Below, one piece after another: positions 1 through 43,347 of a DNA stretch of 43,347 nt (its first letter is position 1; the number at the start of each line of letters is the position of its first letter). Both the position numbers and the translations under genes were made by a program. This stretch comes from a virus, in IMG/VR virus record IMGVR_UViG_3300022231_000013, positions 1 to 43,347 of that record; one strand, written 5' to 3'. The notes beneath the pieces are model-generated. The model saw only the letters and a list, made by a program, of their open reading frames with translations, had not been told where the DNA came from and ran no database searches.

Positions 1-44
1 ATGGACACCGGCCTGATCTGGTACGCAATTTACGGAGTGGCGGG
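1..44. repeat. terminal direct repeat, left copy
   Basis: nt 1-44 (ATGGACACCGGCCTGATCTGGTACGCAATTTACGGAGTGGCGGG) are identical to nt 43304-43347. Confidence 0.95.
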
Positions 45-84
45 TTTCACCGCCCTCCTTCTCATCGTTTACAAGGACCTATAA
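1..84 (+). CDS. tiny single-pass membrane peptide (27 aa, MDTGLIWYAIYGVAGFTALLLIVYKDL)
   Basis: In the right repeat copy its ATG overlaps the TGA of the 42288-43304 gene (TGATG). Its TAA at 82-84 lies 1 nt before the ATG at 86. Hydrophobic core; below the ORF-track size cutoff. Confidence 0.35.
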   Translation: MDTGLIWYAIYGVAGFTALLLIVYKDL

Positions 85-85
85 C

Positions 86-484
86 ATGGCCAAGTCTGAA
101 TTTGACGCCCGCGTCATCGCCCGCAACACCCGCACGAACAAGATCATCGACGACGTGAAGCGACAGTCCCCGACGACTGTCGACAGGCATATGGTCGACC
201 GGGTGCTGCGTTCTTATATGCACATTCTCAACGAATGCGAAATCCACGACGTTGACCCGGAGCAAATCTACGATGCCACGACGTCGGTTCTGGCGTCGGC
301 CTACTGCGAAGTGCTGGTTCGCACCATCCCCAAGGGCAACACGTCGATGCTGCACGGTACTGTTCAAACCGTCCTCGACGAGTTCCGGGACGCCTTTTTG
401 AAGGCGGTGGCTGTCAATTTCGATGTACAGTTCGAAACCGACGCGCCGCCCGCGCCCACACAGGCGGGGCCGCTGGCCCACTAG
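86..484 (+). CDS. hypothetical early protein (132 aa)
   Basis: ORF track; ATG immediately follows the preceding stop; no recognisable motif. Confidence 0.6.
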   Translation: MAKSEFDARVIARNTRTNKIIDDVKRQSPTTVDRHMVDRVLRSYMHILNECEIHDVDPEQIYDATTSVLASAYCEVLVRTIPKGNTSMLHGTVQTVLDEFRDAFLKAVAVNFDVQFETDAPPAPTQAGPLAH

Positions 485-602
485 CGCCGCCACGGCGTAC
501 GTACGCCGTACACGCAGCACATGGGGCAGGCACTACAGGCCCACCAGCGCCTACACCCGCACGGCGTACAGTGGTCTGAACCGAAGTGCGTTTCAAGCTG
601 AC

Positions 603-631
603 TTGACTACGCCGCCCCGGCGTGGTATACT
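603..631 (+). promoter_or_regulatory. sigma70-type promoter for the primase-helicase gene
   Basis: TTGACT (603-608), 17-nt spacer ending GTGG, TATACT (626-631). Confidence 0.6.
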
Positions 632-651
632 ACCAGATGTCCCCGTGAAAT

Positions 652-687
652 CCCTGCAGGATCAAGACCGGCCAGTCTCCTGCAGGG
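652..687 (+). promoter_or_regulatory. 5' leader hairpin of the primase-helicase mRNA
   Basis: Perfect 10-bp stem CCCTGCAGGA (652-661) / TCCTGCAGGG (678-687) with a 16-nt loop, between the predicted TSS and the ATG at 716. Confidence 0.45.
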
Positions 688-715
688 TATTCGGGGCCTA
701 ACAACGGGGTTCCAA

Positions 716-3244
716 ATGTTTTCTATCGACGGCGGGTACAATATCCGCGAGGGCGACGATCGCATCATTTCGCAGCAGCGGGCGATCACAAAGGCAGTCA
801 ACGAAGGTTTCATTCAAGTAGGTGCCGTCTTCTTAAAACAAAGCGGCAAGATTCCCATCGACGGGGATTGGCACGGTCGAAATTTCCGCGACACCAATCT
901 GCAGGACTGGATAGACGACCCGGACTTCCGGTTCCACAACACCGGCTTCAATCTACAATTCGGCTGGACGGACGTCGACATCGATGTCGACGACCCCGAA
1001 TACAACGCCTGCCTCATTGCGGCGTTGGATCACTTAGGCGTAGATACGCGGTTCCGTTTCGGGCGCATGTCTGTGGGGTTCCCCACCCACGTATTGGTAC
1101 AGCTTGGTGAAGACGAGGCGTCTAATTTCGATGCCCTCACCAAGTTCGAACCCAAAGAATTTCGCATCAAAGGCAAACGGTTTAAGACGCAGATCAGGTC
1201 GTATTCTACGAACACCACTGCGTCCAATGTGGCTAAGACGGCCAAGCAAACGGTCATGCCGGGTTCCATCTACTCACACAAGAAGGAACACGGAGCTTAC
1301 GACATTTCGGCGTGGTACACTCAAGGCGGCGTTGTCGCCGAAAAAGTGAGCCAGATTGCGGCCACGACACCACGACGCGCGTCGTTTAACCAGATCGTCC
1401 GCGCCATCACATTCGCCACATTCCTATATGTCGTGAAAGATAGATGGGTGGAGGGGGAACGGCAGGCAATTGCAGCGAAAGTAGGAGGGTGGCTTGCACG
1501 CGTCGTAAAAGACAGCCGCGCCATGAACAACCATGAAGCTATCGCACAGGACGTATTTTGTCCCATCGACGATGATTCCATTGTTGACTCCCTTATACAC
1601 TTCGTTTGTGGATTTCAAGGAGACGAAGAACCCCATATGCGAGTGCGAGCGTACTATGACGCTGTTGCAAAGCTGGAACGAAATCCCGACGCCAAGATTC
1701 CCGGATGGCCTGCTATGGAGGCTTTGTTCGGAGGGGAGTGTGTTATTGCACTTCGGACCGTGTTCACCCCCGGAAGTGACGTTAGTGTGCTCAATGTTAT
1801 GGCAGAGAGGTACGTCTACGACGAAGCCGACAACCTGTACATCGATCGACGCAGACACTCCATGGATGGAAAGTTTGCGCACGAGTCTGGTGAACTCTAT
1901 ACACGCCACAAGGGAGACATCGTCCGTATTGCGGGCAAGCCACGCGAAGCTTTCAAGGTCTTTGAGTCCTCTGATATGCGAAAGCGTGTTGACCTTCGAT
2001 CACTTTACCCAGACTTATCGCCCGGAGGTATCTTCCGCATTAACTTCGCTGATGAAGTTCTACCAGACGACGTCGAAGACAGCGGGATGGTGATATTCAA
2101 CACGTGGCGCGGCTGGCCCATCGGCCCGACACAGGAAGTCAACGAAAAACTGATGCTGGAATGCGTCGAACGTCTGGACCGTCTACTCGGCTACATGACG
2201 CAGGACAACAAAAACCAGATTGAATGGTACAAGGATTGGGTGGCTTGGACATTCCAATTCCCCGGCAAGAAGCAACAAATCGCGCCGGTTTGCGTTGGTG
2301 GGCAGGGCGTCGGCAAATCGTTCTTCGGTAACACTGTGATGAAATCGCTGATGGGGCGGTTGTGGGGTTCCGCTTCGCCGAAAGTGATGGAGACCGGGTT
2401 TTCGGTGGAGCCATTCATCGACAAGATGTTCGTGTTCATCGACGAGGCTAAGTTCCACGGTGACGCAAGCACCGACGAAATTAAAAAGCTCATTCGAAAC
2501 ATCGACGTTGGTGGTGCCGAGAAGTTCCAATCCGCGCGGAATTTCCGGATATTCTCCCGGCTTATGTTCGCGAGTAACCGATACGACATGGGCGTCGGAC
2601 AATCTGGGGTGGTGGATCGAGCGTTGTTCTATACCAAAGCCTACGACCACGAGTTCCTCGGCATCACCGAAATAAAATTCCGTGAGTGGACCGAAACCCT
2701 GAAACCGTGGTTTGCGGAATACGCAGCGTTCCTTGAGCGCCGCGACGTGCGTGAACACTACATAAAGTACTTTATGGACCGCCCTGTGAACCAGCAGACG
2801 GTGGAAAGTATCAGGTACTCCAGCGCCAACGATGCGTCCATCGTCGCGGCCAACATGTCGTGGCCGCGCAAGATCGCAAAGAGGATCATCGAAGAAGGCA
2901 AGATCATGGATGGCGTGGCTCTGGAGGTTCCGTTCACCGAGCGCGACTTGAACGAGCGCGTCAACGAACTTGTCAAGGAAATGGGCATGCGGACGGTGCA
3001 GGGATCGCGCGTTCTGGCGGAGTTCCAGCAGGCTGGCATCCTTGGCGAAATCCGCAGCGGTTTTAAGCGCGCGTATCGGTTCACCCACAAGATCGGGGAC
3101 ACCACTCGTCTTTTCGGCGAAGCGATCAACGTCGAACTTTCGTCGCAGTTTGAGTTCACCGAAAACGACTACGGACCAAACGAAGCCGAAATAGGCGCGC
3201 GGCTGTCTTGGAAGGGGATCAATCCAGCCAAGGCGCAGTTCTAG
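716..3244 (+). CDS. DNA primase/polymerase-helicase fusion (prim-pol N-domain plus SF3/D5-type P-loop helicase), 842 aa
   Basis: N-terminal acidic motif GFNLQFGWTDVDIDVDD typical of bifunctional prim-pol domains. Walker A VGGQGVGKS and Walker B MFVFIDEA lie in the C-terminal half. The protein ends in ...AKAQF. Confidence 0.85.
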   Translation: MFSIDGGYNIREGDDRIISQQRAITKAVNEGFIQVGAVFLKQSGKIPIDGDWHGRNFRDTNLQDWIDDPDFRFHNTGFNLQFGWTDVDIDVDDPEYNACLIAALDHLGVDTRFRFGRMSVGFPTHVLVQLGEDEASNFDALTKFEPKEFRIKGKRFKTQIRSYSTNTTASNVAKTAKQTVMPGSIYSHKKEHGAYDISAWYTQGGVVAEKVSQIAATTPRRASFNQIVRAITFATFLYVVKDRWVEGERQAIAAKVGGWLARVVKDSRAMNNHEAIAQDVFCPIDDDSIVDSLIHFVCGFQGDEEPHMRVRAYYDAVAKLERNPDAKIPGWPAMEALFGGECVIALRTVFTPGSDVSVLNVMAERYVYDEADNLYIDRRRHSMDGKFAHESGELYTRHKGDIVRIAGKPREAFKVFESSDMRKRVDLRSLYPDLSPGGIFRINFADEVLPDDVEDSGMVIFNTWRGWPIGPTQEVNEKLMLECVERLDRLLGYMTQDNKNQIEWYKDWVAWTFQFPGKKQQIAPVCVGGQGVGKSFFGNTVMKSLMGRLWGSASPKVMETGFSVEPFIDKMFVFIDEAKFHGDASTDEIKKLIRNIDVGGAEKFQSARNFRIFSRLMFASNRYDMGVGQSGVVDRALFYTKAYDHEFLGITEIKFREWTETLKPWFAEYAAFLERRDVREHYIKYFMDRPVNQQTVESIRYSSANDASIVAANMSWPRKIAKRIIEEGKIMDGVALEVPFTERDLNERVNELVKEMGMRTVQGSRVLAEFQQAGILGEIRSGFKRAYRFTHKIGDTTRLFGEAINVELSSQFEFTENDYGPNEAEIGARLSWKGINPAKAQF

Positions 3245-3270
3245 GAATACAGTTAGTGTTCCGGGATAGG

Positions 3271-3299
3271 TTGACAGGCAGCTGTCCGTGTGATATGAT
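3271..3299 (+). promoter_or_regulatory. sigma70-type promoter
   Basis: TTGACA (3271-3276), 17-nt spacer, TATGAT (3294-3299); lies directly after the primase stop. Confidence 0.6.
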
Positions 3300-3348
3300 T
3301 AACGTATTGATGGATCAAAAAGTTGCCGTCAACAACAAGGAGAATGAA

Positions 3349-3876
3349 ATGCGCAAACTCTACGCTCTCGGCCTCTCGGCTGCGATGCTGATGGCGGCAG
3401 CTGAACAGTCCGCCGCTGCCGGTTCCACCGAAGCCCTGGCCACGGAAGCCACCGCCAAGAAGTCGATCGTCCCGGCCAAGTACGCCGGCAAGTACAAGGG
3501 CGCCGGTGACTCGGTTTCCGAGTTCATCAACACGCAGTCGTCCGGCAAGGAAGGCTTCGAGTTCCCGGCCTTCTTCTCTCTCTGCCGCAAGAACGGCATC
3601 GCCGAAGACAAGGTCAAGCACTACGAAGACCAGGTTCTCGTCGAAAAGCGCAACGGTTCGCCGGGTCGCGCTCGCATGACCCTCGGCAACATGCTCCGTT
3701 CGATCGCCCGCAACAAGGGCCAGCTGATCGGCCTCAACGACGAAGCGACGACCTTCGCCGACCTGAAAAAGCCCGCCGTGTCGGGCGCAGCCGCCGCTGC
3801 TCAGGAAACCGCCGAAACCAAGGAAGAAGTCGCCTCCGGCGCGACGGAATCCGCGGCCGACGAAACGACCGAGTAA
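3349..3876 (+). CDS. paralog-family protein 1 (175 aa): signal-peptide-like N-terminus, conserved KYxGKYK...GRARMTLGN domain, acidic Ala/Thr/Glu tail
   Basis: In-frame ATG at 3349 preceded by AAGGAGAA. The longer track ORF from 3208 would overlap the promoter. Codons look very G/C-ending. The gene has its own promoter and terminator. Confidence 0.75.
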   Translation: MRKLYALGLSAAMLMAAAEQSAAAGSTEALATEATAKKSIVPAKYAGKYKGAGDSVSEFINTQSSGKEGFEFPAFFSLCRKNGIAEDKVKHYEDQVLVEKRNGSPGRARMTLGNMLRSIARNKGQLIGLNDEATTFADLKKPAVSGAAAAAQETAETKEEVASGATESAADETTE

Positions 3877-3904
3877 TCGAGCGATCTCGGCACGTTCGTC
3901 AAGG

Positions 3905-3934
3905 CCCCTCCGGTTGCGATCGGAGGGGTTTTCT
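3905..3934 (+). terminator. rho-independent terminator
   Basis: Stem CCCCTCCG (3905-3912) / CGGAGGGG (3921-3928), 8-nt loop, followed by TTTTCT. Confidence 0.8.
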
Positions 3935-4200
3935 AACTACCAAGGTGGCCTAGCTCGGGTGAGGCCGCGCGAAAAGACACTGGACGGGTTGCCTCACGCT
4001 CGTCAACTTAAGGTGTCCTGACCATCTTGGTAGTTAGAGCTTGTTCTCCGGGTGGCGACAGCCGCTTCAAAACGAACTTTCTTGTGGTTAGCCGGATAGT
4101 CCACAAGCGAGGGCCAGCCTTGTAGCTCCGGTGGTTCGCGTCCACGATGGTGCTGGCTAAAACGCGAGGGAATAGGAACCGCCCTTTCAAATGGACCCTT
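3933..4200 (+). ncRNA. structured non-coding region / candidate ncRNA or origin
   Basis: No credible ORF. A 16-bp long-range pairing joins CTAACTACCAAGGTGG (3933-3948) to CCATCTTGGTAGTTAG (4022-4037). Internal stems GTGAGGC/GCCTCAC and CTTGTGG/CCACAAG. Bounded by two terminators. Confidence 0.25.
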
Positions 4201-4247
4201 CGAACCCCGCGATGAGGCAAGCCGATCGCGGGGTTCGTTGTATTTAC
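4201..4247 (+). terminator. rho-independent terminator-like hairpin
   Basis: Perfect 13-bp stem CGAACCCCGCGAT (4201-4213) / ATCGCGGGGTTCG (4225-4237), 11-nt loop, followed by TTGTATTT. Confidence 0.5.
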
Positions 4248-4254
4248 ATCCTAC

Positions 4255-4283
4255 TTGACACAGCCTCGCCTCCGTGGTATAGT
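4255..4283 (+). promoter_or_regulatory. sigma70-type promoter
   Basis: TTGACA (4255-4260), 17-nt spacer ending GTGG, TATAGT (4278-4283). Confidence 0.65.
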
Positions 4284-4325
4284 GGTGTCACCCTCGATGG
4301 AGGGGATAACGCTACGGAGCAAACA

Positions 4326-4817
4326 ATGCGTCAAGAAACACAGGTAATGCTCGATCAGGTCTGCAAGGGTCTGTCCCGAGTAGCGGGTATGGTCCGAGAG
4401 GACACCCGCGAGACGTTCGCCAGCGACGACCATATCGCCGCGATTCGTCACTACGACGCCACCCGCAAGGCAACGGTGTCGATCAAGGAAGCTCGCGAAG
4501 CTCTCGCGGACATCGAAGACCGGATGTCGAAGGAGCAAGTTCCCGACATCATGCGCCGCCACTCCGTCAAGACGATCACCGTCGAAGACGTCGGTCGCGT
4601 CACGATCAGCCACCGTTTTTCGGCGTCGATGATCGACAAGGAACGCGGCTACGAATGGCTGCGGGCCGAGGGTCACGGTGGGCTTATCACCGAAACCGTC
4701 AACTCCAGTTCTCTTTCGGCGTTTGCCAAGGACATGCTGGAGAACCACGGCGTCGAGCTTCCCGACGACATCTTCAAGGTCGGGACGCAAGCCTACACTT
4801 CCATCACCAAGAAGTAG
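4326..4817 (+). CDS. hypothetical replication-module protein (163 aa)
   Basis: In-frame ATG at 4326 lies downstream of the promoter; the track ORF start at 4191 would precede that promoter. First gene of a coupled chain running 4326-6204. Confidence 0.7.
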   Translation: MRQETQVMLDQVCKGLSRVAGMVREDTRETFASDDHIAAIRHYDATRKATVSIKEAREALADIEDRMSKEQVPDIMRRHSVKTITVEDVGRVTISHRFSASMIDKERGYEWLRAEGHGGLITETVNSSSLSAFAKDMLENHGVELPDDIFKVGTQAYTSITKK

Positions 4818-4827
4818 GGGAACCACC

Positions 4828-5133
4828 ATGAAAGCTATTGCATTCGCAATTGCTGCAGCGTTGACGCTCGCGTCGTGCACTTCGACGGAGAGCCGCACCC
4901 AAGCCGCCAAGGCGTTTGACAAGGTCTGCCTTGCCGAGCCGCCGCTCTATACGTCGTTCATGCTGCTCGCCGAGGCCAAGGGGGCGTCGGCGAAAACACT
5001 GGCACGCGCCAATGCGTTCCATATGACCATCACCAACATCTGCAAGGACCCGCCGACGGATGTCGTATCGGCCCTCGTCACGTTGACGGCGGTCTACGCT
5101 CAGTTTTCGGCGCTGCAGAAGCAGCTGAAATGA
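4828..5133 (+). CDS. predicted lipoprotein (101 aa)
   Basis: MKAIAFAIAAALTLASC is a signal peptide plus lipobox (LASC). ATG at 4828 follows GGGGAACCACC. Confidence 0.7.
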   Translation: MKAIAFAIAAALTLASCTSTESRTQAAKAFDKVCLAEPPLYTSFMLLAEAKGASAKTLARANAFHMTITNICKDPPTDVVSALVTLTAVYAQFSALQKQLK

Positions 5134-5362
5134 GCGACGATTGGGACGTATTCCGGGAAATCCGCGCCGAAAAGCAGGCCAAGCGTAACGCAAGGCTTGA
5201 AAGCGCGGACACAACAGGGTGGCCCCGATTTCGGCGCATCATTTCTATCGCGAAGTGGACGGGCATCGCCTCGAATGGTGGCCGTCTTCGAACAAATGGC
5301 TCTACAAGGGCAAATATTATCGGGGCGGTCTGCCCAAAGCAATCAAGGATAAGATACAATGA
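5130..5362 (+). CDS. small conserved phage protein interrupted by an apparent -1 frameshift at CCCC 5223-5226; join(5130..5225,5225..5362), 77 aa
   Basis: ATGA overlap with the upstream gene at 5130. The -1 frame from about 5222 reads APISAHHFYREVDGHRLEWWPSSNKWLYKGKYYRGGLPKAIKDKIQ. It ends in a TGA overlapping the next ATG (caATGAc, 5359-5362). Confidence 0.5.
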
Positions 5363-6204
5363 CTGAACTTGCAAAAACCAACGAAAACACACTGCCCGCT
5401 CACCTGCAGGGTGGCAAGAAGGCCAGCTTCGGCAATGTCGACGCGTCCGACCTGATCATTCCCCGCATCAAGCTGTTGCAGTCCGTCTCCGAAGAAGTGA
5501 CGGCCTACGACAAAGCAAAGGTTGGCCAGTTCTGGCACACCCTCGCCGAACAGCCGCTCGGGGACAAGCTCCGCTTCGTACCGCTGATCCTCCAGAAGTC
5601 GCTCGTTCTGTGGGCACCGCGCGGCGACGACCGGGGTATCCTCGCCCGGTCCAGCGACTGCGTGAACTGGGACGAGGGCTTCGCAAACCTCAAGTTCGAG
5701 GTTAAGATCAAGGGTCAGCCCAAGCCGATCGAATACGACACCAAGCGCAACGTCGCCGAAAGCGGCCTCGCTGAGTTCGGTTCGATGATCCCCGGCGACG
5801 AAAAATCCCGCCCCGCCGCATCGCTGACGTATCGCATGATGTTCCTGTTCCCGGACTACCTGGACCTTTCCCCGGCGATCATCATCAATACGCGTTCGTC
5901 CATCAAACCGGCCAAGCAGCTGATCAGCAAGATCGAAATGCGCGACGTCGACCATTACTACCAGATGTACGAAATGACGACGACGGACGAGAAGGGCGAC
6001 GAGGGTCCGTACAAGGGCTACGCCTATCGTGCGGCTGGCTTCGTTGAAGACCCGGAACTCGCCGCCAAGTCCAAGGCAATGTACGACAAGTTCAAGGCAC
6101 TCGACTGGCGCACGAACGACGAAGACGCCAGCGACAACGGCGAAGGGGGCGGCAGGGGGCGGTCCAACGTCACCGACGAACAGGTCGCCAACGCGAACTT
6201 CTAA
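5359..6204 (+). CDS. putative ssDNA-binding/annealing protein (281 aa) with a Gly/acidic C-terminal tail ending in Phe
   Basis: Sits between replication genes. Tail reads ...NDEDASDNGEGGGRGRSNVTDEQVANANF. The fold assignment is not verified. Confidence 0.4.
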   Translation: MTELAKTNENTLPAHLQGGKKASFGNVDASDLIIPRIKLLQSVSEEVTAYDKAKVGQFWHTLAEQPLGDKLRFVPLILQKSLVLWAPRGDDRGILARSSDCVNWDEGFANLKFEVKIKGQPKPIEYDTKRNVAESGLAEFGSMIPGDEKSRPAASLTYRMMFLFPDYLDLSPAIIINTRSSIKPAKQLISKIEMRDVDHYYQMYEMTTTDEKGDEGPYKGYAYRAAGFVEDPELAAKSKAMYDKFKALDWRTNDEDASDNGEGGGRGRSNVTDEQVANANF

Positions 6205-6213
6205 GCCAACCCA

Positions 6214-6237
6214 GACCCCCGGTTTTTGCCGGGGGTC
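6214..6237 (+). terminator. GC-rich hairpin, weak terminator candidate
   Basis: GACCCCCGG (6214-6222) / CCGGGGGTC (6229-6237) with loop TTTTTG and no downstream T-tract. Confidence 0.3.
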
Positions 6238-6267
6238 ATCACCTAGGCGCAACAGGGAACCACCGCA

Positions 6268-6489
6268 ATGGGTATCTTTTCAAAGGACAAAGAACGTCCT
6301 TTCAACCTAGCTACCGCGACCACGGAAGAAAAACTCGACCGTCTGGACGTGTTGATGCGCGAAACTAACGACATTTGGGCTTCGCTGCCGCGCAACTACC
6401 GGTTCTGGATCGAATGGGACGCTCAACCACGTCGTCTCATTATGACGGACCACGTCACGATCGAGAAACACGCTATTCTGCCGAGGTAA
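6268..6489 (+). CDS. hypothetical protein (73 aa)
   Basis: ORF track; same-strand operon context. Confidence 0.55.
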   Translation: MGIFSKDKERPFNLATATTEEKLDRLDVLMRETNDIWASLPRNYRFWIEWDAQPRRLIMTDHVTIEKHAILPR

Positions 6490-6492
6490 GTC

Positions 6493-6666
6493 ATGGAAAA
6501 CGACGAAGAAATTCGGAAAGTGCTGCTGTATCGGGATAACGCTCGGTTCAACCTGAGACGCACTCTCAAGCGAATTGAATGGGCACAAGAGGCTAAGACG
6601 AGCTACATGCTTGAAATTCAGGCTCTGCAACGAGAACTCTATGGATTGGGATACACCGGCTCATGA
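6493..6666 (+). CDS. hypothetical coiled-coil protein (57 aa, MENDEEIRKVLLYRDNARFNLRRTLKRIEWAQEAKTSYMLEIQALQRELYGLGYTGS)
   Basis: Read by hand because it is below the track cutoff. ATG lies 3 nt after the previous stop. Its TGA overlaps the polymerase ATG (tcATGAtt, 6663-6666). Confidence 0.55.
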   Translation: MENDEEIRKVLLYRDNARFNLRRTLKRIEWAQEAKTSYMLEIQALQRELYGLGYTGS

Positions 6667-8513
6667 TTAAAACAGGCGTCATCGACCCCGAGTTGGCCCT
6701 CCGTATCGTCCGTGAAGACCCCGTAATGGCTTACGACACGGAAACAACCGGCCTCACCGCCCGCGATCTGATCTGCGGGTACGTCTTCACTAATTGGGAG
6801 TTTTCGGTATATGTGCCAGTTCGACACGAAATGGGAGGAAATATCCCGAACCCGAGCGATTTCGAGGCTGCGTTGGCAGAGGCGTTCATGGAACGCCATC
6901 GTCTGGGCTACCGTACTGTTGGTCACCATCTTGGGTTCGACCTTCGTGCTTCCCTCCGACACGGTATTCGCATTCTCGGCCCCTGCGAAGACACACAAAT
7001 CAACGAAAGCCTCATCAACGATCGAACTGTCGGCTATTCCCTCGACGAGTGCGCTCAAAGACGCGGTGTCACGGCGAAAAAGGGCGATGCAATGTACCGT
7101 GCGATCGCCGCTCGGTTCGGGGGTCTTCCCGACAAGAAGTCGATGGCCAACTTCTGGCGCATGCCGGGGGACCAATTTGAAACCGTAGACTACGCTACGG
7201 GCGACGGTGTTTCGACGCTGGAACTGTGGCAGGTCCAGCAAAAAATCCTCGACGAGGAAGAACTACGTGTTCCGTGGCAACTGGAGTGCGATCTGCTGCC
7301 ATACGTCGCCCGCATCCACAACCGTGGAATCAAGATCGACAAAAATTACGCCGAAAAAGCGAAGTCCGACATCAAGGGCAGCATCGACGAAGCCAAGTCG
7401 AAATTTCCGCCCGGCTTCAACGTTCGATCGACCAGCGAGGTTTACGAACTATACAGGCAGAACGGATACACCGATGATCAATTCGCCCGCACTGAACCGA
7501 CTGCGAAGCACCCACAAGGCCAAGTTAGCTTCCGAGAAAAGTGGCTCGAAAAGAACGCTATCGGTAAAGCTATCCTTTCGGTGCGACAACTCGAAAAAGC
7601 AGAGTCGTCTTTTATTGCCCCGCTCGTCGAAACCCAAAACATCAACGGACGGGTTCATCCCGTTCTGCACCAGTCCAAGGGCGACGACTACGGCGTTGCT
7701 GGCGCTCGTTTTTCGTGCTCTGATCCGAACATGCAAGCGTATCCGAAACGCAACAAGGTTATCGGCAAGGTAGTTAGGCCGCACGTCATACCCGATGATG
7801 GTATGGTAATTGAAGAAGCAGATGCGATGCAGCAGGAGCCGCGCTTCTTCACCCACTATTCCCAAGACAAGGCGCTTCTTGAAGGCTATCGATCGGGCAC
7901 GATGGACATTCACGACCGGGCGTCTGAGGTTCTCGGCCTAGACCGAGACTACGCCAAGCGTCTAGGTCTCGGGATGCTTACGATGATGTCACCGCCTACT
8001 CTGGCGATGCATATGGATTACAGCATCGACGAAGCACGGCGCGACCACAAAGCGTTCTTGACGGAGGCTTTCCCTGACATCAAAAAGTTCCAGGACTTGG
8101 CGGTCGGGGTGTATAAGAAACGGGGCTTCGTCAAGTCTATTCTCGGGCGCAAAGCTCGCTGCGAAGACCCACGGTTCGCCTACCAAGCCGTGTCGCGCAT
8201 CATTCAAAACGGCGGCGGCGACCACCTCAAGGTTTGCTTGCTTCGGGCTTGCCAGTTCGAGGACGCGCATCCCGACGTCATTCAGTTGCTTCTAACCATC
8301 CACGATTCGCTCATCTGGCAGCGAGACCCCGGTGCCTTGAAGCAGCTCAAGGAGCTGATCGCCATCATCGAAAACGTGCCGCACGAGCCGCAATTCAACC
8401 TTTCGGTGCCGATCCCATTCGAGCTAGGTTCCGGCCTTCATTGGGCCGAAGCATCATATGGCGCGAAGCTCAAAGACAAGAAAGGGTGGGTCGGTGAACT
8501 CGCGAATATTTAA
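6663..8513 (+). CDS. family-A DNA polymerase with 3'-5' exonuclease (616 aa); candidate DpoZ-type enzyme
   Basis: Exo I AYDTETTGL. Motif A EADAMQQEPR. Motif B RDYAKRLGLGMLTMMS. Motif C LLLTIHDSLIW. C-terminal VPIPFELGSGLHWAEA matches Klenow VPLLVEVGSGENWDQA. Confidence 0.9.
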   Translation: MIKTGVIDPELALRIVREDPVMAYDTETTGLTARDLICGYVFTNWEFSVYVPVRHEMGGNIPNPSDFEAALAEAFMERHRLGYRTVGHHLGFDLRASLRHGIRILGPCEDTQINESLINDRTVGYSLDECAQRRGVTAKKGDAMYRAIAARFGGLPDKKSMANFWRMPGDQFETVDYATGDGVSTLELWQVQQKILDEEELRVPWQLECDLLPYVARIHNRGIKIDKNYAEKAKSDIKGSIDEAKSKFPPGFNVRSTSEVYELYRQNGYTDDQFARTEPTAKHPQGQVSFREKWLEKNAIGKAILSVRQLEKAESSFIAPLVETQNINGRVHPVLHQSKGDDYGVAGARFSCSDPNMQAYPKRNKVIGKVVRPHVIPDDGMVIEEADAMQQEPRFFTHYSQDKALLEGYRSGTMDIHDRASEVLGLDRDYAKRLGLGMLTMMSPPTLAMHMDYSIDEARRDHKAFLTEAFPDIKKFQDLAVGVYKKRGFVKSILGRKARCEDPRFAYQAVSRIIQNGGGDHLKVCLLRACQFEDAHPDVIQLLLTIHDSLIWQRDPGALKQLKELIAIIENVPHEPQFNLSVPIPFELGSGLHWAEASYGAKLKDKKGWVGELANI

Positions 8514-8856
8514 CGAGCAACTCGCCGCCGTCGCTGGCCGCACGGAAGAAATGCACATGGAGCAAAGCTCCACAAGGCAATCAGGCAGGACGTACCGCAG
8601 CGTTATTCGGGCGCTCCTGTGGGCGTCAGCGCACCCTAACAAACGGGTGATGTATGCGACGTACACCAATGAACACGCTATACAGGCGTTCCGCATGGCC
8701 TGTGACCTTACTGCCGGTATAGACGGCAGACGTGCGCAGGCACAGGAACGCACCATAACACTGCCCAATCGCAGCGTAGTCGTGTTCCGGTCAAGCCGGG
8801 ACACCGGGTATGCGGTTGGAACTAAGTTCACTCATCTAGTAAAGGATGCAGAATAA
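8494..8856 (+). CDS. hypothetical protein (about 120 aa; start uncertain, GTG 8494 or ATG 8551)
   Basis: The track ORF 8458-8856 overlaps the polymerase 3' end. GTG at 8494 follows AAGGG. No clear motif. Confidence 0.5.
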   Translation: MNSRIFNEQLAAVAGRTEEMHMEQSSTRQSGRTYRSVIRALLWASAHPNKRVMYATYTNEHAIQAFRMACDLTAGIDGRRAQAQERTITLPNRSVVVFRSSRDTGYAVGTKFTHLVKDAE

Positions 8857-9065
8857 TGGGGTACAGACGCGACGAAGGAGAGGTGGTAATCACCGGGCGG
8901 ATTGAACACGCTACGGCGAAAGCTTACCTCATCGACACGCCGAACACGCGGGAGCCGATATGGCTACCCAAATCCCAGATAGTTGCGCAGACGCAGGTCG
9001 GCGAAGACGAATGGGAGTTCACCATCACCGAATGGATCGCCAAGCAGAACGGCATCCCGACGTGA
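8856..9065 (+). CDS. hypothetical protein (69 aa)
   Basis: TAATG overlap with the upstream gene; ORF track. Confidence 0.6.
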   Translation: MGYRRDEGEVVITGRIEHATAKAYLIDTPNTREPIWLPKSQIVAQTQVGEDEWEFTITEWIAKQNGIPT

Positions 9066-9168
9066 AGTACGTGTCGGGGTGGCGTATTTGGCGTTGCCGC
9101 ATCGGTCGCATCCGGCTCAAACCGGGTGCGACGTTGGTGTGCGAAGAGGATTGTGGGAGCTTTTTCTG

Positions 9169-9580
9169 ATGGGTATCCGGAAATCTGAGGCCGAGTACAA
9201 AGGTGAGATGCGCGACGAAATCAACAGCGAGGGCGGGTTCGCTACGAGCATTGAGGACCAATATCGCGTGGGGATTCCCCGATCTTATACTTTGTATGCC
9301 GCAGACGGGAATCATTATCGCCGAGGCTAAGGTTTTCGATGGTAACATATTCCGGCCCCGATCGCGTCAATACATCGAAATGTGCCGTATCGAGGACGGC
9401 GGTGGGAAGACTGTTCTGATAGGGGTTAAGAACGATAAGCACTACTTGCACAGCCTGCTAAGGGATGATATACTTAGGGGTACGGTGCACAAGGACGACT
9501 GCATCGTACAGGATGACGATGAGTCATTCGTAGGAGTTTTCTTAAGATGGTTCAAGGAGACCAAAAATGAACGACAGTGA
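9169..9580 (+). CDS. PD-(D/E)XK nuclease (VRR-NUC / endonuclease-I-like) with an apparent +1 frameshift at CCCC 9277-9280; join(9169..9279,9281..9580), 136 aa
   Basis: Frame A reads MGIRKSEAEYKGEMRDEINSEGGFATSIEDQYRVGIP. Frame B continues DLILCMPQTGIIIAEAKV. Joined, they restore the nuclease motif GxPD...(E)xK. Neither frame alone contains the full motif. Confidence 0.6.
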
Positions 9581-10028
9581 CCACCGAAAAACCGCCAGCC
9601 ACGTGTTGCACACGGCCCATAAGGTCGTGACCACCGAAAGGGGGAACCAGCATGGCGGCGCGGAAGATAGCTTCCAGATGATCGGCGACCTGTGGGGCAC
9701 GTATCTGAGCAACACGAAGGACAACCAGGGTGCACAGCAGCGCATCCGGGTCACCGCCTACGACGTTGCGCAGATGATGGTCCTGCTCAAGATCGCCCGC
9801 GCAACACACGGCGACCCGCTCAACGATGATCATTACATCGACGCGGCGGGGTATACCGGCCTTGCGGCGGCGATCGCCGGGGTGAAGACGCCGGAGCAGA
9901 AGGCTGAGGCCGAAACCACCAAAGCTCTCGCCAAGGCGTTTTCGCCCGCCACCGAGCGTGCCGAAGCCAACGAGGGCCGCATCCCGGTTCAGAAGCCGGT
10001 ACTTCCCCGCAATCCGGAGCAGGTATAA
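9567..10028 (+). CDS. conserved phage protein (153 aa), DUF6378-like pattern
   Basis: Pattern ERGNQHGGAEDSF..IGDLWGTYL...YDVAQMMVLLKIARATHG...DDHYIDAAGYTGLAA. Its stop overlaps the purZ start (TAATG). Confidence 0.7.
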   Translation: MNDSDHRKTASHVLHTAHKVVTTERGNQHGGAEDSFQMIGDLWGTYLSNTKDNQGAQQRIRVTAYDVAQMMVLLKIARATHGDPLNDDHYIDAAGYTGLAAAIAGVKTPEQKAEAETTKALAKAFSPATERAEANEGRIPVQKPVLPRNPEQV

Positions 10029-11095
10029 TGGGACATTTCGACATGCGCCTTTTCGGTGACTACGGCATCCACGCTATCGCAGATGGCCAATTCGGTTCCA
10101 CCGGCAAGGGCGTCCTTGCTGCGTGGTTGGCTGCTCGTGCTGTCGAGCAGGACATTGACTTCCGGGCTTGCGTAAGCAACGCTGGCCCGAACTCCGGTCA
10201 CACGTTCTATCACAACGGCGAAAAACACGTGCTCAAGCAGCTGCCCACTTTCGCCGTGGCCGCGCATCTGCTCGGCATGGACATGCCCGTATTCCTTACA
10301 GCGGGGGCGGTGATCGACCCGGAAATTCTGTGGGCAGAGTGCGCCCGCTATCCGGGTGTGCAGGTGTTCGTCAACAACATGGCGTCGGTGATCACGCCGG
10401 AGGACAAACATTCCGAGGCTGACCCGGCTGGCAGCATAGCTGCAGTAGCCGGGACCCGCAGCGGCACCGGAATGGCCCAAGCGAACAAGATCATGCGCCA
10501 CCCGCGCGCTGTTTTCCGAAACATCGACCCGGCCCGCTTCCCCGCCAATCTGACGGCTTACACCAAGTGGGACCCGCTGATGACGGTGGACTGCGTCTAT
10601 TCGGGATGCACGTTCATGGAAATCAGCCAGGGTTTCTCGCTCGGCATCAATTCGGAGTTTTATCCGAAAGTAACGAGCCGGGAATGCACGGTGATGCAGG
10701 GCCTCGCTGATGCGCGGCTTCCGGCACGCGCTCTCACCCGGTCCTACCTTTCGATGCGGACTTATCCGATCCGGGTCGGCAACGTCGACGGTCATTCGTC
10801 TGGAGATTGCTACGACGATCAGGAAGAGATTTCGTGGGACAGCATCGGTCAGAAGCCGGAACTTACCACGGTGACGCAGCGGGAGCGTCGTCTCTTCACG
10901 TTCTCCCGCAAACAGGCTGAGGAAGCTATCGTCGCCAACGATCCTGATTTCGTCTTCCTGAACTTCATGAACTACCTCAACGAAAACGGGCAGGCATCGC
11001 TGCTTGGCCTTTTCGACGGGTTGAAGGACATCGGCGGGCGACAGTTCCAGATGATCCTCGGTAACGGCCCGACCAGCGACGACGTGGTGTTCTGA
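10028..11095 (+). CDS. purZ: PurZ, adenylosuccinate-synthetase homologue making N6-succino-2-amino-dAMP (355 aa)
   Basis: PurA motifs are conserved (AGPNSGHT, VAGTRSGTGMAQANK, MEISQGFSLG, YPKVTSRE, TTVTQRERR). The P-loop reads DGQFGSTGKG, with Ser in place of the PurA catalytic Asp. Confidence 0.8.
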   Translation: MGHFDMRLFGDYGIHAIADGQFGSTGKGVLAAWLAARAVEQDIDFRACVSNAGPNSGHTFYHNGEKHVLKQLPTFAVAAHLLGMDMPVFLTAGAVIDPEILWAECARYPGVQVFVNNMASVITPEDKHSEADPAGSIAAVAGTRSGTGMAQANKIMRHPRAVFRNIDPARFPANLTAYTKWDPLMTVDCVYSGCTFMEISQGFSLGINSEFYPKVTSRECTVMQGLADARLPARALTRSYLSMRTYPIRVGNVDGHSSGDCYDDQEEISWDSIGQKPELTTVTQRERRLFTFSRKQAEEAIVANDPDFVFLNFMNYLNENGQASLLGLFDGLKDIGGRQFQMILGNGPTSDDVVF

Positions 11096-11433
11096 TGGCA
11101 GACCGCATGGACGCGTTCAAAGAAATGGGGGCGTCGACACCGACGCCCTTCTTCAAATTCACCGTGTCGCTGGAAGGCGACATGGCCAAGTACGGCCCGG
11201 ACATTCGTCGCTTCGTCGACACGATGACGTACAAGCTGGAGAAAAATGTCCACAAGGGTAAGTGGGAAGACTTGGACATGACCACTGCTTTCCGGCGACT
11301 GATGGACGAAACTGAGGAACTGCGCCACGAAGTGGTCAATGGGAGCAACACCCTAAAGGTGATGCTTGAAGCCGCCGACGTCGCCAACTTCGCACTCATC
11401 ATTGCCGCCATGGCGATCGAGGGACGGAAATGA
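11095..11433 (+). CDS. mazZ: MazG-like nucleotide pyrophosphohydrolase (112 aa), MazZ candidate
   Basis: All-alpha MazG signature LMDETEELRHE ... MLEAADVANFALII. TGATG overlap with purZ and ATGA overlap with the next gene. Confidence 0.7.
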   Translation: MADRMDAFKEMGASTPTPFFKFTVSLEGDMAKYGPDIRRFVDTMTYKLEKNVHKGKWEDLDMTTAFRRLMDETEELRHEVVNGSNTLKVMLEAADVANFALIIAAMAIEGRK

Positions 11434-12005
11434 ACAAACACGAAAAAATTTGGAGCGAGTACGACGCTCGCCTTTCGGTGGTTCAACGTTGGGGCATCGC
11501 CCCGACCATCCAGAAGCAGAGCGTGGCGGAACACTGCTTCAACGTCGAAAGGATAGCCATCCGCATCGCCAAGGAATGGTTCGACATCGGCGGTCCGACG
11601 ACGGGCGACGGCTGGAAGTGGGAAATCGTCAAGTGGGCGCACCACCATGACGATCTTGAGGCCCTGATGGGTGATCCGCCGACTATGTCCAAGCCGTATT
11701 TCCTTGAGAAGGAAATGGCTGAGGATCATCAGGACCTTATTCCGCTTCGGGAGCCGCTCAACGCCGAAATAAAGGCGATCGTGAAACTGGCCGACCTGTT
11801 AGAAGGGTTCCGATTCCTGTGTATGGAACGCGCTCTCGGCAACTATTTTCTCGACGCCCATTGGGAAAACTACTTCACCGAAATAGAAAATCATATTCGC
11901 GCTTCCTGGCCCGATAAAGTGTCGTTTGTTTGGACCCGCGCCCACTCCTTCATGAATTATCTTTCGGCAATGAAATCCAAGCGTGAATCGCGGAGGGGGC
12001 GCTAA
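11430..12005 (+). CDS. datZ: HD-domain dNTP phosphohydrolase (191 aa), DatZ candidate
   Basis: HD-superfamily residues VAEHCFNV ... KWAHHHDDLEALMGD ... ; sits immediately after mazZ. Confidence 0.7.
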   Translation: MNKHEKIWSEYDARLSVVQRWGIAPTIQKQSVAEHCFNVERIAIRIAKEWFDIGGPTTGDGWKWEIVKWAHHHDDLEALMGDPPTMSKPYFLEKEMAEDHQDLIPLREPLNAEIKAIVKLADLLEGFRFLCMERALGNYFLDAHWENYFTEIENHIRASWPDKVSFVWTRAHSFMNYLSAMKSKRESRRGR

Positions 12006-13402
12006 TGTGGGAACCAAAAGGCGCACAGGTTGAAGCGTTGAAACGAAGCCGCGACAAACGCGGCTTCGGCTATTTTATGGAGCAGGGTCTTGGAAAGACT
12101 ACTACTACCTACGCTGATTTTCTGGACCACGGTCAACGCGGTTTTGTTGATCGCATGGTTACGCTCGCACCTAACTCTTTTAAAGGGGGCTGGGCGGATG
12201 AAGTCGACAAATTCGGGTTCCCTATTACTCCTATCGTCTTTGAATCAGGGAATACTTCTCATCTTAGTTCTTTGTTTAAGCGCGGGTTTAACACTCGTCC
12301 AAATCTTATCGTGAATTACGAGGCAATCCGCAGCGAAAGTACGCGCGACATCATTCGGGATTTTATTCGTGGGCGGGATTGTTATATCGCCGCCGACGAG
12401 AGCATCAAGCTCAAAGACCACGACAGTGCGCAGACCAAAGCTGCCCTGGAACTGTCCAAAGAATTCGCTTTCAGCCGCATCCTTTCGGGGAAGCCGATCA
12501 GCCAAGGTCCACATGACCTGTGGGCGCAGATGCGGTTCATCAAGCAACTGAACGGTAAGACGTTTTACCCGTTCAAGTCGGCGTTCTGTAAGATGGGCGG
12601 CTTCAAAATGAAGCAGGTCGTCGGAGCGCAGAACGAGGAAATCCTGGCCGAACTTATCGATCCGCACGTATTCCGCGCCACCAAGGCCGAGTGGACCGAC
12701 CTACCACCCAAGGTGTACACCACCCGCGAATATTCCATGACGCCGGAGCAGCGCAATCTGTACCGGCAGATGGAAGAAGAATTCGTTATTTGGCTCGGAG
12801 ACGGCGAACACGTCGCGGTCGATCAGGCTATTACGAAGTACATTAAACTAGCCCAAATCCAGGCTGGTTTCATCATCGACGGGGAAGGGAACACACGTAT
12901 CCTCGTCGACCCGGCGAAAAACCCACGCCTGAACGTTTTAGAAGACATCATCCGCGACGAAATCGTCGGCAAGGTTTCGGTGGTTTACAACCACAAGGTT
13001 GTTCGACCGATGCTCTACGAGCGGTTCGCGAAGTACAACCCGACCCATATTAGTGGGGGAATGACGCCGCAGGAAATTGAGGACAATAAGAGGAAGTTCA
13101 ACAATGACCCGACGTGTCGTATTATATTCCTCACAAAAGCGGCTAAGTATGGGCATACTCTATTGGGAGGACCAGAACCTCAAAACCATTGTTCGACGCA
13201 GATATTTTATGAGAACACGTATTCCCTTGACGACCGAAGCCAGATCGAAGATCGAAGTCATCGTTACGGCCAGCTTGGCGAATCAATGTCTTATTACGAT
13301 ATAGTCGGAACCCCGCTCGACAAAGCGGCGACGAAAGCACTGCAGCGAAAAGAAGGCGTGTTCCAATCCGTCTTCAAAAACATAGGGAAGCACAGACTAT
13401 GA
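12005..13402 (+). CDS. SNF2-family helicase/ATPase (465 aa)
   Basis: Motif I EQGLGKTTTT, motif II AADESIKLKD, motif VI QIEDRSHRYGQ. TAATG overlap with datZ. Visibly more A/T-rich than its neighbours. Confidence 0.85.
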   Translation: MWEPKGAQVEALKRSRDKRGFGYFMEQGLGKTTTTYADFLDHGQRGFVDRMVTLAPNSFKGGWADEVDKFGFPITPIVFESGNTSHLSSLFKRGFNTRPNLIVNYEAIRSESTRDIIRDFIRGRDCYIAADESIKLKDHDSAQTKAALELSKEFAFSRILSGKPISQGPHDLWAQMRFIKQLNGKTFYPFKSAFCKMGGFKMKQVVGAQNEEILAELIDPHVFRATKAEWTDLPPKVYTTREYSMTPEQRNLYRQMEEEFVIWLGDGEHVAVDQAITKYIKLAQIQAGFIIDGEGNTRILVDPAKNPRLNVLEDIIRDEIVGKVSVVYNHKVVRPMLYERFAKYNPTHISGGMTPQEIEDNKRKFNNDPTCRIIFLTKAAKYGHTLLGGPEPQNHCSTQIFYENTYSLDDRSQIEDRSHRYGQLGESMSYYDIVGTPLDKAATKALQRKEGVFQSVFKNIGKHRL

Positions 13403-13650
13403 ACATGGCCCATATCCTCCTCGCACTGTTTGCGCTTCTGAGCGTCGTTATGGTCAACGCTACGGTGCGAGGAGGCGGAACATTGATAGACCTGCTGGCG
13501 GTGTCAGCGTTCCTTATTCTTGTTGGCTTCTTCGCCCTCAAGCCCCAAAAGGGTCATAAGACGGCGGAGTTCAGCACGCGTAGTTGGTCCTACCGCGTCG
13601 GAGCCGCCCTTGGCCGCTTTCTTGCCACCGCGCGCAATAAGATCAAGTAG
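13399..13650 (+). CDS. small two-TM membrane protein (83 aa)
   Basis: ATGA overlap with the helicase stop. Hydrophobic segments ILLALFALLSVVMV and LIDLLAVSAFLILVGFFAL. The 3' part overlaps the convergent 608-aa gene. Confidence 0.45.
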   Translation: MNMAHILLALFALLSVVMVNATVRGGGTLIDLLAVSAFLILVGFFALKPQKGHKTAEFSTRSWSYRVGAALGRFLATARNKIK

Positions 13651-15330
13651 TTCCTCGACCTGCTTGTCGGTGGACCTTTCAGCGATTTTGGAGAGGACAC
13701 CAGATGCCCCCTCCTTCACAGCAAGCAACCCGATGGGAGCGCCGCCGACAGCGTAAGCGCCGCCACCAAGCAAGTTACCAATACCGGCACCCATAACAGC
13801 GCCCATTGCTTGACCGCCGACGCCGCGAGCTACCTTAGCGGCTCCACGCGCAATGTTGCCGCCAGTTGTACCTTTTACTATGCCCTCCATCGACTCAATT
13901 TCGTCGGGGGTGAACCCCATCGCTTTCTTATCGTTATTGAGTATCGACTTGACACGACCGCGAATAACTTGGCTCGGGTCGGCGCTGGCATTGGAATCAA
14001 TGGTGCGCTCACCTTTCTTGATTTCTTTGCCCATTTCTTCGAGCTTGATCTTGCGGCGGGCCACCTTGCGGGTTTCGTAGACATCGTTAACGGCATCCTC
14101 CACGTTAACGTTCGCTCCAGCTTTAATGTCCGCAGCCGTCAGTTTTTCGGCGAAGTCGTCGATGGTGCTTACTGCATCGTTACCGAAAACACGCTCGACC
14201 GGATCGTCCTTGGTAGAACGTCGTATTGCTTTTCGGTGTTCCTCCAAATCGTACAGCGACATCCCCCGATCAGGCCGGGTGTCGAATTTCGTCGTGTCGC
14301 GGTCGATACGGCCTTTCGCCTGCCGATCGACGCGTCGGGATTTTGGCTTGCCCCCGTTGATCGACGTTGTGCTATCGACAAGGGAATCAGTGTTGGATAC
14401 AGTGCGAGACGACTTACGAACAGGGTCCTTAATGCTTGGAGTGTAATCCTGCAAAGCGTCGAGTTCGCCGTAAATTTTGGGGTGGGAACCCCTGCGAGCG
14501 CCACCCGCCGAGTTTGCAATGTCCCGCTGCAGGTTTTCGTTAAGCTGGGACACCGCTTCTGGTCGGAGTTCCACTCCACTGTTTTCGAGGCGGTCGTATC
14601 CGGCTTTGGTTTGTGCAGCCAATTCATCCAACGTCGGCGCAGCCGCGTTAGCTCCACGAGCGGCAAGCCAGTTGCCGAGCGAGGAAATAGCTTCACTGCC
14701 TGCTCCACCAAGCGCACCGAAAAGGAGGCCTTCATTCACTCCCTCTTGGATGGGTCTGTCTTCGGCAGCGGCCTGAGCAGCACCGTAGGCGGAACCCTCA
14801 GCAGCCCCTACGGCAGCACCACCTGCCAGCCTGCCAGCCAGCGGCAGGGACTGCGGAACACCGCCCGCTAGGGCCTGTCCGACGTTGCCGATTACCGGAA
14901 GGCTTTTGGGGATAGCTTTGAGGGCTTCGAGTCCCACTTTCGACGCGGCGTTGCCCGTAACCATACCGCCTACGACTTCGGCAGGAAGAGCAGCGGAACC
15001 AGCACGTTCGCTCGCGTCAGCGGTAAGGCCCCGCTGGCGTTCCAGTTCCTTGTCGTAATCGCCACCCTGCAGAGTACTGAGAGCCAACGCCGAAAGCTTG
15101 TCGCCCCAACCCAGGGTCAAACCCTTGTTGGCAAGGCGGAGCACGTCGGAAGCTGCAGTACCGGCTTTCTGATACCACGGCATTTCGTCGTATTCAGCCT
15201 TGACGTCGCGCTTGGGGGCGGCTTCGGGCTTGAAATTACGAATTTCGTCGGCAAACAACGCCGCTGCTTCGGTGTCGCCCGCAGCGTCAGCTTCATCGAG
15301 TGCCCGGTAGAGTTCGTCAAGGGTAGCCAT
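13504..15330 (-). CDS. internal virion / ejection protein (608 aa), Gly/Ala-rich C-terminal hydrophobic region
   Basis: Last gene of the structural operon. TAATG overlap with the upstream gene. Composition and position resemble podovirus ejection proteins. Confidence 0.7.
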   Translation of the reverse strand: MATLDELYRALDEADAAGDTEAAALFADEIRNFKPEAAPKRDVKAEYDEMPWYQKAGTAASDVLRLANKGLTLGWGDKLSALALSTLQGGDYDKELERQRGLTADASERAGSAALPAEVVGGMVTGNAASKVGLEALKAIPKSLPVIGNVGQALAGGVPQSLPLAGRLAGGAAVGAAEGSAYGAAQAAAEDRPIQEGVNEGLLFGALGGAGSEAISSLGNWLAARGANAAAPTLDELAAQTKAGYDRLENSGVELRPEAVSQLNENLQRDIANSAGGARRGSHPKIYGELDALQDYTPSIKDPVRKSSRTVSNTDSLVDSTTSINGGKPKSRRVDRQAKGRIDRDTTKFDTRPDRGMSLYDLEEHRKAIRRSTKDDPVERVFGNDAVSTIDDFAEKLTAADIKAGANVNVEDAVNDVYETRKVARRKIKLEEMGKEIKKGERTIDSNASADPSQVIRGRVKSILNNDKKAMGFTPDEIESMEGIVKGTTGGNIARGAAKVARGVGGQAMGAVMGAGIGNLLGGGAYAVGGAPIGLLAVKEGASGVLSKIAERSTDKQVEELLDLIARGGKKAAKGGSDAVGPTTRAELRRLMTLLGLEGEEANKNKER

Positions 15331-16691
15331 TACTTAATCCCGTATTTTTCGCGGAGTGCTTTCCTGCGAGACTCCGGATCACCGACGGAAACTTTGAAGT
15401 TGTCCTTGGTGAACAGCGGGTTCTCTTCGGCGTATTTGCGGACTTCGCTTTCGAACCCCGCCATCGACCGATTTTCGCGGAGATAATCTTCCGCCATCCG
15501 GGCGACTTGAATTTTACGCTTCTCGATACGCCGAAATGCCTCAAGAAGGGCCTTGTTACCCTGCGGAGAGTTATCGATACCGATCTGCGCTTCCTTGAGG
15601 AACTGCAGGTCTTTGTCAGACACGGAACCCGGCATGCCCATCCCACTATCGGGGTTGCGCATCATCAGAGCCATACGGTTCTGAACCGATTTGATGAGTT
15701 CGCCGCCTGCGATCTTCTCTGCGTCGGTATCGAGACCGATGTACTGTCCGAACTTGCGGAGAGCCAATTCGGCGTCACCGAGTTTGCCGGTGGTAACACC
15801 GGTTTCGATGCCTTGTTCGACCAAGTCGTACATGTCGAGCATCTGCGAAGCGTTGTAGGACGCGTCCCGCATCTTACGCACGCTTTCGGCGTCAAGCTTG
15901 CCAAGTTCCTGGTCTAGAGCTTTTTCGCCAGCAGGCATATTGATTTCGTTGCTGGTCGCGCCAGCTCGTTTCATGTCAACTTGATACTGCCGGAACGCCG
16001 GGTCCGCCTTGGACGCGTCGTATTCCTTCATGTCGTCGGTTCGGGCATCCTTCTGCGGACCGAAAGTGCCCCGGAGATTGCCGGAATTTTTGTCGATCAG
16101 CATCACCTGACCGTTGGCATCCTCGCGAAGTTCTACGTTGGGCTTCTCGGCTTCTTTGATGACATTTTCGAGTTCGCCGGTCTCCATAAGATACCGTGCC
16201 GCCTCCATCGAAAGGCCGTAGCGGTCGGCGATAGACGGAAGCGAAGCCAGAGCCGCTGCGCGCTGTTGCTGCGCGACTTGTGCCTTGTTGAACTCAAGGA
16301 TAGTCGAAGCGATCTGATCCATCCCCGCCGACGCGTTGGGGGCGTTTTCCCCGGTAAATGCCGACATGGTGGCTTCGCGGTTACCGTCGCGAGAAATTGC
16401 GGAACCGATAAGACCGAGGCCCCGATCGATATTTGCGGCCCTGTTGTTCATCTTCAACAGGTCTTTGTAAAGAGTGGCCAAATCGGACGGGGATTTATAC
16501 CCGTCCACATTGTCTTGCATGGCCTGTACGCCAGCGCCACTGGCACCGGGCTGGCCTGCAGTACCGGCAGCAGGGTCAGTGCCCGCCCCGCCCTGTACGC
16601 CGCCCGCAGGCTGGCCCTGCAGGCGCTGCAGTATGGCGGCACGCGGGTCACCCTGGCCGAACAGATCGAGAAGAGTAGCACCAGCAGACAT
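15330..16691 (-). CDS. internal virion / ejection protein (453 aa)
   Basis: ATG at 16691 preceded by TAAGGAGAACAAA. The longer track start at 16751 would overlap the upstream gene. Confidence 0.7.
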   Translation of the reverse strand: MSAGATLLDLFGQGDPRAAILQRLQGQPAGGVQGGAGTDPAAGTAGQPGASGAGVQAMQDNVDGYKSPSDLATLYKDLLKMNNRAANIDRGLGLIGSAISRDGNREATMSAFTGENAPNASAGMDQIASTILEFNKAQVAQQQRAAALASLPSIADRYGLSMEAARYLMETGELENVIKEAEKPNVELREDANGQVMLIDKNSGNLRGTFGPQKDARTDDMKEYDASKADPAFRQYQVDMKRAGATSNEINMPAGEKALDQELGKLDAESVRKMRDASYNASQMLDMYDLVEQGIETGVTTGKLGDAELALRKFGQYIGLDTDAEKIAGGELIKSVQNRMALMMRNPDSGMGMPGSVSDKDLQFLKEAQIGIDNSPQGNKALLEAFRRIEKRKIQVARMAEDYLRENRSMAGFESEVRKYAEENPLFTKDNFKVSVGDPESRRKALREKYGIK

Positions 16692-16701
16692 TTTGTTCTC
16701 C

Positions 16702-17571
16702 TTACACGCGACGACGGTTGGCCAGAAGCGCAGCCATAAGCTGTTGTGCACCAGCAGCCCTTTGCGCGTCAGCAGCTTCCACCGATCCGAGCGACGACGG
16801 ATCGATGTTCATTTCTTGGGACTTGTTAGCCCCGGTTCCCATTCCGAGGCCACCAGCGAAAAGACCCAACCCCGCAGCCATCGGGTTCGCCTTGGCGTCG
16901 GGGCCAAAACTTTTCTTGAGTTTGGCGGCAGTCTCTTCGCCGAATATCTTGTTGGCGAGCTTATCGCCGATAGAAAGTTCCTCAGAAGCACCGGGCTTCA
17001 TGTTCGGAATTTTCTTGGCGGTGGTCTCGGCAGCTTTGTTCAACATCGAACTTGTGTTACCGTCCTGCTTCGCGGCAATAACCTCGGCGACCGGGTCAAT
17101 TTGGCCGGACTTCACAGCCGCCATTATGTTTGATCCGCCTTCGGCAACGGGTAACCCGTATGCTTTGCGGAGCCACGCCGGGGCATTCGCGCCTTTGCCG
17201 CCTGCCCCCCACACGCCAGCATTGCCGCCACCAATATGCATGGTTCCTTCTTCCATGTAACCGGGACCAGCGCCGATGCCTGTAATGCCAGCTCCCTTGG
17301 CGCGGCGAACAATTTCCTCGAACACCGGAAGGTGTTCTTCGTTGGCCCAATTGAGACGTTCATCGCCTCGGTAGAATCGCATGTCACCTGCACCGCCGTG
17401 GACATGTCGACCGGATCGAGACAGTTTGCCCCGGCCCGGTTCAACACCGCCGCTGAACACTTCGGCGGTGACGCCTATGTCTTCGAGGAACTTCAATTTT
17501 TGGATAAGATCGTCACTCAAGGGCAGGTTCCGGCCAGCACCTTGGTTGGCGTATCGGATGTAGTTAGCCAT
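16702..17571 (-). CDS. virion protein with zinc peptidase-like (M15/hedgehog-type) N-domain (289 aa)
   Basis: Motif SRSGRHVHGGAGDMRFY (S-x-H-x-x-G-x-A-x-D type) plus downstream EEGTMHIGG. Gly-rich C-terminus. Lies among the ejection proteins. Confidence 0.5.
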   Translation of the reverse strand: MANYIRYANQGAGRNLPLSDDLIQKLKFLEDIGVTAEVFSGGVEPGRGKLSRSGRHVHGGAGDMRFYRGDERLNWANEEHLPVFEEIVRRAKGAGITGIGAGPGYMEEGTMHIGGGNAGVWGAGGKGANAPAWLRKAYGLPVAEGGSNIMAAVKSGQIDPVAEVIAAKQDGNTSSMLNKAAETTAKKIPNMKPGASEELSIGDKLANKIFGEETAAKLKKSFGPDAKANPMAAGLGLFAGGLGMGTGANKSQEMNIDPSSLGSVEAADAQRAAGAQQLMAALLANRRRV

Positions 17572-18778
17572 TTGCTGCCACCTTCGCCATGATCTGACCG
17601 TAGTTGATTACACGCTTGCCGTTGTCGACGCGATGAACGGCTTCCGGCATTTTCTTTTCGACGTCCGAAGCCATAACACCGACGACCTTCGGATAGGTTT
17701 TCGGGTCCTTCTTGTACCGCCATGCCCAAAGGTCCAGATCGGTGCCCGGAACTTTGCCGACTTTTTCCTTGTCCGTCTTTGCGTCGTCTTCGGAGAACCC
17801 GAGCAACATCGAAAACAGGCCCATGCCGAGCTGGCCAATGTCCATACCGCTGTTGCCGGACTGGCCGGTCTTTGTGGCGGTTTCGGTTTTGCCGTAGGGC
17901 GACATACCAAGCGCCGAAAGACGGAGGTTGAGATTGTCAATATCCCAATTCCGCTTTTCGTTGAACTTGTTGAACGCTGCGTCAAGGTCGCGCTGTTCAT
18001 GAGCCTCGGCTGCCCCGCCTGTCTGCAGCAGGGACATAATATCTTGCATGCGAGCTTGCTGACCCGCCTGCCCGGTTGCCAGAAGCCCAGACGCGTTACC
18101 CTGGAACCCCTGACCCGCGCCGAGCATACCCTGACCAGCGGAACCCATGACGTTCGATTTGGCAAGCATCGTGTCGAGTTCGTTTTGGCGATCGCCTTGG
18201 ATAAGGCCCATCGCATTATCGTAACCCTCTTTACGAAGGTTCGCCGAAAGAGAGCCAGCCTCCCGAGCAGCTTCCGAGTTGGTGATGGCATCAACTACGC
18301 CGTGTCGAGAACCACCGAACGCCTTTGCCGCCCCCGCCGCCGAAGCGTTGCTCATGATGGACATCTGACGGGAACGATCCAACGCGTCAAGAGCTTTGTC
18401 TTCGACGTTGTTAATGTACGGGTTCAGATAGTCGTCGACATTGTAGTCCGTGACGCTCTTGGCCTTGAAATTGTTGGCCAAGTCATTCATGCCCCGGAAC
18501 ATACCCTGGGCTTCGTCAAACGACGCTCCAGCCTGATCGAGTTCGATCCGTGCGCCGCTCAGGTACTTGTCCATGCTGCCAGTGCCCAACTTGGCAAGGC
18601 GGATGGCTTTCATGGTGTTCCGATCCATGTCGGCGACACGATCGCCGGTATAAGCTTCAAATTCCTGATTGCCCAGAAGCTTCGCGAAGTCGTAGTTCTC
18701 ACGAGCGGCCTTATCGACCCACTTCGGAAGTTTTACTTCGGTAACCTGAGTGGTTTTGGAAGGCGTCTTGGGTGCCAT
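17564..18778 (-). CDS. virion protein (404 aa) with S74-like (endosialidase-chaperone-type) C-terminal domain
   Basis: C-terminus WAWRYKKDPKTYPKVVGVMASDVEKKMPEAVHRVDNGKRVINYGQI matches the pattern of intramolecular-chaperone autoprocessing domains. Confidence 0.5.
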   Translation of the reverse strand: MAPKTPSKTTQVTEVKLPKWVDKAARENYDFAKLLGNQEFEAYTGDRVADMDRNTMKAIRLAKLGTGSMDKYLSGARIELDQAGASFDEAQGMFRGMNDLANNFKAKSVTDYNVDDYLNPYINNVEDKALDALDRSRQMSIMSNASAAGAAKAFGGSRHGVVDAITNSEAAREAGSLSANLRKEGYDNAMGLIQGDRQNELDTMLAKSNVMGSAGQGMLGAGQGFQGNASGLLATGQAGQQARMQDIMSLLQTGGAAEAHEQRDLDAAFNKFNEKRNWDIDNLNLRLSALGMSPYGKTETATKTGQSGNSGMDIGQLGMGLFSMLLGFSEDDAKTDKEKVGKVPGTDLDLWAWRYKKDPKTYPKVVGVMASDVEKKMPEAVHRVDNGKRVINYGQIMAKVAANG

Positions 18779-18779
18779 T

Positions 18780-19124
18780 TTAAATCCTCACGAAGTTGGC
18801 CGACACGGCCTTCCAGTTTTCGAACGAGTGTTTCAACCAGCCGAGACGCCCTGTCGCCGTTACCATATCAGCGCCAACTTCGTCGGCATACTTAAGAATA
18901 CTCGGCTCCAATTTTTTCAAAGCGTCGAGGTTGCCTACCACAACTACGATGGACAGCACGGTCTTCCGAGGAAACTCGTCGACTTGCGTGACAACCCAGG
19001 TTTCGCCGTCAGTGAAGCTCTGCATACGCCCGCTTTCGATGGCCGCGAGGATATCATCGAAAGTGTACAACCCACCATGCTTTTCGAGCATGTCTTCCAT
19101 TTCTTTTTTGAAATCACGTTGCAT
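18780..19124 (-). CDS. hypothetical virion-module protein (114 aa)
   Basis: ATG at 19124 (MQRDFKKEMEDML...); the stop abuts the next gene. Confidence 0.6.
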   Translation of the reverse strand: MQRDFKKEMEDMLEKHGGLYTFDDILAAIESGRMQSFTDGETWVVTQVDEFPRKTVLSIVVVVGNLDALKKLEPSILKYADEVGADMVTATGRLGWLKHSFENWKAVSANFVRI

Positions 19125-19359
19125 TGTACACCAAAGTGGCCGACAGAACACCGGCATTGCTTACCTTTACTTCATACACCGACCCGTTGGGGGACGTAAG
19201 AAGCACTGAACTCTGCGCTGTGCCGATCTGGTGACGGCGGTTGATTTCGCGGTCCATCCATTCGATCAGCGTGTTGAAGAAGCGGCGTCGACCATCTACG
19301 GTCTCGACGTCTTCGGGAATGCGAGGCGGTTGTTGCGCCTTGGGGGCGGGCTGTTTCAT
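19114..19359 (-). CDS. hypothetical protein (81 aa)
   Basis: The ATG at 19359 forms an ATGA overlap with the stop of the 505-aa gene. Confidence 0.55.
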   Translation of the reverse strand: MKQPAPKAQQPPRIPEDVETVDGRRRFFNTLIEWMDREINRRHQIGTAQSSVLLTSPNGSVYEVKVSNAGVLSATLVYNAT

Positions 19360-20873
19360 CGTTTGCCCCTCAATTTGATGTCGATCATGTGCCGACCGAC
19401 AGTCCATACCGAAGTAGCATCCCCGCTTTCAATGCGAAGCCGAAAATCACGCCCGCTTTGACGAACTTCCACAAAGCCGTTGGGCTTAGCTTTCTTTTTG
19501 GGCGTCTGATAAGGAACATCCCCGGTACGATTATCGGTAACAAGGAAGCTGAACTGCACATCAGCGTAGTCGCCTTGTACGTCCACAAGCATTTCCCGAA
19601 TAATGGAAATGTTGGCGCCATCGTCGCCGTTCAGAGTGTAAGTTTCGGCCCACGGCATTTCGTCAATACCGGGATAGCCGCTGGTGGCCGGAACACCGTG
19701 ACGATAAGCTTTGGTGCCGTCCGCCATTATGGGGAAGTTGTCATACGACGCCGAAGAACCAGCGGAGCGCGCCAGTTTGCCCATCGACCACCACTTGTCC
19801 CGATAGTTGTAAATAACGTATCGGTCATTGTAGCGGCCACCCATCGACGGGAAGAACCACCACACTTCCGACATCGGAGAAACATGGACGCAAGTGGCTT
19901 CGTACCGGGAATACTCCTCGTTGATGTGTTCTCTGATCCAGTTCCAAATCGGGCATTCGAGAGGAATAACCGAAGACCCGTCGAAAATCCAGAAGCCGCT
20001 TTCGGAGACCCAAATGGCTCCGATGACGGCATCGACGATGGACGACGGAGAAATCGGAACAGCCGCGCCACCCACTTCGTCGTAGTTGTACACATACGGG
20101 AGGCCAATCGACCGCGAAATGTACGTCTTCTTGGGTGTAAAGAAAAGCATACCCGATCGGGTCTGCACGCCGGTAAGCAGCGGAGCAGCGGGAGCAATTT
20201 CGTAGGAACCAGCCTGGCTCGTCACACTGTCAGCCCAACTTTCGTTGTTTTCCTGATCGCACCATCCCCACTTACGAGTGTTCCCACCATAACCGAAAAG
20301 CACCACGAAGCGTTCCGGAGTAACGATGAAGAACCGGTTACCGACAGGGGCATTCGGAACAGCGACGGCGGGGTTGCCTGGCGTCTGCGGGTCCCACTTG
20401 AGAAGCCGTCCATCCGGACTGGTCATAATGAGCAACTGTTCGCCCCACGTGTCGAGCGTAAAAGCGGGGGTAATGGGGCGCAGGATAATACGCGGTTCGC
20501 GGGGAGTACCGTAATCACCCTCGCCGTAATTGTCGAGACCGTAACCGGAAACGGCAACGCCGCCGCCTTCTTCGGAATACGGACCCACAATACCATCCAC
20601 AGGTGTTGCGTCGATGATAGTACCGCCGACGTCAATGTACAGATGCTCTTCGCAGAGGTAAGCGATGTACTTGATACCGATGTTATCGACCCATTGATGG
20701 ACGCGCTTGCAGCGAGACGCAAACTCGAAGTCAACTTCGGTCCAGCTGTCGAGCGGGGTAAGTGCATCCGACTTCCAACGCATAAGGTGAAGCTCTCTCC
20801 AGCGAGTGGAGTAGGTAGCTTCCGTCGGGCCGTAATAAGCCCCCGGAGGAAGTTCAAGCGGAACCATTGCCAT
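19356..20873 (-). CDS. tail hub / nozzle-like structural protein (505 aa)
   Basis: Large Trp/Gly/Tyr-rich protein downstream of the fibre genes. ATG at 20873 overlaps the upstream TGA by 1 nt; the track start at 20876 is a TTG codon. Confidence 0.65.
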   Translation of the reverse strand: MAMVPLELPPGAYYGPTEATYSTRWRELHLMRWKSDALTPLDSWTEVDFEFASRCKRVHQWVDNIGIKYIAYLCEEHLYIDVGGTIIDATPVDGIVGPYSEEGGGVAVSGYGLDNYGEGDYGTPREPRIILRPITPAFTLDTWGEQLLIMTSPDGRLLKWDPQTPGNPAVAVPNAPVGNRFFIVTPERFVVLFGYGGNTRKWGWCDQENNESWADSVTSQAGSYEIAPAAPLLTGVQTRSGMLFFTPKKTYISRSIGLPYVYNYDEVGGAAVPISPSSIVDAVIGAIWVSESGFWIFDGSSVIPLECPIWNWIREHINEEYSRYEATCVHVSPMSEVWWFFPSMGGRYNDRYVIYNYRDKWWSMGKLARSAGSSASYDNFPIMADGTKAYRHGVPATSGYPGIDEMPWAETYTLNGDDGANISIIREMLVDVQGDYADVQFSFLVTDNRTGDVPYQTPKKKAKPNGFVEVRQSGRDFRLRIESGDATSVWTVGRHMIDIKLRGKR

Positions 20874-21391
20874 CAAATAGTACCTGCGTTAAGCCAAAAC
20901 TGATTGCCCCATGCCGGGGTCTTACCAAGAGCGGCTACGAACATGCTGGAATACGGATGCTTTCGATCGAAAGTCTGAGCGCCGAGCAACGACATTTCGA
21001 GTTCGTAAGCGGTATCTTCGGGAAGGCTGTCAATCACGGCTCGGATCGCAGCGGGAAGGGTGGTTCGACGGATGGCGGCGAGAGCTTCCGGCTTCGAAAT
21101 GATCCCTTCTTTCTCCAACTGCATATAGAACTGGCGGGCATTGATGCTCGGCACGAATTCGTTTTCGGCGGTCGGAACATAGGGTTCGATGTCGCCGTCG
21201 AAGTTACCAGCAGCAATGGCGGCCAGTACGTCCGGGTTGATACCTTCGACGTCATCTTCGCGAGCGACAAAGGGGCACTCTTCCAACCACTCCGTTTCAC
21301 CTTCTACAAACTTCATGCGAACGAAACACCGAAAAGAACCATCCGCATTCAGCTCTACTTTCAGAACTCGGTCAAGAGTGATGATAGCCAT
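20873..21391 (-). CDS. hypothetical protein (172 aa), possible fibre chaperone by position
   Basis: ATGA-type overlap with the fibre gene upstream; no motif. Confidence 0.55.
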   Translation of the reverse strand: MAIITLDRVLKVELNADGSFRCFVRMKFVEGETEWLEECPFVAREDDVEGINPDVLAAIAAGNFDGDIEPYVPTAENEFVPSINARQFYMQLEKEGIISKPEALAAIRRTTLPAAIRAVIDSLPEDTAYELEMSLLGAQTFDRKHPYSSMFVAALGKTPAWGNQFWLNAGTI

Positions 21392-21951
21392 TACGAAATC
21401 CTCTGTGCGAGCTGGATAAGGTTATCAGGCGATTTACCGCGCGCCCGCCACGAACCGGTAAGCGATCCGCCCGATCCGCCGTTTACGATACCCGACACAC
21501 CGGACGTACCCAAAGTGGGGGTTATTACGCCGTTTCGAGCGACGGGGGTGTCCACTTGAACCATAACATAGCTTCCCACCGGGAAGCTAAGGTTGGTGTT
21601 CGACGACCCTTGATAGGCCATTACAGACCCGTAGTTGCTCGTCGTCAACACGTTACTGGGAAGGGAACCAGAACTGATGGACCCAGTCATGTTAGCGTAG
21701 CTTAGGTAATAAGACGCCGGTTGCCCATTCAAACGCGTGGAATTGGCAACAATGGCCGGGTTAGCAGTGATCGCTGCGTTGATTTTGGCGATAATGGCAA
21801 CACCGTCAAGCGCCGACACGTCGCCAGCAATTGCGGTGAGAGCCGCATCGACCTTGTCCCAATTGCCGTTGGTTTTAAGACCCCAAGTGTCACGGCTTTG
21901 GGTGTTTTCGGGCTTAATAAGCGCGTAGTTTGGAGTTACTGAGTCAGCCAT
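21391..21951 (-). CDS. tail fibre protein (186 aa)
   Basis: N-terminus MADSVTPNYALIKPENTQSRDTWGLKTNGNWDKVDAAL and LNGQPASYYL are typical fibre motifs. ATG at 21951 lies 1 nt after the upstream TAA. Confidence 0.7.
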   Translation of the reverse strand: MADSVTPNYALIKPENTQSRDTWGLKTNGNWDKVDAALTAIAGDVSALDGVAIIAKINAAITANPAIVANSTRLNGQPASYYLSYANMTGSISSGSLPSNVLTTSNYGSVMAYQGSSNTNLSFPVGSYVMVQVDTPVARNGVITPTLGTSGVSGIVNGGSGGSLTGSWRARGKSPDNLIQLAQRIS

Positions 21952-21952
21952 G

Positions 21953-22267
21953 TTATTCCCCGTAAACCGTAGTCCAGCCACCCTGCGGAATAGTACGCGG
22001 CGTCCAGAACATTGTGTCGTCGAACTCGACCAAGAAATCCGTGTCGACAGTAATAGTGGCTTTCAAACCAGCCAGAAGCTCAAGCCCGTCCGACGTAAAT
22101 GCCGGCTGAACGATTTCAATGGCGGTCAAGTAAACCGTGTGTACGACGTGCAACGAAGCCGAAAACGAAGGCGCGACAGCCAGACCGGCATTCAAATCCA
22201 CGAAGTTCGGCACAAACGCATCGAACACCAAAGGATCAAAATACTGGTAACTGAAAATCCTAGCCAT
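21953..22267 (-). CDS. hypothetical tail-module protein (104 aa)
   Basis: ORF track; 1-nt overlap with the upstream stop. Confidence 0.55.
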   Translation of the reverse strand: MARIFSYQYFDPLVFDAFVPNFVDLNAGLAVAPSFSASLHVVHTVYLTAIEIVQPAFTSDGLELLAGLKATITVDTDFLVEFDDTMFWTPRTIPQGGWTTVYGE

Positions 22268-23166
22268 TACGGACCACCCAAAAATACCATGGGGTAAGTC
22301 AGGCCAGCACCGGTAAGAGCGGTGACCGTCGAAAAATCAGGCAGGACACCAGCGGCATAATTCGACGTCCCGTAGAACGACAAATGTGCAGTGGTTGTGG
22401 TCGAAGACACGGTATAAGCCACAGCCGGACCGGTGGTTAGACCCGCAACCGTATGGGCGGTTTGCGGCAACACAGCTGCCCACACCAATCCGGGGTGAAC
22501 CATCTTTGTATTCACTGTGCTGGATTTTTTGGCTCCAGTGCCAGAACCAGAAATGGTGCCAATAAGGGTTCCAACGCCGGTCGGATAGCCGCTGATTGGG
22601 TCCGTGTCGTAAATACCCAGATTGGTGATACCGGAACCTGAGGAGGTTGTGACCATCGTAAGGAATTCGATGTTGTAATCGAAAGCCAAGAACAACGGCA
22701 CAAAGTATATGCGGTTGGCGACAAGGGCGAGGGTGGAAGGCGCATTAATCCCATTCGGACCGAAGTAAGCACCAGTAATGGGAGCGGGCTTCATACCGAA
22801 CGGCGACACGCCTTCGCGCACCGCATCGATCATGTCGGCGGCGAGGTATTTATTAACAGTCTTCGCTCTGATTTGGGCTTGCGTGGCTTTGTCGGCCACG
22901 TTCACCTTGGCATCGAAAGCAGTCTGTTGGGCATCGGATACAGGTTTGTTGGCGTCAGAAGTATTGTTGACGTTTTCGAGGCCGAGAAGGGTTTTCGCCG
23001 TTGTGGCGTTAAGCTCCATTACCTGGCCTTCGGTGGCGGCAGAACGACCAAGAAGAGCGGGACCGAGCATCGTCTGGTTATGAGTGTCATCCCACTCCGG
23101 CTGACTGATAGTTTCGCCGGGGTTAAGGGTGCTGGCTTTCTTTTTGTGTTCAATCTTGATCGTCAT
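22267..23166 (-). CDS. tail fibre protein (299 aa)
   Basis: ATG at 23166 (MTIKIEHKKK...) abuts the upstream stop. Motif LLGLENVNNTSDANKPVSDAQQTAFDAK is a widespread fibre signature. Confidence 0.75.
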   Translation of the reverse strand: MTIKIEHKKKASTLNPGETISQPEWDDTHNQTMLGPALLGRSAATEGQVMELNATTAKTLLGLENVNNTSDANKPVSDAQQTAFDAKVNVADKATQAQIRAKTVNKYLAADMIDAVREGVSPFGMKPAPITGAYFGPNGINAPSTLALVANRIYFVPLFLAFDYNIEFLTMVTTSSGSGITNLGIYDTDPISGYPTGVGTLIGTISGSGTGAKKSSTVNTKMVHPGLVWAAVLPQTAHTVAGLTTGPAVAYTVSSTTTTAHLSFYGTSNYAAGVLPDFSTVTALTGAGLTYPMVFLGGP

Positions 23167-23168
23167 GA

Positions 23169-23537
23169 TCAGTTCGCCATGATCTGGAGGGCACCAACCG
23201 GATAACGGGGAGCGTCGTCGATAGCAATATCCTTGACGACGGCCAGCGGAGCATACGCAATGAATTCGCCGCCCGAAATGGCATCCCAGATGCCAACGTG
23301 GGTAACTTCGCCCCAACCAGTCAGGGCAATCGGAAACTGAATAATCGCGTTGTTTGCCCGAACAGTCGGGTTGTTGCCGGTCGAATTGAAAGTAGCGACC
23401 TGCCGAGCATACCCTGTTCCGACGGTGCCCACTTCGCTGGCCCCTGTGTTACCTGGGTCAGCCGTGTGAAGCGAAACATACACGTCGGCCAGCAACGCAT
23501 CGAGGACAATACCTTCACCAATGCTCGAAAGGGGCAT
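23169..23537 (-). CDS. conserved virion protein (122 aa)
   Basis: RBS AAGGAG upstream. Pattern LDALLADVYVSLHTADPGNTGASEV..GYARQ recurs in podovirus tail modules. Confidence 0.65.
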   Translation of the reverse strand: MPLSSIGEGIVLDALLADVYVSLHTADPGNTGASEVGTVGTGYARQVATFNSTGNNPTVRANNAIIQFPIALTGWGEVTHVGIWDAISGGEFIAYAPLAVVKDIAIDDAPRYPVGALQIMAN

Positions 23538-23540
23538 GGA

Positions 23541-24137
23541 TTAACTCCTTTTCCGGCCGAAAGCCGTCTGCAGCTTCGAGCCATGAAACTTCGAAAGCTG
23601 GTGGCGGGTGTTCAATTTCATGATGGTTTCGTCAACGTAAGCCTTCGCATTCGCCGTGCGGACATCATCCATGTAAAACATTTCGGCGATAACGATGGCA
23701 GCGTTGGTGATAAGGAACGGATGACGAATCGTGAGCCACGTGTCGATGTCTTCCGTCTTGGGAACATCGGCGTAATAGGAAACTTCGACTTCCTTGCCGT
23801 TTACGCTATCGGGTTCGCCGCCAAACTGGATGAAATTGCCGGTAATCGAGCAATTGTTCATCGTTTTCGCGGGACCGAGGTTGGCCAAGCTTTCACGGTC
23901 GATAAGTGTGATGGCCTTACCCTGATAAAAACGAATAAAATCGATTTCCTGCCAGTCAGTTGGCAAGCGCACGATGGACTCCGAAATCGTGGCGCGCGAA
24001 ATCTTCACCATGTCGGCAATGCGGAGATCGTTGCTGAGCACTTCCTCAGCCTTACGAATAAACCGAGTACCGCGATCGACGTCAACTTCTTTGTTGAGCC
24101 AGTCGTAAAGATCGGCAACCAGTTCGTTGAGATTCAT
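23541..24137 (-). CDS. head-tail adaptor-like protein (198 aa)
   Basis: ATG at 24137 overlaps the upstream TAA; the track start at 24155 is a TTG codon. Sits between the head and fibre genes. Confidence 0.6.
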   Translation of the reverse strand: MNLNELVADLYDWLNKEVDVDRGTRFIRKAEEVLSNDLRIADMVKISRATISESIVRLPTDWQEIDFIRFYQGKAITLIDRESLANLGPAKTMNNCSITGNFIQFGGEPDSVNGKEVEVSYYADVPKTEDIDTWLTIRHPFLITNAAIVIAEMFYMDDVRTANAKAYVDETIMKLNTRHQLSKFHGSKLQTAFGRKRS

Positions 24138-24436
24138 TACACCCACCCTCGCCAAACTCGGAAGACCGCGTTATCCGGGTCATTGAGCCATCGATTCCAC
24201 CTTGCGTCGTCCCATTGTTCCAAGACGGACTGCTCGTACACGGTCATCGGAACGCCGCGCGCAAGCAACTTGTTGGTAGACCGTTGGGGGTGTAACTCCC
24301 GCATGATCTTATTCGTCTCGATCACGCCGTCCATCACGACTTCGGTTTTAACAACTACGTCGTGCGGTCTGTTCGTATCCGTGATTAGGGTCCGCTTGAC
24401 GCCGTCACTGTTTCTGTATACGAACTTACTTTCCAT
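24137..24436 (-). CDS. hypothetical protein (99 aa)
   Basis: ORF track; operon context. Confidence 0.55.
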   Translation of the reverse strand: MESKFVYRNSDGVKRTLITDTNRPHDVVVKTEVVMDGVIETNKIMRELHPQRSTNKLLARGVPMTVYEQSVLEQWDDARWNRWLNDPDNAVFRVWRGWV

Positions 24437-24464
24437 GAGAGTATACCACGCTAGCTGGCCTGTG

Positions 24465-24884
24465 TCAATTTTGCAGTGGAATGTTGGTACGTTCCAGCTG
24501 AGTTTTTCGGGTGGGAAAAGCGTCGTCCATCTTGCTGGACAACACTTCTACCTTGGTTCCGAGAGCATTGATGTCCTTTCGGATACCGTCCATGTTCTGC
24601 AGAACAATCTCCGAAAGGCGGTCAGTCCGCCTTCCGGCTTCTTCGAGCCCTTTTTCCAAGGCCCCCACACGGAATGGAAGGTCACCTAGCGTGTTTTGAA
24701 AACCTCGAAGCGACGTCTTGATCGCTTCGAACTCCCTGTCGGTGGATGCCGACCGAGTTACCCGGTAATCTTCCATCTTACCAATGCGGGAGTCAAGGTC
24801 CCCAACGTACGAGAAAATGCCCCAAGCAGCGCCCGCCACCGCAAGAATGGTAGGGACGTTCACTGTGGTCCAGTTTATCGTCAT
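24465..24884 (-). CDS. N-terminally anchored coiled-coil membrane protein (139 aa), i-spanin-like
   Basis: ATG at 24884 preceded by GGAGA. TM segment VPTILAVAGAAWGIFSYV followed by a helical domain. Directly downstream of the holin. Confidence 0.45.
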   Translation of the reverse strand: MTINWTTVNVPTILAVAGAAWGIFSYVGDLDSRIGKMEDYRVTRSASTDREFEAIKTSLRGFQNTLGDLPFRVGALEKGLEEAGRRTDRLSEIVLQNMDGIRKDINALGTKVEVLSSKMDDAFPTRKTQLERTNIPLQN

Positions 24885-24920
24885 CGGATCATTCTCCGTT
24901 CCCACATCGCCTCTCCGCTG

Positions 24921-25106
24921 CTAGGTTTTGTTCCTCGGCGCGAAGTAGACGACTGCGAAGCCGAGGGCGGCGTTGGCAACGCCGACCACAAGATATCCCC
25001 ACCACGGCATTTCGACGTTTTCGGGAACGACGATGAAGGATGTTGCAAGCCCGCCTGCTCCTGCGGCGACGGCTCCTGCGATGCCCTTCGAGATAGTCGA
25101 CAGCAT
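24921..25106 (-). CDS. holin (61 aa, two TM segments)
   Basis: MLSTISKGIAGAVAAGAGGLATSFIVV...WWGYLVVGVANAALGFAVVYF, with a charged C-terminus. Adjacent to the endolysin. Confidence 0.6.
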   Translation of the reverse strand: MLSTISKGIAGAVAAGAGGLATSFIVVPENVEMPWWGYLVVGVANAALGFAVVYFAPRNKT

Positions 25107-25114
25107 GGTTTACC

Positions 25115-25828
25115 TCAAATCTGAGCCAACTTGGCCCTTACTTCTTCGCGCATTTTGTCGCCGCAGGCTTTTGCACCAACGACGGACGGGGCGAAGGCCA
25201 GACGTGTGAAATCCCACTTACCCCGTTGCGCAATACCGAGGTTCGTCTGTACTTCCGCATGCGACAACACGGTCTTGTCGGTGACCGGGATGCCGTACGC
25301 CTTGCATATTTCAGCAACAGCGGTGGTCATAGCATTCCACTGCGCTTCGGTCATTGGAAAATTGCCCGCCTTGAACGGTTTTTCGACCGCCCCTGCCATA
25401 CAACACATCGAAACACCGACGCTCTTTGTGTTGCAGTTAAGTGTATGGGCGGCATAGTCGCCGTCCTTGGTGTTGACATTCGCGGTGATCGGGTGAAGGC
25501 CGCGAACTGCCTTACCAGACCCCTCAAGGATCACGTGATAGTGTTCCTTGTCAAGCGAAGACGCTGTGTAAGACCCCGCCGTCCAGTGGACGATAACACG
25601 GTCCATATCACACTTCGGGAGCCATTCCGGGGGCAGCAGGCGGGTGGCGCTGCCGCCCACTGTGCCGGTGGTCACGCGGTCCGGAACAGCCTCATGGCGC
25701 AGATAGGACTCAATGAGGGCAGTAAACCCCTTTTCGGTCTTGCCGCCCGCGAGGCCATCGACGAGGCCGTCGTAAAGTCCAAGCGCCGAAAGGCGGCGCT
25801 GGATAGTTTTAATGAACTCCTTAGACAT
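25115..25828 (-). CDS. endolysin: peptidoglycan-binding domain plus N-acetylmuramoyl-L-alanine amidase (237 aa)
   Basis: N-terminal LSALGLYDGLVDGLAGGKTEKGF (PG_binding_1-like). Amidase_2-like VIVHWTAGSY...HYHVILEGSGK...AAHTLNCNTKSVGVSM. Confidence 0.8.
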   Translation of the reverse strand: MSKEFIKTIQRRLSALGLYDGLVDGLAGGKTEKGFTALIESYLRHEAVPDRVTTGTVGGSATRLLPPEWLPKCDMDRVIVHWTAGSYTASSLDKEHYHVILEGSGKAVRGLHPITANVNTKDGDYAAHTLNCNTKSVGVSMCCMAGAVEKPFKAGNFPMTEAQWNAMTTAVAEICKAYGIPVTDKTVLSHAEVQTNLGIAQRGKWDFTRLAFAPSVVGAKACGDKMREEVRAKLAQI

Positions 25829-26154
25829 CAGGAAGACACCACGTTGATGGTCGTCGCCTTAGTCTGCGTCGACGCATACTGGTTGGTTTCGAGGATGGTG
25901 ACGGGATAGGTCCCGGCAGCGATGGGACCATCCGGGCCGACGACAAGGTTGCTGCCGGAAATGGCGAAGCGGCCCTTCTCGTAAGGCAGCGAAAGCGCGC
26001 CGCCAGTGGACTTGCCGTTGATTGCGCCGATCACGGTTCCCGCAGCAGCGGCATCGTCAACGACAGCGGCGCTCAGGGTGAGCGCGGCGAGGACGGCGAT
26101 TTCCGACTGGTCCGTGTCATAAACCGTCATATAAGTGGGGGCAAACTGTGCCAT
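25828..26154 (-). CDS. small head-associated (decoration-like) protein (108 aa)
   Basis: ATG at 26154 (MAQFAPTYMTVYD...). The upstream part of the track ORF overlaps the capsid gene and is Arg-rich. Confidence 0.55.
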   Translation of the reverse strand: MAQFAPTYMTVYDTDQSEIAVLAALTLSAAVVDDAAAAGTVIGAINGKSTGGALSLPYEKGRFAISGSNLVVGPDGPIAAGTYPVTILETNQYASTQTKATTINVVSS

Positions 26155-26181
26155 GGTGAAATATCCTCTTGATAGCGATAA

Positions 26182-26207
26182 GGGGGCGGGCCGTTGGACC
26201 CACCCCC
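26182..26207 (-). terminator. hairpin after the capsid gene (attenuator candidate)
   Basis: On the minus-strand RNA, GGGGGUGGG pairs with CCCGCCCCC (one G-U) and is followed by UUAUCGCUAUC. Confidence 0.35.
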
Positions 26208-26231
26208 GCTTCGTCCCCGGTAAACTTGCGC

Positions 26232-27227
26232 TTACTGGCCGATAACAGCGCCCTGCTTGACGCCGTTGAAGAGGATGTGGGCCATCGGGTTGCGCATTTC
26301 GACGCCCCATTCGGCCAGGATCATCCGGGTTTCGGCATCACCGATCTTCGCCAGCGGAACCTGACGGAAGTTGCGGAAGAACGCCACGGCGACGTAGGCC
26401 GGGTCAATCAGAAGCGCGATGTCGGACGGCAACCAGCGCGACGGAATGACCTTGATGCGGCCGAAATCCGTGGCGATGATGTCGACCGTGGCGACGACTT
26501 CGGTCCGACCGACCTGAACCTGCGTGCTGTCACGGCCCTTGAAGGTCGAAACCGTCCGCTTGATCGCCGTCGGAACGATCATAAGGTTCGGAGAGGCGCC
26601 ATTGGTGTAGGCACGCTCCATTGCATCGCCGACCATCTTCTCCGTGAAGGCGAGCTGATCGCCGCCAGCCGGTCCGGTGAAAGCGCCGGTTGCCGTGGTC
26701 GGAATGCCCGCCGCGACGTAGCCGACGACCGCCTGGCCCTGCACGTTGAAACGGTCACGACCGCGTGCGATGAAGTGCGGGATGGACTCGGTCTTGCGTG
26801 CCGTGCTGTCGTCGCCGTCGTTCCGGGCCTGACGGGAGCACATGATGGCTTCCATGTCAGACTTGAGGACCTTCGACTTCATCGCCATCTGGTGGCCCAT
26901 TTCCGAGCCCTTGCCGGCCGGATCGGAGGCTTCCTGCGAGCCGGTGACGGTCGCATCGCGCTTCGAAATCTGGGTCACGTTGGACAGGCGAATGGTCGGC
27001 TGCGATGCGGTGCGCTCCAGCTCGAAACCTTCAACCTGAGCGTTGTTGGTGTCGACGGTGGGCAGGTTTTCGGTCTGCCAGTCGAACTGGCGGGCCTTCG
27101 CATTGCGGCGACGAGCCGCCGACATCACAGGGGTGTCGAACGGGTCGATGTTGTAGATGGCGTTGGAAAGGTCTTCCCGGTTCGCCTGTGCGTCGTAGGT
27201 GCTGTAAGCCTGAGCCACTTTGGCCAT
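26232..27227 (-). CDS. major capsid protein (331 aa), SU10/HK97-fold type
   Basis: N-terminus MAKVAQAYSTYDAQANREDLSNAIYNIDPFDTPVMS...QFDWQTENL...EGFE matches the pattern of SU10-type coat proteins. Position follows the scaffold gene. Confidence 0.8.
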   Translation of the reverse strand: MAKVAQAYSTYDAQANREDLSNAIYNIDPFDTPVMSAARRRNAKARQFDWQTENLPTVDTNNAQVEGFELERTASQPTIRLSNVTQISKRDATVTGSQEASDPAGKGSEMGHQMAMKSKVLKSDMEAIMCSRQARNDGDDSTARKTESIPHFIARGRDRFNVQGQAVVGYVAAGIPTTATGAFTGPAGGDQLAFTEKMVGDAMERAYTNGASPNLMIVPTAIKRTVSTFKGRDSTQVQVGRTEVVATVDIIATDFGRIKVIPSRWLPSDIALLIDPAYVAVAFFRNFRQVPLAKIGDAETRMILAEWGVEMRNPMAHILFNGVKQGAVIGQ

Positions 27228-27229
27228 GA

Positions 27230-28321
27230 CTATCTCCGTTTGCTGATCATTCCGGTGAACACGGCGGCTGCGTCTTCGACGGAACCGGTACGTGCGAGTT
27301 GCCTCATTGCACCCTTTTCAGCTTTCGGAGCCGCTCGGCCTTTGCCGTTTGCCGCACCTTTCTGTATGGGCTTGACCCCCGCTTTGCGAACAGGCTGGGG
27401 TTTGTTGCCCTGCAGCTTGTCCCATTTTGCGGCCTTGAGCAGGATGGTTACCTGCCGGGAGTCGGAAATGGCCGACACTTCCTCGACGCTGTATCCGGCA
27501 TCCGTCGCCGTCTTGAGCATCATGGACTGATCCCGATTCATCACCTCGGGGTTTTTCCACGTGGGATTGTTGCGGAAAATTTTCGCATTTTCGCGCTCGA
27601 CGTAAGCCCGGCGTTCTTCCGCCTCTTCGCGAGCAGTCTTCTCTTCTTCGGCCTTTTTCTCCTTGTCGAGATTGACCTGAATATCGCGGAGACCTTTATA
27701 CTTGGCCTCCAACTCCCGCGCCGACTTCGGGTCCTCAGCGTATAGCTTGTCCCAATCGACACTTTCGGGAAGAAGCGCCGAAATGGACTTCTTCATGTGG
27801 TCGATGAGACCGATGTACTCGTCGCGCTTTTTGACGACATCCTTGCTGGTTTCACCGACGGCCTGAGCAGCCTGATTGAGCTGGTTCAGACGACGATGAA
27901 AAGTCTCGGTCCGCATGTAGCCCTCAAGCGCTTCGCGCAAGGGAACTTCGACGCGTTCACCGTCGACCATAACTTCGTAGATTTCGTCTTCGTCGACTTC
28001 TTCATCTTTGTCGGGGTCGTCTTCGTCGACTTCTTCGTCATCCGCGTCGTCTTCGGCAGTTTCATCCTCCGAAAACTCGTCGGTGTCCTCAACCTGCTGG
28101 CGATCGGCCTTGCGACGGCGAGGTTCTTCAACTTCACCATCGACGCGTTCGTCATCCCCGCCGCCACGAGCGGGGCTTTCTTCGTCGACTTCCAAGCCGC
28201 CGAGGTTGTCGAATACACTTTCCGTGGGGCGAGAGGCAGGCGAGCTGGATTCGCGCGAAGACGAGTTACCAGAAATTGCCGAGTCGAAGGCCAGTGCAGC
28301 TTGTTCGAGAGCGTCGCTCAT
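27230..28321 (-). CDS. scaffolding protein (363 aa)
   Basis: Highly acidic, helical, repeat-containing protein (DDEEVDEDDPDKDEEVDEDE) between the portal and capsid genes. Confidence 0.7.
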   Translation of the reverse strand: MSDALEQAALAFDSAISGNSSSRESSSPASRPTESVFDNLGGLEVDEESPARGGGDDERVDGEVEEPRRRKADRQQVEDTDEFSEDETAEDDADDEEVDEDDPDKDEEVDEDEIYEVMVDGERVEVPLREALEGYMRTETFHRRLNQLNQAAQAVGETSKDVVKKRDEYIGLIDHMKKSISALLPESVDWDKLYAEDPKSARELEAKYKGLRDIQVNLDKEKKAEEEKTAREEAEERRAYVERENAKIFRNNPTWKNPEVMNRDQSMMLKTATDAGYSVEEVSAISDSRQVTILLKAAKWDKLQGNKPQPVRKAGVKPIQKGAANGKGRAAPKAEKGAMRQLARTGSVEDAAAVFTGMISKRR

Positions 28322-28322
28322 T

Positions 28323-28568
28323 CTAATTTCCTTTTTTCCGTAACATGAGTTGGTCGTTGACTACGGACTGCAAGCTGTTACGGATGTCTTCGAGTGCCTT
28401 AATTCTAGCATGCGCCGTAGCCGCTGTCAATCCCCCTACCTCAGCCTGAATAAGCTGCTGTAGGTATTCCTGCTGCAAGTTCTCGAATATGGTCTTCACC
28501 ACATCCGAGTTTATGAAAGATCGGGCCTCCGCGGCCCTTTCTTCAATTTGGTACGCATCGTATTTCAT
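28323..28568 (-). CDS. hypothetical head-module protein (81 aa)
   Basis: ATGA overlap with the portal stop. Confidence 0.55.
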   Translation of the reverse strand: MKYDAYQIEERAAEARSFINSDVVKTIFENLQQEYLQQLIQAEVGGLTAATAHARIKALEDIRNSLQSVVNDQLMLRKKGN

Positions 28569-30661
28569 CGCGCAGATACCCCGCTTTCAGCCACTTCGGC
28601 GGATTTCTGAATGTCCCCGATGATCTTCGTAAGATCGACGAGAGTTTTGAGACCAAGCTGATCCCGTTTGAAAGCATCGTCGATGGCTACCTTACGCTCT
28701 TCGAGATTCATCTTCGCCTGCGCAACGACGACGTCCTTCTTGACCTTTTCCAGCTCAGCGGTAGCGATCTTGTCCTCCGGCGACGGTTCCCTCGGACCGG
28801 ACAGCGACTGCATAATTTCCGGGGTAACCCTGGTGAAGTACCGGCTGGTCTCCTTGATGTTGACCATCGAAAGCATGTCGGTGATGGTATTCTGGTATTG
28901 TTCCAGCGTCACAAGCGGATTGACAAGACCCATGTTCTCGATGACGTCGCGCTGCGACTGTTGAACCATCTGCAGGGCCATCATCCGAGTGGTGTCGGTG
29001 CCTTTCCCGAGGCTCGGATTAACGCGAACACGCATCGTGTCATCGAAAAGGGTCTGATCGATTGTAACCCATTCACCGCGAAGCTCGTAAGTGCGAGCCG
29101 GGTTGGGGTTGGCGACCACTTCGCGAAGCAGACCCTTCATCAAGTCCTTGAAACCGGTCTCCGCGAGGATGCGAGCGATAAGCTCGATACGCTCCTGCGC
29201 TCCGGTTACAATAGCTTCAATGCCCGCGAGGTTGGTGGACTGCAAGGCAGAAGGGTCAACACCCTTGGAGGCTTCGGAAATGCCCGTCCGGCTCTGTCGA
29301 ACCAAGTCGAGCTGCGCCATCATGGCGAACACAGACTCGCCGACGAAGCTCGACCGCATTTCCTGAACCGTCGACGCCGGATCGCCCTTCGTACGAATGA
29401 TTCGGCCAACGCCGTCAGCAATCGTATCTTCGATGTTAACGAGAGTTTCGTTAACGACGAGGTCCGGGGACATGTGCTGTGCGAGCGAGTCGATCGCGCC
29501 GCGCATCAGGAAGGTTTTGATCTTCTGAATGTCCTTGGTAAGGTCAGCCAGTGCGTCACCGATGACTGTATGCGGGCGCGGGTCACCGCAGAATACCACC
29601 AGCTGCGGGTAGTCGACGATTTCGTCCGATATGATATCGTAGTTGTCGCCGAGCGTGCAGATCAGATGAAGTTCGTCGATACCATCGCCGTCGCTATCGA
29701 TGCGAATGAAGTATTCACCGTATTCAACGAGGTCCCGGTCGATTACGGAAGTGTCGATACCGGGGTTTCGGATCATCCGCTCAACTTTGAAGTAGTCGTA
29801 AGACCCGGTGTACTGGTCGACGAGTTCTTTCGCGTAACCTTTGGCAACCACGTCGGACGCCGAAACAAGGACGCTGGAGCCAACAAGCTGCGCTTTTTCG
29901 ACGCAAGTGGCATGACGACTGATCCGGAAGTCTTCCGGAGCCACCGGCTCAATGAACTGCGACGGAACGGAGGATTTGAAACGCAGCTTGACGTACAGGA
30001 TGTGTTCCGGAATTTCCGGATGGACCTGCTGCTCGATCACTTCGACGCTGGCACCAGCCGGGAACCCTTCTTCGTACTTCATCACCATCATCTGCAACTG
30101 CTGAGCGGTGATGTTCCGAAATTCCTTGACACGCATTTCGGTGTTGTCGGTCGTGCCGAATTTCAGAATGCCCACTTTCTGCGTCAGCGTGTCTTTGAAT
30201 ACGTTGTGAAGAAGCAGAAAGCCGCCGCACTCTTCCCAGAAAGTGTACAGGATGTCGTCGGTGGCCTGTTTAGCCATCTGCGCCATGTCTTCGCTGCGGG
30301 GAACGAAGTTGGCGATGTTCTCGGATGACGTGAAGATGCGGATCAGCGAAGGCAACACCGAAAGGACAGTGTCGCGAACGTCGGTAGAAACGATATCCGA
30401 CTTGTTCGGCGAAGAGCTTTCTTCGGTATCGGCGCGGCTGTCGTACACCTGCAACTCGTAAGCGTCGACACCCGGCGAAATGCCGTAGTAATATTCCATG
30501 TTTTCTTCGCGCTCAGGGGACAAATCCGACTGATCGAAGTCAGCAGCGTCAGCGATGAGCGCCCGAATTTTTGCTTCGTAGTTGTCCACGAACTCATTTG
30601 TTGCAGAGTTCAGCGGGTTTTCGTTGCCGAGAGAACCAATGTTTGCAAAGATCGATTCCAT
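28565..30661 (-). CDS. portal protein (698 aa)
   Basis: Size and position immediately downstream of terL; typical portal composition; function inferred from synteny. Confidence 0.75.
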   Translation of the reverse strand: MESIFANIGSLGNENPLNSATNEFVDNYEAKIRALIADAADFDQSDLSPEREENMEYYYGISPGVDAYELQVYDSRADTEESSSPNKSDIVSTDVRDTVLSVLPSLIRIFTSSENIANFVPRSEDMAQMAKQATDDILYTFWEECGGFLLLHNVFKDTLTQKVGILKFGTTDNTEMRVKEFRNITAQQLQMMVMKYEEGFPAGASVEVIEQQVHPEIPEHILYVKLRFKSSVPSQFIEPVAPEDFRISRHATCVEKAQLVGSSVLVSASDVVAKGYAKELVDQYTGSYDYFKVERMIRNPGIDTSVIDRDLVEYGEYFIRIDSDGDGIDELHLICTLGDNYDIISDEIVDYPQLVVFCGDPRPHTVIGDALADLTKDIQKIKTFLMRGAIDSLAQHMSPDLVVNETLVNIEDTIADGVGRIIRTKGDPASTVQEMRSSFVGESVFAMMAQLDLVRQSRTGISEASKGVDPSALQSTNLAGIEAIVTGAQERIELIARILAETGFKDLMKGLLREVVANPNPARTYELRGEWVTIDQTLFDDTMRVRVNPSLGKGTDTTRMMALQMVQQSQRDVIENMGLVNPLVTLEQYQNTITDMLSMVNIKETSRYFTRVTPEIMQSLSGPREPSPEDKIATAELEKVKKDVVVAQAKMNLEERKVAIDDAFKRDQLGLKTLVDLTKIIGDIQKSAEVAESGVSAR

Positions 30662-30663
30662 TG

Positions 30664-32019
30664 TTAATATCCCCTGATCCGGCGACGAAGGCCACCTCGG
30701 CCCGAGCGCGACATTGAAACTACATTGCCTGCGGAAGAAACAGACTTGATGAGATTGAGACCCACGGCGAGCGCGCGGAATGCGTCAGCGGCGTGCGAGG
30801 CCCAATTGTGAACCGGCTTCCCGGCTTTGCTTTTGTGGTAGTTCTTAAGAGCGGACCGACCAAACTCCGTAAGGGTTTCGTCGAAGTAGCACAAGTTCAA
30901 CACCGACCGCACAGCTTCGATGCCGTCCTCGACGCGGTGCATCGGGACGATGTATATGTCGTCAAGCAGCGATGACAAAATTTCGTAGCGGGATTTGCCC
31001 GTTCCGAGTTCGCGAGCTTTGATATCGTGCGGAAGTAGGTGGCCACCAAAATTGTAGCCGTGTTCCTTCATATCGCGGACGACGTCTGCGAGGCCTTTCC
31101 CAGTCCATTCCTGTTCGCGGATGACGTGGATGGCCTTCCCGACAATCTGGAAATACCAAATTACCAGCGCGTCGTCGATGCCGAGGTCCCAAGCAGTGAA
31201 GACGCCAGTATTCGGGTCATACGGAACGCGTGTAATTTGGTTCCGCAGCTGAATGTTGTTCATTGTTTCGCCGAAATAAGACCCCTCAATCGGCGCGTCA
31301 AAGCTGCAGAGCATTTCGCGGGCGTACTCTTCCGGCGTCATATCCTGCGTCATTTCGATAACTTCGTCCGGATGCAGCGCATCCGTCTTGGTTACCGGGA
31401 TTTCGAAGATATCCCACGAGTCGTTGTTAATATTTTTATTTCGCAAAGCAGCAAAGTGATCATCGCCGTTAGAAGTACCGGAGATGATTGCCCAACCGCG
31501 ATAGTCAGCAAGACATGGTCGAACGACAGTAGAGAATACGGCAGGATGAAGGAGGGGGAATTCATCCAGCATAATACCATCAAAATAGAGGCCACGCATA
31601 CGCTCGTAAGCAGCGGCACCGCCATAGAGGCGAATAGAAGCCCCGGTAGGAAGGACACACATAAGGTCGCCTTCAAGAAAGCGGACACCGGGTATTCCTC
31701 CTGCGAAATGCTTCAAGTACCCCCAAATGAGGTCCTTGGTCTGATCGAACGACGGGCCGACATAAGCATATCGCGGCGGCGGGTCTTGGCGGGTGTTCTC
31801 CATCGCCCGCTTGATCATTTCGTTGATCGCGGCGACTGATTTTCCCGCGCGGCGATGCGCCACCACAAATTTCCAACGTCGCTTCGAACTGTGAAGCGGC
31901 TTGAAGTGTTCGCGAGGCGTGTAAGGGATTACGATTTTTTGGACTTCGGTGTCCTGTACTTCGGCGACGTCCACGCTACTCACCCCACCACACCTCCGGC
32001 TCTTTGTTACCCTTAGCAT
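30664..32019 (-). CDS. terL: terminase large subunit (451 aa from ATG 32019; alternative GTG start at 31974)
   Basis: Walker A VVAHRRAGKS. Terminase_6-like order of ATPase and nuclease halves. The ATG at 32019 overlaps the HNH gene by 44 nt; the GTG at 31974 lies 1 nt after the HNH stop. Confidence 0.85.
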   Translation of the reverse strand: MLRVTKSRRCGGVSSVDVAEVQDTEVQKIVIPYTPREHFKPLHSSKRRWKFVVAHRRAGKSVAAINEMIKRAMENTRQDPPPRYAYVGPSFDQTKDLIWGYLKHFAGGIPGVRFLEGDLMCVLPTGASIRLYGGAAAYERMRGLYFDGIMLDEFPLLHPAVFSTVVRPCLADYRGWAIISGTSNGDDHFAALRNKNINNDSWDIFEIPVTKTDALHPDEVIEMTQDMTPEEYAREMLCSFDAPIEGSYFGETMNNIQLRNQITRVPYDPNTGVFTAWDLGIDDALVIWYFQIVGKAIHVIREQEWTGKGLADVVRDMKEHGYNFGGHLLPHDIKARELGTGKSRYEILSSLLDDIYIVPMHRVEDGIEAVRSVLNLCYFDETLTEFGRSALKNYHKSKAGKPVHNWASHAADAFRALAVGLNLIKSVSSAGNVVSMSRSGRGGLRRRIRGY

Positions 32020-32404
32020 CGTTATCCGCTTGAGTAATAACTTGAAGGTTGGACGGTACGTGGAGGCCACAAGAGTATTTGCCGTTTAAAGGCCAATAGT
32101 GGTCAACCACGTGGGGAACTCCAGTGCTTTCTGTTTTACCTCGGGCCTCAGCGTAAATACAATTCATTGCTGCATAGTCTGTGTCCGAATTAATCGTGGA
32201 CGCATATTTAATATTCCCTTGACGCTTGCGTGTGTACTCAGCGCGCTTGGCTTTGTTAGCTTCGTAATAAGCTTTATTGTAGGCGGATAGTTCGTCCTTC
32301 ATCGTCATACGACGAATTCTGCGCTCCACAGCGATGCGTTCCTTGTTGGCTTGATACCAATTATCGCGATATTCCTTGCTGCCGAACTTACCCATCGTGT
32401 TCAA
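31976..32404 (-). CDS. HNH endonuclease (142 aa) inserted between terS and terL
   Basis: VDHYWPLNGKYSCGLHVPSNLQVITQADNDAKGNK (H-N-N/H motif); visibly A/T-rich codons. Confidence 0.8.
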   Translation of the reverse strand: MNTMGKFGSKEYRDNWYQANKERIAVERRIRRMTMKDELSAYNKAYYEANKAKRAEYTRKRQGNIKYASTINSDTDYAAMNCIYAEARGKTESTGVPHVVDHYWPLNGKYSCGLHVPSNLQVITQADNDAKGNKEPEVWWGE

Positions 32405-32849
32405 TCACCGGTCCGTTGTCCGGCTGGAACGTCGTACCGTCGCCCCAAGCCAAAGAAATCGTGGCACCCTTTTGGTTGTTGATGGTGACTTTCGGCGCAC
32501 CCGTTCCGTAGCCCCGGTTCTTGCCTGGGCCAGTCAGAACAAACCGTGCCATTGCGTCTTGGCGACCTGTGTCGGCGGTGTCAGCCAGCGCTTCGTACAC
32601 AACATCCTCAGCCATATCGATGAGCTGTTCCCGAGCTTCATCAGCCTCCGCCGAAAGGTAGGGGGACTTCTTGATGAAATTCCGGAGACGGGCAGAGCTT
32701 ATTTTGAGCCGCTTGGCCGCTTCGGTAACATTGCCGCGCGACTGCCACAACGCCGTGCGGCATTCCTCGATGTCCAGCGGCAGGCTGTCAGGCCGCATGT
32801 TATACGGCATGGTAGGCAGCGGAACAAGGTCGTGGGGCAAAGAAGACAT
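32388..32849 (-). CDS. terS: terminase small subunit (153 aa)
   Basis: HTH-like RGNVTEAAKRLKISSARLRNFIKK; first gene of the late operon, upstream of terL. Confidence 0.65.
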   Translation of the reverse strand: MSSLPHDLVPLPTMPYNMRPDSLPLDIEECRTALWQSRGNVTEAAKRLKISSARLRNFIKKSPYLSAEADEAREQLIDMAEDVVYEALADTADTGRQDAMARFVLTGPGKNRGYGTGAPKVTINNQKGATISLAWGDGTTFQPDNGPVIEHDG

Positions 32850-32883
32850 TTAGTGTCCGAATACAACAGTGCCGGAAGTGTGG

Positions 32884-32912
32884 CTAGTGTACCACGCCTT
32901 CCGGCACGTGTC
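32884..32912 (-). promoter_or_regulatory. sigma70-type promoter of the packaging/structural operon
   Basis: Minus strand reads TTGACA (32912-32907), 17 nt, TACACT (32889-32884). It is embedded in a 10-bp dyad, 32867-32876 / 32896-32905. Confidence 0.6.
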
Positions 32913-32930
32913 AAGTGGGCCTGGAACGGA

Positions 32931-33344
32931 TTAGTCGATTTCGCGTGCGAGGTTCCGCAGGTCGCCGAAAGTGAGCTGGATGCCAGCGGCGCCCCAAACG
33001 ACGTGTTCGTCGGGGGTGTCTTCGGGAACAGCCTTCAGGATGCGGAACAGCTTGTTCACCGAGTCGCGCGTCGGACGCGTCGTGGCCGGGTCGCGTTCGT
33101 CCTTGCCGTCGAGGATCGTTTCGAGCTCGGCTTCTTCCTCGCGGGAAATTTCCGGGGCCGGATCGGGCTTGTCTTCGGTGGCCGGCTTCGCATCCGGATC
33201 GGGCTTCGGCGCGGCTGCGCCGCCGACTGACGTCTTCGACTGATTGCCGAGGCTTGCATCGTTCTGCGCGTCGGTGTTCTTGGTCGCTCCGGGCGTTGCA
33301 GCGGTCGTCGGGGAACCCGTCGGTTTCTTTTCTTCGGTTGCCAT
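32931..33344 (-). CDS. hypothetical protein (137 aa), disordered Pro/Ala/Thr/Asp-rich N-half
   Basis: ORF track; has its own upstream promoter. Confidence 0.6.
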   Translation of the reverse strand: MATEEKKPTGSPTTAATPGATKNTDAQNDASLGNQSKTSVGGAAAPKPDPDAKPATEDKPDPAPEISREEEAELETILDGKDERDPATTRPTRDSVNKLFRILKAVPEDTPDEHVVWGAAGIQLTFGDLRNLAREID

Positions 33345-33378
33345 GTCAGTGTCTCCTTGTCGTTAGCTGACATTTTAC

Positions 33379-33407
33379 ATTATAACGTACGCCCGCGCGG
33401 GCGTCAA
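33379..33407 (-). promoter_or_regulatory. sigma70-type promoter
   Basis: Minus strand reads TTGACG (33407-33402), 17 nt containing the palindrome ACGCCCGCGCGGGCGT, then TATAAT (33384-33379). Confidence 0.6.
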
Positions 33408-33446
33408 GTATGCTTACAACGCCGCACGAATGATCCGAAACTAAAG

Positions 33447-33869
33447 TTAGAGTGCAGCTCGGATAGCTGCGTCTTTGCTCTCCAGCAGTTTCCGAAGAGC
33501 CACGGTGCGTTCCGCACTGCGCGGCGACGTGTCGATGATGCGGCGAGCCAATTCGTAGAACGGACGGCTGCGCTCCTGCAGTTTCGCAGGCAGATGCGAA
33601 TAGTGGAAGAAGCGCAGAACCTGATCCTGTGCAATTTCTTCGTCGCTGAACTCCACCGGAGCGGGATGCAACGCGCTCACTTTGGTTACCACCAGTGTTT
33701 CGCCGCCATCCTGCAGGAACACTTTCACGTCGCCGGACAGTTCATCCGATTTCACCATACTCCGAAAATCGGCGGTGTCAGTAACCGAGGAAGTCTCGAA
33801 GGTGCTGAAATGCTGTTCGCGGACGTTCAGGTCCTGCTTGAAAGTTTTGTACGCTTTTACGAGGGACAT
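33447..33869 (-). CDS. hypothetical protein (140 aa) with Acb2-like C-terminal helical-hairpin pattern
   Basis: RBS GGAGAAG. C-terminus FFHYSHLPAKLQERSRPFYELARRIIDTSPRSAERTVALRKLLESKDAAIRAAL. Confidence 0.6.
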   Translation of the reverse strand: MSLVKAYKTFKQDLNVREQHFSTFETSSVTDTADFRSMVKSDELSGDVKVFLQDGGETLVVTKVSALHPAPVEFSDEEIAQDQVLRFFHYSHLPAKLQERSRPFYELARRIIDTSPRSAERTVALRKLLESKDAAIRAAL

Positions 33870-34164
33870 GTCTCTTCTCCAATTTGTACGTGCCGTTCCC
33901 GCAGCATTCGTACGGGCTGTTTTTGTACATTGTATTCACGAATGTGCGTTCCATACGCGGAACATATTTGCGCGGCTCCGTCCATGGGTTTGCGTGTTGC
34001 CAACCAATATAATCGTTGTATATCGCCTCCATCGAAAACTCGTAGGGGGCATTCATGGCAACGCGGCGTATCTCTGCCGGAAGCATGTCGTAGAACATGA
34101 ACTCCCGATCCACGTTGGTGCGCACTTCTTGGATTCGCCCGCCGATGTTCCCACGGTCAGTCAT
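33778..34164 (-). CDS. hypothetical protein (128 aa)
   Basis: ORF track. Its own promoter plus a leader hairpin. The 3' 92 nt overlap the next gene out of frame. Confidence 0.55.
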   Translation of the reverse strand: MTDRGNIGGRIQEVRTNVDREFMFYDMLPAEIRRVAMNAPYEFSMEAIYNDYIGWQHANPWTEPRKYVPRMERTFVNTMYKNSPYECCGNGTYKLEKRHVPRKSVQNFQAGPERPRTAFQHLRDFLGY

Positions 34165-34184
34165 TAAGTGCCACTCAAGTTAAT

Positions 34185-34216
34185 CCCCGCGTCTTAATTG
34201 CAGCCAAGACGCGGGG
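34185..34216 (-). promoter_or_regulatory. leader hairpin upstream of the 33778-34164 gene
   Basis: 11-bp perfect stem CCCCGCGTCTT / AAGACGCGGGG with a 10-nt loop, 20 nt upstream of the ATG; no U-tract. Confidence 0.4.
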
Positions 34217-34267
34217 ACCCAGGACAGGAGACTTGGACGGTGAGTTTGGGGTTGCCCACCGAAAACA

Positions 34268-34296
34268 AGTATAGCACGCGGGCGGGGAGGCGTCAA
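34268..34296 (-). promoter_or_regulatory. sigma70-type promoter
   Basis: Minus strand reads TTGACG (34296-34291), 17 nt ending GC, TATACT (34273-34268). Confidence 0.6.
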
Positions 34297-34321
34297 GTAT
34301 ATATTGAACGCAATCGAACTA

Positions 34322-34363
34322 CACCGAAAACAGAAACCCCGCGAACCGGGGGAGGTCGCGGGG
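34322..34363 (-). terminator. rho-independent terminator
   Basis: 8-bp GC stem (34356-34363 / 34337-34344), 11-nt loop, T-rich tail TTTCTGTTTTCGG on the minus strand. Confidence 0.65.
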
Positions 34364-34421
34364 TCAAGGGAGTGTTGCATCCAGGGAACTGATCGGAGTA
34401 ACCGCAAAGAAACCGCCTCAG
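34322..34421 (-). ncRNA. candidate small RNA (about 95 nt) bounded by a promoter and an intrinsic terminator
   Basis: The promoter at 34429-34457 fires into a stretch with no credible ORF. That stretch ends in stem CCCCGCGA / UCGCGGGG (34363-34337) followed by UUUCUGUUUUCGG. Confidence 0.4.
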
Positions 34422-34428
34422 TACACCT

Positions 34429-34457
34429 ACTATAGCACACGCGCGCGGGCGCGTCAA
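34429..34457 (-). promoter_or_regulatory. sigma70-type promoter
   Basis: Minus strand reads TTGACG (34457-34452), 17 nt ending GC, TATAGT (34434-34429). The -35 box contains the TGA stop of the HNH gene. Confidence 0.6.
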
Positions 34458-34873
34458 GTAGGGGCGGAACCACGGAACTTGCCGTCCGGCGACCTGATAA
34501 CAGTTACTTTCCCATTCTTCCATGCCTGTTTACAGTTTAGTGATTGGCTTCCGTACATCAAATTATCGAGTGTGTTATTGTCACGATTGTCGTCCCGATG
34601 TAGCACGTTCATACCAGGGGGCCGTGGCCCGATGAACAGTTTTGCCACTTCTTTGTGGACTAACAATGTTTTCTTTTTAAACTCCCCACTCGGCAATTTG
34701 TCCGGTAGTTTTACGTTGAAGCCAAGGTATATTCTTTTGCCGTGATTGGCTCCCTTGTTTACCCGTTTCAATCTCCGACGAACCCACGTTCCAGTTAACA
34801 TTGATTCGACGTTACCCAAATTAGACACACGATACATCGGGTGCTCCGGTATTACACGAAATTCTTCTTGCAT
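34454..34873 (-). CDS. free-standing homing endonuclease, NUMOD4 + HNH_3 type (139 aa)
   Basis: MYRVSNLGNVES (NUMOD4-like) and VLHRDDNRDNNTLDNLMYGSQSLN (HNH_3-like); visibly A/T-rich relative to its flanks. Confidence 0.8.
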   Translation of the reverse strand: MQEEFRVIPEHPMYRVSNLGNVESMLTGTWVRRRLKRVNKGANHGKRIYLGFNVKLPDKLPSGEFKKKTLLVHKEVAKLFIGPRPPGMNVLHRDDNRDNNTLDNLMYGSQSLNCKQAWKNGKVTVIRSPDGKFRGSAPT

Positions 34874-34901
34874 TGAAACAACGCTCCGCTGACAACAACT
34901 A

Positions 34902-34931
34902 AGTATAGCACAGGGGACCGCCGCCTGTCAA
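34902..34931 (-). promoter_or_regulatory. sigma70-type promoter (18-nt spacer)
   Basis: Minus strand reads TTGACA (34931-34926), 18 nt ending GC, TATACT (34907-34902). Confidence 0.5.
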
Positions 34932-35221
34932 GATACCCCGCAACCGGGAATGGGGCCCCCGCTTTCGTGTCCAGAGCAGGTCATATGGGGGGAGTTGCGT
35001 GTGTCTGCGCGTCGTTGCGTCTTCCAGTTGTTGCAACCACGACACGACGACGCGCTTGCGCTACAACTCGTCGAAGCGGTTCGATTTTGGTTGTGCAAAC
35101 GCTTCGTTGCAACGTGGCGTTGCTCTTTTTTGTTCGCGCGCCCGCGTGCGTAGCAAGCAACGTACCAAGCGCTTCGGCCAAGCCATGCGCGGAACGCAAA
35201 TTTGCCATGCAAAACGAACAA

Positions 35222-35250
35222 TTGTGCGAAGCGATTCGGCGTGGTACAAT
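35222..35250 (+). promoter_or_regulatory. sigma70-type promoter (weaker -35)
   Basis: TTGTGC (35222-35227), 17 nt ending GTGG, TACAAT (35245-35250). Confidence 0.45.
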
Positions 35251-35279
35251 AAAGACAGATAAAAGGAAAGGACAACGAA

Positions 35280-35492
35280 ATGGAAACGAAAACCTTCTGG
35301 TGGGACGAAATTGCAATGGAGCTGGTCGAAGTCACAGACCCAGCGCAGCTGGACGGCGACGAATGGGAACCAACAGGCAAGCGCATCGGCGCAGCAGAGG
35401 AATGGCGAACTGACCGGCACGAAGGCTGGCTTATAACGGCTTACAGCTACTCCGAGGCAGAAGCTTCGTTGCGGATAGCGTTGGCTCCCTGA
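35280..35492 (+). CDS. hypothetical early protein (70 aa)
   Basis: RBS AAAGGAAAGGA; ORF track. Confidence 0.6.
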   Translation: METKTFWWDEIAMELVEVTDPAQLDGDEWEPTGKRIGAAEEWRTDRHEGWLITAYSYSEAEASLRIALAP

Positions 35493-35577
35493 CACGCCGA
35501 AAGGGGCGGCAGCGCCCCTCGTTGCAGCGGTGGTTCCCTGCGGCCTGACGATGGCAAACCAAACAGGAGAAACGGCT

Positions 35578-35850
35578 ATGCCGACCAAGGCCAAAGGCTT
35601 CTTTGTAGCCGCGCACACGGAACGCGACATCGCAATGGGACGAAGCGCCTCGTTCCACGGCACGCAAATGGGAGCGGCTTGGCCTAGCATCGAAGCGGCA
35701 ACGAAGGCCGTGCCCCACTACGCGAAGGAATGGACGATCGTCGACGCGCGGGAAGTCAAGATGCGCCGTGGCTGCAAGCTCGTCGTCTGCTCGGAAGACC
35801 GCGTGGAAGAAGAAATCGAAAATCTTCGCCGCATCGGGCACGTCCGATAG
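35578..35850 (+). CDS. hypothetical early protein (90 aa)
   Basis: ATG at 35578 preceded by ACAGGAGA, the RBS used by most early genes. The track start at 35530 lacks an RBS. Confidence 0.6.
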   Translation: MPTKAKGFFVAAHTERDIAMGRSASFHGTQMGAAWPSIEAATKAVPHYAKEWTIVDAREVKMRRGCKLVVCSEDRVEEEIENLRRIGHVR

Positions 35851-35900
35851 GCCACAGCGAAACGCAGAGGCGGTGTACGCCGGGCCTGTACGCCGTACTT

Positions 35901-36075
35901 CCGTACGCTGCAGTACGCCTATCCCGCACGTTTTCTTACTGGCCGGGGCCACTGACGCTGTGTGCACTGCTGCTACACCGAAATGACTATTACCGTATTT
36001 ACTGCTGCCCTACGCCGAAACGTACTAGCCCCGGAAGTAAGAAAAAGTGAGGGATAGGCGTACTGCAGCGTATGG
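35901..36075. repeat. 48/49-bp imperfect inverted repeat (arms 35901-35949 and 36028-36075) around a 78-bp spacer, with flanking GTACGCC repeats
   Basis: The left arm is CCGTACGCTGCAGTACGCCTATCCCGCACGTTTTCTTACTGGCCGGGGC. The reverse complement of the right arm is CCATACGCTGCAGTACGCCTATCCCTCACTTTTTCTTACTTCCGGGGC. Confidence 0.85.
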
Positions 36076-36145
36076 ATGTACTGCGTACGTCGTGTCGCCG
36101 TGGCTCTGCCTCCTATCGCCCCGATTCCGCGTTCCGTCGTACCCA

Positions 36146-36174
36146 TTGACACACCGGTGTATACATGCTATAGT
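36146..36174 (+). promoter_or_regulatory. sigma70-type promoter
   Basis: TTGACA (36146-36151), 17 nt ending GC, TATAGT (36169-36174). Confidence 0.65.
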
Positions 36175-36209
36175 ACCGGGTATCGTACCTATAACTACTG
36201 GAGATAACG

Positions 36210-36632
36210 ATGTCTGAGTACTACAAGCGTATGGTGGCCGAACGCAAAAAGAAGGAAGAAGAATTCCGCATCTATACGAACGAGCGTATCGCGGCGATGG
36301 ACGCGCAGCGAACAAAAGACCGTCTTTCGGCGTCTGTTCGTGACGAGGTGGAAAAAGCCGCATACACGCCGACTAGCAATGCGCCGCGTTTCACCGTGGA
36401 GCAACGTCTGCGCGCCGTCGCCACAGTGTTGGCAGGCTGCAGCACCAACGGGACGGCGCGGTACATGGGAATGTCCGTCAGCAACCTCAAAAAGCTAATA
36501 GCTCAGAAGAACATACAAAAGGCCGTAGAAACCTTGGGTATAGAAGAGTTCGTGAAGGAATACGCAATCGACGAGGACGTCGCAGCGATCAAAGCCAATA
36601 CAGCAAAATACACGACACCCAAGGCATATTGA
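36210..36632 (+). CDS. early HTH DNA-binding protein (140 aa)
   Basis: FTVEQRLRAVATVLAGCSTNGTARYMGMSVSNLKKLI resembles transposase-type HTH domains; RBS CTGGAGAT. Confidence 0.65.
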   Translation: MSEYYKRMVAERKKKEEEFRIYTNERIAAMDAQRTKDRLSASVRDEVEKAAYTPTSNAPRFTVEQRLRAVATVLAGCSTNGTARYMGMSVSNLKKLIAQKNIQKAVETLGIEEFVKEYAIDEDVAAIKANTAKYTTPKAY

Positions 36633-36657
36633 CAAACCCTCTCACCTGTGCTACAAT
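36629..36657 (+). promoter_or_regulatory. sigma70-type promoter
   Basis: TTGACA (36629-36634, containing the upstream TGA stop), 17 nt ending GC, TACAAT (36652-36657). Confidence 0.65.
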
Positions 36658-36686
36658 ACAGACATCAACAACAGGAGACTACGACA

Positions 36687-37259
36687 ATGGCACGCAAGAC
36701 CACCATCGAATACCGCGACCACAAGATCGTCGGCAACAAGGCTGTCGGCTACGAAACCATCAACGAAGACGGCGAAGTCACCCACGGCGCGTTTTCGACG
36801 ATTGAGGAAGCCAAGGAGCATATCGACCACGACGAGGATTTCGTCGATTTGGAGCAGATGGAAGCCGAGGATGGCGAAGACTATCACCCCGGTTCCGTCG
36901 TGGCTGGCTCGTTCAAGGTCAAATACCGGGAACGCGCCATCGCCATGACCCGCAAGCCCAAGGACGTGTCGATGAAGGCTCTCAAGCGTTCGACGAGCGA
37001 CTGGCTGGCAATCGAACTGGCCCGCCGCACTCTGGACGAAAAGGCTGTCCTTTCGGTGCCCGCTTTCGAAGCCATCCTCGACGCGAACGGTGTTGCCCAT
37101 CGCCACTGGAACCGGACTACGAAAGGCTGGCAGGGTCGTCTCCGGATGACGGGCCGTCTGGCTCTGCAGCGCATCGTCGCCGAACATGGCGAATTGGCTC
37201 TGCCCGATGGGTCTGCGATCCCGGCCCCCAAGAATTGGATCGCGAAACACACGCATTAG
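36687..37259 (+). CDS. paralog-family protein 2 (190 aa)
   Basis: ATG at 36687 after ACAGGAGA. C-terminal domain GSVVAGSFKVKYRERA...DWLAIELA...FEAILDANGVA...GWQGRLRMTGRLALQRIV. Confidence 0.7.
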   Translation: MARKTTIEYRDHKIVGNKAVGYETINEDGEVTHGAFSTIEEAKEHIDHDEDFVDLEQMEAEDGEDYHPGSVVAGSFKVKYRERAIAMTRKPKDVSMKALKRSTSDWLAIELARRTLDEKAVLSVPAFEAILDANGVAHRHWNRTTKGWQGRLRMTGRLALQRIVAEHGELALPDGSAIPAPKNWIAKHTH

Positions 37260-37280
37260 CACAACTCCCCACAAGAATAC

Positions 37281-37309
37281 TTGACAACGCGATCCGGGTG
37301 TGATTTAAT
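37281..37309 (+). promoter_or_regulatory. sigma70-type promoter inside a 9-bp dyad
   Basis: TTGACA (37281-37286), 17 nt, TTTAAT (37304-37309). The dyad GATCCGGGT (37291-37299) / ACCCGGATC (37310-37318) brackets the -10 box. Confidence 0.55.
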
Positions 37310-37337
37310 ACCCGGATCAACAACAGGAGATACCCCG

Positions 37338-37535
37338 ATGCTCTGGATGACCTGCCGTTCCGCCCTCGTCTGCCGCCCCGTTCTCCGCGCTCGTCGCGTC
37401 CCGCTTTCGGCGGATTGGTGTTCTGGTCCCGCTGATTTGCGGGTGGTTGGCGTGCGCCGCTATCCCGTCTCTCCTGCTGCCCCCGCTGCGGCGCGTTTTG
37501 CCGCCCGCGTTCCCGGCGCTCGTCGCCCCCTTTGA
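37338..37535 (+). CDS. small Arg-rich ORF (65 aa) as written; alternative +1-shifted membrane protein join(37338..37379,37381..37593), 84 aa
   Basis: ATG at 37338 lies 7 nt after ACAGGAGA. The frame-0 product is Arg-rich. The +1 frame has no start but has a TM segment (IGVLVPLICGWLACAAIPSLLL) and more G/C-ending codons. Its TGA overlaps the next ATG. Confidence 0.4.
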   Translation: MLWMTCRSALVCRPVLRARRVPLSADWCSGPADLRVVGVRRYPVSPAAPAAARFAARVPGARRPL

Positions 37536-37589
37536 TCCATCGCCGCCGCGCAAGCGGCGGCTTCCCTTCCCCGATACGGAGACACCTCA

Positions 37590-38558
37590 ATGACCAACGA
37601 AATCGACAGCAAGCTGATCCGCAAGATCGAAGCCCTCCTGAACACCAACGGCTGCACGGAAGCAGAGGCAGAAGCACGCCTCGCCAAGGCGCAGGAATTG
37701 TTGGAGCGTCACAATCTGGACATGGCGTCGATCGGCGGATCGGCTGACAAAAACAAGCGCAACGACACCACCAAAAAGGGCGGCTTATACAGCTGGCAGC
37801 GCAAGCTCTGGAAGGAAGTTTCGGAGTTGAATTTTTGCCACTACCTTTCGGTGAAGGGTCTGCAGAAGGGATCGACATACGAACACCGCCTAATCGGTTC
37901 CCACGGCAACGTAATCGCGTCCGAAGTGATGGCCCGCTATCTGCAGGAGACCATCGAAAAACTGGCGCAGGCGTGGGCCAAGGAAAACGGTCACAAGTCG
38001 GTGTTCGTGCGGGAGGCGATCGCATACCGGGAAGGGATGACCAATCGCGTGTGCTACAAGCTGCGCGAACGTCGCGATCAAGTGCTTGCCGAAGAGCGCA
38101 TCCGCGAAGAGGAACGCAAGCAGCGCGAAGCCGCAACCGGCCAAGCGTCGACGTCACACGCTATCACGCTGGTTAACATCATCAGCACGGAAGCGGACTT
38201 CAACAACGACTACCTCAACAATTGGGAACTAGGCACCACAGCCAAGAAAAGGCACGAAGCCGAGCTTCGCAGCAAGAAATGGCACGAAGAGTATAAGGCC
38301 CGTCGCGATGCTATGACGGACGCCGAAAAGGAAGCAGAACGGGTCGCCAACGAAAAGTGGCTCAAGGAGTATCAAGCCAAGGAAGCAAAGCGTCAGCGCC
38401 GCATCAATAAAACCCCGCCCAAGCCGCGCTACCGGAAGATGACACCGGAAGAAGAACGCGCGGGCATGTGGGCATTCCGCGAAGGTCAGATGAATGGTGA
38501 CAAGGTCGGCATCGACCAACAGGTCGAAAAGACCAGCACCGTCGCGATTGAAGGGTAA
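37590..38558 (+). CDS. DUF2786-type protein (322 aa)
   Basis: N-terminus LIRKIEALLNTNGCTEAEAEARLAKAQELLERHNLD matches the DUF2786 pattern; charged coiled-coil C-terminal half. Confidence 0.7.
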   Translation: MTNEIDSKLIRKIEALLNTNGCTEAEAEARLAKAQELLERHNLDMASIGGSADKNKRNDTTKKGGLYSWQRKLWKEVSELNFCHYLSVKGLQKGSTYEHRLIGSHGNVIASEVMARYLQETIEKLAQAWAKENGHKSVFVREAIAYREGMTNRVCYKLRERRDQVLAEERIREEERKQREAATGQASTSHAITLVNIISTEADFNNDYLNNWELGTTAKKRHEAELRSKKWHEEYKARRDAMTDAEKEAERVANEKWLKEYQAKEAKRQRRINKTPPKPRYRKMTPEEERAGMWAFREGQMNGDKVGIDQQVEKTSTVAIEG

Positions 38559-38587
38559 TTGACAAAGTGTCCCTGCTGTGGTACAGT
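38559..38587 (+). promoter_or_regulatory. sigma70-type promoter
   Basis: TTGACA (38559-38564), 17 nt ending GTGG, TACAGT (38582-38587). A 7-bp dyad, 38567-38573 / 38589-38595. Confidence 0.65.
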
Positions 38588-38614
38588 GGGGACACAGGAC
38601 ACACGGAGACAGCA

Positions 38615-39394
38615 ATGGTCCCCACATTTCGCACCAAGAAGAGAGACGAGACGATAGCGGATTTCGCTAAGGAAATCCTACACGAAAGCTCGTATAAGAA
38701 GCTGAATAACTACCAACTTTTCGATGTGTCGGAAAATGCGATACGTACATTCGCCACTCCGGTCTACAAGATGGTAATTGCTGCTGCGTCGGGAGCAGAC
38801 CCAGAGCCGATGCTGGCTAAACTCGAAAAGGACATCGGAAACATAGTTGATTGGGCGAAAGCTTCGGTGTTCCGGTTTTGGTTGCGCGACGAAAACAGCT
38901 CCAGCGAGGAGCAATTCCTAGTGGGTGTCGTCATAGATCGCCGAAGGAATATGGCGCGCTCTACTTTCACAAAGGGGGAGTGGACGGTCTACGCACGTGC
39001 ATCGCAGCTGATAGACGCGGGGTCGGATATTAATCTGGTCGAATCAGCTTTACAGGATAACCACCTCAACGACATAGCTACAATCGGGGCCAACGCCGCG
39101 TGTGGCTTGATACACGCGATGATGAACCGCCCGCACGAGTATACTCTCGCGCGTGGTTTGCGCTCCAACCGAGAACGCATGCTTAACATCCCCGCCGTAG
39201 TCACCATATCGCTGTCCAAGCCTATTATTCACACGGCTCCCAATCTCACACCGGGCGGAGGCTGGCACATGCCGGAACACGACGTGCGCGGACATGAACG
39301 GCGTCTGCGTAGCGGCAAAGTCGTATGGGTCTCAGGCCACAAGCGCGGCGATCCTTCTGTTCAACGTAAAACAACCTACAGGGTGATACCATGA
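38615..39394 (+). CDS. hypothetical early protein (259 aa)
   Basis: ATG at 38615 after ACGGAGA; the track start at 38567 lies inside the promoter. Confidence 0.65.
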   Translation: MVPTFRTKKRDETIADFAKEILHESSYKKLNNYQLFDVSENAIRTFATPVYKMVIAAASGADPEPMLAKLEKDIGNIVDWAKASVFRFWLRDENSSSEEQFLVGVVIDRRRNMARSTFTKGEWTVYARASQLIDAGSDINLVESALQDNHLNDIATIGANAACGLIHAMMNRPHEYTLARGLRSNRERMLNIPAVVTISLSKPIIHTAPNLTPGGGWHMPEHDVRGHERRLRSGKVVWVSGHKRGDPSVQRKTTYRVIP

Positions 39395-39570
39395 ATTCGT
39401 TCAGACACGAGCGTCGTCGCGAGTGGAACCGCGCAAAGGCCAAGCATATTGTGAAGCTGGTCAAGATCGTCGCGACGGAGCCTAATAATGGTGGCGCGGC
39501 AGACGAGCTAGTCCACATGCTCGAAGCTATCTTCAACCACGAAGACGACAGGATTTTAAACCGTGGCTGA
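39391..39570 (+). CDS. hypothetical protein (59 aa, MNSFRHERRREWNRAKAKHIVKLVKIVATEPNNGGAADELVHMLEAIFNHEDDRILNRG)
   Basis: Read by hand because it is below the track cutoff; ATGA overlap with the upstream stop. Confidence 0.5.
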   Translation: MNSFRHERRREWNRAKAKHIVKLVKIVATEPNNGGAADELVHMLEAIFNHEDDRILNRG

Positions 39571-39919
39571 CCAAACCAAGAATTTCAAGGGTTGCAAGAA
39601 GGGCCAGACGCCGCGATCGCCGCAGAACCAACTCGCTGCGCGTATTATCGCGGAACGCCCGGACCTTGATACTTTCGGTGTATTGAAGTTGGTGCAACGC
39701 CAGTTTCCCAAGTACACGGAAGCATCGCTTCGCATGCTCTGCCACTGGTACGACTTGCCCATCAAACGGCGAGCCTACTCTCCGAAAGGGGAAGGGCGTT
39801 CCGTGCGGAACCAGAAACCGCAAGCCCCCATCAAACCCGCACCGCAGCCGATCATACGCGCGTCGGTGCATTCTTACCACGGACGTTCGCGTCTCCAGCC
39901 GGGATACTACGAACTATGA
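39563..39919 (+). CDS. hypothetical basic protein (118 aa), GTG start
   Basis: ORF track; 8-nt overlap with the preceding small ORF. Confidence 0.5.
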   Translation: MADQTKNFKGCKKGQTPRSPQNQLAARIIAERPDLDTFGVLKLVQRQFPKYTEASLRMLCHWYDLPIKRRAYSPKGEGRSVRNQKPQAPIKPAPQPIIRASVHSYHGRSRLQPGYYEL

Positions 39920-39932
39920 AGTCGAAGCGGGG

Positions 39933-39961
39933 TTGACAGCTCCGCGCACGTGTGGTACAAT
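39933..39961 (+). promoter_or_regulatory. sigma70-type promoter
   Basis: TTGACA (39933-39938), 17 nt ending GTGG, TACAAT (39956-39961). Confidence 0.65.
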
Positions 39962-39983
39962 ATAAAGTAATCAAGGAGTCGAC

Positions 39984-40583
39984 ATGCCTGAGCTTTCGCC
40001 GAATGCCATCAACAAGCCCAACGATTTCAAGGCCAAGCTTTCTTTCGCTGAGCGCTGCGCCGTTCTAGCTCTGCACCGAAAAGGGGCATCAACCCGCGTC
40101 GTCGCGTCTGCGTTCAAGATCAACCGACGGACCGTGACCCATATCATCCAAGGATGGCGCGGCTACTCGAAGTGCGCCGACGAGGAAAAGTCGATGGGCA
40201 CGGAAGCTTTCATCCACAAATATCTGACCGAGGACGTCATCAACCGGGTCAACGCAACAGCGGACGACCCGGAGGTGAACCAGTCGTACAAGGAATACGA
40301 CCGCAGCGCATCCAACCGCACGGTCACCCCGAGCCGCCGCGCGTCAGGGACGGCGGGAATCAATTACTACAAGCCGTCGGGTTCCGACATCGCGCATCGC
40401 ATCGACGTGGCTTGGCTGGAAGCCAACACGGCGTCGGATGCAAGCGGTCCGTTCGAACACCCCGCTGGCTGGTATTGGCGCGATCTGGATGGGACGGACC
40501 AGTTCTGGAACGGAAACCCGGAGGAAGGGTCGCACCTGACTTCGATGAAAGCACTCAACCACGCAAAGCAGGAGTTGGCATAA
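39984..40583 (+). CDS. early HTH DNA-binding protein (199 aa)
   Basis: LSFAERCAVLALHRKGASTRVVASAFKINRRTVTHIIQGW is an HTH pattern; RBS AAGGAG. Confidence 0.65.
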   Translation: MPELSPNAINKPNDFKAKLSFAERCAVLALHRKGASTRVVASAFKINRRTVTHIIQGWRGYSKCADEEKSMGTEAFIHKYLTEDVINRVNATADDPEVNQSYKEYDRSASNRTVTPSRRASGTAGINYYKPSGSDIAHRIDVAWLEANTASDASGPFEHPAGWYWRDLDGTDQFWNGNPEEGSHLTSMKALNHAKQELA

Positions 40584-40714
40584 TGCGTACCACCGACCGA
40601 GTGAACAAGAAACCGAACCCCGCCGCTGATTTCCTGCTGGAATGTATGCGGTTCGCGATGGCTGTCATCGTCGCATCCGCGATCGGCGTCGTCATGTTTC
40701 TGGTGAGGACGTGA
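40583..40714 (+). CDS. small membrane peptide (43 aa)
   Basis: TAATG overlap with the upstream gene; C-terminal TM segment MRFAMAVIVASAIGVVMFLV. Confidence 0.45.
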   Translation: MRTTDRVNKKPNPAADFLLECMRFAMAVIVASAIGVVMFLVRT

Positions 40715-40800
40715 TGGACTTCTTTTCGTTTATGGAGCAAACCGCACAAGTCAAACATCTTGTGCTGCTCGCCATTTTTATCATGGTGTGGTGCAAATGA
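40714..40800 (+). CDS. small membrane peptide (28 aa, MDFFSFMEQTAQVKHLVLLAIFIMVWCK)
   Basis: TGATG overlap upstream and ATGA overlap downstream; read by hand. Confidence 0.35.
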   Translation: MDFFSFMEQTAQVKHLVLLAIFIMVWCK

Positions 40801-41057
40801 TCGGCGAATACATCAAGAGCTACGATCCCGCCATCCACGCGTGGCGCAAACGATCGGACGCGGAAGCATTCGCCCTGTTCCTCGCCGGGGAACTGTTGCT
40901 CAATCCGAAAGGAGTGCAGGTGGACAAGGACGGCAAAACTTATCGCGTCCACATACCCCTCATTTCGGTGTATTGGGAAGCGAAGGACACCGATCCGGCC
41001 ACTTGGCACGGCGCACTCGCTGAACTGAAACAGAGCAGGCCAACATGGCTCGGATGA
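40797..41057 (+). CDS. hypothetical protein (86 aa)
   Basis: ATG at 40797 overlaps the preceding TGA; the track start at 40788 is a GTG codon. Confidence 0.55.
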   Translation: MIGEYIKSYDPAIHAWRKRSDAEAFALFLAGELLLNPKGVQVDKDGKTYRVHIPLISVYWEAKDTDPATWHGALAELKQSRPTWLG

Positions 41058-41257
41058 AGTTCTCCCCCTCTGATCTAACGATCCGGGACCCTTCGCGGGG
41101 TCCCAATAAAGAATGGTCGTGTGTCGTCGTATTCGAGGCTATCGATCAACAAGGACCGTTCTGCCAGTCGTTTGGCCGCACGGAACACGAAGCGAGACTG
41201 CGTGCCTCGTATCTTTGTCACGCGCTTAACAAGGTGGAATTTAATGTCGAAGAATGA
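41045..41257 (+). CDS. hypothetical protein (70 aa)
   Basis: ORF track; 13-nt overlap with the upstream gene. Confidence 0.55.
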   Translation: MARMKFSPSDLTIRDPSRGPNKEWSCVVVFEAIDQQGPFCQSFGRTEHEARLRASYLCHALNKVEFNVEE

Positions 41258-41657
41258 CGATACCGCGATGGAGTACAACCCGTTCATGGCCGCGCAGCAG
41301 ACCGTGTCTCACCTGCAGGATCGGTTCAGTGCGCTGCTCACGCTGACGGGCGACATGAACGTCAGCCTTAACAAGGACCAGCGCCTCAGCGTTCTGGAAT
41401 CGATGATGTCGGCTACGGCGTCGGCGTTGCCGCATATCGCCGAGAGCCTGAATCAGGGCATTCGCTTGCTTAGCCAGCAGGAAGCGCGTATGACCAGCAT
41501 TCACGACGATCTGATGAAGCTGGCCAAGGGCGTCAATGGTTTCGTCGAAGAAGTCAACGACCACCTCGGCATGAAGGCCCCCGAACCGGAACCGGCTAAA
41601 CCAAATCCGGAAGAAGGTCCGGTTATCCAGCGTATTCGCAAGATCAGCCGCACGTAA
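41244..41657 (+). CDS. hypothetical helical protein (137 aa)
   Basis: ATG at 41244 (MSKNDDTAMEYNPF...); the upstream part of the track ORF overlaps the previous gene. Confidence 0.55.
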   Translation: MSKNDDTAMEYNPFMAAQQTVSHLQDRFSALLTLTGDMNVSLNKDQRLSVLESMMSATASALPHIAESLNQGIRLLSQQEARMTSIHDDLMKLAKGVNGFVEEVNDHLGMKAPEPEPAKPNPEEGPVIQRIRKISRT

Positions 41658-41663
41658 GCGGTA

Positions 41664-41692
41664 TTGACAACGTTACGGGGCCGTGGTAAAGT
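41664..41692 (+). promoter_or_regulatory. sigma70-type promoter
   Basis: TTGACA (41664-41669), 17 nt ending GTGG, TAAAGT (41687-41692). An 8-bp dyad, 41675-41682 / 41693-41700. Confidence 0.6.
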
Positions 41693-41728
41693 GGTCCCGT
41701 AATCAAGTCCAACACAGGAGACACGGAC

Positions 41729-42208
41729 ATGAAGGGTAAGAAAATCTCGGTTTGCAGCTGCGAAAATTCGACGGCTGACAACGCATTCGAAACGGCCATG
41801 GGCTTCATCGAACTGATGCAGATGCGCAAGATGTGCGAGAAGCAGATGCTCGCCGCCGCGTTGGTGGTAATTACCGTGACCACGCAGCTCGTCGAAGTTG
41901 TAGTCGATGCACATGCCCGCGTCGATTACGACGCCAATCCGGGCGACATGGTCGATATGCTCACCGCCTTTGCTAGCTCGCAGGAGTTCGCGACGGGGCA
42001 GAAGGCCGAGGTCAAGAAGACGATGGACGACTACGTCGGCAGCAACCCCGATGCTCGCACGAGGGTCAACGCTCTGTACGACGCCGCCCGCGCGTCGGTG
42101 CCGGGTTTCACGGAAATGAAGGAGCGCGTCAACGAACACATGGCGAGCGTTGACCCGATTTCGCAGCTGCTCGCCGCCATCCTGAACTCCGCGTCGAAGC
42201 CCCATTGA
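41729..42208 (+). CDS. hypothetical early protein (159 aa)
   Basis: RBS ACAGGAGA; ORF track. Confidence 0.65.
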   Translation: MKGKKISVCSCENSTADNAFETAMGFIELMQMRKMCEKQMLAAALVVITVTTQLVEVVVDAHARVDYDANPGDMVDMLTAFASSQEFATGQKAEVKKTMDDYVGSNPDARTRVNALYDAARASVPGFTEMKERVNEHMASVDPISQLLAAILNSASKPH

Positions 42209-42233
42209 CACCCCGAATCACCTGTGGTATAAT
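42205..42233 (+). promoter_or_regulatory. sigma70-type promoter (perfect TTGACA-17-TATAAT)
   Basis: TTGACA (42205-42210, containing the upstream TGA stop), 17 nt ending GTGG, TATAAT (42228-42233). Followed by the leader hairpin CGGGGGTGA / TCACCCCCG at 42245-42265. Confidence 0.7.
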
Positions 42234-42287
42234 GTAAACATGATCGGGGGTGATGGTCACCCCCGAACTCATTAACGGAGACAGGGA

Positions 42288-43304
42288 ATGCCGATCACCA
42301 TCCACCACACCACCAAAAAGAGCGCCGAAAAACAGGGCGTCCTGCTCGAAGTTGACGGCTCGACTGTCCGCGCGTTCATTCCGAAGAACGGCACGGCTGT
42401 TTTCGGCGTATCGGGGCAGGATGCACTCAAGCAGGTGCTCGCAGCGCAGGAATTGTTCACCAAGTCCAGCGAAAACGTGCGTTACCGCCACGGCGACGAT
42501 CCGAAAATTCGTGGCAAGTTGGAAAAGAACGGTAAGACAGGGAATGCCGAGCCGTCGATCACGGAAGGCACACCGGTCGAGCTGCTCGCCCTCTGGGAAG
42601 CCGGGACGATCGAATGGGATGACGCTCCGGTTACGATTGACTGGGACGAAAAGCTGATCGTCGACAACATCGAGGACACGCTGCCGGACGGCGGACCCAA
42701 CTCTGGTTTCGTTGAGGACGAACACCCCAAGGAACCGGCTGTAGACAGCCGCCCCGTCATCAGGCGCGCTGAGAACGGCGTGGCTCTGGACGGCGCTGTC
42801 GCCTATCGCGAGGGCATCACGGCGGCGGACTGCCCGTATTCCTCTGAGACCGACGACGAGGAAGAATACGCCAACTTCGAGCGCTGGAACGAAGAATGGG
42901 ACGCCGCCGCAGACGCCGCCGAGGAAGAAGAGTCGGAAGGCAAAGGCGGCTCGGTGGTCAAGTCCAAGTACCGCGAAAAGTACAAAGAACTCGGCCACCC
43001 GACCCATTGCGGCGACTGGCTGGCGGAACTGCTCAACAACTACTGCATCGGCGACAAGAACACCGATCTGGAGACGTTCGAGCGCATCTGCAGCCTGAAC
43101 GGCGTCGACACCAGCAAGTACCGCCGCGAGGGCGTCGGTTGGCAGGGGCGCATTCGGATGACGGGCCGCAATCTGCTCGCTAAGCGCGTGTTTTCGGCGG
43201 GTAAGATCACCGTGCCGAACACGGATGGCGGGGAACCCATCACGCTCGACGCTCCTGCCGACTGGATGGCTGCGCAACGTTACAACAAGCCCGAGACGAA
43301 GTGA
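42288..43304 (+). CDS. paralog-family protein 3 (338 aa) with Rmf-like CPY motif and an acidic linker
   Basis: AYREGITAADCPYSSE...FERWNEEWDAA (Rmf-like). C-terminal GSVVKSKYREKYKE...DWLAELL...FERICSLNGVD...GWQGRIRMTGRNLLAKRV. Confidence 0.75.
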   Translation: MPITIHHTTKKSAEKQGVLLEVDGSTVRAFIPKNGTAVFGVSGQDALKQVLAAQELFTKSSENVRYRHGDDPKIRGKLEKNGKTGNAEPSITEGTPVELLALWEAGTIEWDDAPVTIDWDEKLIVDNIEDTLPDGGPNSGFVEDEHPKEPAVDSRPVIRRAENGVALDGAVAYREGITAADCPYSSETDDEEEYANFERWNEEWDAAADAAEEEESEGKGGSVVKSKYREKYKELGHPTHCGDWLAELLNNYCIGDKNTDLETFERICSLNGVDTSKYRREGVGWQGRIRMTGRNLLAKRVFSAGKITVPNTDGGEPITLDAPADWMAAQRYNKPETK

Positions 43305-43347
43305 TGGACACCGGCCTGATCTGGTACGCAATTTACGGAGTGGCGGG
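43304..43347. repeat. terminal direct repeat, right copy
   Basis: exact 44-nt copy of nt 1-44; indicates a circular assembly overlap or a short DTR. Confidence 0.95.

Follow-up and report, generated by a model that had tools for sequence, protein, structure and literature searches.

An O-helix Thr that accompanies PurZ in a third PurZ-associated lineage of phage family A DNA polymerases

The DNA analysed here, a viral stretch of 43,347 nucleotides (IMGVR_UViG_3300022231_000013, referred to as a whole as the window), is a complete podophage genome of about 43.3 kb, and sequence comparison places its family A DNA polymerase (PolA) in a third PurZ-associated PolA lineage, which belongs to the phiJL001/phiVC8 supercluster and lies outside both curated DpoZ families. 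The reading we favour, to which we give an about even chance, is that this enzyme is the replicase of a probable Z-genome podophage and that Thr440, which stands in place of a Tyr of the O-helix, makes it disfavour A:T pairs. The phages of this lineage are a large, environmentally common and mostly uncultured group of about 43-kb podophages, with Ochrobactrum phage vB_OspP_OH as the sole isolate; a megablast search of the phage collection with 25 kb of the window gave no match, and the lineage is known at protein level only.

The polymerase and its Z cluster

The polymerase ORF (6663-8513, 616 aa; this and all features below are on the + strand) was studied through its translation, Pfam, alignments and a structural model, and it has the family A identity that a sequence-only reading had assigned to it, with a Pfam DNA_pol_A match of 3.5e-39. 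The match to DNA_pol_A_exo1 is weak (1.3e-3); in the alignment the DEDD(Y) residues of the exonuclease are intact, namely D25 and E27 in the Exo I motif AYDTETTGL (6729-6755), D93, Y177 and D181, in agreement with the intact domain that had been read from this motif, and judged by these residues the family A polymerase has kept its 3'-5' exonuclease intact. In motif A (7821-7838) the catalytic Asp387 (Klenow D705) and the steric-gate Glu392 (E710) are both canonical, and altogether the equivalents of Klenow D705, E710, R754, K758, Q849, H881 and D882 are conserved (7/7).

The substitutions are found in the O-helix and in motif C. Motif B, RDYAKRLGLGMLTMMS (7944-7991), aligns with Klenow (in brackets) as R428 (R754), K432 (K758), R433 (A759), L436 (F762, position 'B3') and T440 (Y766, position 'B4', with its codon at 7980-7982), and motif C reads IHDS (8298-8309), where H547, D548 and S549 correspond to Klenow H881, D882 and E883. 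Four independent alignments, that is HMMER against Klenow and 7PBK, MAFFT (n=138), MAFFT L-INS-i (n=89) and the AlphaFold model, all agree on this assignment and bear out the Leu and Thr proposed earlier for the conserved Phe and Tyr, as well as IHDS for VHDE. In the AlphaFold model (pLDDT 90.8) the O-helix is continuous over residues 428-439, and T440 stands at the C-terminus of this helix. Since L/M at B3, T/S at B4 and HDS recur in 120/120 of the closest database relatives, the substitutions are neither one-off nor error.

The Z cluster, which the earlier reading had rightly placed beside the polymerase, lies 1.5 kb downstream of the PolA ORF, in the gene order PolA, PurZ, MazG-like, HD, SNF2. 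PurZ (succino-amino-deoxyadenylate synthase, 10028-11095) is recognised by its signature residues and its family match: at F12/S14/T262/F295/Y298 (phiVC8 numbering) it is identical to phiVC8 PurZ, with Ser replacing Asp13 of PurA, while E. coli PurA has W/D/G/K/V at these positions, and its best-matching family is still NF038379, though at 217 bits it is under the curated cut-off of 300. The 112-aa MazG-like ORF that follows (11095-11433) has no family match in Pfam or NCBIfam and is a MazZ candidate by its conserved position and by its Ochrobactrum-phage orthologue, which is annotated as an NTP pyrophosphohydrolase. Next to it, an HD-domain YfbR-like phosphohydrolase (11430-12005; PHROG 7076, 3.7e-16) is a candidate DatZ (dATP triphosphohydrolase), and an HD gene is present at all PurZ+ loci with enough sequence. 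Besides the cluster itself, a primase-polymerase/D5-type primase (DUF5906, 716-3244) belongs to the conserved replication backbone, a DUF6378 protein directly upstream of purZ (9567-10028) is kept in close relatives, and a SNF2-family helicase (12005-13402) anchors the cassette slot at its downstream end, a slot that is empty in purZ-less relatives. From the phage's own PurZ and its DatZ-like HD enzyme we infer that its DNA is probably ZTGC.

Relation to known polymerase families

A 2023 reclassification of PolA asked whether further PolA subfamilies had shifted towards Z, and the window PolA can be considered from this point of view. Against NCBIfam phage_DpoZ_1 (NF038380, cut-off 500) it scores 261 bits, where the controls phiVC8 and SH-Ab reach 909 and 939 bits. 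Membership on the basis of this sub-threshold match was considered and rejected, since purZ-less relatives (P0129 275, P0122 251 and P0189 252 bits) and phiJL001 (AY576273, 297 bits) score similarly or higher. There is no match to NF038381 (DpoZ_2) at E<=1e-3, a family in which Wayne scores 1145 bits, and the curated NCBIfam cut-offs would thus not name the window PolA DpoZ. Moreover in the NJ tree it falls outside the phiVC8-like clade (100% bootstrap) and within its own supercluster (84%), which also holds purZ-less lineages.

The phiVC8-like DpoZ (cluster #18, NF038380, 7PBK) share with the window PolA the Klenow-like architecture of exonuclease and polymerase domains, a location next to purZ and an HD gene, the B3 Leu, the motif C Ser, the insertion 1 loop and the extended exonuclease helices E1/E2, and 7PBK, the phiVC8 DpoZ, is the best solved-structure match (E 1e-38, TM 0.80). 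However, the identity is only 26-30%, and the window PolA has Thr for Phe at B4 and Ser for Gly at motif 6. More specifically, phiVC8 L455, G548 and S583 correspond to Leu436, Ser511 and Ser549, of which the Leu and Ser are also found in purZ-less relatives, and phiVC8 F459, the B4 Phe that is the only substitution common to both DpoZ clades, corresponds to Thr440. By alignment and model, phiVC8 insertion 2 (A442-P448), which interrupts helix O, is absent from the window PolA, where the R754-K758 segment is as long as that of Klenow (4 residues) and phiVC8-like enzymes have 11; insertion 3 (P473-K491, fingers tip) is absent as well, its segment of 30 residues being close in length to that of Klenow (29) and shorter than the 47-49 residues of phiVC8-like enzymes. 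The published DpoZ clade, for which the polymerase had been put forward as a candidate, therefore does not include it, given the sub-threshold score, the two absent insertions, Thr instead of Phe and the position in the tree. The five-residue palm loop that equals phiVC8 'insertion 1' (7674-7697, residues 338-345, low pLDDT) gives a segment of 12 residues against 7 in Klenow; it was tried as a DpoZ marker and rejected, because nearly all phage relatives, purZ-less ones included, share the same loop length and it is hence not Z-specific.

The Wayne-like DpoZ (cluster #19, NF038381) resemble the window PolA in having a PurZ-type gene nearby, a non-Tyr B4 and HDS in motif C. They differ in that the identity is about 22%, Wayne has Phe/Phe at B3/B4, it is accompanied by PurZ0 and a dUTPase-like enzyme in place of PurZ/DatZ/MazZ, and its PolA is related to D29-like PolAs. 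The phiJL001-like PolAs (cluster #11) and the purZ-less relatives (P0129/L021, P0122/L017) fall in the same supercluster and have Leu at B3, and the nearest purZ-less relatives also have the same backbone (prim-pol, Pam3 gp33-like, gp34-like, PolA, SNF2) and likewise HDS in motif C; they differ by Tyr (or Asn/Gly) at B4 and by a PolA-SNF2 slot without the PurZ/MazG-like/HD cassette. The nearest cultured relative is the DNA polymerase I of vB_OspP_OH (QIG66084, MT028492; 59% identity), with gene order and cluster as in the window and Met/Ser/HDS at B3, B4 and motif C. When this phage was described in 2020 it was given an ordinary Pol I and 'nucleotide salvage' genes, and its Z cluster went unrecognised (PMC7139368).

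Co-variation of the B4 residue with PurZ

The co-variation was analysed in 141 unique relatives with readable context, where PurZ absence was judged from the syntenic slot and up to 10 kb of flanking sequence; the contexts of P0133 and P0185 are too short for such a judgement. The collection scan was run with three narrower alignments, since the sequences of alignment A1 (n=50) were too divergent for it. Among the three substitutions, Y766->Thr is the only one that co-varies with purZ. Thr or Ser at B4 comes with PurZ in 81/81 relatives and never without it, while Tyr is purZ-less in 39/46 and accompanied by PurZ in the other seven; Asn is found in three PurZ+ and three PurZ- relatives, Gly in one PurZ- relative, and Phe in five PurZ+ and one PurZ- relative. 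No other alignment column has a PurZ-exclusive signal as large as that of B4 (43/53). Accordingly, the co-variation that had been suggested for the substitutions as a group stands for Y766->Thr and falls for F762->Leu and E883->Ser. Because syntenic purZ-less relatives carry both Leu762 and Ser883 (L021, for example, has L/Y/HDS), these two are to be regarded as background of the wider clade, with no link to Z, just as the clade-specific drift offered earlier as an alternative would have it; they were already noted as non-specific (PMC8599892) and should not be taken as Z markers.

The distribution of the B4 residue over the NJ tree points in the same direction. In a 98%-supported clade whose members otherwise all have T/S and PurZ, the sole purZ-less lineages, L021 and L017/L103 (the latter a 100% sister to the window's clade), carry Tyr or Asn, and in both the entire cassette is gone from the PolA-SNF2 slot. 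The chance of such a coincidence of nested losses is about 1e-3 by a crude branch-length-weighted, concentrated-changes estimate. In another, separate clade, with Gln762/Thr766 and 100% support, every member is PurZ+. The independent co-transitions are few (2 to 4), and several deep nodes of the tree are weak (bootstraps 26-34). Altogether the Thr/Ser-PurZ association seems to be more than shared ancestry.

The association runs in one direction. Seven unique PurZ+ relatives keep Tyr at B4, each with a genuine PurZ signature and the HD gene, and some of them with the full L/Y/HDE motif set as in purZ-less phages. It was considered whether the PurZ of these loci are PurA-like genes, which was rejected as all carry Ser14 and Thr262. 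Since these seven relatives keep Tyr, Thr is not required for the PurZ lifestyle, which is possible without a non-Tyr B4. Conversely, four purZ-less relatives (L017, L103, L104 and L215) carry Asn or Gly, so that a non-aromatic B4 can occur without PurZ, within the 10 kb seen. From both facts the B4 change is neither necessary nor a general rule.

The proposed role of Thr440 and competing explanations

Normally the Tyr at this O-helix position (Klenow Y766) stacks against the templating base and aids the closing of the fingers on the nascent pair. With A-dTTP and T-dATP the Klenow mutant Y766A binds weakly and its fingers close poorly, with G-dCTP it is wild-type-like, and Y766F is close to wild type (PMC3715850). 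Since the Y766A enzyme closes poorly on A:T and normally on G:C, the analogy suggests that Thr440 biases the window PolA towards three-hydrogen-bond pairs such as Z:T. In the favoured reading the phage would make dZTP with its own PurZ, dATP would most likely be depleted by the DatZ-like HD enzyme, and Thr (sometimes Ser) for the O-helix Tyr would be the distinguishing active-site feature of the lineage, by which the three-hydrogen-bond pairs G:C and Z:T would be handled normally and the two-hydrogen-bond A:T pairs would close poorly and be disfavoured. Proofreading, whose domain is intact and has phiVC8-like E1/E2, could strengthen this bias by backtracking on weak pairs. Both the dZTP preference of the window PolA and the causal role of Thr440 we infer from sequence comparison and from the Klenow mutants. 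What the window PolA has in common with the Y766A/Y766S mutators is that the aromatic ring is missing at this position of the O-helix; the mutators are however laboratory mutants of lowered fidelity, whereas the Thr of the window is a conserved natural residue in the context of Leu762, Arg759 and a genome predicted to be without A:T pairs.

Czernecki et al. came to the conclusion that DpoZ probably senses base-pair stability and not the 2-amino group (PMC8599892). In the paper on the phiVC8 DpoZ structure, no single polymerase-site residue explains Z versus A discrimination. With an O-helix Tyr->Thr change found only with PurZ and the precedent of Klenow Y766A, this question becomes testable by swaps of point mutants. 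A stronger version, in which O-helix Tyr->Thr/Ser is a natural and largely sufficient switch to hydrogen-bond counting, rejecting A:T and accepting Z:T and G:C, we regard as rather doubtful; if true, Z-selective replication would have a third route, distinct in its mechanism, and a single residue would give access to the question of how DpoZ-type enzymes distinguish Z and A. Two published results count against the favoured reading: mutagenesis locates part of the behaviour of phiVC8 DpoZ in exonuclease/backtracking and not in the O-helix, and in cyanophage S-2L full Z substitution is reached with DatZ and a polymerase that is not selective (PMC10201439).

The case of S-2L leads to the explanation that competes best, to which we grant a real if minor chance. 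Here the enzyme would be a non-selective replicase with no intrinsic Z preference, adenine would be excluded by pool control (DatZ-like HD enzyme, MazG-like protein and PurZ), and Thr440 would be a relaxed constraint, tolerated since all pairs of a Z genome have three hydrogen bonds. Such an explanation accounts for the occurrence of T/S only with PurZ equally well as the main one, and it gains from the seven PurZ+ relatives that retain Tyr, from the HD gene being found wherever PurZ+ loci have enough sequence, and from the reported dispensability of DpoZ for complete A-to-Z substitution (PMC10201439). Relaxed constraint, however, predicts a mixture of residues, and what is found is Thr in 79/81 of the T/S cases, across three deep clades and down to about 32% overall identity, a retention that argues against a simple relaxed constraint. 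Moreover the alignment shows a systematic difference between PurZ+ and PurZ- lineages at the neighbouring O-helix positions R433 and M441 as well, and the purZ-less relatives with Asn or Gly show that presumably A-containing genomes do not strictly forbid a loss of Tyr.

It is also conceivable, though unlikely, that the enzyme works as phiVC8 DpoZ does, with its Z preference arising from exonuclease/polymerase partitioning through E1/E2 and with Thr440 as incidental drift. Besides the intact DEDD site and the best sequence and fold match being 7PBK, the helices E1 (residues 142-152) and E2 (158-166; together 7086-7160), as defined for phiVC8 DpoZ (PMC8599892), are found in the alignment and are helical in the AlphaFold model, where K158 and M161 match phiVC8 R161 and M165; for R161 a variation to Lys has been reported (PMC8599892). 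The helices have been described as common to phiJL001-like PolAs (PMC10201439), and because purZ-less relatives share both the architecture and the Met, with M161 at least 90% conserved in the mixed alignment A1, E1/E2 cannot alone mark Z specificity. Furthermore, an exonuclease-dead mutant of phiVC8 keeps its Z/A ratio (PMC8599892), and drift would leave unexplained the absence of Thr in purZ-less lineages nested among Thr clades.

Finally, it is highly improbable that the T/S-PurZ association is a sampling artefact, that is one or two old events passed down to many sampled contigs without function, for although three clades hold most of the 81 T/S cases, the deep nodes are weak, and the database search ranks relatives by similarity with uneven sampling, the two nested purZ-less lineages that lost Thr are well supported (bootstraps 88-100, with the above estimate), and three further divergent Thr representatives, picked blind to their context, are all PurZ+.

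Genome setting and active-site residues of the polymerase

The window encodes an SU10-type capsid and portal and a terminase, no tRNA genes were found in it, and a 44-bp exact direct repeat at its ends (1-44 and 43304-43347) suggests a complete genome, with either terminal redundancy or a circular-assembly overlap; it is probably a whole podophage genome of ~43.3 kb. The replication module starts with a prim-pol (716-3244), followed by Pam3 gp33-like and gp34-like proteins, the PolA ORF (6663-8513, plus strand), small ORFs, a DUF6378 gene (9567-10028) that abuts the start codon of the adenylosuccinate-synthetase homologue PurZ (10028-11095), a 112-aa MazG-like ORF (11095-11433), an HD / YfbR-like phosphohydrolase (11430-12005) and an SNF2 helicase (12005-13402). 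The DUF6378 gene is kept upstream of PurZ in close relatives, and the PHROG label 'phosphofructokinase' for its product looks unreliable.

The Z (2-aminoadenine) cluster placed beside the polymerase by the sequence-only reading is borne out. At the five residues which set PurZ apart from PurA (F12, S14, T262, F295 and Y298 in phiVC8 numbering; roles from bioRxiv 10.1101/2025.10.22.683976), the window synthetase reads FSTFY and E. coli PurA WDGKV, while the HD protein matches PHROG 7076, 'dATP triphosphohydrolase', at 3.7e-16. Gene 6663-8513 is best taken as the replicative PolA of a probable Z-genome podophage. Ser14 and Thr262 are present in every PurZ match, those beside polymerases that keep the O-helix Tyr included. 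In 15 PurZ homologues from a Met762/Thr766 polymerase clade, His replaces Phe at the F295 position (FSTHY, YSTHY), the residue that stacks on the ATP adenine in phiVC8 PurZ.

The closest isolate, and the sole cultured member of the lineage, is Ochrobactrum phage vB_OspP_OH (MT028492), with the same gene order and a PolA 59% identical. Its 2020 description (PMC7139368) assigned the PurZ, MazG-like and HD genes to nucleotide salvage and did not raise the possibility of a modified genome, and our literature search found no paper linking this phage to PurZ or DpoZ, the PolA that travels with purZ; its Z cluster appears to have gone unnoticed in the literature examined. As for the host of the window's phage, the whole window has 55 GANTC (CcrM/HinfI) sites against ~164 expected from base composition, with no depletion of GATC (210 against 164), a pattern that would be compatible with an alphaproteobacterial host or with avoidance of the site.

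The PolA is 616 aa long; Pfam finds DNA_pol_A in it at 3.5e-39 and, weakly, DNA_pol_A_exo1. Its residues were related to those of Klenow by HMMER against Klenow and PDB 7PBK, by MAFFT (n=138) and by an independent L-INS-i alignment (n=89), all of which agree. In motif B, the O-helix (RDYAKRLGLGMLTMMS, nt 7944-7991, plus strand), Klenow R754, K758, F762 (position B3) and Y766 (position B4) correspond to R428, K432, L436 and T440; in motif C (IHDS, nt 8298-8309, plus strand), H881, D882 and E883 correspond to H547, D548 and S549. In the AlphaFold model, built with 43 homologues and confident (mean pLDDT 90.8, pTM 0.90), residues 428-439 form an unbroken O-helix, and T440 lies at the end on the C-terminal side. 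The Phe-to-Leu and Tyr-to-Thr changes and the IHDS in place of VHDE, read earlier by hand, are therefore correct. The exonuclease domain is likewise intact as had been proposed: besides the AYDTETTGL motif (nt 6729-6755, plus strand), the DEDD residues are canonical in the 138-sequence alignment, and so are the equivalents of D705, E710 and Q849. Nor are the substitutions an isolated oddity, since Leu or Met at B3, Thr or Ser at B4, and HDS are found in each of the 120 closest database relatives (62-79% identical).

Relation to the published DpoZ families

Two DpoZ clades have been published, the phiVC8-like (PolA cluster #18) and the Wayne-like (cluster #19). The former is marked by three insertions, by L455, F459, G548 and S583, and by extended E1/E2 exonuclease helices; L455, G548 and S583 occur too in phages without a Z cluster, and the sole substitution common to both clades is Phe at B4 (PMC8599892, PMC10201439). 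The proposal that the window PolA is a DpoZ holds only in part. It does lie beside purZ, and among solved structures phiVC8 DpoZ comes closest to it, both in sequence (E 1.1e-38) and in fold (TM 0.80; Klenow 0.79), but it scores 261 bits against the 500-bit cut-off of NCBIfam phage_DpoZ_1, a model that gives the controls phiVC8 and SH-Ab 15497 909 and 939 bits and purZ-less relatives, phiJL001 among them, 251-297; the Wayne-type DpoZ model gave no match to it. Insertions 2 and 3 of the phiVC8-like enzymes are absent from it: the first segment is 4 residues long, the length in Klenow, against 11, and the second 30 against 47-49. At B4 it has Thr where they have Phe, and at the motif 6 position Ser where they have Gly. 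The phiVC8-like clade of a bootstrapped NJ tree (100%) leaves it out, and it falls in a separate supercluster (84%) where lineages with and without PurZ are mixed. Every feature that it has in common with phiVC8 DpoZ also occurs in purZ-less relatives: Leu at B3 and Ser in motif C, 'insertion 1', and the E1/E2 helices, where K158 and M161 occupy the positions of phiVC8 R161 and M165. Since it fails most of the checks that define a DpoZ, the window PolA represents a PurZ-associated lineage distinct from both curated families. Concerning the reported shared mark itself, the PolA of one relative (L139) has Phe at both B3 and B4 with no PurZ within 10 kb on either side, on a 61-kb contig where PurZ could lie elsewhere, so B4 Phe may occur outside PurZ phages as well.

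Co-variation of the substitutions with purZ

Relatives were gathered by a 50%-cluster representative search, by look-ups of encoding contigs and by three IMG/VR scans. For each locus, B3, B4 and motif C were read by adding the extracted PolA to the reference alignment, and up to 10 kb of flank was searched for PurZ, HD, the MazG-like ORF and SNF2; only loci with a PurZ hit, or with sequence spanning the PolA-SNF2 interval or at least 5 kb downstream, entered the count. Counted as unique PolAs, with PurZ absence judged from the 10-kb flanks, Thr at B4 occurs 79 times with PurZ and 0 times without it, Ser 2 and 0, Tyr 7 and 39, Asn 3 and 3, Gly 0 and 1, and Phe 5 and 1. The suggestion that all the substitutions are candidates for Z-versus-A discrimination therefore stands for B4 (Thr or Ser in 81 PolAs with PurZ and in none without), but not for the other two. 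Two syntenic purZ-less relatives read L/Y/HDS (L021, also P0129) and L/N/HDS (L017) at B3, B4 and motif C, so Leu762 and Ser883 are not Z-linked and belong to the background of the clade, in line with earlier literature and with the alternative of clade-specific drift. The PurZ-linked signature of this lineage is Thr at Klenow position 766.

The naive Fisher test for this association (7.8e-24) overstates it, because most of the Thr and Ser sequences fall in three clades. On the NJ tree (corrected p-distances; deep nodes weak), a 98%-supported clade is otherwise entirely Thr or Ser with PurZ, and its sole purZ-less lineages are L021, with Tyr, within an 88% subclade, and L017/L103, with Asn, the 100% sister to the window's own clade. 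Both keep the prim-pol, gp33-like, gp34-like, PolA and SNF2 genes, and the PurZ/MazG-like/HD cassette is absent as a whole from their PolA-SNF2 slot; by a crude branch-length-weighted estimate, the chance of two changes away from Thr or Ser on exactly those two branches is ~1e-3. Moreover, a Gln762/Thr766 clade (100% support) is uniformly PurZ-positive, and so were 3/3 divergent Thr representatives chosen blind to context.

An unbiased scan of all alignment columns within the supercluster gave B4 as the largest PurZ-exclusive signal, 43 of the 53 PurZ-positive sequences having a residue never seen in PurZ-negative ones. The residue after B4 is also associated, as is the one after K758 (Arg433, window 7959-7961), which is Arg in 51/53 PurZ-positive and 2/13 PurZ-negative sequences by a phylogeny-naive count. 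The column of Gln477 (Klenow M802; window 8091-8093) ranks first by mutual information with PurZ status, with Q/L/H when PurZ is present and T/N/R/S when it is not.

Seven phages (L124, L180, L191, L118, L187, L190 and L122) with genuine PurZ (FSTFY) and HD genes keep Tyr at B4, some of them HDE as well, so Thr is not needed for the PurZ lifestyle. Conversely, purZ-less L017, L103 and L104 (Asn) and L215 (Gly) have the window's replication backbone and a PolA without the O-helix Tyr (motifs AKTLGLSIFNGM and SKRMNMGILGCMG); a non-aromatic B4 is thus not confined to PurZ phages, as judged from the visible flanks.

A possible role for threonine at position 766

In Klenow, Y766 moves away upon fingers-closing and shapes the nascent-pair pocket jointly with E710. 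With A-dTTP and T-dATP, single-molecule measurements show weak binding and poor closing by Y766A; with G-dCTP its binding, closing and incorporation are as in wild type, and Y766F behaves as wild type (PMC3715850). By analogy with Y766A, a small polar residue at 766 would handicap the polymerase on two-hydrogen-bond A:T pairs and leave three-hydrogen-bond pairs, Z:T included, unaffected. This proposal fits the occurrence of Thr or Ser solely with PurZ, the replacement of Thr where the cassette is missing, and the work of Czernecki et al., who concluded that DpoZ responds to the stability of the base pair and not to the 2-amino group (PMC8599892). Arg433 lies at the position of the low-fidelity mutants Taq T664R and Klenow A759R and of POLN K679, where, it has been proposed, a basic residue makes the closed state more stable (PMC2879524); more speculatively, it may offset the closing defect.

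Relaxed constraint would explain just as well why the association runs in this direction: the Tyr would become dispensable once every pair has three hydrogen bonds, adenine being excluded by DatZ as in S-2L. That Thr is so strictly kept down to ~32% identity speaks against pure drift. The proposed handicap on A:T pairs gives Z-versus-A discrimination a specific hypothesis that turns on one residue and can be tested in the cultured phage and with simple mutants.

Several relatives show other unusual active-site residues. The O-helix Arg (Klenow R754) is described as non-mutable in Taq, and five PolAs 63-67% identical to that of the window (P0032, P0044, P0050, P0121 and L051) have Tyr there (…DYDKAKRMAMGILSMM…), with Lys two residues on and Ser at B4. 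Similarly, at the position of Klenow H881, the HD-dyad His described as 'universally conserved', motif C has Tyr in L172, P0149, P0164 and P0193 (YDS) and in P0178 (YDN); among the YDS loci, L172/L026 and P0193 are confirmed to carry PurZ. Finally, twelve homologues of 860-990 aa (P0123, P0131, P0134, P0141, P0142, P0166, P0168, P0170, P0174, P0180, P0188 and P0192) align to the query piecewise, in two or three blocks with a break near query residues 350-390, a pattern suggestive of inteins or some other insertion in the palm/fingers region.

Follow-up and report, generated by a model that had tools for sequence, protein, structure and literature searches.

The stretch of DNA analysed here (the window, 43,347 nucleotides) is a complete 43.3-kb podovirus genome with identical 44-bp ends, and it carries a purZ-mazZ-datZ cluster of the phiVC8 type. 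On the basis of this cluster, the dZTP pathway that it would encode and a DpoZ-related polymerase, it is very likely that 2-aminoadenine (Z) replaces adenine in the virion DNA, and a Z-substituted genome is thereby strongly predicted from the genes. The phage, which was assembled from at least four independent samples, is of the virulent type and is kin of Ochrobactrum phage vB_OspP_OH (OH). It is a divergent carrier of the already described PurZ/MazZ-2/DatZ kit, whose pathway has been known since 2021.

The sequence-only reading had placed three open reading frames on the + strand, and all of them were found exactly there, intact and at full length: purZ (10028-11095, 355 aa), the predicted N6-succino-2-amino-2'-deoxyadenylate synthase (dGMP + Asp + ATP/dATP to dSMP); mazZ-2 (11095-11433, 112 aa), coding for a small all-alpha MazG-like NTP pyrophosphohydrolase; and datZ (11430-12005, 191 aa), coding for a predicted HD-domain dATP triphosphohydrolase (dATP to dA + PPPi). 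The overlapping stop and start codons reported for the two following genes were also present, as TGATG at 11093-11097 between purZ and mazZ-2 and as ATGA at 11430-11433 between mazZ-2 and datZ. GGAG-type ribosome-binding sites precede the cluster genes. The coupling runs further in both directions, which the earlier reading had missed. The end of a DUF6378 gene (9567-10028, +; PF19905, 2.8e-24) overlaps the purZ start via TAATG, and the datZ stop overlaps, again via TAATG, the start of an SNF2-family helicase gene of the replication module (12005-13402, +; PF00176, 4.4e-16; phrog_62, 1.1e-86). The five genes (DUF6378-purZ-mazZ2-datZ-helicase) are translationally coupled and would therefore be expressed together with the replication module. 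The same strand carries a DNA primase gene of that module (716-3244; phrog_1156 DNA primase, 8.3e-20), whose product is 57.6% identical to OH gp22, labelled 'DNA primase-polymerase' and of the primase-polymerase type in OH, and a gene for a family-A DNA polymerase with a 3'-5' exonuclease (6663-8513; PF00476, 3.5e-39).

In OH and four further relatives, too, a DUF6378 gene sits directly before purZ; it is not a known component of the Z pathway. Its product showed no kinship with DUF5664 (hhalign probability 0.2%), and the accessible portions of three papers that name DUF6378, on Faecalibacterium, Klebsiella and Brucella phage genomes, contained no link to Z-DNA. The SNF2 helicase holds the same position in OH and its metagenomic relatives.

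The identity of the synthetase was examined by profile, alignment and phylogeny. A phmmer search of the PDB matched it to phiVC8 PurZ (E = 4e-46) and S-2L PurZ (4e-41), with canonical PurA at best at 1e-7, and among the PHROG families it matched phrog_1211 at 1.6e-51. The order purZ-mazZ-datZ, published as the order of the Z-cluster (PMC8342488), is also that of S-2L, phiVC8 and OH and of all the metagenomic relatives that were examined; with these E-values and this recurrence, the three-gene match is far beyond chance. The NCBIfam PurZ model NF038379 was the best match with 217 bits, 110 bits more than archaeal-type PurA (107); this score is under the cutoff of 300, a working limit set for this single model and no biochemical criterion, and phiVC8 PurZ scores 397.

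The motif-by-motif correspondence with PurA proposed earlier held in an alignment with E. coli PurA (PNSGHT/HNAGHT, AGTRSGTG/GTTGRGIG, SQGFSLG/AQGTLLD, YPKVTS/YPYVTS and TTVTQRERR/GATTGRRRR). The P-loop (DGQFGSTGKG vs QWGDEGKGK) likewise has Ser for the catalytic Asp, Ser24 of QFGS24TGKG standing where Asp13 sits in QWGD13EGKG of E. coli PurA. In a published survey, Ser occupied this position in 100% of phage PurZ/PurZ0, whereas Asp13 was 99% conserved in true PurA (PMC12884076). The Ser had been taken as the hallmark of the S-2L and phiVC8 PurZ, a point that needs refinement: the PurZ0 proteins of Arthrobacter phage Wayne and Gordonia phage Archimedes also carry it, so that Ser-for-Asp alone cannot split PurZ from PurZ0.

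The criteria used for PurZ were a strictly conserved T273-T276 (TTVT) with R280 present, and an ATP/dATP pocket N305-F306-x-Q308 (N297 in phiVC8) that replaces the guanine-binding motif. The window protein has TTVT at 280-283 in its aspartate/substrate loop, where E. coli has GATT, with R287/R288 present. Its donor pocket reads N312-F313-M-N315, an adenine-type NFxN in which N315 is the counterpart of phiVC8 N297; the same site is L[TS]M[LA]D in PurZ0 and TKLD in PurA. The deoxyribose-selection residues R249-V250 (reference pair R240-V241) are invariant and are followed by a loop longer than in E. coli PurA and shorter than in S-2L, and H58, another of the PurZ signature residues, is present. 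A neighbor-joining tree (330 columns, 500 bootstraps), whose outgroups were few (two PurZ0 and one PurA), put the window protein in the PurZ clade at 96% and in an OH-like subclade at 100%. The comparison with PurA, PurZ and PurZ0 that had been suggested as a check thus places the protein outside PurA, with the Ser at Asp13 retained in the alignment. By its NFxN pocket and the 96% bootstrap tree, the synthetase appears to be PurZ proper, apart from PurZ0 and PurA.

The second gene had been read as a MazG-like pyrophosphohydrolase, which was correct; its subtype is that of phiVC8 and not the characterised MazZ-1 of S-2L. The profile of its family aligned with phiVC8 p26, the archetype of MazZ-2, with an hhalign probability of 97.5% (E = 6.6e-12), and with MazZ-1/DUF550 at a probability of 37%, over the metal-binding core only. 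The ExxE(16)ExxD motif of MazZ-2 is formed by E72, E75, E92 and D95, invariant in 47 homologues and the counterparts of the S-2L metal ligands E35, E38, E50 and D53, and the terminal R111 aligns with S-2L R83. Searches of the PDB with the profile gave AF_0060 (4.6e-4) and a MazG-related protein (0.04). An AF2 model (pLDDT 88) has three helices, and its top Foldseek matches were MazG-related, HisE and dCTPase proteins, all weak (best E 0.05). None of the Pfam models matched the 112-aa protein, an absence also published for MazZ-2. The start codon is uncertain, as both conservation and pLDDT are low over residues 1-27. Assignment to MazZ-1 (DUF550/PF04447) was rejected: the protein has no PF04447 match, and of the MazZ-1 guanine determinants, I56 falls opposite N98 in the alignment while nothing corresponds to D60. 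It is classed here as a phiVC8-type MazZ-2, encoded between purZ and datZ. A literature search found no assay of any MazZ-2, and from the position of the gene and the conserved catalytic residues we infer that MazZ-2 supplies dGMP.

The third product had been called DatZ, an HD phosphohydrolase, and the profile and residue evidence agrees. Its best PHROG family was phrog_7076 (dATP triphosphohydrolase, 3.7e-16), with the next family at 1.9e-6. Twelve of the 13 published determinants, taken from work on S-2L DatZ (PMC8065100), are kept (R19, W20, I22, Q29, A32, H34, H66, D67, G74, K81, K116 and D119). The metal ligands H34, H66, D67 and D119 correspond to H35, H73, D74 and D122 in the window protein, and the triphosphate contacts R19, K81 and K116 to R20, K88 and K119; both Lys contacts also occur in YfbR, so this pair alone does not split DatZ from YfbR. 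W20, which excludes the 2'-OH, and I22, which excludes the 2-amino group, are kept as W21 and I23. The remaining determinant, P79, is Met86 in the window, Met in OH and Val in phiVC8, and 'conservative substitutions' are allowed at the base and sugar specificity positions of DatZ (PMC8065100). Among the 30 tblastn matches listed, most adjoin an annotated PurZ or lie in phages that are among the PurZ matches. The gene overlaps mazZ-2 and stands two genes past purZ, and its product is best regarded as DatZ, a predicted dATP triphosphohydrolase. The trio had been recognised as the published dZTP-pathway genes, and alignment, profile and phylogeny are in accord with this, the order being that of PMC8342488.

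The family-A polymerase is presumed to be the replicase that incorporates dZTP. Its best match among polymerase models was the NCBIfam DpoZ model NF038380 (261 bits, against 160 with Pol I; cutoff 500). After OH, the nearest phage polymerases share 27-29% identity with it, and nearly all of them come from phages among the PurZ matches. In a tree with two outgroups only, it is sister to the phiVC8-type DpoZ (DpoZ-2) at 84% bootstrap. Three DpoZ-2 insertions were tested (1, G349-G353; 2, A442-P448; 3, P473-K491), and the window polymerase keeps the first and lacks the other two. Among the DpoZ signature residues, L455 is kept as Leu, F459 is changed to Thr and G548 to Ser; in exonuclease helix E2, both R161 (Lys, an allowed residue) and M165 (Met) are kept. 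The conserved helix-O tyrosine is Phe in both known DpoZ clades and Thr or Ser in OH-like polymerases. The protein was filed as DpoZ-related rather than as DpoZ proper (DpoZ-2).

The composition of the genome offers a further, indirect line of support for Z substitution. G/C-only 6-bp palindromes are avoided in the window (O/E 0.43), whereas those containing A/T have an O/E of 0.78, close to the non-Z range of 0.45-0.74. The same direction of avoidance was seen in six of the seven purZ datasets, and selective G/C-only avoidance was absent in the four non-purZ podoviruses tested. On the other hand, S-2L, a proven Z-phage, has no such signature, and OH shows it more strongly than the window does.

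In the pathway that we propose, MazZ-2 would convert dGTP to dGMP, and PurZ, judging from its conserved active-site residues, would join dGMP and aspartate at the expense of ATP or dATP, forming N6-succino-2-amino-dAMP. From there, PurB and a nucleoside-monophosphate kinase of the host, together with NDK, would lead on to dZTP, as established for other Z-phages. DatZ would degrade dATP to deoxyadenosine, as its conserved catalytic and specificity residues suggest (P79 being Met). The phage polymerase would then copy the genome from a pool with dZTP and essentially no dATP, and therefore 2-aminoadenine would replace adenine in virion DNA. Z:T pairs in such DNA would have three hydrogen bonds, and it would resist many restriction enzymes with A:T pairs in their sites. 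By itself, the S-2L triad is sufficient for Z to enter the DNA of E. coli (PMC8342488).

The closest cultured relative is OH (Wolominvirus OH, NC_070933), whose genome is collinear with the window through primase, PolA, DUF6378, purZ, mazZ-2, datZ and SNF2 helicase, followed by an inverted structural block. Homology was found for 29 of the 47 ORFs tested, at protein identities of 29-76% (PurZ 59.5%, MazZ-2 46.6%, DatZ 49.5% and PolA 59.3%), while no nucleotide-level similarity was detected by megablast. RefSeq labels the OH homologs PurZ and DatZ. Both genomes avoid G/C-only palindromes and are depleted in GANTC. OH differs in its length (41.2 kb vs 43.3 kb), in its 55-bp terminal repeats as against the 44-bp ends, and in an extra 90-aa ORF, gp34, between mazZ-2 and datZ. 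Beyond OH, the window belongs to a large uncultured clade that keeps the order of the cluster and comprises at least 120 PurZ protein clusters at 53-72% identity, many on contigs of 42-45 kb, and its hosts are probably Alphaproteobacteria of the Brucella/Ochrobactrum and Rhizobium neighbourhood.

Among the more distant systems, phiVC8 shares the gene order, the MazZ subtype and an upstream family-A polymerase with the window, at identities of 34-37% for PurZ and 29-36% for DatZ. However, its DpoZ has insertions 2 and 3, F459 and G548, it has no DUF6378 gene beside purZ, and its Z-genome is experimentally proven, whereas that of the window is predicted. S-2L has the same order of overlapping genes and the same PurZ signature and DatZ catalytic and specificity residues; in contrast, it is a siphovirus with a non-selective PrimPol and no PolA, and its MazZ is a DUF550/PF04447 protein with the I56 and D60 guanine determinants and extra C-terminal strands. 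Acinetobacter phage SH-Ab 15497 and Salmonella phage PMBT28, with PurZ about 34-36% identical, also encode a pyrophosphohydrolase and an HD hydrolase after PurZ and a DpoZ upstream, and show G/C-only palindrome avoidance like the window, but in these phages DUF5664 and DUF550 are fused in one pyrophosphohydrolase of 290-385 aa, compared with 112 aa for MazZ-2. The PurZ0 of Wayne and Archimedes is 27% identical to the window PurZ (25-31% by tblastn).

Several observations count against a Z genome: PurZ and the polymerase score under the NCBI curated cutoffs, MazZ-2 lacks the MazZ-1 guanine determinants, P79 of DatZ is Met, and the polymerase departs from DpoZ at insertions 2 and 3, G548 and F459. 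The polymerase features in particular would suit a functional cluster with partial substitution, in which a polymerase that is not Z-selective and incomplete depletion of dATP would leave an A/Z mixture in virion DNA. When the S-2L triad was moved into E. coli, substitution reached only 4-23%, and the A/T-containing palindromes of the window are still mildly avoided. Yet S-2L is fully substituted despite its non-selective PrimPol, as DatZ removes dATP (PMC8065100); the window DatZ keeps the residues concerned, P79 excepted, and substitution is complete in the three phages with worked-out pathways (PMC12884076). We consider partial substitution unlikely. The scores under the curated cutoffs could also be read as those of a decaying or non-expressed remnant in a phage that packages ordinary DNA. 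Such a remnant is very improbable given intact, translationally coupled genes with ribosome-binding sites, active-site residues invariant across 12 clade members of 55-73% identity, a sign of purifying selection, and a cluster kept in every relative examined.

The remaining alternatives concern what the enzymes are. The authors of the 2020 OH paper, which is earlier than the discovery of PurZ, proposed ordinary salvage or auxiliary genes, that is, a PurA-like synthetase, an NTP pyrophosphatase and a 5'-nucleotidase that would raise dNTP supply and leave the bases unaltered. Pfam gives generic families only (Adenylsucc_synt and YfbR-like), and the PDB matches of the HD protein include both YfbR (9.6e-5) and DatZ (1.3e-4). 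However, authentic S-2L DatZ is equally weak against YfbR (28.5 bits vs 29.9 for the window protein), and the loss of the nearly invariant Asp13, the replacement of TKLD by NFxN and a tree that excludes PurA leave a salvage role with very little probability. Still less probable is a PurZ0-type synthetase, a GTP-dependent, archaeal-like intermediate in an actinophage-style pathway. Its appeal lies in the common Ser substitution and TTVT loop and in a match at 2e-19 to 7VF6 ('PurA-like adenylosuccinate synthetase'), but the window P-loop is GSTGKG and not GSEAKG, the donor pocket is not the GTP type of the actinophages, and 96% bootstrap parts the protein from PurZ0. Moreover, the partners DatZ and MazZ-2 typify PurZ genomes, whereas the actinophages combine PurZ0 with DutZ, DmtZ, DUF5664 and a DpoZ-1 polymerase, and no dutZ, dmtZ or DUF5664 was detected among 37 ORFs scanned against PHROGs.

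A phiVC8-type Z-cluster acting in full therefore remains our preferred reading, and the window genome leaves the known picture of the Z pathway unchanged. More tentatively, and with considerable doubt, OH-like podoviruses may form a large uncultured Z-genome lineage, with hosts probably in Alphaproteobacteria; their family-A polymerase, with insertion 1 and Leu at Klenow F762 as in DpoZ-2 and without insertions 2 and 3, may be a third, independently adapted Z-incorporating type, and G/C-palindrome depletion may predict Z genomes. As tools, the clade provides a small purZ-mazZ2-datZ cassette whose genes are coupled in nature, and a polymerase differing from the characterised DpoZ that could help to identify the determinants of Z-over-A preference. 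With OH in culture, the prediction is open to direct testing. If the virion DNA is Z-substituted, the known effects of Z-DNA would apply, including resistance to many restriction enzymes, higher melting and an altered nanopore signal, and it may bias metagenomic library preparation; ZTGC-DNA would then extend to a populous group of podoviruses.

The three genes that the sequence-only reading had assigned to a purZ-mazZ-datZ operon were recovered exactly where it had placed them: purZ (ORF1; 10028-11095, plus strand, 355 aa), mazZ-2 (ORF2; 11095-11433, plus strand, 112 aa) and datZ (ORF3; 11430-12005, plus strand, 191 aa). The overlapping stop and start codons it described were also present, as TGATG (11093-11097) between purZ and mazZ-2 and as ATGA (11430-11433) between mazZ-2 and datZ. 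The coupling reaches beyond this trio, including a DUF6378 gene upstream (9567-10028, plus strand), whose stop shares a TAATG with the start of purZ, and an SNF2 helicase gene downstream (12005-13402, plus strand), whose start overlaps the datZ stop as TAATG. Ribosome-binding sites of the GGAG type precede the coupled starts. The DUF6378 gene lies directly 5' of purZ in the cultured relative, Ochrobactrum phage vB_OspP_OH (hereafter OH), and also in each of the four metagenomic relatives checked, and its product has a strongly conserved motif, TERGNQHGGAEDSF...DVAQMM.LLK.AR. An assignment of this protein to DUF5664 was rejected: Pfam gave no DUF5664 match at E ≤ 10, and the hhalign probability was 0.2%. 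In the portions of the literature covered, DUF6378 is mentioned in other phage genomes, without any tie to Z-DNA.

One difference from the relatives was observed within the cluster. A small extra ORF (63-90 aa) separates mazZ-2 from datZ in OH (9338-9610) and in three metagenomic loci (L006, 7397-7588; L007, 7460-7657; L008, 7319-7558), with no family match in any of the four, whereas in the window mazZ-2 runs directly into datZ with no ORF between. A scan of the region for promoters and terminators gave no clear operon boundaries: 3 promoter-like sites were found versus 2.9 expected by chance, and 19 terminator-like sites versus 9.8 expected. A strong terminator-like hairpin (12044-12068, plus strand; 10-bp stem with 8 G:C pairs, then GCTATTTTAT) lies just past the Z-cluster, about 40 nt into the SNF2 helicase ORF, and could be an internal attenuator or a chance occurrence.

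ORF1 was placed with PurZ. Against solved structures, it matched phiVC8 PurZ (4e-46) and S-2L PurZ (4e-41) ahead of a 'PurA-like' entry (2e-19), archaeal PurA (7e-16) and bacterial PurA (at best 1e-7), and it matched PHROG 1211 (PurZ) at 1.6e-51. The PurA-like motifs originally listed all align with Escherichia coli PurA as claimed. Comparison with published PurZ determinants (PMC8342488, PMC12884076) showed Ser24 at the position of PurA Asp13, H58, a TTVT loop at 280-283, R249-V250 followed by a lengthened loop, and N312-F313-x-N315 in place of the guanine-binding TKLD of PurA. The replacement of Asp by Ser had been taken as the hallmark of PurZ; the residue is indeed present, but it cannot by itself separate PurZ from PurZ0, because the PurZ0 proteins of Wayne and Archimedes have Ser too. 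The surrounding motifs are more discriminating: PurZ0 of these two phages has the P-loop GSEAKG and the donor pocket L[TS]M[LA]D, whereas ORF1 has GSTGKG and NFMN, which are PurZ-like. Consistent with this, in a neighbor-joining tree (330 columns, 500 bootstraps) ORF1 grouped with PurZ, separate from PurZ0 and PurA, with 96% bootstrap support, and fell on a long branch within an OH-like subclade (100% support). The NCBI PurZ model was its top match (217 bits versus 107 for the next), below the model cutoff of 300 bits, and the ORF1 lineage is divergent enough to escape naming by automatic annotation. We also noticed that a passage in one cited paper seems to be the wrong way round, judged both by that paper's introduction, in which PurZ uses ATP, and by the donor-pocket motifs seen here, NFxN in PurZ and a PurA-like Asp motif in PurZ0.

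Metagenomic relatives of this PurZ form at least 120 protein clusters with 53-72% identity, many of them on contigs of 42-45 kb, and the closest is about 72-73% identical to ORF1. A scan of bacterial and archaeal genomes with a single protein found nothing, and an alignment-based scan of such genomes found only distant purZ-like loci in metagenome-assembled genomes (MAGs), giving no host assignment. One of these, on a contig of 1.0 Mb from an uncultured Micavibrio MAG (CAZHOE010000001.1; locus L020, 4001-5005), encodes a PurZ-type protein 36% identical to ORF1, with the P-loop QFGSTGKG and the donor pocket FINFVNY; no DatZ, MazZ-2 or PolA homologue was found within 4 kb of it, and the gene may belong to a prophage or be a cellular purZ. 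Another, an 11.8-kb contig binned as Candidatus Gottesmanbacteria (JAHFKN010000011.1), carries PolA (42%), PurZ (43%), DatZ and SNF2 helicase genes arranged as in the window; this is probably phage sequence that was mis-binned into the MAG and represents a more distant example of this architecture.

The third gene had been read as an HD phosphohydrolase of the DatZ type, and this reading was upheld. Its best family was phrog_7076 (dATP triphosphohydrolase, 3.7e-16). A sequence search against the PDB gave a tie between YfbR (9.6e-5) and S-2L DatZ (1.3e-4), which is uninformative because authentic S-2L DatZ scores as weakly as ORF3 on the NCBI YfbR model (28.5 and 29.9 bits, respectively). Of the residues with known roles in S-2L DatZ (PMC8065100), ORF3 keeps the metal ligands H34, H66, D67 and D119, R19, K81 and K116, which contact the phosphates, W20, which selects for the deoxy sugar, I22, which excludes the 2-amino group, and Q29, A32 and G74, which are structural. 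In S-2L DatZ, I22 has been probed with an I22A mutant; its ORF3 counterpart is I23. The sole altered determinant is P79, replaced by Met (also Met in OH, and Val in phiVC8). Homologues of ORF3 were found beside or near purZ in most of the 30 phage matches listed.

ORF2 was more difficult to place, as it had no match in Pfam or NCBIfam, and phmmer found none in the PDB even at E ≤ 10. It contains the MazG-type motif E72-x2-E75-x16-E92-x2-D95, invariant in 47 homologues, whose four acidic residues align with E35, E38, E50 and D53 of S-2L MazZ, and its R111 aligns with R83. The predicted MazG-like catalytic residues are thus present. The subtype is MazZ-2, and the guanine determinants of MazZ-1 (I56 and D60) are not kept. 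The family profile of ORF2 matched phiVC8 p26, the MazZ-2 archetype, with 97.5% probability (E = 6.6e-12), versus 37% for MazZ-1/DUF550, where only the metal-binding core was aligned. PF04447 was matched by S-2L MazZ and not by phiVC8 p26, OH gp33 or ORF2, which agrees with the published statement that MazZ-2 has no Pfam model. Only the family profile reached MazG-like PDB entries (AF_0060, 4.6e-4; a MazG-related protein, 0.04). The AF2 monomer model was confident (pLDDT 88), and the top Foldseek matches were MazG, HisE and dCTPase proteins, none of them significant or at E ≤ 0.001, with S-2L MazZ at rank 23 (TM 0.25); for so small a protein, helical and modelled as a monomer, such fold evidence is weak. 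As I56 and D60 are not conserved, and since no published assay of any MazZ-2 was found, the putative dGTPase role is one that we infer from position, co-conservation and catalytic residues. In Sinorhizobium phage phiM5, which has no purZ, a stand-alone DUF550 protein adjoins the helicase (32126-32593); therefore, a MazZ-1-type domain occurs outside Z-clusters too.

The family-A polymerase PolA (6663-8513, plus strand) is 59% identical to that of OH; the next closest proteins (27-29%) belong to phages nearly all found among the PurZ matches. Its top match was the NCBI DpoZ model, with 261 bits versus 160 for Pol I; the cutoff is 500 bits, and phiVC8 DpoZ scores 909. Taking the features of phiVC8 DpoZ as reference (PMC8599892), PolA retains insertion 1, L455 and the exonuclease residues K161/M165, but lacks insertions 2 and 3 and has Ser for G548. 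At the position of DpoZ F459, assigned by an ungapped count from the invariant motif-B lysine, PolA has Thr where ordinary PolA has Tyr. Throughout the OH-like clade, Thr or Ser replaces this helix-O tyrosine (Klenow Y766; window motif B, AKRLGLGMLTMM). Both known DpoZ clades have Phe there, and PolA of the non-Z phage phiM5 has Tyr; the Klenow F762 position is Leu in OH-like PolA, like L455 of phiVC8 DpoZ. In a small tree with Wayne DpoZ-1 and the phiM5 PolA as outgroups, the OH-like group had 100% support and was sister to DpoZ-2 at 84%. On the basis of these mixed features, the sub-cutoff score and the tree, PolA is best described as DpoZ-related and was not filed as DpoZ. In S-2L, a non-selective polymerase is enough when DatZ is present (PMC8065100).

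Positions 1-44 of the window are identical, base for base, to 43304-43347, and thus the window is a complete genome, with 43,303 bp of unique sequence. The ends reflect either circular assembly or short direct terminal repeats; OH has terminal repeats of 55 bp. The PHROG search identified primase, family-A polymerase, SNF2 helicase, endolysin, ejection protein, HNH endonuclease, major capsid, scaffold, portal and large terminase genes. The HNH endonuclease gene (34454-34873, minus strand; phrog_1492, 8.6e-21) has small early or late genes as neighbours and no homologue detected in OH. No tRNA genes were found in the window, and the 37 ORFs scanned against PHROGs included no methyltransferase and no nucleotide-metabolism gene beyond the Z-cluster. 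The genome of OH, which can be cultured on Ochrobactrum sp. POC9, is collinear at the protein level (29 of 47 ORFs homologous, 29-76% identity); at the DNA level, megablast found no match to 9500-12500 among 50,697 phage records. At least four independent metagenomes have yielded assemblies with an identical ORF2 and the same surrounding genes; ENA ERZ23500049 and ERZ27276649 are among the source samples. GANTC, the CcrM methylation site of Alphaproteobacteria, occurs 55 times, versus 113 expected from a Markov model and 164 from base composition, and is also under-represented in OH, phiM5 and RHph_Y25. The nearest relatives of the portal are from phages of Sinorhizobium, Rhizobium, Sulfitobacter, Octadecabacter and Pelagibacter. 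Together, GANTC depletion and the portal relatives hint at an alphaproteobacterial host.

Because Z could shield only sites with A:T pairs, we compared the observed/expected (O/E) values of G/C-only and A/T-containing 6-bp palindromes under a maximal-order Markov model, together with the ratio of the former to the latter. In the window, G/C-only palindromes were avoided (0.43; 61/143) and A/T-containing ones only mildly depleted (0.78; ratio 0.55). The corresponding values were 0.13, 0.85 and 0.15 in OH, 0.21, 0.80 and 0.26 in the pooled OH-like loci, and 0.26, 0.88 and 0.30 in PMBT28 plus BUCT555, all with purZ; among phages with proven Z, they were 0.44, 0.91 and 0.48 in SH-Ab 15497, 0.20, 0.84 and 0.23 in the phiVC8 fragment, and 1.01, 0.92 and 1.10 in S-2L, where neither class is avoided. 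Podoviruses without purZ gave 0.93, 0.68 and 1.37 (phiM5), 0.93, 0.74 and 1.25 (RHph_Y25), 0.54, 0.45 and 1.22 (pCB2047-A) and 0.52, 0.74 and 0.70 (Pseudomonas TL, intermediate). Thus, the asymmetry was seen in six of seven purZ datasets and in none of the four non-purZ podoviruses. The five most-avoided palindromes of the window were all G/C-only, and depletion was strong for CCCGGG (0 observed versus 14.9 expected), CCGCGG (2 versus 19.2), GGGCCC (1 versus 7.4), and GCCGGC, CGGCCG and GGCGCC (4 each versus 14-17). Among 4-bp palindromes, the classes did not clearly differ. The pattern puts the window on the purZ side, but is supportive only: there are few datasets, some of them related to one another and some small, and the controls vary in host and lifestyle.

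Sequence analysis shows that PurZ, MazZ-2 and DatZ are present and intact in the window, that their genes are coupled and to which families they belong, and the initial reading of the trio is supported by the family membership of all three genes. In other systems, the chemistry of PurZ (PMC8342488) and DatZ (PMC8065100) is established, as are the host enzymes that complete the pathway in other Z-phages, and the triad alone is enough to put Z into DNA (PMC8342488). Restriction enzymes that dZ does or does not block have also been determined (PMC12944874). For the window, it is predicted that the orthologues share the activities of the characterised enzymes, that MazZ-2 supplies dGMP, that PolA accepts dZTP, and that virions carry Z in place of A. 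The OH paper of 2020 took the three cluster genes for nucleotide salvage, without base analysis, and the OH genes are now labelled PurZ and DatZ in RefSeq; no tie between PurZ and Ochrobactrum was found in the literature covered, and OH does not occur in one small supplementary file of a 2026 survey. At least seven groups of Z-genome phages have been described. The window cluster is a new, divergent phiVC8-type Z-cluster of a system that is itself already known.

What the first reader, a model, noticed from the sequence alone, without database searches (positions are those of the whole stretch)
42288..43304. Three-member paralog family sharing an unassigned KY..KY / GWQGRxRMTGR domain
Three proteins share a domain of about 110 aa with the same order of motifs:
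- 42288 gene: GSVVKSKYREKYKE..DWLAELL..FERICSLNGVD..GWQGRIRMTGRNLLAKRV
- 36687 gene: GSVVAGSFKVKYRERA..DWLAIELA..FEAILDANGVA..GWQGRLRMTGRLALQRIV
- 3349 gene: KSIVPAKYAGKYKGAGD..FFSLCRKNGIA..GSPGRARMTLGNMLRSIA

Each copy has its own strong promoter and a different N-terminal module. The 42288 copy has an Rmf-like CPY motif plus an acidic linker. The 36687 copy has an acidic region. The 3349 copy has a signal-like hydrophobic N-terminus plus an acidic tail.

I cannot place the shared domain in any family I know. Triplication in a 43-kb genome implies strong selection, for example host takeover, DNA or RNA binding, or anti-defence.
Basis: seen in the sequence. Interest (0 to 1): 0.65.

Follow-up and report, generated by a model that had tools for sequence, protein, structure and literature searches.

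The report
Undescribed multi-copy phage early-protein domain
Three early genes of this 43-kb phage, which carries the genes for replacing adenine with 2-aminoadenine in its DNA, share a basic, mostly helical 115-residue domain that matches no known family or structure; its relatives also carry 2-4 copies, and its function is still unknown.

Summary
The proteins at 42288-43304, 36687-37259 and 3349-3876 share a C-terminal domain of about 115 aa (pairwise BLASTP E = 2e-14, 2e-8, 3e-4). Each has its own ortholog in Ochrobactrum phage vB_OspP_OH (gp15, gp04, gp23), so the triplication is older than the split of the two phages.

- **Unassigned:** nothing significant in Pfam, PHROGs, NCBIfam, PADLOC, PDB sequences or Foldseek against PDB. 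In BFVD only the three OH proteins match.
- **Large and phage-only:** 1,060 clusters at 50% identity in metagenomes. There are none in 185,579 representative bacterial and archaeal genomes. Among 50,697 phage records only OH has it.
- **Copy number and position:** 52 related viral contigs carry 1-4 copies each (2-4 where the locus spans the early region) at conserved positions. One copy sits at or near the start of the early region, one upstream of the primase-polymerase and one directly after it.
- **Charge pattern:** the domain is basic (mean +6.8) and the preceding 30 aa are acidic (mean -7.9).

My best guess, at about 0.35, is a nucleic-acid-anchoring module with winged-helix-like element order. 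The variable N-terminal parts would give each paralog its own role. This is inferred, not shown. About a quarter of the post-primase copies have signal-peptide-like N-termini, which argues against it.

The parts
42205..42233 (+). Sigma-70-type extended -10 promoter (TTGACA-17-TATAAT, TG upstream) in front of the B-type gene
   Evidence: 12 of 12 consensus match; sequence read. One of 15 such promoters in the genome.
42244..42266 (+). 10-bp-stem hairpin in the 5' leader of the B-type gene, between promoter and ribosome-binding site
   Evidence: Inverted repeat TCGGGGGTGA-TGG-TCACCCCCGA seen. Function not tested.
42288..43304 (+). B-type paralog (338 aa), ortholog of OH gp15
   Evidence: ORF; 45-46% identity over the full length to OH gp15. 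AlphaFold2 mean pLDDT 81.
42288..42488 (+). N-terminal alpha-beta-beta-beta-alpha domain of the B-type protein (aa 1-67, motif M-x-I-H-H), probably HicB/UPF0150-like
   Evidence: pLDDT 92-97. Foldseek hit 2yzt with prob 0.82, TM 0.56 normalised to the target, rmsd 1.3 A over 43 columns. An independent PDB profile search picks the same chain at E = 0.25. Found in 61 of 128 B-type proteins.
42765..42941 (+). Rmf/CrpP-like C-P-Y...W...W-D segment followed by a long acidic helix (aa 160-218) of the B-type protein
   Evidence: pLDDT 86-97. Sub-threshold NCBIfam CrpP_rel (E = 0.031) and Rmf_CrpP (E = 0.092) hits at aa 168-206. Motif present in 46 of 128 B-type proteins.
42945..43301 (+). Shared domain, B-type copy (aa 220-338)
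   Evidence: HMM envelope 220-338, net charge +4, pI 9.0, and the 30 aa before it carry -12. Domain-only model has pLDDT 82 and pTM 0.71.
36629..36657 (+). Sigma-70-type extended -10 promoter in front of the A-type gene
   Evidence: 11 of 12 consensus match; sequence read.
36687..37259 (+). A-type paralog (190 aa), ortholog of OH gp04. It has a small N-terminal part, an acidic linker, then the domain.
   Evidence: The ATG at 36687 follows CAGGAG, and a near-identical 190-aa metagenomic protein (P0004) starts at the same place. The 206-aa call (P0035) would start inside the promoter.
36891..37256 (+). Shared domain, A-type copy (aa 69-190), with a basic insertion (RKPKDVSMKALKRS) between the first two helices
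   Evidence: Alignments; 66% identity to OH gp04.
3271..3299 (+). Sigma-70-type extended -10 promoter in front of the C-type gene
   Evidence: 11 of 12 consensus match; sequence read.
3349..3876 (+). C-type paralog (175 aa), ortholog of OH gp23, directly downstream of the primase-polymerase gene (716-3244)
   Evidence: The position after the primase-polymerase and before the Gam-like gene is conserved in related contigs.
3349..3420 (+). Signal-peptide-like N-terminus of the C-type protein (MRK, then a 15-residue hydrophobic run, then AAA-EQ)
   Evidence: Kyte-Doolittle maximum 1.82 over 15 residues. The same feature occurs in 7 of 30 C-type proteins with unrelated sequences.
3457..3813 (+). 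Shared domain, C-type copy (aa 37-155)
   Evidence: HMM envelope 37-155, net charge +6, pI 9.6.
3814..3873 (+). Acidic C-terminal tail of the C-type protein (net charge -6)
   Evidence: Family-wide, C-type tails have a median length of 14.5 aa and a median charge of -3.

Best explanation
The three genes encode members of a previously undescribed, phage-only domain family, called here the KY-GWQGR domain. It is about 115 aa, basic and mostly helical, and it sits at or near the C-terminal end of the protein.

My proposed mechanism is inferred, not shown:
- The domain is a common anchoring module that binds nucleic acid, most likely DNA. Binding would go through the invariant Arg-rich loop and helix start (G-x-x-G-R-x-R-M-T-x-R) and the Lys/Tyr-rich first helix.
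- The acidic stretch next to it tempers this binding or recruits partner proteins, as acidic tails do in other nucleic-acid-binding proteins.
- The variable N-terminal parts give each paralog a separate job at a separate place in the programme. The A-type acts at or near the start of the early region. The B-type carries a HicB-like fold and an Rmf/CrpP-like motif. The C-type sits inside the replication module, directly after the primase-polymerase.
For: **Shown**
- Paralogy and orthology.
- Family size: 1,279 proteins in the 90%-identity collection and 1,060 clusters at 50% identity.
- The 52 related contigs carry 1-4 copies each (2-4 where the locus spans the early region), in a conserved gene order.
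- Over 273 proteins the domain has a mean net charge of +6.8. The 30 aa before it average -7.9, and 80% of them are at or below -5.
- D, N, G, G-R, R-M-T are invariant across all types.

**Suggestive**
- The AlphaFold2 element order helix-strand-helix-helix-strand-strand is that of a winged helix.
- MarR-family regulators fill the top of the Foldseek PDB list, but at chance-level scores.
- The C-type lies between the primase-polymerase and the Gam-like gene, in a genome with no recognisable single-strand-binding protein.
- The B-type architecture, a HicB-like N-domain plus a C-terminal basic domain, parallels HicB antitoxins. That HicB antitoxins end in a DNA-binding domain is established knowledge; the fold evidence is.
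- The A-type adds a further basic insertion, giving a median domain charge of +11.
Against: - No significant similarity to any DNA- or RNA-binding fold. The best Foldseek PDB hit has E = 0.4, TM 0.17-0.21 and rmsd about 14 A. PDB and Pfam profile searches are empty.
- 7 of 30 C-type proteins, including the one in this window, have Sec-signal-like N-termini. By the positive-inside rule these would put the domain outside the cytoplasm.
- I found no shared operator-like repeat in the window.
- The Rmf-like and dsRBD/HicB-like modules of the B-type would fit RNA or ribosome binding as well as DNA binding.
- No experiment exists for any member. Every database name is 'hypothetical protein'.
Confidence: 0.35

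Rival explanations
1. The domain is a protein-protein adaptor that docks on one host hub protein, for example RNA polymerase, the sliding clamp or a membrane complex. The different N-terminal parts are the effectors delivered to that hub, making this a host-takeover toolkit.
For: - All copies are in the early and replication region, behind strong host-type promoters.
- The N-terminal parts are hypervariable while the C-terminal domain is constant.
- No nucleic-acid-binding fold could be recognised.
- The phage encodes no recognisable RNA polymerase and carries sigma-70-type consensus promoters on both strands, so it presumably relies on the host enzyme.
Against: - The strongly basic domain paired with an acidic neighbour is more typical of nucleic-acid binders.
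- The family is absent from cellular genomes, so there is no host counterpart to point to a partner.
- The signal-like N-termini of some C-types would separate them from a cytoplasmic hub.
Confidence: 0.25
2. The domain binds RNA or the ribosome. The B-type protein, with its HicB/dsRBD-like fold and Rmf/CrpP-like motif, would then be a translation-directed takeover factor, and the other paralogs would target RNA too.
For: - Recurrent sub-threshold Rmf/CrpP hits fall on the same C-P-Y...W...W segment, and the motif is in 46 of 128 B-types.
- The N-domain has alpha-beta-beta-beta-alpha topology and matches a HicB-like structure.
- The domain is basic.
Against: - All Rmf/CrpP scores are far below the curated cut-offs, 12-15 bits against 28-35.
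- A-type and C-type proteins lack these modules.
- The C-type sits in the DNA replication module.
Confidence: 0.15
3. The domain is a small enzyme or a small-molecule or nucleotide binder. The invariant glycine/arginine loop at a helix start would be an anion (phosphate) binding site, and the invariant Asp, Asn and Thr would be catalytic or ligand-binding residues.
For: D, N-G and G-x-x-G-R-x-R-M-T stay strictly invariant across types that share only 20-35% identity. The family co-occurs with the 2-aminoadenine pathway genes in this clade.
Against: - About 115 aa, mostly helical, with no match to any enzyme fold.
- Three to four catalytic paralogs per 43-kb genome would be unusual.
- 95 phage records carry PurZ but only OH has the domain, so it is not part of the general 2-aminoadenine pathway.
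Confidence: 0.1
4. At least the C-type copies that have a signal-like N-terminus act in the envelope or periplasm, for example in superinfection exclusion or in a membrane-associated step. The domain would then recognise an envelope component or incoming DNA.
For: 7 of 30 C-type proteins have an N-terminus with a positive start, a 15-residue hydrophobic run and a small-residue cleavage-like site. Their sequences are unrelated to each other, which argues that the feature is selected. The start codon in the window is well supported.
Against: The other 23 of 30 C-types, including OH gp23, have short acidic N-termini and no room upstream for a longer one. The gene lies in the replication module. 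No signal-peptide predictor was available, so I used hydropathy only.
Confidence: 0.1

Closest known systems
Ochrobactrum phage vB_OspP_OH gp04, gp15, gp23 (YP_010665223, YP_010665234, YP_010665242; genus Wolominvirus)
   Same: They are one-to-one orthologs of the three window proteins: 66% identity (A-type domain), 45% full length (B-type) and 57-63% (C-type). Gene order is the same and the genome also carries PurZ. They are the only structural matches in BFVD, at E = 3e-12, 5e-7 and 6e-5.
   Different: All three are annotated 'hypothetical protein', and the paper describing the phage does not mention them as a family. OH gp04 lacks the N-terminal part of the window's A-type, and OH gp23 lacks the signal-like N-terminus.
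MarR-type winged-helix DNA-binding domains
   Same: The order of secondary-structure elements is the same: helix, helix, strand, helix, long helix, beta-hairpin, helix. MarR-family chains take most of the top Foldseek PDB ranks.
   Different: The scores are at chance level: E = 0.4-1, probability 0.1 or less, TM 0.17-0.21, rmsd 13-15 A. The loop before the long helix is about 14 residues instead of a tight turn. There is no sequence-profile match.
DUF3489 (PF11994), small proteins of alpha- and beta-proteobacterial plasmids and islands
   Same: A G-W-Q motif followed by Arg and Gly at the start of a helix, then Gly-Leu and a hairpin. hhalign aligns the two families in exactly this register.
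   Different: The match is not significant: probability 0.3%, E = 0.2, against a shallow four-sequence DUF3489 alignment. The Pfam model hit none of 121 family members.
HicB antitoxins (HicB-fold N-domain plus C-terminal DNA-binding domain)
   Same: The B-type protein has an N-terminal domain resembling the HicB/UPF0150 fold (2yzt) and a basic C-terminal domain, which parallels HicB architecture. The HicB architecture is established knowledge.
   Different: The fold match is weak (Foldseek E = 1.8, profile E = 0.25). There is no HicA-like partner gene nearby. The C-terminal domain is neither a ribbon-helix-helix nor an Xre-type helix-turn-helix, and a long acidic linker is inserted.
Rmf/CrpP family (ribosome modulation factor and CrpP-related small proteins)
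   Same: The B-type middle segment has the pattern C-P-Y, then a spacer, then W-x-x-x-W-D-x-A. It draws repeated weak hits from the RMF, CrpP_rel and Rmf_CrpP models.
   Different: Scores are 12-15 bits against cut-offs of 28-35. The segment is only one module of a 338-aa protein, and A- and C-types lack it.
Bro-N / KilA-N type modular viral DNA-binding domains (analogy from general knowledge; not tested here)
   Same: In both cases one conserved domain occurs in several paralogs per viral genome, each joined to a different partner region.
   Different: There is no sequence or structural relationship. Those domains are N-terminal and are also found in prophages and cellular genomes. This domain sits at or near the C-terminus and is absent from 185,579 cellular genomes.

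Membership tests
Winged helix-turn-helix (MarR-like) | Element order H1-S1-H2-H3-S2-S3 | tested here: met
   In the AlphaFold2 model: H244-253, short strand 254-259, H261-270, H285-304, E306-309, E318-321.
Winged helix-turn-helix (MarR-like) | Significant three-dimensional superposition on solved winged-helix domains | tested here: not met
   Best Foldseek PDB match has E = 0.4, TM 0.17-0.21 and rmsd 13-15 A. The full-length model gives nothing better.
Winged helix-turn-helix (MarR-like) | Sequence-profile match to a known helix-turn-helix family | tested here: not met
   No Pfam hit in 121 members. No PDB profile hit. No NCBIfam hit.
Winged helix-turn-helix (MarR-like) | Binds DNA | not testable with these tools
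   Needs a gel-shift or similar assay.
DUF3489 (PF11994) | Match to the family profile | tested here: not met
   hhalign probability 0.3%, E = 0.2, against four verified DUF3489 proteins. No PF11994 hit in 121 members. The test alignment was shallow, so very remote homology is not excluded.
Rmf/CrpP family (middle segment of the B-type only) | Score above the curated cut-off of the RMF, CrpP_rel or Rmf_CrpP models | tested here: not met
   12.4-14.6 bits against cut-offs of 28 and 35. Pfam RMF best E = 0.011, in 2 of 121 members.
Rmf/CrpP family (middle segment of the B-type only) | C-P-Y ... W ... W signature | tested here: met
   Present in the window protein (aa about 181-206) and in 46 of 128 B-type proteins.
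HicB/UPF0150 fold (N-domain of the B-type only) | Structural and sequence similarity to a solved member | tested here: inconclusive
   2yzt by Foldseek: probability 0.82, TM 0.56 normalised to the target, rmsd 1.3 A over 43 columns, but E = 1.8. The PDB profile search gives the same chain as its only hit, at E = 0.25.
OB-fold single-strand DNA-binding proteins (considered for the C-type) | Beta-barrel OB fold | tested here: not met
   The domain is predicted to be mostly helical, and there is no SSB family hit. Only the acidic C-terminal tail resembles SSBs.
HU/IHF (considered because of the R-x-G-R-N string) | Match to the Bac_DNA_binding profile, and a beta-arm at the motif | tested here: not met
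   No Pfam hit. The motif lies at the start of a helix in the model.
Known anti-phage defence or counter-defence families (PADLOC models) | Profile match | tested here: not met
   One chance-level hit only, E = 0.017 and 12 bits.

The most novel reading that the evidence does not exclude
The KY-GWQGR domain could be a new nucleic-acid-binding fold that this clade of 2-aminoadenine phages uses to handle its own modified DNA. For example, it might tell phage DNA from host DNA, and so direct replication, transcription by the host polymerase, or shut-off of host DNA. The 2-4 paralogs would serve different stages of infection.
Probability: 0.1. Interest if true: 0.85.

Novelty: categorically new. 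Interest (0 to 1): 0.45.

Why it matters
- **An unnamed family of real size.** More than a thousand 50%-identity clusters have no name, no structure and no assigned function. Every sampled member of one phage lineage keeps 2-4 copies, conserved about as well as its polymerase. That marks the family as important to the infection cycle.
- **A tractable lineage.** These phages carry the genes that replace adenine with 2-aminoadenine, and one member (vB_OspP_OH on Ochrobactrum sp. POC9) is in culture, so the genes can be knocked out and the proteins purified.
- **Possible payoff.** The result could be a new DNA- or RNA-binding fold, a new host-takeover principle, or a link to how host enzymes cope with modified DNA.
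- **A caution on the novelty label.** 'Categorically new' here means only that no known family or fold could be assigned. It does not mean a new mechanism has been shown, and orphan families are common in phages.

Tried and rejected
- **DUF3489.** I recalled a G-W-Q...R-G motif and tested the idea. A recalled sequence did retrieve genuine 'DUF3489 domain-containing' genes. However, hhalign of the family against four of them gave probability 0.3%. Rejected as unsupported.
- **HU/IHF-like R-x-G-R-N string and Fic-like G-N-G-R string.** No profile or fold support. Rejected.
- **Classical SSB for the C-type.** The fold is helical, not an OB barrel. Rejected as a family assignment. Only the acidic-tail analogy remains.
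- **Part of the general 2-aminoadenine pathway.** 95 phage records carry PurZ, but only OH has the domain. Rejected as a general requirement.
- **Prophage or cellular origin.** No relative in 185,579 species genomes.
- **Fusions to known domains.** None of the 240 best proteins listed in two searches (120 each, with some overlap) has a Pfam domain. One 436-aa protein (P0143) begins with a long transposase-like-looking stretch unrelated to the family, probably an insertion or misassembly; I did not scan it against any library.
- **Shared operator motif near the promoters.** None found.
- **Single-sequence search with the B-type N-domain.** It returned nothing because no 5-residue words were shared. 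That search was wasted.
- **Megablast of the early region against phage genomes.** No match.
Full report
**1. What the window is.**
The window is a complete phage genome assembled as a circle. Bases 1-44 repeat at 43304-43347, so the unique length is 43,303 bp.

The genes on the + strand are:
- a primase-polymerase (716-3244);
- a family A DNA polymerase (6663-8513);
- a helicase (12005-13402);
- the three genes of the 2-aminoadenine pathway: PurZ (10028-11095), a MazZ-like gene (11095-11433) and a YfbR-like dATPase (11430-12005).

The structural genes are on the - strand.

Megablast of the early region against 50,697 phage records found nothing. At protein level the only cultured relative is Ochrobactrum phage vB_OspP_OH, genus Wolominvirus, 41.2 kb. 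It has the same gene order and 45-77% protein identity.

**2.
The three proteins exist as described, with good ribosome-binding sites. Their C-terminal parts are significantly similar:
- 42288 vs 36687: E = 2e-14.
- 42288 vs 3349: E = 2e-8.
- 36687 vs 3349: E = 3e-4.

Each has its own ortholog in OH:
- the 36687 protein matches gp04 (66%);
- the 42288 protein matches gp15 (45% over the full length);
- the 3349 protein matches gp23 (57-63%).

The OH proteins also cross-hit the other window paralogs. The triplication is therefore older than the split of the two phages.

An HMM of the domain finds three copies in the window and no fourth. I call the types A (36687), B (42288) and C (3349).

Each gene has a near-consensus extended -10 promoter. 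So do 12 other places in the genome, on both strands. The promoters are real features but do not set these genes apart.

**3. The domain matches nothing known.**

| Library or method | Result |
|---|---|
| Pfam (three proteins, then 121 family members one by one) | no consistent hit |
| PHROGs | no hit to the domain |
| NCBIfam | no hit to the domain |
| PADLOC | no hit to the domain |
| Profile searches against all PDB sequences | nothing below E = 0.01 |
| Foldseek vs PDB, full-length model (pLDDT 81) | no match below E = 0.4 |
| Foldseek vs PDB, domain-only model (pLDDT 82, pTM 0.71) | no match below E = 0.4 |
| Foldseek vs BFVD (predicted viral structures) | only the three OH proteins match |

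MarR-type winged-helix regulators fill the top of the PDB list. The predicted order of elements (helix, strand, helix, long helix, hairpin) is that of a winged helix. However, TM-scores of 0.17-0.21 and rmsd near 14 A are chance level.

I tested one lead from memory, a G-W-Q motif shared with DUF3489. The recalled sequence retrieved genuine DUF3489 genes. The profile-profile comparison gave probability 0.3%.

**4. The family is large, phage-only and multi-copy.**
- *Size.* A six-sequence profile found 1,279 proteins in the 5.8-billion-sequence collection. A 121-sequence profile found 1,060 clusters at 50% identity, 594 of them below 1e-10.
- *Annotation.* No listed protein has a Pfam domain or a name other than 'hypothetical protein'. 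None lies on a contig longer than about 45 kb.
- *Cellular genomes.* A scan of one genome for each of 185,579 bacterial and archaeal species found no relative.
- *Cultured phages.* Only OH carries it, although 95 phage records carry PurZ.
- *Viral contigs.* Fifty-two IMG/VR loci encode it. All belong to the same kind of 40-45 kb phage.
- *Copies per locus.* An HMM scan of their six-frame ORFs shows 1-4 copies per locus, 2-4 wherever the locus spans the early region.
- *Gene order.* A-type at or near the start of the early region, sometimes with a second A-like gene on the opposite strand; a helix-turn-helix gene; B-type; primase-polymerase; C-type directly after it; Gam-like gene; Pam3-gp34-like gene; polymerase; PurZ.
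- *Distant relative.* A distant member on a different 40-kb contig type keeps at least two copies. One is near the start of the early region and one is shortly after the primase.

Domain identity between the window and OH is 57-66%. That is similar to the polymerase, primase-polymerase and PurZ at 58-59%.

**5. Anatomy.**
Over 273 proteins:
- The domain is at or near the C-terminal end.
- Its mean net charge is +6.8.
- The 30 residues before it average -7.9, and 80% of them are at or below -5.

The three types differ as follows:

| Type | Number (Met start) | N-terminal part, median | Its charge, median | Domain charge, median | C-terminal tail |
|---|---|---|---|---|---|
| A | 109 | 49 aa | -9 | +11 | none |
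| B | 128 | 130 aa | -18 | +5 | about 3 aa |
| C | 30 | 18 aa | -3 | +6 | 14.5 aa, acidic |

The A-type owes its high domain charge to a basic insertion. Across the 121 aligned A-, B- and C-type sequences the invariant residues are an Asp at the start of the second helix, an Asn-Gly after the third helix, and G-x-x-G-R-x-R-M-T at the start of the long helix. In a separate set of the most divergent members, V, D, L, N, G, G-R and M remain invariant.

The B-type of the window has two extra modules.
- *Residues 1-67.* They form a confident alpha-beta-beta-beta-alpha domain. Its best structural match is the HicB-like protein 2yzt: probability 0.82, TM 0.56 normalised to the target, rmsd 1.3 A. A separate sequence-profile search returns the same chain as its only hit, at E = 0.25.
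- *Residues 160-218.* They carry a C-P-Y...W...W-D motif. It gives repeated but sub-threshold hits to Rmf/CrpP models.

The C-type of the window starts with a signal-peptide-like segment. Seven of 30 C-type proteins have one, with unrelated sequences, so it looks selected.

**6. How it most likely works.**
No experiment or recognisable fold fixes the function. What follows is inference.

The pairing of a basic domain with an acidic neighbour is typical of proteins that bind nucleic acid and modulate that binding with an acidic tail. The cluster of invariant arginines at a helix start, the winged-helix-like element order and the extra basic insertion of the A-type point the same way. So does the placement of the C-type inside a replication module that has no recognisable single-strand-binding protein. 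The B-type architecture also parallels HicB antitoxins, which end in a DNA-binding domain; that last point is established knowledge.

I therefore rate 'common nucleic-acid-anchoring module with variable heads' as the best explanation, at about 0.35.

Three facts weigh against it: no significant fold match, the signal-like N-termini of some C-types, and no shared operator motif.

The rivals are:
- a protein-docking adaptor for a host hub (0.25);
- RNA or ribosome binding (0.15);
- a small enzyme or ligand binder built on the invariant loop (0.10);
- an envelope role for the signal-bearing C-types (0.10).

**7. Link to 2-aminoadenine.**
PurZ was found in most related loci that extend at least about 1.5 kb past the polymerase. 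A few loci with 2-2.5 kb of room showed none. This is a lineage correlation. The domain is missing from all other PurZ phages in GenBank, so it is not a general part of that pathway. A clade-specific role in handling modified DNA is not excluded. I give it about 0.1.

**8. Verdict.**
It is an undescribed domain family, kept in 2-4 copies by a whole lineage of phages that carry the 2-aminoadenine pathway genes, and its function is unknown. 'Categorically new' here means only that no known family or fold could be assigned. Orphan families are common in phages, so interest is moderate (0.45). The conserved copy number, the conserved positions and the availability of a cultured model phage make it a good target for experiments.

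Noticed in passing
window 1-44 and 43304-43347: The two ends of the window are identical over 44 bases, so the contig is a circularly closed assembly with a unique length of 43,303 bp. The gene after the 42288 gene starts at 43304 (= position 1), with its ATG overlapping the stop codon by one base.
   Followed up: partly
window 10028-12005: PurZ, MazZ-like and YfbR-like dATPase genes lie together. The phage therefore most likely replaces adenine with 2-aminoadenine in its DNA. 95 phage records in GenBank carry a PurZ homolog.
   Followed up: partly
window, 15 sites, e.g. 603, 3271, 4255, 36146, 36629, 38559, 39933, 41664, 42205 (+) and 24468, 28430, 32914, 34296, 34457, 34931 (-): There are fifteen near-consensus extended -10 promoters (TTGAC[AGT], 14-16 nt, TGnTAnnnT) on both strands, including the structural-gene strand. 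No phage RNA polymerase was seen. The virion DNA presumably carries 2-aminoadenine in these -10 elements.
   Followed up: partly
window promoters at 38559 (+), 41664 (+), 32914 (-): Three of the 15 promoters have a 7-10 nt inverted repeat whose arms bracket the -10 element (spacer against initially transcribed region). Each repeat has a different sequence. Only 1.9% of random sites with the same geometry reach 7 nt. The meaning is unknown.
   Followed up: partly
window 42288-42488: The N-terminal domain of the 42288 protein (motif M-x-I-H-H) looks like a HicB/UPF0150 fold. Foldseek and an independent PDB profile search both pick 2yzt, in both cases weakly. It occurs in 61 of 128 B-type proteins.
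   Followed up: partly
window 3349-3420 and six other C-type proteins (P0037, P0041, P0061, P0073, P0102, P0259): A minority of the post-primase paralogs have Sec-signal-like N-termini. This is hard to reconcile with a cytoplasmic DNA-related role.
   Followed up: partly
window 34454-34873 (-): An HNH endonuclease with a NUMOD4 motif lies in the leftward early region. The tblastn mapping of OH proteins onto the window found no OH counterpart there.
   Followed up: no
whole window: No recognisable single-strand DNA-binding protein was found among the early and replication genes scanned with Pfam and PHROGs.
   Followed up: partly
L054 19413-19640: A distant relative of this phage group encodes a Tad2-like protein (an anti-Thoeris family, by the Pfam name) in its replication region.
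   Followed up: no
window 42244-42266: A 10-bp-stem hairpin lies in the 5' leader of the 42288 gene, between its promoter and its ribosome-binding site.
   Followed up: no
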